DNA from: Deltaproteobacteria bacterium
GTDB taxonomy: Bacteria; Desulfobacterota; JAJRXV01
Reading direction: 5' to 3'
Length of the DNA: 12,418 nt
Assembly: GCA_024276115.1 (NCBI GenBank)
Contig: JAJRXV010000034.1
Coordinates: 1-12,418, forward strand
Numbering within the stretch: position 1 is the stretch's first letter; every line of letters starts with the position of its first letter. Of the stretch, positions 1-12,418 are shown piece by piece. The position numbers and the translations under genes are program-made. Below the pieces are notes generated by a model. The model ran no database searches. It was not told the DNA's origin and saw nothing but the letters and a program-made list of their open reading frames with translations.

Positions 1-115
1 ATGTTGTAAGAACATCGTTTGACTGCTCACTGTTTATTTTACCGACATTAGAGTCAATACAAGTGTTATTGCAGAAAATAAACCTAAATGGCGTTAATAG
101 TCAAGGGAGAGTGTA

Positions 116-478
116 ATGTCTATAAAAGTCTTAGTCGTCGATGATGCGCCGGTTATTAGAATGTTATTAAAAAGTATTCTAGAGAAAAGTGGCTTTACAG
201 TTGTTGGTGAGGCTGGAAATGGAAATGAAGCTCTGGAAAAATATAAGGAACTTTCGCCTGATGTTGTCACTATGGATATCACAATGCCAGAAGCTAGTGG
301 AATTGATGGAGTCAAGAATATATTAGGATTCGAACCGAACGCCAAAATTGTTATGATTACTGCCTTGGATCAGAGAAAATTTCTGCTCGAAGCGATAAAG
401 GCTGGGGCTGTTGATTATATTGTTAAACCGTTTGAGGATGAAAGGGTCATCTCAGCATTAAAAAAAGCGATTTCATAA
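116..478 (+). CDS. Single-domain CheY-like response regulator receiver protein (120 aa)
   Basis: Translation shows canonical receiver-domain residues: acidic pair VVDDAP near the N-terminus, phospho-acceptor Asp in VVTMDITMP, conserved Thr in MITAL and Lys in IVKPF. No output domain. GGGAG Shine-Dalgarno 7 nt upstream of ATG at 116. Confidence 0.9.
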   Translation: MSIKVLVVDDAPVIRMLLKSILEKSGFTVVGEAGNGNEALEKYKELSPDVVTMDITMPEASGIDGVKNILGFEPNAKIVMITALDQRKFLLEAIKAGAVDYIVKPFEDERVISALKKAIS

Positions 479-487
479 GAGTTAAGG

Positions 488-2608
488 TTACCGTTTGTTT
501 TCAACCTTTAACATCAGTTCCTTTCTATCGGCTAGTAATAAATTATTATGTCCTAACCTATTAATTTCTGATATTTTACCTGCCTGCCCCAGTAATCCGT
601 AGATATCTACAAGCCTTATATAGTTGTCAAGAAGCCCGGGGTTGTTTTTAATTGATAAAACAAAGTATTTTTCAGCGACCAGATAATTTTCCCTGAACTG
701 ACTTATTATACCGAGCTTGTTGTACGCCTCATCGATAGCCTCTTTATTATCAATCATTTTATTGAAAATCTTTTCAGCTCGCTCCAAATCCCCTTTCTTG
801 ATACTCATGACACCTAACAATAAGTGCATGTTACTTATATCGTTATCTTTTAGTGAATTCCTCAGGTCAGGTCCAAAGACTTTTGTCATTGAGTCAAGCA
901 TGTAGCTCACATTATCCAGATAACCATAATCCAGAAAATAATCTATGCAGTCAGTAAAAAGTTGTATATAAACAAAATCAGATTCTCTATCATGTCGAAA
1001 CTCAATATCATTAATAAACCTGAATATTTTTTTATTGAAATAATTATCTAACTTAATAACTTCTGAGTTGCTCAAGCTAACAACCTCACTCTCAGAAAAC
1101 TCAAACAATACTCCGTCAAAATACCTAAGCCGCCGACTCAGCCCACGATATTTAGAGACAGCTTCAGTAAAAATCCTATAACCATTACCTAAATTCAAAC
1201 TTAAAAACTCCAATATTTTAGAGGGTTTTGAAAGCCTTTTCTCAGATGCTAAGTACTTTATATTAAATTCCCCTGAAAGTTTTGAAGCGCTAAAATGCTT
1301 TGGCGAAAATATTTCCCCATACCCTACAAGCGCCAGGTCCCTACGTAACCCTAAAATATCCTGATAGTAACGATAATGAAAATACAAGTATCCAACCAAT
1401 ATCATAGAGTTTTCTGGTAGCGACAGGTACGCCTCCTTAAACTCATCCTCTCCTGTATATATGTTAGTTTTACTAACGTCTTGAAAATTTCTTGCACCAT
1501 TTATCAGAATAATCACAGAAAAAATACTCAAGAGTACGTACTCGGCCTTTTTTCGTCCAGGTAAGTAATCATTCACTCCAAACCATTCGAGAGAGTAGAA
1601 TATACCTATAGAAATCAGAATCATATAGCATATATATGAAGGAAGTTGAACGCCTCCATTCCAGTCGATGAAAAAAATTGTATTCGAAAGCAAGATTGTA
1701 TTGATCAAATAAAATAGGCTTTTTCTCATCTGGTATAACTTCTTAACTCCAATTACGGCAAATAAAATACCAAGAACTGTTATGTTAGAGTTCAAGGCTT
1801 TCATGTAAGAAATCATGTTTTCTAAGAAAATTGAAAAACTGTTAAATCCCGCAAAGTGACTATATGCAGTTTTTCTGTCTGTAATATGAGCTATAAAGTT
1901 TGCAATTGTCTCAGGATTGCCCCAGTCAAACGATGGGTTGGTAAGGGAGCGAAGTGGTAGAAAAGCATATACAGAGAAACCCATCAGAAAAAATAAGCTT
2001 ATCCAGAGGAATCGCGACATTTTTTTCTCTTTATTTTCCAGCAGGTAGAATATTAACACTCCTGGCAGGTAAAAAACTACAGTGGCATGGTTTCCAGATG
2101 ATAGCCCGTACAGAAAGGCGGTTACAAAAAAATACCTGATATCTTTAGTGCGAATAAACGTTACAGCAAGAAAGATAATCATAACAGTGAAAAACGCGTT
2201 AAGGGTATAAACTTCTGAAGTAACTGCGTTTCCCCAACAATATTTATTGACAAAGAATAACATAGCTACAGCAATAGCAACTATAAGAGAGCGAGACTCC
2301 TCCTTCTCTTTATTAAAAAAGAGTAGTATCTCGTAACATGTTAAAAACAAGAAGCAGACTGATGCGGCTGCAGAAATAAGAGAAAAAAGGTTAGCTCTAA
2401 ATGCTATTGAACCAATGGGAAATAACGATAACAGCTTTGCAAACAACGAATAAGTAGGAAACCCAGCAGGATGCGCAATACCTAATGTGTATGAGAGGTT
2501 AGCAAACTCAGGCGTATCACGCCAATTTATTGTAGGCGATACAGTCAGTAAGTAAACACCGGCAGTAATTAAAAAAACAAAATAAGACGTTTGGTATTTT
2601 TTTGCCAT
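488..2608 (-). CDS. DUF2723/TMEM260-like GT-C-fold integral membrane glycosyltransferase with C-terminal TPR-repeat domain (706 aa)
   Basis: N-terminal half has about 10 or more hydrophobic helices. First loop carries INWRDTPEF...LGIAHPAGFPTYSLFAKL, which I recognise as the DUF2723 signature (W-x-D-S/T-x-E-F ... GIAHPPGYPL), a family that resembles protein O-mannosyltransferases. C-terminal roughly 250 aa is helical and TPR/Sel1-like (YNKLGIISQFRENYLVAEKYFVLSIKNNPG...). AAGAGGA RBS 4 nt before ATG at 2608. Only 12 bp downstream of the pilin stop on the same strand. Confidence 0.7.
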   Translation of the reverse strand: MAKKYQTSYFVFLITAGVYLLTVSPTINWRDTPEFANLSYTLGIAHPAGFPTYSLFAKLLSLFPIGSIAFRANLFSLISAAASVCFLFLTCYEILLFFNKEKEESRSLIVAIAVAMLFFVNKYCWGNAVTSEVYTLNAFFTVMIIFLAVTFIRTKDIRYFFVTAFLYGLSSGNHATVVFYLPGVLIFYLLENKEKKMSRFLWISLFFLMGFSVYAFLPLRSLTNPSFDWGNPETIANFIAHITDRKTAYSHFAGFNSFSIFLENMISYMKALNSNITVLGILFAVIGVKKLYQMRKSLFYLINTILLSNTIFFIDWNGGVQLPSYICYMILISIGIFYSLEWFGVNDYLPGRKKAEYVLLSIFSVIILINGARNFQDVSKTNIYTGEDEFKEAYLSLPENSMILVGYLYFHYRYYQDILGLRRDLALVGYGEIFSPKHFSASKLSGEFNIKYLASEKRLSKPSKILEFLSLNLGNGYRIFTEAVSKYRGLSRRLRYFDGVLFEFSESEVVSLSNSEVIKLDNYFNKKIFRFINDIEFRHDRESDFVYIQLFTDCIDYFLDYGYLDNVSYMLDSMTKVFGPDLRNSLKDNDISNMHLLLGVMSIKKGDLERAEKIFNKMIDNKEAIDEAYNKLGIISQFRENYLVAEKYFVLSIKNNPGLLDNYIRLVDIYGLLGQAGKISEINRLGHNNLLLADRKELMLKVENKR

Positions 2609-2620
2609 TGTCCTCTTATA

Positions 2621-2986
2621 TTACGGTGTTACACCATCTGTTGTAACCGTGTATGTTATGTCCCCCGCAGTGTGCCGAATATCAATAGCGTCATAAGAAG
2701 TAGTATTGGCATTTGCAATGTTAGCCGGTAGTGTAAGACCAGCATCATTATCAATAGTGGAATCATAAGCAATCAGCTCAGCCATAGTAGAAGCATAAGA
2801 AGAGGTTGAAGAGGCAGCTCTGAAATTCTCCTGCGCCATCATAATCTGATTCGCGACTATTTCTGCTCTTTTGTTGTATCCTCTGGTCCTATAACCCATA
2901 TACGACGGTATAGCAACAGCGGCGAGTATACCTAAGACCGCGATTACAATCATTAATTCTATAAGAGTGAATCCTTTTTCTTTCAT
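2621..2986 (-). CDS. Type IV pilin / pseudopilin precursor with class III (prepilin peptidase) signal peptide, about 121 aa
   Basis: MKEKG|FTLIELMIVIAVLGILAAVAIP is the classic short basic leader, Gly-1/Phe+1 cleavage site, Glu+5 and hydrophobic N-terminal helix. Start chosen at ATG 2986, with AAGGA RBS 6 nt upstream, rather than the TTG at 3013 reported by the ORF track. Mature C-terminal half is Ser/Thr-rich and lacks Cys. Confidence 0.85.
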   Translation of the reverse strand: MKEKGFTLIELMIVIAVLGILAAVAIPSYMGYRTRGYNKRAEIVANQIMMAQENFRAASSTSSYASTMAELIAYDSTIDNDAGLTLPANIANANTTSYDAIDIRHTAGDITYTVTTDGVTP

Positions 2987-3055
2987 AGTAAGCGTCCTTT
3001 CATATCTTAACAAAAGTAGATGTAAGTAATGATACTTCTATCACCACTACTAAAA

Positions 3056-3084
3056 AGTATACCACACATTTATAGTAAATGCAA
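3056..3084 (-). promoter_or_regulatory. Putative sigma70 promoter of the pilin-glycosyltransferase operon (-35 TTGCAT, 17-nt spacer, extended -10 TGgTATACT)
   Basis: Minus-strand reading gives TTGCAT-17nt-TATACT with a TG dinucleotide at -15/-14. It lies about 65 nt upstream of pilin ATG and immediately downstream of the csp-cluster terminator. Confidence 0.45.
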
Positions 3085-3088
3085 TTTT

Positions 3089-3112
3089 TATTGGTTTTAA
3101 TATTGGTTTTAA
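3089..3112. repeat. Perfect 12-bp tandem direct repeat TATTGGTTTTAA x2 just upstream of the pilin promoter -35
   Basis: Direct reading: tattggttttaa tattggttttaa at 3089-3100 and 3101-3112. Confidence 0.8.
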
Positions 3113-3156
3113 TAAAAAAAGGTGAGGGGGATCTATAGTGATAGCCCCCCTCACCT
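3113..3156 (-). terminator. Rho-independent terminator ending the csp cluster
   Basis: Perfect 11-bp GC-rich stem AGGTGAGGGGG / CCCCCTCACCT with a 14-nt loop. It is followed on the minus strand by a U-run (A8 on the plus strand at 3113-3120) and lies 40 nt downstream of the csp stop at 3196. Confidence 0.85.
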
Positions 3157-3195
3157 CATTGATTAAGGTTTAAGATGATAGTAGTGTAATAACAA

Positions 3196-3414
3196 CTAGT
3201 TATTTGCGTTACTAGCCTTTACAACATTTTGAGCTTGTAGACCTTTTGGTCCTGTTGTGATCTCAAACTTTACTTCCTGACCTTCTTGTAATGATCGAAA
3301 GCCTTCGTCCTGAATCGCGGTGTAGTGTACAAACACATCTTCACCCTCATCCTGCTCAATAAATCCAAAACCCTTTGTGTCGTTAAACCATTTTACTTTT
3401 CCTGTTACTTCCAT
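3196..3414 (-). CDS. Cold-shock protein, CspA family (72 aa), copy 1
   Basis: [19 protein letters not shown] (RNP1 motif KGFGFI) and VFVHY (RNP2), typical CSD length. GGAGGGG RBS 7 nt upstream. Confidence 0.92.
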
Positions 3415-3475
3415 GTTTTCCCCTCCATAAATACAAACAATATCCTACCCAAAGTAGGGACATGAGCAATTAAGC

Positions 3476-3685
3476 CTAGTCGTTTTGAATACTTACGTTC
3501 TGCGCCTGCAGACCTTTTGGTCCTTGAGTAATTTCAAACTTCACTCTTTGACCTTCTTTTAATGTACGGAATCCTTCGTCCTGAATTTCAGTGTAGTGAA
3601 CAAATACATCATCACCACCATCTTGCTCAATAAAGCCAAAACCCTTTGTGTCGTTAAACCATTTTACTTTTCCTGTTACTTCCAT
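3476..3685 (-). CDS. Cold-shock protein, CspA family (69 aa), copy 2
   Basis: Same motifs as copy 1, with an identical RBS/5' UTR core. Confidence 0.92.
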
Positions 3686-3755
3686 GTTTTCCCCTCCATA
3701 AATACAAAAATTAATCCTACCTCAAGGCAGGTTCATAAAGTTCATAAAATTAATA

Positions 3756-3965
3756 TTAGTCGTTTTGAATGTTTACATTCTGCGCCTGAAGACCTTTTGG
3801 CCCCTGAGAAACTTCAAACCTTACACGCTGACCTTCTTTTAAGGTGCGAAATCCTTCCTCCTGGATCTCTGCGTAGTGAACAAATACATCCTCACCACCA
3901 TCTTGCTCAATAAATCCAAAACCCTTTGTGTCGTTAAACCATTTTACTCTTCCTGTTACTTCCAT
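3756..3965 (-). CDS. Cold-shock protein, CspA family (69 aa), copy 3
   Basis: Start moved to the internal ATG at 3965 ([12 protein letters not shown]...). This matches the paralogue N-termini and has a GGAGG RBS. The 19-codon N-terminal extension in the ORF track ([19 protein letters not shown]) overlaps the RBS/UTR and is rejected. Confidence 0.85.
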
Positions 3966-4210
3966 GCGTACTCCTCCAAAAAAATTTAATATGCTCAAAT
4001 ATCTACGATATTCTGAACTCAATTATATACAAGTGTATGCCTTACACCTAAAAGGCGTTATATTATGCTTATTAATCTTAAGTGGATTAAAAAGAATGAT
4101 GAATGCAATAACTAGACACCAACATAAAGTTGATATAACTAATGAGTGCGAAGACACACAACTATAAATAAAACAAAATTCCATACAGACTTACACTTAC
4201 TCTTACTAAA

Positions 4211-4489
4211 TTATTTACTATTAACTCTTTCTCTAAGCTCTTTGCCTACCTTAAAGAAAGGAAGTTTTTTGGATTTAACCTTAATATGTTCGCCTGTCTT
4301 AGGGTTACGACCAGTATACGAACCATACTCCCGGTTTACAAAACTACCAAAGCCACGTATTTCAATCCTGTCATCTGCTTTGATCGCGTCCTTCATTGAA
4401 TCAAAAATAATATTTATAACTTCTTCAGCTCGTCGCTGAGTTAGATTGGCTTTATTTGATAATGTTTCGACTAGCCCTGACTTATTCAT
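4211..4489 (-). CDS. HU/IHF-family nucleoid-associated DNA-binding protein (92 aa)
   Basis: Hallmark beta-arm region RGFGSFVNREYGSYTGRNPKTGEHIKVKSKKLPFFKVGKELRERV and N-terminal MNKSGLVETLS... are typical of HU/IHF. GGGGGA RBS upstream. Confidence 0.9.
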   Translation of the reverse strand: MNKSGLVETLSNKANLTQRRAEEVINIIFDSMKDAIKADDRIEIRGFGSFVNREYGSYTGRNPKTGEHIKVKSKKLPFFKVGKELRERVNSK

Positions 4490-4532
4490 AAGTCCCCCTG
4501 AAAAGTAATAATATACAACATTTATTAATTAA

Positions 4533-4561
4533 TATATACCTATTTAATTCGCATGTGTCAA
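4533..4561 (-). promoter_or_regulatory. Putative sigma70 promoter for the HU/IHF gene (-35 TTGACA, 17-nt spacer, -10 TATATA/TATATT) with an A/T-rich UP-like tract
   Basis: Minus-strand reading: TTGACAcatgcgaattaaataggTATATATTaat, about 45 nt upstream of ATG. Preceded by ttgtaaaaaaaagcataaaaaatcaa. Confidence 0.5.
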
Positions 4562-4785
4562 GCACCAAATTGATTTTTTATGCTTTTTTTTACAATTATT
4601 TTACTTTTAAGCTCATACCAACAGAGATACTCATCACAACATAACCCTTCACAGAGCGGAATCGCGAGGAAACAGCATAATATATTTAGATGACAATAAT
4701 ATATATTTTTTCACGCACTGTTTTCTCTGTTTTTCCCCGTTCTTAAGCTTCAGGCGACCACATAGGGTGCGCACCTACGGGTTCA

Positions 4786-6474
4786 CTATTTTTTTACGTT
4801 CATCCCCTGCAACAAATTACTCGCGCCCAAAATCGCCGCGGCACCCTCAAGACCTCCTGAAGCACCCTGAACATATACATTCGGTACTTTTACGATATCC
4901 GGCTGTTCTGTCGCCGCCGCGAGAATCTTCTCCAGCACACTCAACTGCATTACCCGCGCCTCACCAAGCACCTTCACCTGCGCCTTCTGACCGGTCGCTA
5001 TCTCAAGAAGTTTAAGTTTCTCACCCTCACCAAGCTTCTGAAGCGCGAGTTTCTCCTGCTCTGCTATCTTCACTTGCATCTCAGCCTTCACCAGATTCGG
5101 TTGTTGATCCGCCTCAGCACGTGATTTTTCACTCTTGATACGCTCATCCTGCGCTAGTTTCTCCTGCTCATACGCCTTTTGTAGCTGTCCGGCCAACTGC
5201 TCACGCTGGCGCGCGGTCAAGAGTTCCGGTGGTATCGCCGGATCGCCAAAACGCACTTCTCTGATAGAAATCCCCGCCTTACTCCCTTCTGGACGTATCA
5301 TCTCCTCAACAAGATCCTCAAGCTCATTACGCTTATCCTGTAAATCAAACACACGCCGCCCCTCGGCGCCGGTGACATTCCTCACAACACTTCTTATCAT
5401 CGGTGATAATATCTTATCCTCAACCTCTTCAAGCCCTCCGACCGACGCGACGACAAACGGCGCGTCTTTCGGGTCTACCTGTACTTGTATCCTGAGATCC
5501 AGCGGTATCTTCCACCCCTCTACAATAAGCGGTATCGCACGGTCAACAGCGTCTGCCGGTACCGGTATTTCTTTTTTGCGCTCTTTCTGTGTGATCTTCC
5601 CCTGCTGATCGACGACGAGGTCTATACTCCGCCTTGAGTACCCCCCTATGTGCTTCCATGTCTGAACGAGAGTCGATATCTTAGTGATGACATAAGCGCG
5701 TCTGTTGAGATAGTACATCCCTGGATAAAGCGGCTCATCCCACACACCTATGCACCCTTTTTTCACCAGCGGCACCGATAACGAGCCCTCTTTTGTCGTA
5801 TCGACCCGAGAGCAGTCATCTATTTCCTGCACATTGGACTTGATGACACCGACTTCACCCGTGCTGATACTAGTCGCTGACTCAAGGGTCAACTGAAAGA
5901 GGTACATGTTCATCCGGTAGTTACCCGGTTTTAAAACGCTCAGTTGTGGTCCCTTCTGCCCACCGTTTTTCAAAAAATACTCCGCGTTTAACATATCCTG
6001 AAATTTATCGTCAGGCCAGCCATCCGCGAGGTACTGCTTCTTCCGAAGCGGTTTCCCATCGAGTGCGGTAACAAGCCCATACTGCCCCTCGGGGATTTTG
6101 ACTAGCGCTTTCTCTTCTATTTCATACAAAATATTCAGGAGCAGTTCAAAGTGAAACCCTGGCGCCAGTATACGAGCCTGCGGACCGTTTTCGCCGTCAT
6201 ACGCTATCACTTGCCCCGGAGGCATACTCCCGCCACCGAACACACGTTTCAAGTGCCCTACCCTGTCTGAGTCGATCACAACAAACGAAGTGCTGATAAT
6301 AGCGAACAGAAATACCAACACCCCCAAACCTCGCGCGCCCATCCGCGCCAAATGTTCTACCTTGCGCTTTCGCGGATCTACCACAGCTTGTGAGTTTAAG
6401 ATATTTGTGACGACCGATGGGCCGACAAAGAATATAAAGAGTGCGACAATTAGCAAAAATACTGAAAATGGCAT
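4786..6474 (-). CDS. Flotillin-like SPFH/band-7 family membrane protein (562 aa)
   Basis: Two N-terminal TM helices, then an SPFH-like start (HLKRVFGGG...ARILAPGFHFELLLNILYEIE). A long coiled-coil region is rich in E/K/A/Q (QREQLAGQLQKAYEQEKLAQDERIKSEKSRAEADQQ...). The C-terminal tail AAATEQPDIVKVPNVYVQGASGGLEGAAAIL resembles the bacterial flotillin (FloT/YqiK) C-terminus. GGAGG RBS 7 nt upstream. GC-rich codon usage. Confidence 0.65.
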   Translation of the reverse strand: MPFSVFLLIVALFIFFVGPSVVTNILNSQAVVDPRKRKVEHLARMGARGLGVLVFLFAIISTSFVVIDSDRVGHLKRVFGGGSMPPGQVIAYDGENGPQARILAPGFHFELLLNILYEIEEKALVKIPEGQYGLVTALDGKPLRKKQYLADGWPDDKFQDMLNAEYFLKNGGQKGPQLSVLKPGNYRMNMYLFQLTLESATSISTGEVGVIKSNVQEIDDCSRVDTTKEGSLSVPLVKKGCIGVWDEPLYPGMYYLNRRAYVITKISTLVQTWKHIGGYSRRSIDLVVDQQGKITQKERKKEIPVPADAVDRAIPLIVEGWKIPLDLRIQVQVDPKDAPFVVASVGGLEEVEDKILSPMIRSVVRNVTGAEGRRVFDLQDKRNELEDLVEEMIRPEGSKAGISIREVRFGDPAIPPELLTARQREQLAGQLQKAYEQEKLAQDERIKSEKSRAEADQQPNLVKAEMQVKIAEQEKLALQKLGEGEKLKLLEIATGQKAQVKVLGEARVMQLSVLEKILAAATEQPDIVKVPNVYVQGASGGLEGAAAILGASNLLQGMNVKK

Positions 6475-6633
6475 AAAAAACCTCCAATCTGATTTTAAAA
6501 AGAATATATCTACATACTACAGGAAAAAAACGAAATGTAAACATATTATAACGACCAAGAACAATTTATGCAGATTAGTTTTTTAAGTGCTGACAATATA
6601 TGTGTTGTTGCCAGCCGTTACATTATTAACTCA

Positions 6634-7614
6634 TCATTCCGAATTCTTCATTCCTAAAGCTCTCTCCATCAATCCGCAGATCATATCATCATACGAAAAT
6701 CCGGCTTTTTCAGCCTGTATCGGGTACAAGCTACAATGCGGTGACAAGCCCGGCAGCGCGTTTATCTCGAGTATCTGCGGCACGCCGTTTTGGTCGATTC
6801 TGATGTCGAGCCGCGCGAGGTCTTTCAGGTCGAACAGCTCAAACGCCGCCAAAGTGTACTCCTGCATTTCCCGCTCCAGCGCTAAAGGAACCTTAGCCGG
6901 GCACTCAAGCGTCTCCTCGATGTGCAGCTTACACTCATACGAGTAGAACGGGCTCTTACCCTCGTGGAATATCACCTCAATGAGCGGTAGCACATGCGTC
7001 GTTTCGGTCTGCAACACCGCTGACGCGAACTCACGCCCATCGACAAACGCCTCGACCAGCGCCGGTTGCCGGTAGTGGGAGAGCACCCACTCCACCTGCT
7101 TTTTGAGCTGGTCAGAGTCGATCACCTTAGAGTGGTTGCGGATACCCTTGCTCGTCCCTTCACGCGACGGCTTGACAAACATCGGAAATCCGAAACCGAT
7201 ATCAGAGAGGTCAGAAACGTCAGACACCAGCTTGAAATCCGGTGTCGGGATGCCTTCGGCACGCAATATCCGCTTTGTATGCGCCTTGTCGAGCGTCAGA
7301 GAAAGCGAAAGCGCGTCTGAGCCGGTGTGCGGTATCCCCATCATCTCAAATATAGTCGGGGCGTATCCTTCCCGGTTGCGACCACCGAAACCCTCCGCAA
7401 TGTTGAATACCGCGTCAGGTTTCGCGCGTAGCACGTTCTCTATAAACTCCGCGTTGCACGGAAGGTGCACAATATCACTCGAAATGTTCTTGAGTGCGTT
7501 ATGGATTGCGTCGATCGTTTCGCGCTCCTCATACTCCGCGGCGCTGTCGATTATATGCGTCTCATGCAAAGTCTCATCAGACTTAAGGTTATAAGCAAAA
7601 CCTATTTTTGTCAT
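6634..7614 (-). CDS. D-alanine--D-alanine ligase family ATP-grasp enzyme (326 aa), atypical member
   Basis: Central and C-terminal blocks align to Ddl: GFGGRNREGYAPTIFEMMGIPHTGSDALSLSLTLDKAHTKRIL, FPMFVKPSREGTSKG and RLDIRIDQNGVPQILEINALPGLSPHSLYP. The N-terminus lacks the usual GG(K/T)SAE(R/H)EVS motif. AAGGAAG RBS 5 nt upstream. Confidence 0.8.
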   Translation of the reverse strand: MTKIGFAYNLKSDETLHETHIIDSAAEYEERETIDAIHNALKNISSDIVHLPCNAEFIENVLRAKPDAVFNIAEGFGGRNREGYAPTIFEMMGIPHTGSDALSLSLTLDKAHTKRILRAEGIPTPDFKLVSDVSDLSDIGFGFPMFVKPSREGTSKGIRNHSKVIDSDQLKKQVEWVLSHYRQPALVEAFVDGREFASAVLQTETTHVLPLIEVIFHEGKSPFYSYECKLHIEETLECPAKVPLALEREMQEYTLAAFELFDLKDLARLDIRIDQNGVPQILEINALPGLSPHCSLYPIQAEKAGFSYDDMICGLMERALGMKNSE

Positions 7615-7693
7615 TGTTCTTCCTTGAAATTAAATTGTCACCCGAGTACGCCGCCCCATCATCGCCGAATGTTTATATAGAATCAATACTCTA

Positions 7694-7730
7694 AACAAAA
7701 AACGTCATCCCCAAAGGTCTCTATTGGGAT
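7694..7730 (-). terminator. Candidate rho-independent terminator downstream of the histidine kinase gene
   Basis: Minus strand: imperfect hairpin ATCCCAATAGAGACCTTTGGGGAT followed by GACGTTTTTTGTTT. It lies about 140 nt past the kinase stop. Confidence 0.4.
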
Positions 7731-7868
7731 CCATATTCAAAACATCCTGTTAAACTTAAGCGTTTTCGCTTTCGCTCAATATGTTTTAGTCCTAGGTCCC
7801 GATTAAAACCTCGGGAATGACGTGGCGAAAACACCACCTATTCAATTGCAGGGTTAATGCCTATGAGG

Positions 7869-10088
7869 TTACTTCTTTGGTTTATCGCGGTCATTTTCGC
7901 CAAAATCCCGAAGTTTTTGTAGGTAAAAATAGTTTTTGCTCTTTGGTAAAGTAAATGTGAAAGTAGTGCCTACTCCGAGCTTACTTTGCAGGTCAAGCTT
8001 ACCGTCAAGTTTTTTGACCGCTTTTTTCACAATATTCAGCCCAACCCCGGTTCCTTTTACTTCTCTAGAAGGGTTGATCCTGCCAAATATCTTGAACACA
8101 TTGTCAAAATCGCCTTCATCGATTCCGATACCGTTGTCCTGCACAGAGAAATTTAACCAATCCCCGGTCTCCTCGCAGGATATCGTCACGACCGGTTGTA
8201 CCCCTTTTTGGGAGAATTTGATAGCATTACTGATAAGGTTGGAAAACACTTGAGTAATCAGCGCTTTGTCAACATAAATCATCGGCAGATTACCATTTAT
8301 CTCAACAATGGCGTTTTTCTCCTCTATAATATGTCCTAGAACCCCTTTAATGATCCTTATCTCTTTTACCAGATCTATCCGCTCGACGTGTTTTTTTGTC
8401 CTACCGACTTTTGTCAGAATGAGCAAGCTGTCTAACAGTTCGAACATGTGGATAATATTGTTGTTTATTTTTGACATGCTCTCATCGTTTGTTGTGTCAC
8501 CATTCTTGTGCAACTCATAATCCACTACATTGATAACCCCCTGTATCGCTACCAAGGGGGTTTTAATATCATGTATAATCGAGTTAATGTTAAAATCAAG
8601 CTCCTCATTCGCTTTTTCAAGCTGTACCTTAGCCTCTGTCAGCTTATCCTCATCTAAACGCTTTTCAGTTACATCTCGTGATATAACGCTTATCAGGTTT
8701 TCTGATGAACTAAGCCTCGCCATAGATATGTTGTGAGTCCTCCTTGCGCCAGTCGCGGTAAGTACCTCGATATCTTGATGTATCGGTATAGCAGTCGAGA
8801 CCAGGCTCTTTACAAAAAAATTCTTTATCTGTTCTAGTGACTCATAGTGGAAAATATCGTATATGGTCTTACCGATACAATCTTCTGGCGTAGCTTCAAA
8901 CATCTTTGCCCAAGCCGCGTTCACCTCAACTATTTCAATAGACCTGAACAGCGCTATCCCCTCAAAAGCATCATCCATCACCATCTTATATTTTTCTTCC
9001 GAAAGGGTGAGCTCGCTCTTCAAAACTGTTTCGGTATTGAGGTGCGCTTCCGCCTCCTCTTCTCTTATCCGTTTTCTGTTCAGCTCAAAGTGCAGGTACG
9101 AAACTACAAGCATAAAGATGAACATGACCGCCAGTATGATAAAAACATATTGGAAATTTTTCTGCAACAAGAAGTTTACTTCCCGGTAGGGAACAGAGAC
9201 TATGACATGCCACGTTCTGTTGGCTATTTTTAGAGTTGTGAAAGCCGCAAACCTTTTAGTAACCATAAGTTCTTCACCAGGTAGCTCTGACCCAAGAGCG
9301 TACGAGCTATAGCCTTCTTTATCTAACATTACTTTGTCTAAAAAAAATCCATATTCTTTGCCCGCCTTGCCAATATCGCAGGTGGGGGCGAGGCAGTTAC
9401 CATATAAATGCAACCCTGACAGTTTTTTACATGTTGACTCGATACTGACACCCACTTCATTAACTATGTTCAGGTTGTAAGAGCTTTGGGCTTCAAGAGG
9501 CTCAATATACTTTTCTCTCAACTTGTTGATCTGAATTAAAAGCCCCAAAGCCCCCTTGTATTTATTATCATTATCAAATACAGGCACATAAAGGCTGGCG
9601 GCATAATCCCTCGGAGTATCAAGCTGGTAGATATCGCTTAATATCGGACTGCCATCTAGCAAGGTCTGCTTGTTATCATTTAGTGTAAGGAAATCATAAT
9701 CATTTTGCAACTGTTCAACATCTAAATTTTCTGGTAAAGAGTAAACTATTTTATCTTTTTCATCTAATACAATAATATTGTAGGCTACTCCATGGTGTAA
9801 CACTTCCTTGAGATTGTTTCTGATAAAGTAGGGGCTGTTCATGATATTCATGTTGATCGTATCAGGGTTTTCCTTGAGGTTTTCTAGATCATCCACCAGT
9901 AGCCCTATTTTTGACTTCAGCTCATTGGCTATAACCTTCGCCATGATTAACTGGTTCTTTGAAAATTGTGTGTTTATTTTTTCTTCGGTATCTACGTGAA
10001 TATAAAAAGCGATTACTGAAATTACTAGAAAAACTAATACCGATAACACCCATGTAATATAATGGATTTTAATTTGTTGTTTGCTCAT
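7869..10088 (-). CDS. Sensor histidine kinase: TM - roughly 270-aa periplasmic sensor domain - TM - coiled coil - PAS - HisKA - HATPase_c (739 aa)
   Basis: TM1 at about residues 12-32 and TM2 at about 311-333 (YVFIILAVMFIFMLVVSYLHF). H-box IIHDIKTPLVAIQGV. N-box VFSNLISNAIKFS. G-boxes VQDNGIGID and GTGVGLNIVKK. PAS-like segment between coiled coil and H-box. No obvious SD before ATG. No cognate response regulator is adjacent. Confidence 0.9.
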   Translation of the reverse strand: MSKQQIKIHYITWVLSVLVFLVISVIAFYIHVDTEEKINTQFSKNQLIMAKVIANELKSKIGLLVDDLENLKENPDTINMNIMNSPYFIRNNLKEVLHHGVAYNIIVLDEKDKIVYSLPENLDVEQLQNDYDFLTLNDNKQTLLDGSPILSDIYQLDTPRDYAASLYVPVFDNDNKYKGALGLLIQINKLREKYIEPLEAQSSYNLNIVNEVGVSIESTCKKLSGLHLYGNCLAPTCDIGKAGKEYGFFLDKVMLDKEGYSSYALGSELPGEELMVTKRFAAFTTLKIANRTWHVIVSVPYREVNFLLQKNFQYVFIILAVMFIFMLVVSYLHFELNRKRIREEEAEAHLNTETVLKSELTLSEEKYKMVMDDAFEGIALFRSIEIVEVNAAWAKMFEATPEDCIGKTIYDIFHYESLEQIKNFFVKSLVSTAIPIHQDIEVLTATGARRTHNISMARLSSSENLISVISRDVTEKRLDEDKLTEAKVQLEKANEELDFNINSIIHDIKTPLVAIQGVINVVDYELHKNGDTTNDESMSKINNNIIHMFELLDSLLILTKVGRTKKHVERIDLVKEIRIIKGVLGHIIEEKNAIVEINGNLPMIYVDKALITQVFSNLISNAIKFSQKGVQPVVTISCEETGDWLNFSVQDNGIGIDEGDFDNVFKIFGRINPSREVKGTGVGLNIVKKAVKKLDGKLDLQSKLGVGTTFTFTLPKSKNYFYLQKLRDFGENDRDKPKK

Positions 10089-10232
10089 CTGTTTTTTAGA
10101 CTCTTGACCGTTATTATACTAGACACTTTTACCTCTGTAGCTCTGTTGTGTAGCGTACATTTCAGATACGCTAATAAGCATAGACTTAAGTATATGTTAT
10201 CATATTGAGATGTCAAGTAGATTATCCGGCTG

Positions 10233-10275
10233 AAAAACGCCAAAGAAACATCGCGGCGCGCGTCAACTGGCGTTA
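10233..10275 (-). terminator. Candidate rho-independent terminator downstream of the AmmeMemo fusion gene
   Basis: Minus strand: CGCCAGTTGACGCGCGCCGCGATGTTTCTTTGGCG stem-loop followed by TTTTTC. It is about 120 nt past the stop at 10394. Confidence 0.4.
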
Positions 10276-10393
10276 CCAAAAAAACAAAAAAGACGCGAAA
10301 TATTAACCCGGCAATTAAATATAAAGACTCAGGGACGACGGCAGGAGTATTACACTATACATTTTATCGCCGGGCTAATAATCTGACCCGTGG

Positions 10394-11821
10394 CTACTTA
10401 CCCATCACCTCATCCCACGAGAACACCTGCGCGCTGAAAAGGTATATCTCGGTATCATTATCCTTCCACGCGTCCCTGCCAAGCCCGGCTTTGTTGCATG
10501 TCTGCTCGAGGAACGTCTTTGAGTCCCAGCCGTATTCGGTCGCTACCTGCGGCAGGAGTACCCCCCGGTTGTAACCTTGTATTATGTATATACCGTGCTT
10601 GCCCACTTCTATCTCAGTTACATCGCGCGTCCTTCTCATTGGTGTGAGGACAGATATTTCGTACTTCAGCTCATCTAGCTCGCTTGCGGTGACGGTCGGG
10701 AAGCGCGGGTCTTGAGTCGCCGCGCTCATAGCCATATCGACGATATTATCGCAAAGCGGCTTGTCAGAGGTGAAGTTCCCGATGCAGCCTCTGAGGCGTC
10801 CATCCTTCTTGATCGTGACGAAAACACCGCTTTTTTCGAGCAGATTCGGGTTCTTTATCTCTCTGAGCTTTGGCTTTTTCTTGCTTTTTATGTATCCATC
10901 AACCGTATCCTTCGCGATCTTCAACAGTTGCTTCTTTTCGTTCAGCGTCAGCTCCTTACCCTCGCTGGCGCCTTTCTTCGCGCCCTCAGTGTGATAAAAA
11001 GCGACAGCAGCGTAACCGACCACTTCTGACGTGGGTCCTTTTTCACCGGTAACATCACCTGAGTTGGCAGAGTGAAGCATCCTCGCGTCACCCGCGCCGA
11101 GACGGTTCATCACCTTGAGCAACGCCTCTACCGGGAGTATACCGCAAAGCTCAGAACTCTTCGCCGCGTTCTTCCGCGTCAGCTCTGTGTCAGACATCTT
11201 TAGTATCGACTCAAACGCGGAGCTGTCCATCTTTTTCGCGGTGTTATAGTTGTGATAATGGGAAAAATCAGAGCTAGCGATAATCAGAATATTCTTCCGC
11301 GTCGCTATCTCAGTGAGCGCGTCGACAAAATTATCTGTCGCCGATCTATCAGGAGCGCCGAGCACCGCTACGACTATCTTCACATCCTTAAAAACCGTTT
11401 GCAGGAATGGTAATTGCACCTCTAGCGAATGCTCTTGAGCGTGCGCCTCTTTGACGTAGCTTACGCCATCTATTGCTGACAGCTCCGCGGCTATCTCCTC
11501 ATCGACCCGCATATCACCGAGCGGAGTCTGATACACGCCACCCGGGAATACCGATATGCCTCTGAAATACGCGCGATGGCTCGGCCCGAGTAGTATTACG
11601 GTATCGATCTTGTCAGGCGCGGTAATCGTGTTGTACGAGTACGCCGCGACACCACCGGAGTAGATGTAGCCCGCGTGAGGTACTATCAACCCCAGCGGGT
11701 TGCCGGCTGGTAACTCAGGCAGTTTCGCCTTTGCGCTAAAATCAGTTATCACTTTCTTTATCTCTTTCGGGTCTGCCGGGTAGAACGCTCCGGCTACAGC
11801 GGGTTTTCTCACCAGGTTCAT
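10394..11821 (-). CDS. Fused AmmeMemoRadiSam system protein B (MEMO1-like) plus protein A (AMMECR1 domain), about 475 aa from ATG 11821
   Basis: N-terminal half: PAVAGAFYPADP, LIVPHAGYIYSGGVAAY, LLGPSH, HAQEHSLEVQLPFLQ, SSDFSHY and VVGYAAVAFY are MEMO1-family hallmarks. C-terminal half: GVFVTIKKDGRLRGCIGNF, ATQDPRFPTV, LLPQVATEYGWD and CNKAGL are AMMECR1 hallmarks. Start set at the internal ATG with a strong AAGGAGGAG RBS. The ORF-track extension begins at a TTG. Confidence 0.85.
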   Translation of the reverse strand: MNLVRKPAVAGAFYPADPKEIKKVITDFSAKAKLPELPAGNPLGLIVPHAGYIYSGGVAAYSYNTITAPDKIDTVILLGPSHRAYFRGISVFPGGVYQTPLGDMRVDEEIAAELSAIDGVSYVKEAHAQEHSLEVQLPFLQTVFKDVKIVVAVLGAPDRSATDNFVDALTEIATRKNILIIASSDFSHYHNYNTAKKMDSSAFESILKMSDTELTRKNAAKSSELCGILPVEALLKVMNRLGAGDARMLHSANSGDVTGEKGPTSEVVGYAAVAFYHTEGAKKGASEGKELTLNEKKQLLKIAKDTVDGYIKSKKKPKLREIKNPNLLEKSGVFVTIKKDGRLRGCIGNFTSDKPLCDNIVDMAMSAATQDPRFPTVTASELDELKYEISVLTPMRRTRDVTEIEVGKHGIYIIQGYNRGVLLPQVATEYGWDSKTFLEQTCNKAGLGRDAWKDNDTEIYLFSAQVFSWDEVMGK

Positions 11822-11985
11822 CCTCTTTCTCCTCCTTGGAGTTTTTTTCGGTGCGGTATTTTTTGTCTTGGTGACACTCTTGTCGTTATTTTTCGCGGGG
11901 CTCTTCTCACTACACGAAGCTGTGACAAAAGTGACAAAAAGTATCAACAACAGTAATTTTTTAATAATAAACTCCTTATTTCAAA

Positions 11986-12014
11986 AGTATATTTGACATA
12001 GTTTCGCTTGTCAA
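11986..12014 (-). promoter_or_regulatory. Near-consensus sigma70 promoter (-35 TTGACA, 17-nt spacer, -10 TATACT) upstream of the AmmeMemo fusion gene
   Basis: Minus-strand reading: TTGACAagcgaaactatgtcaaaTATACT. It would give a leader of about 158 nt. Confidence 0.5.
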
Positions 12015-12217
12015 TGTTTTTATGTATCAAGACCGCACTGCTTGCAAAGACAGGTTCCCACCGTAGAGCAGGCGTTTCACCTCTCTAAACCATAAGTATT
12101 CCTACAATAGACATTGCGAGTCAGAAAAAAGAAAACCCCCTCTTGTTTTAAGGGTTTCAGTGAGTTATAATACTCACCTGTTAGGTGAAACCAAAAAAAG
12201 AAAGAGGGGGTGAATGG

Positions 12218-12418
12218 ATGAGACCGCAAACAGTGCGACGAATCAACCTAAAAAGGGCGAAAGCCAAAATAACCGCCCGCAGCGGCCTTTTGCTTGTCGC
12301 GGAGTTCAACAAGGCGCTCGGCGTAAAGCGCGTTCCGTCCTCGTCTGCGACCGGTGACAGGCTGAAAAAGATGGGCGAGCGCGGCGGGATCCAAGGACTC
12401 GAAAAAGTCAACGAGGGG
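12218..12418 (+). CDS. Partial ORF (first 67 codons, runs off the window end), possibly the N-terminus of an IS-family (IS4/IS1380-like) transposase
   Basis: ATG at 12218 with GAGGGGG RBS 7 nt upstream. Translation MRPQTVRRINLKRAKAKITARSGLLLVAEFNKALGVKRVP... resembles the S/AGLLLLxEF...LGL N-terminal motif of IS4/IS1380-type transposases. GC-rich. This is weak evidence. Confidence 0.3.
   Translation, partial: MRPQTVRRINLKRAKAKITARSGLLLVAEFNKALGVKRVPSSSATGDRLKKMGERGGIQGLEKVNEG

Follow-up and report, generated by a model that had tools for sequence, protein, structure and literature searches.

A predicted pilin O-glycosylation cassette pairing a type IVa prepilin gene with a TMEM260-like (GT117) glycosyltransferase gene

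The window analyzed here, that is, the whole stretch of 12,418 nucleotides, carried on its minus strand a prepilin gene followed 12 nt downstream by a gene encoding a 706-aa membrane protein. Gene order and coordinates were as given in the original prediction, which had read the pair as a candidate pilin O-glycosylation module. The features of the locus, in the direction of transcription and with domains listed under their genes, were:

3114-3155, minus strand: intrinsic terminator of the upstream cold-shock gene, stem GGTGAGGGGG/CCCCCTCACC, then TTTTTTT; RNAfold -27.8 kcal/mol
3056-3084, minus strand: possible sigma-70-type promoter, weak; TTGCAT, 17 nt, TATACT, read from sequence
2621-2986, minus strand: prepilin gene, 121 aa; ATG at 2986, stop at 2621-2623
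2786-2812, minus strand: Ser/Thr-rich loop immediately behind the N-terminal helix, SSTSSYAST, prepilin residues 59-67 (mature 54-62); candidate acceptor region
2609-2620, minus strand: intergenic spacer, 12 nt, holding the ribosome-binding site (RBS) AAGAGGA (2611-2617) of the glycosyltransferase gene; read from sequence
488-2608, minus strand: TMEM260-like (PF11028, CAZy GT117) GT-C glycosyltransferase gene, 706 aa; ATG at 2608
1469-2608, minus strand: transmembrane GT-C module with 11 helices, residues 1-380 (from the model's helix list)
2516-2518, minus strand: codon of Asp31, periplasmic loop 1 of the GT-C module
2471-2473, minus strand: codon of His46, periplasmic loop 1 of the GT-C module
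1085-1441, minus strand: periplasmic Rossmann-like alpha/beta domain, residues ~390-508, with invariant Asp424
491-1081, minus strand: periplasmic TPR-like helical repeat domain, residues ~510-706; proposed pilin-binding module

The two genes were tightly coupled. The RBS sat four bases ahead of the glycosyltransferase ATG, and neither a terminator nor a strong hairpin followed the pilin stop, as the 83 nt from the stop onward folded at only -13.4 kcal/mol; the expectation of a separate RBS and no intervening terminator was therefore borne out. In the three closest relatives, the corresponding gaps were 9-13 nt. On the upstream side, the terminator of the cold-shock gene, which the terminator scanner overlooked because its loop is longer than 8 nt, marked a boundary, and the pilin and glycosyltransferase genes therefore formed their own transcription unit. 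A promoter had been proposed at 3056-3084, and its hexamers were present, with 5/6 bases matching in the -10 hexamer; however, only 3/6 matched in the -35 hexamer and the scanner did not call a promoter, making the assignment weak. No sigma-54 GG-N10-GC element was apparent by eye.

The prepilin was of type IVa, with a mature length of 116 aa. Its leader, MKEKG, was followed by FTLIELM (the start reads MKEKG, then FTLIELMIVIAVLGILAAVAIP), and it had the makeup of a class III signal peptide: a short basic leader ending in Gly, the F-T-L-I-E run, Glu at +5 and a hydrophobic helix. It matched PF07963 N_methyl at 5.9e-10 and TIGR02532 at 2.1e-9, and its AlphaFold model (pLDDT 91.7) showed a pilin fold, for which the closest solved structure was Thermus thermophilus PilA4 (6xxd; TM-score 0.73, 34% identity). 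DSSP assigned a helix to residues 8-58 of the model, no regular structure to 59-66, an isolated bridge to 67 and a short helix to 68-74, placing the Ser/Thr-rich segment directly behind the long helix. Among the pilins linked to related enzymes, the median Ser+Thr share beyond residue 53 was 28%; such richness is common among pilins and alone proves little. The corresponding “glycosylation loop” of Thermus PilA4 carries O-glycans at Ser59, Ser66 and Ser71 (PMC7203116). PilA4 resembles the window pilin in having an N-terminal helix, a loop with a short helix and a small beta-sheet; its glycans are tetrasaccharides, and the responsible enzyme is not named in either report (PMC7203116, PMC13039148). 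Compared with PilA4, the window pilin had no cysteines.

The DUF2723 signature recognized in the first loop of the 706-aa protein (WRDTPEF, GIAHPAGFP) was confirmed by a match to PF11028 (TMEM260-like/DUF2723) at 2.4e-31 (109.3 bits, cutoff 24.2), spanning residues 31-195 and profile positions 1-177 of 179. Human TMEM260 (PDB 9rql_A) was matched at 1.7e-27 with a single sequence and at 1.2e-50 with a profile, and homologues are named by NCBI as “DUF2723 domain-containing protein,” “protein O-mannosyl-transferase family” or “glycosyltransferase family 117 protein.” No Wzy_C domain was matched in Pfam or NCBIfam at E <= 0.01. The AlphaFold model (pLDDT 88.6) recovered the anticipated GT-C fold, with 11 transmembrane helices leading into a Rossmann-like domain and then TPR-like repeats. 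The claim that the C-terminal half is TPR-like thus stood for residues ~510-705, whereas ~390-508 formed the Rossmann-like domain instead, with strands at 401-405, 426-429, 478-482, 494-498 and 501-504 and flanking helices in the model. The profile alignment with the human Rossmann-like domain extended to chain residue 469. Pfam TPR models scored below threshold on the 706-aa protein, while many homologues were matched, mostly weakly.

The putative donor site was conserved. D31, E34, H46, P47, G49 and P51 were invariant or nearly so in 35 homologues, in agreement with the conserved acidic motif expected in loop 1, and the loop after helix 7 bore YxxLPxR...P...P and TDRK. Human TMEM260 is a protein O-mannosyltransferase for IPT domains in which D52, H67 and R264 are essential by mutagenesis, D441 is the catalytic base and the TPR domain holds the acceptor peptide extended (bioRxiv 10.64898/2026.03.17.711096). 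In the profile alignment to 9rql, D52 corresponded to D31, H67 to H46 and the phosphate-binding R264 to R245/K246, all (nearly) invariant in the bacterial proteins, while Y267 and R355 had no conserved counterpart in the bacterial family. Against the bacterial profile, D441 belonged to an insertion of two residues (RgdL), and the sequence alignment placed no conserved acidic residue of the bacterial family at that position, so that the chemistry may differ from that of the human enzyme; Asp31, for example, could take the role of base, in line with proposals for other GT-C enzymes.

Pairing was surveyed in 79 loci of species-representative genomes, taken from the best 80 of 548 relatives, and 73 of these had enough upstream sequence to be testable. 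Within this set, a prepilin gene lay directly upstream on the same strand in 63 of the 73 testable loci, including all 33 from Nitrospinota and all 10 from Nitrospirota; the pairing was also found in Thermodesulfobacteriota, “delta” MAGs, Binatia, Mariprofundaceae (Zetaproteobacteria) and one Patescibacteria locus, and the predicted conservation of the adjacency was therefore upheld across several phyla. The most distant loci of the set lacked the pilin (Anaerolineae, 0/4; Gemmatimonadota, 0/1), and the pilin link therefore holds for a subfamily and not for all of PF11028. In the reverse direction, the picture was mixed: of three pilin homologues (~40% identity) on long contigs, two had different GT-C plus TPR proteins as neighbors, one had no such neighbor, and no TMEM260-like gene came after any of them. 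PMT_2-plus-TPR genes were seen beside related pilins.

The three closest relatives kept the whole order of HU, cold-shock, pilin, glycosyltransferase and CheY genes, as would be expected if the adjacency were inherited synteny devoid of functional meaning. That reading is extremely improbable, as the pair persisted at 25-35% identity and in other phyla despite entirely different flanking genes, and in Ca. Nitrohelix it was isolated, with unrelated, oppositely oriented genes on both sides. A broader alternative is a general O-glycosyltransferase of periplasmic proteins, comparable to Neisseria PglL, or an enzyme acting on a non-protein acceptor (lipid A, peptidoglycan or exopolysaccharide), with the neighboring pilin reflecting co-regulation or an abundant client. 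We regard this as unlikely: the minimal two-gene unit recurred in many unrelated contexts, the pilin, where linked, was always directly upstream on the same strand, Nitrospirota loci had duplicated pilin and enzyme together, and the characterized member of the family, human TMEM260, is protein-specific and binds the acceptor peptide with its TPR domain.

Evidence for a donor supply came from a gene that the original prediction had not foreseen. A GT2 of ~316 aa, similar to polyprenyl-phosphate-hexose synthases, was present in 48 of the 79 loci (again from the best 80 of 548 relatives), and in 40 of those 48 it started <=350 nt downstream of the GT-C gene. It aligned over its full length to AglJ, also matched PpgS, PgfS and ArnC, had Pyrococcus dolichol-phosphate-mannose synthase as its top PDB match and was most like polyprenyl- or dolichyl-phosphate hexose and HexNAc synthases. 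At one locus (L083), the pair lay within a gene run opening with PilMNOP and a sigma-54 activator and continuing with further glycosylation genes, and Nitrospina loci encoded an extra YfhO-like protein matching PgfM1/M2. Since the 12.4 kb window held neither a GT2 nor a flippase gene, donor supply for the window enzyme is assumed to come from elsewhere in the genome.

The linked GT2 also bears on the suggestion that the 706-aa protein is a non-catalytic pilus assembly or scaffold factor that works by means of its TPR repeats, in the manner of PilF/PilW or TfpY-type accessory proteins. Some homologues are annotated by JGI as “Tfp pilus assembly protein PilF,” and the genes that follow pilA do not always encode enzymes, TfpY being an example (PMC11841053). 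However, the PilF label reflects TPR repeats only, the invariance of the donor-site residues across phyla argues for retained catalysis, and a scaffold would leave the GT2 gene without a role; we consider this explanation very unlikely.

Taken with the adjacency (63/73) and the GT2 linkage (48/79), these findings supported the module as first proposed, and the two genes probably constitute a pilin O-glycosylation cassette in which the enzyme is predicted to be a periplasmic, pilin-directed O-glycosyltransferase. The enzyme would be an inner-membrane GT-C glycosyltransferase with an active site formed around Asp31 and His46 and with its Rossmann-like and TPR domains facing the periplasm. The donor would most likely be a polyprenyl-monophosphate-sugar, giving a single sugar, which would be transferred to Ser/Thr hydroxyls of the membrane-anchored pilin ahead of polymerization. 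The likeliest target would be the Ser/Thr-rich loop behind the pilin N-terminal helix, and the TPR and Rossmann-like lobe would keep the pilin segment extended, as in human TMEM260 with its substrates. We infer the pilin as acceptor, the site of attachment, the identity of the sugar and, for the window, the source of the donor.

Pilin glycans affect phage adsorption and surface behavior, as shown for TfpO and TfpW. In the literature searched, no function was described for the widespread bacterial DUF2723 proteins, and neither DUF2723 nor TMEM260 was linked to pilins. The cassette of pilin, GT117 and GT2 provides a testable hypothesis with a predicted substrate, donor supply, catalytic residues and a likely acceptor loop. 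If correct, it would extend pilin glycosylation to ecologically important but understudied phyla, including the nitrite oxidizers Nitrospina and Nitrospira, relatives of sulfate reducers, and iron oxidizers. Together with the PMT_2-plus-TPR genes, it would also show that pilin loci have acquired GT-C plus TPR enzymes on more than one occasion. Such a cassette could serve as a simple bacterial system for studying how TMEM260-type enzymes O-glycosylate proteins and possibly as a new tool for site-directed protein glycoengineering.

Among known systems, PglL of Neisseria and TfpO/PilO of P. aeruginosa group I likewise O-glycosylate type IV pilins in the periplasm, and tfpO also lies directly after pilA. 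Unlike the 706-aa protein, these enzymes have the Wzy_C/O-antigen-ligase fold, and they move preassembled oligosaccharides en bloc from undecaprenyl-diphosphate carriers. The three-component Gtr systems and Pgf of Streptococcus mutans (GT2 synthase, flippase and GT-C) follow the same logic as the 48 related loci, in that a membrane-anchored GT2 makes a polyprenyl-phosphate-sugar that a GT-C enzyme uses outside the cytoplasm. They differ in the acceptor, which is proposed here to be a pilin, and in the family of the GT-C enzyme, GT117 as against GtrC or YfhO; no flippase gene was identified here, and the window has the GT-C alone. Human TMEM260 shares PF11028 membership, the three-part architecture and the conserved donor-site residues with the window enzyme; identity between the two is low, and only the profile search spanned both the membrane and Rossmann-like domains. 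The human protein is an enzyme of the ER with an IPT-domain acceptor, whereas a location in the bacterial inner membrane and periplasm and a pilin acceptor are proposed here.

The closest parallel is TfpW of P. aeruginosa group IV, a pilin D-arabinofuranosyltransferase whose gene directly follows pilA and shares its transcript (Kus 2008; Villela 2020, bioRxiv 10.1101/2020.04.19.049825). TfpW combines a GT-C membrane domain of 11 predicted transmembrane helices with a C-terminal TPR domain in the periplasm (bioRxiv 10.1101/2020.04.19.049825), and it modifies Ser/Thr residues, in the Pa5196 pilin chiefly Thr64 and Thr66. TfpW corrects the earlier framing, in which the pilin glycosyltransferases of known systems were of the Wzy_C fold. 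The window enzyme resembles TfpW in gene position (immediately downstream of the pilin on the same strand, by 12 nt here) and in build (a GT-C domain with ~11 membrane helices and, on the periplasmic side, a TPR domain at the C-terminus, here predicted; 646 aa in TfpW vs 706 aa). In both, periplasmic loop 1 bears an essential acidic motif and loop 4 a motif that includes proline; the polyprenyl-monophosphate-sugar donor and the O-glycosylation of pilin Ser/Thr, known for TfpW, are proposed for the window enzyme. A stem-loop separates the pilin and enzyme genes in most related loci, as is also reported for pilin accessory genes of other species.

These likenesses could mean that the enzyme is a divergent orthologue of TfpW and that only the taxonomic spread is new, which we judge quite improbable. 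The described motifs set the two apart: DDX (loop 1) and YX6PFX7P (loop 4) occurred in 0/35 family members examined, which instead had [RK]-D-x-P-E-F in loop 1 and YxYLPxRSxxxPxxDWGxP in loop 4. A search seeded with the Mariprofundaceae member brought up no protein from the reported TfpW genera; its matches were all PF11028 proteins of environmental lineages, and plasmids searched by tblastn yielded DUF2723 proteins of Bacteroidota only. The donor gene linked in related loci resembled a polyprenyl-phosphate-hexose synthase, in contrast to the DprE1/DprE2 arabinose pathway of TfpW. Genes of that pathway were seen neither in the window nor in the gene tables of three related loci (L083, L084 and L085). 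The hosts differed as well, with Nitrospinota, Nitrospirota, Thermodesulfobacteriota and Zetaproteobacteria here and Gamma- and Betaproteobacteria for TfpW. We lean slightly toward the wider proposal that the bacterial GT117 homologues of this clade are O-glycosyltransferases dedicated to type IV pilins, a third family independent of PglL/TfpO and of TfpW, which with a linked polyprenyl-phosphate-hexose synthase would add single sugars to the post-helix loop. On that proposal, bacterial relatives of an enzyme tied to human congenital disease would gain their first natural substrate, and it would be suggested that TPR-guided, protein-specific O-glycosylation by the TMEM260 family predates eukaryotes. 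The concept of a pilin-adjacent GT-C plus TPR enzyme has its precedent in TfpW; the novelty probably lies in the enzyme family, GT117/TMEM260-like.

The pilin gene and the glycosyltransferase gene beside it were located as follows:

2621-2986, minus strand: prepilin gene, 121 aa, with the class III signal peptide MKEKG/FTLIELM (PF07963, 5.9e-10; TIGR02532, 2.1e-9)
488-2608, minus strand: 706-aa open reading frame (ORF), beginning 12 nt downstream of the prepilin gene

The sequence bore out the coordinates and order of the original prediction, in which the two minus-strand genes were separated by 12 nt and the second carried its own ribosome-binding site; the spacer contains AAGAGGA four bases 5' of the glycosyltransferase ATG. 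Assignment of the 706-aa protein to the DUF2723/GT-C class was upheld by both an HMM search and structure prediction. It matched PF11028 (TMEM260-like, formerly DUF2723) at 2.4e-31 and the human TMEM260 structure 9rql at 1.7e-27 as a single sequence, or at 1.2e-50 with a seven-sequence profile made without the TPR part. The AlphaFold model (pLDDT 88.6, pTM 0.87, 35 homologues in the alignment) placed eleven membrane helices in the part ending at residue 378, followed by an alpha/beta domain (approximately 390-508) and helical repeats (514-705). The TPR-like C-terminal half originally proposed was thus correct for the helical repeats, which are preceded by the alpha/beta domain. The modelled protein shares this three-part build with human TMEM260, for which cryo-EM showed a GT-C core (24-415), a Rossmann-like domain (416-564), and a TPR domain (565-706) (bioRxiv 10.64898/2026.03.17.711096).

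The catalytic acidic motif expected in loop 1 was present. Residues D52 and H67 are essential for activity of the human enzyme (bioRxiv 10.64898/2026.03.17.711096), and in the profile alignment to 9rql they corresponded to Asp31 (in WRD) and His46 (in IAHPAGFP), while human R264 aligned with a conserved TDRK motif; the Asp31, His46, and TDRK positions were invariant or nearly so across the family. No conserved acidic partner was found in that alignment for the human catalytic base D441, which lies within a two-residue insertion relative to the bacterial proteins, and therefore catalytic details of the bacterial enzyme may depart from those of human TMEM260. Assignment to the TMEM260/GT117 family itself is firm. 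The asparagine ladder of human TMEM260 and OGT was represented in the window TPR domain only by a degenerate pattern. [quoted passage not shown]

The survey of relatives called for in the original prediction showed that the pilin-DUF2723 adjacency is conserved. The family alignment was scanned against one genome per species (GTDB), and the best 79 loci (25-46% identity) were taken from at least 548 relatives. Scoring was restricted to the 73 loci in which 450 nt or more lay upstream of the enzyme gene; in 63 of these, the immediate upstream neighbour was a co-directional prepilin gene. These included all 33 testable Nitrospinota and all 10 Nitrospirota loci, as well as Thermodesulfobacteriota and "Deltaproteobacteria" MAGs, two Binatia-like loci, one Mariprofundaceae (Zetaproteobacteria) locus, and a single locus from Patescibacteria. 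No pilin lay upstream in the remotest relatives retained (Anaerolineae, Gemmatimonadota). The three closest relatives (46-49% identity) shared the order HU, cold-shock genes, pilin, glycosyltransferase, with gaps of 9-13 nt, and the nearest named relative was the "Deltaproteobacteria bacterium" MAG GCA_024275075.1 (46% identity). The genomic surroundings of the pair were completely different from lineage to lineage: in Ca. Nitrohelix it stood isolated among unrelated opposite-strand genes, and on a 601-kb metagenome contig it lay within a gene run opening with PilMNOP and a sigma-54 activator. In Nitrospirota, pilin and enzyme were duplicated jointly. Such persistence in differing surroundings, together with the joint duplication, speaks for a functional link between the two genes and against synteny that was simply inherited.

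Eight Nitrospirota loci from this survey (L051, L053, L057, L058, L068, L070, L073, and L078) carried arrays of two TMEM260-like paralogues with two or three pilins, in the order GT-C, pilin, pilin, GT-C, GT2, which suggests that the enzyme was duplicated along with its pilin.

Clustering of every ORF in the 79 loci revealed a further partner, a GT2 glycosyltransferase approximately 316 aa long that is encoded in 48 of them. In 40 loci the GT2 gene had the same orientation as the GT-C gene and began at most 350 nt beyond its end, the two often touching. The protein aligned over its full length with AglJ, also matched PpgS, PgfS, and ArnC, and had Pyrococcus dolichol-phosphate-mannose synthase as its best PDB match; from these similarities, it looks like a polyprenyl-phosphate-sugar synthase. 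Such synthases are the enzyme class that supplies the donor for GT-C transferases. Pfam and NCBIfam searches found no GT2 gene within the 12.4-kb window, and donor supply for the window enzyme is therefore assumed to be located elsewhere in the genome. Eighteen Nitrospinota loci (among L013-L056) also had a YfhO-like (PF09586) membrane protein of approximately 700-770 aa adjoining the GT2, after it in most loci and before it in one (L031:6409-8709). Its C-terminal part is similar to PgfM1/PgfM2, which belong to the adhesin glycosylation system of Streptococcus mutans. The cassette may thereby include a second transferase of GT-C type.

In the AlphaFold model of the pilin (pLDDT 91.7), the N-terminal helix extended to prepilin residue 58 and was followed by SSTSSYAST, comprising residues 59-66 without regular structure and an isolated bridge at 67, and then by a short helix and a small beta-sheet. 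The sole significant match among solved structures was Thermus thermophilus PilA4 (TM-score 0.73, 34% identity), which carries O-glycans on Ser59, Ser66, and Ser71 in a "glycosylation loop" at the equivalent position (PMC7203116, PMC13039148). In the pilin glycosylated by the P. aeruginosa D-arabinofuranosyltransferase TfpW, the modified residues are Thr64 and Thr66 (bioRxiv 10.1101/2020.04.19.049825). Enzyme-linked pilins were small, mostly 110-125 aa when mature, with a median of 28% Ser/Thr beyond the helix. The PilA4-like loop, the TfpW sites, and the Ser/Thr-rich linked pilins support an acceptor role for the pilin, short of proving it, and it is likely that the 706-aa enzyme glycosylates the adjacent pilin.

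The genes flanking the pair were:

3196-3414, 3476-3685, and about 3756-3962, minus strand: three tandem cold-shock-domain genes, immediately 5' of the pilin unit
3196-4022 and 4211-4489, minus strand: cold-shock and HU block, upstream of the pilin unit
116-478, plus strand: CheY-like single-domain response regulator, convergent with the glycosyltransferase gene, 9 nt between stop codons

The preceding cold-shock gene ended in a strong terminator (3114-3155, -27.8 kcal/mol, with a seven-T run), and the 83-nt stretch beginning at the pilin stop codon folded only weakly (-13.4 kcal/mol); the pair is therefore a transcription unit of its own. The promoter proposed at 3056-3084 is weak, having a good -10 hexamer but a -35 hexamer matching at only 3 of 6 positions, and the promoter scanner made no call. 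Since related loci carry a PilR-like activator, a sigma-54 promoter was considered, and inspection by eye found no GG-N10-GC element upstream of the window pilin. An Rfam scan of the window found no RNA family. PADLOC matched neither the pilin nor the 706-aa protein, and the cassette is not among its catalogued defence systems.

Outside the window's clade, 51 of 53 related loci (L005-L078, 80 nt examined) had a strong GC-rich hairpin after the pilin stop codon and before the glycosyltransferase gene, with a typical energy between -25 and -40 kcal/mol and, in many cases, a T-run behind it. The hairpin was absent from the window (2541-2623) and its three closest relatives, which had a 9-13 nt gap instead. 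It looks like a terminator or attenuator that would hold enzyme expression well below pilin expression, an arrangement already described in other species for accessory genes of pilins.

The three closest relatives (L001-L003) kept the HU/cold-shock order with two to four cold-shock copies, and in L002 and L003 the CheY-like gene was the last of a CheB, response regulator, CheA, CheD, CheC, CheY chemotaxis cluster. Composition was uneven, with a GC content of 0.34-0.40 over 1-4500 (response regulator, glycosyltransferase, pilin, cold-shock, and HU genes), 0.46-0.55 over 5000-7500, and 0.48-0.52 over 10500-12000. Three further genes were annotated:

4786-6474, minus strand: 562-aa SPFH/Band 7 protein; membrane segment at the N-terminus, then a long charged tail resembling a coiled coil; no NCBIfam match
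6634-7614, minus strand: ATP-grasp protein, D-alanine--D-alanine ligase-like
10394-11950, minus strand: 518-aa fusion of Memo-like (AmmeMemoRadiSam system protein B) and AMMECR1 (system protein A) parts

The ATP-grasp protein scored 182 bits, well below the curated Ddl cutoff of 243, and may ligate a substrate other than that of Ddl. The Memo/AMMECR1 fusion opens with a basic, lipoprotein-like N-terminal extension, and no radical SAM partner for it was found in the window.

The original prediction contrasted this system with Wzy_C-type pilin glycosyltransferases; PglL and TfpO are of that type, but TfpW is a closer, GT-C precedent. Its gene immediately follows pilA, and the protein combines 11 predicted membrane helices with a TPR domain on the periplasmic side; the sugar that it attaches to Ser/Thr of the pilin is D-arabinofuranose, taken from a lipid-monophosphate donor (bioRxiv 10.1101/2020.04.19.049825). 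The window system matches it in gene position and GT-C/TPR build, and by analogy would work in the same way. As judged by published motifs, the TMEM260-like family probably stands apart from TfpW: DDX (loop 1) and YX6PFX7P (loop 4), reported as conserved in TfpW and its homologues, were both absent from all 35 family members examined, and the hexose-type GT2 linked to these enzymes is another kind of donor gene. A search seeded with the Mariprofundaceae member, which is proteobacterial, returned nothing from the TfpW-bearing genera Pseudomonas, Acinetobacter, Kingella, Azotobacter, and Teredinibacter, and tblastn of plasmids yielded Bacteroidota DUF2723 genes only.

Other Thermodesulfobacteriota, including L085 (5457-9428) and L087 (5388-9413), had pilin homologues (approximately 40% identity) with different GT-C plus TPR proteins as neighbours: one of approximately 710 aa, convergent and of membrane-plus-TPR build, a PMT_2 (PF13231)-plus-TPR protein of approximately 600 aa, and then PMT or GT2 genes. 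Apart from the TPR repeats, neither of the two proteins resembled the window enzyme; they are non-orthologous, and possibly closer to the TfpW type. A cable-bacteria paper shows a cluster of this sort without interpretation. Given these non-orthologous proteins, GT-C plus TPR enzymes seem to have been recruited to pilin loci repeatedly.

In the literature searched, no paper joined DUF2723, TMEM260, or GT117 to pilins. The pilin-glycosylation interpretation, supported by comparative evidence from related genomes, offers the first concrete substrate hypothesis for bacterial relatives of the human disease enzyme TMEM260. The system is best filed as a putative pilin-linked GT-C plus TPR O-glycosyltransferase, TfpW-like in logic, and what would be new relative to TfpW is its origin in the TMEM260/GT117 family and its usual pairing with a predicted hexose-type lipid-sugar synthase.
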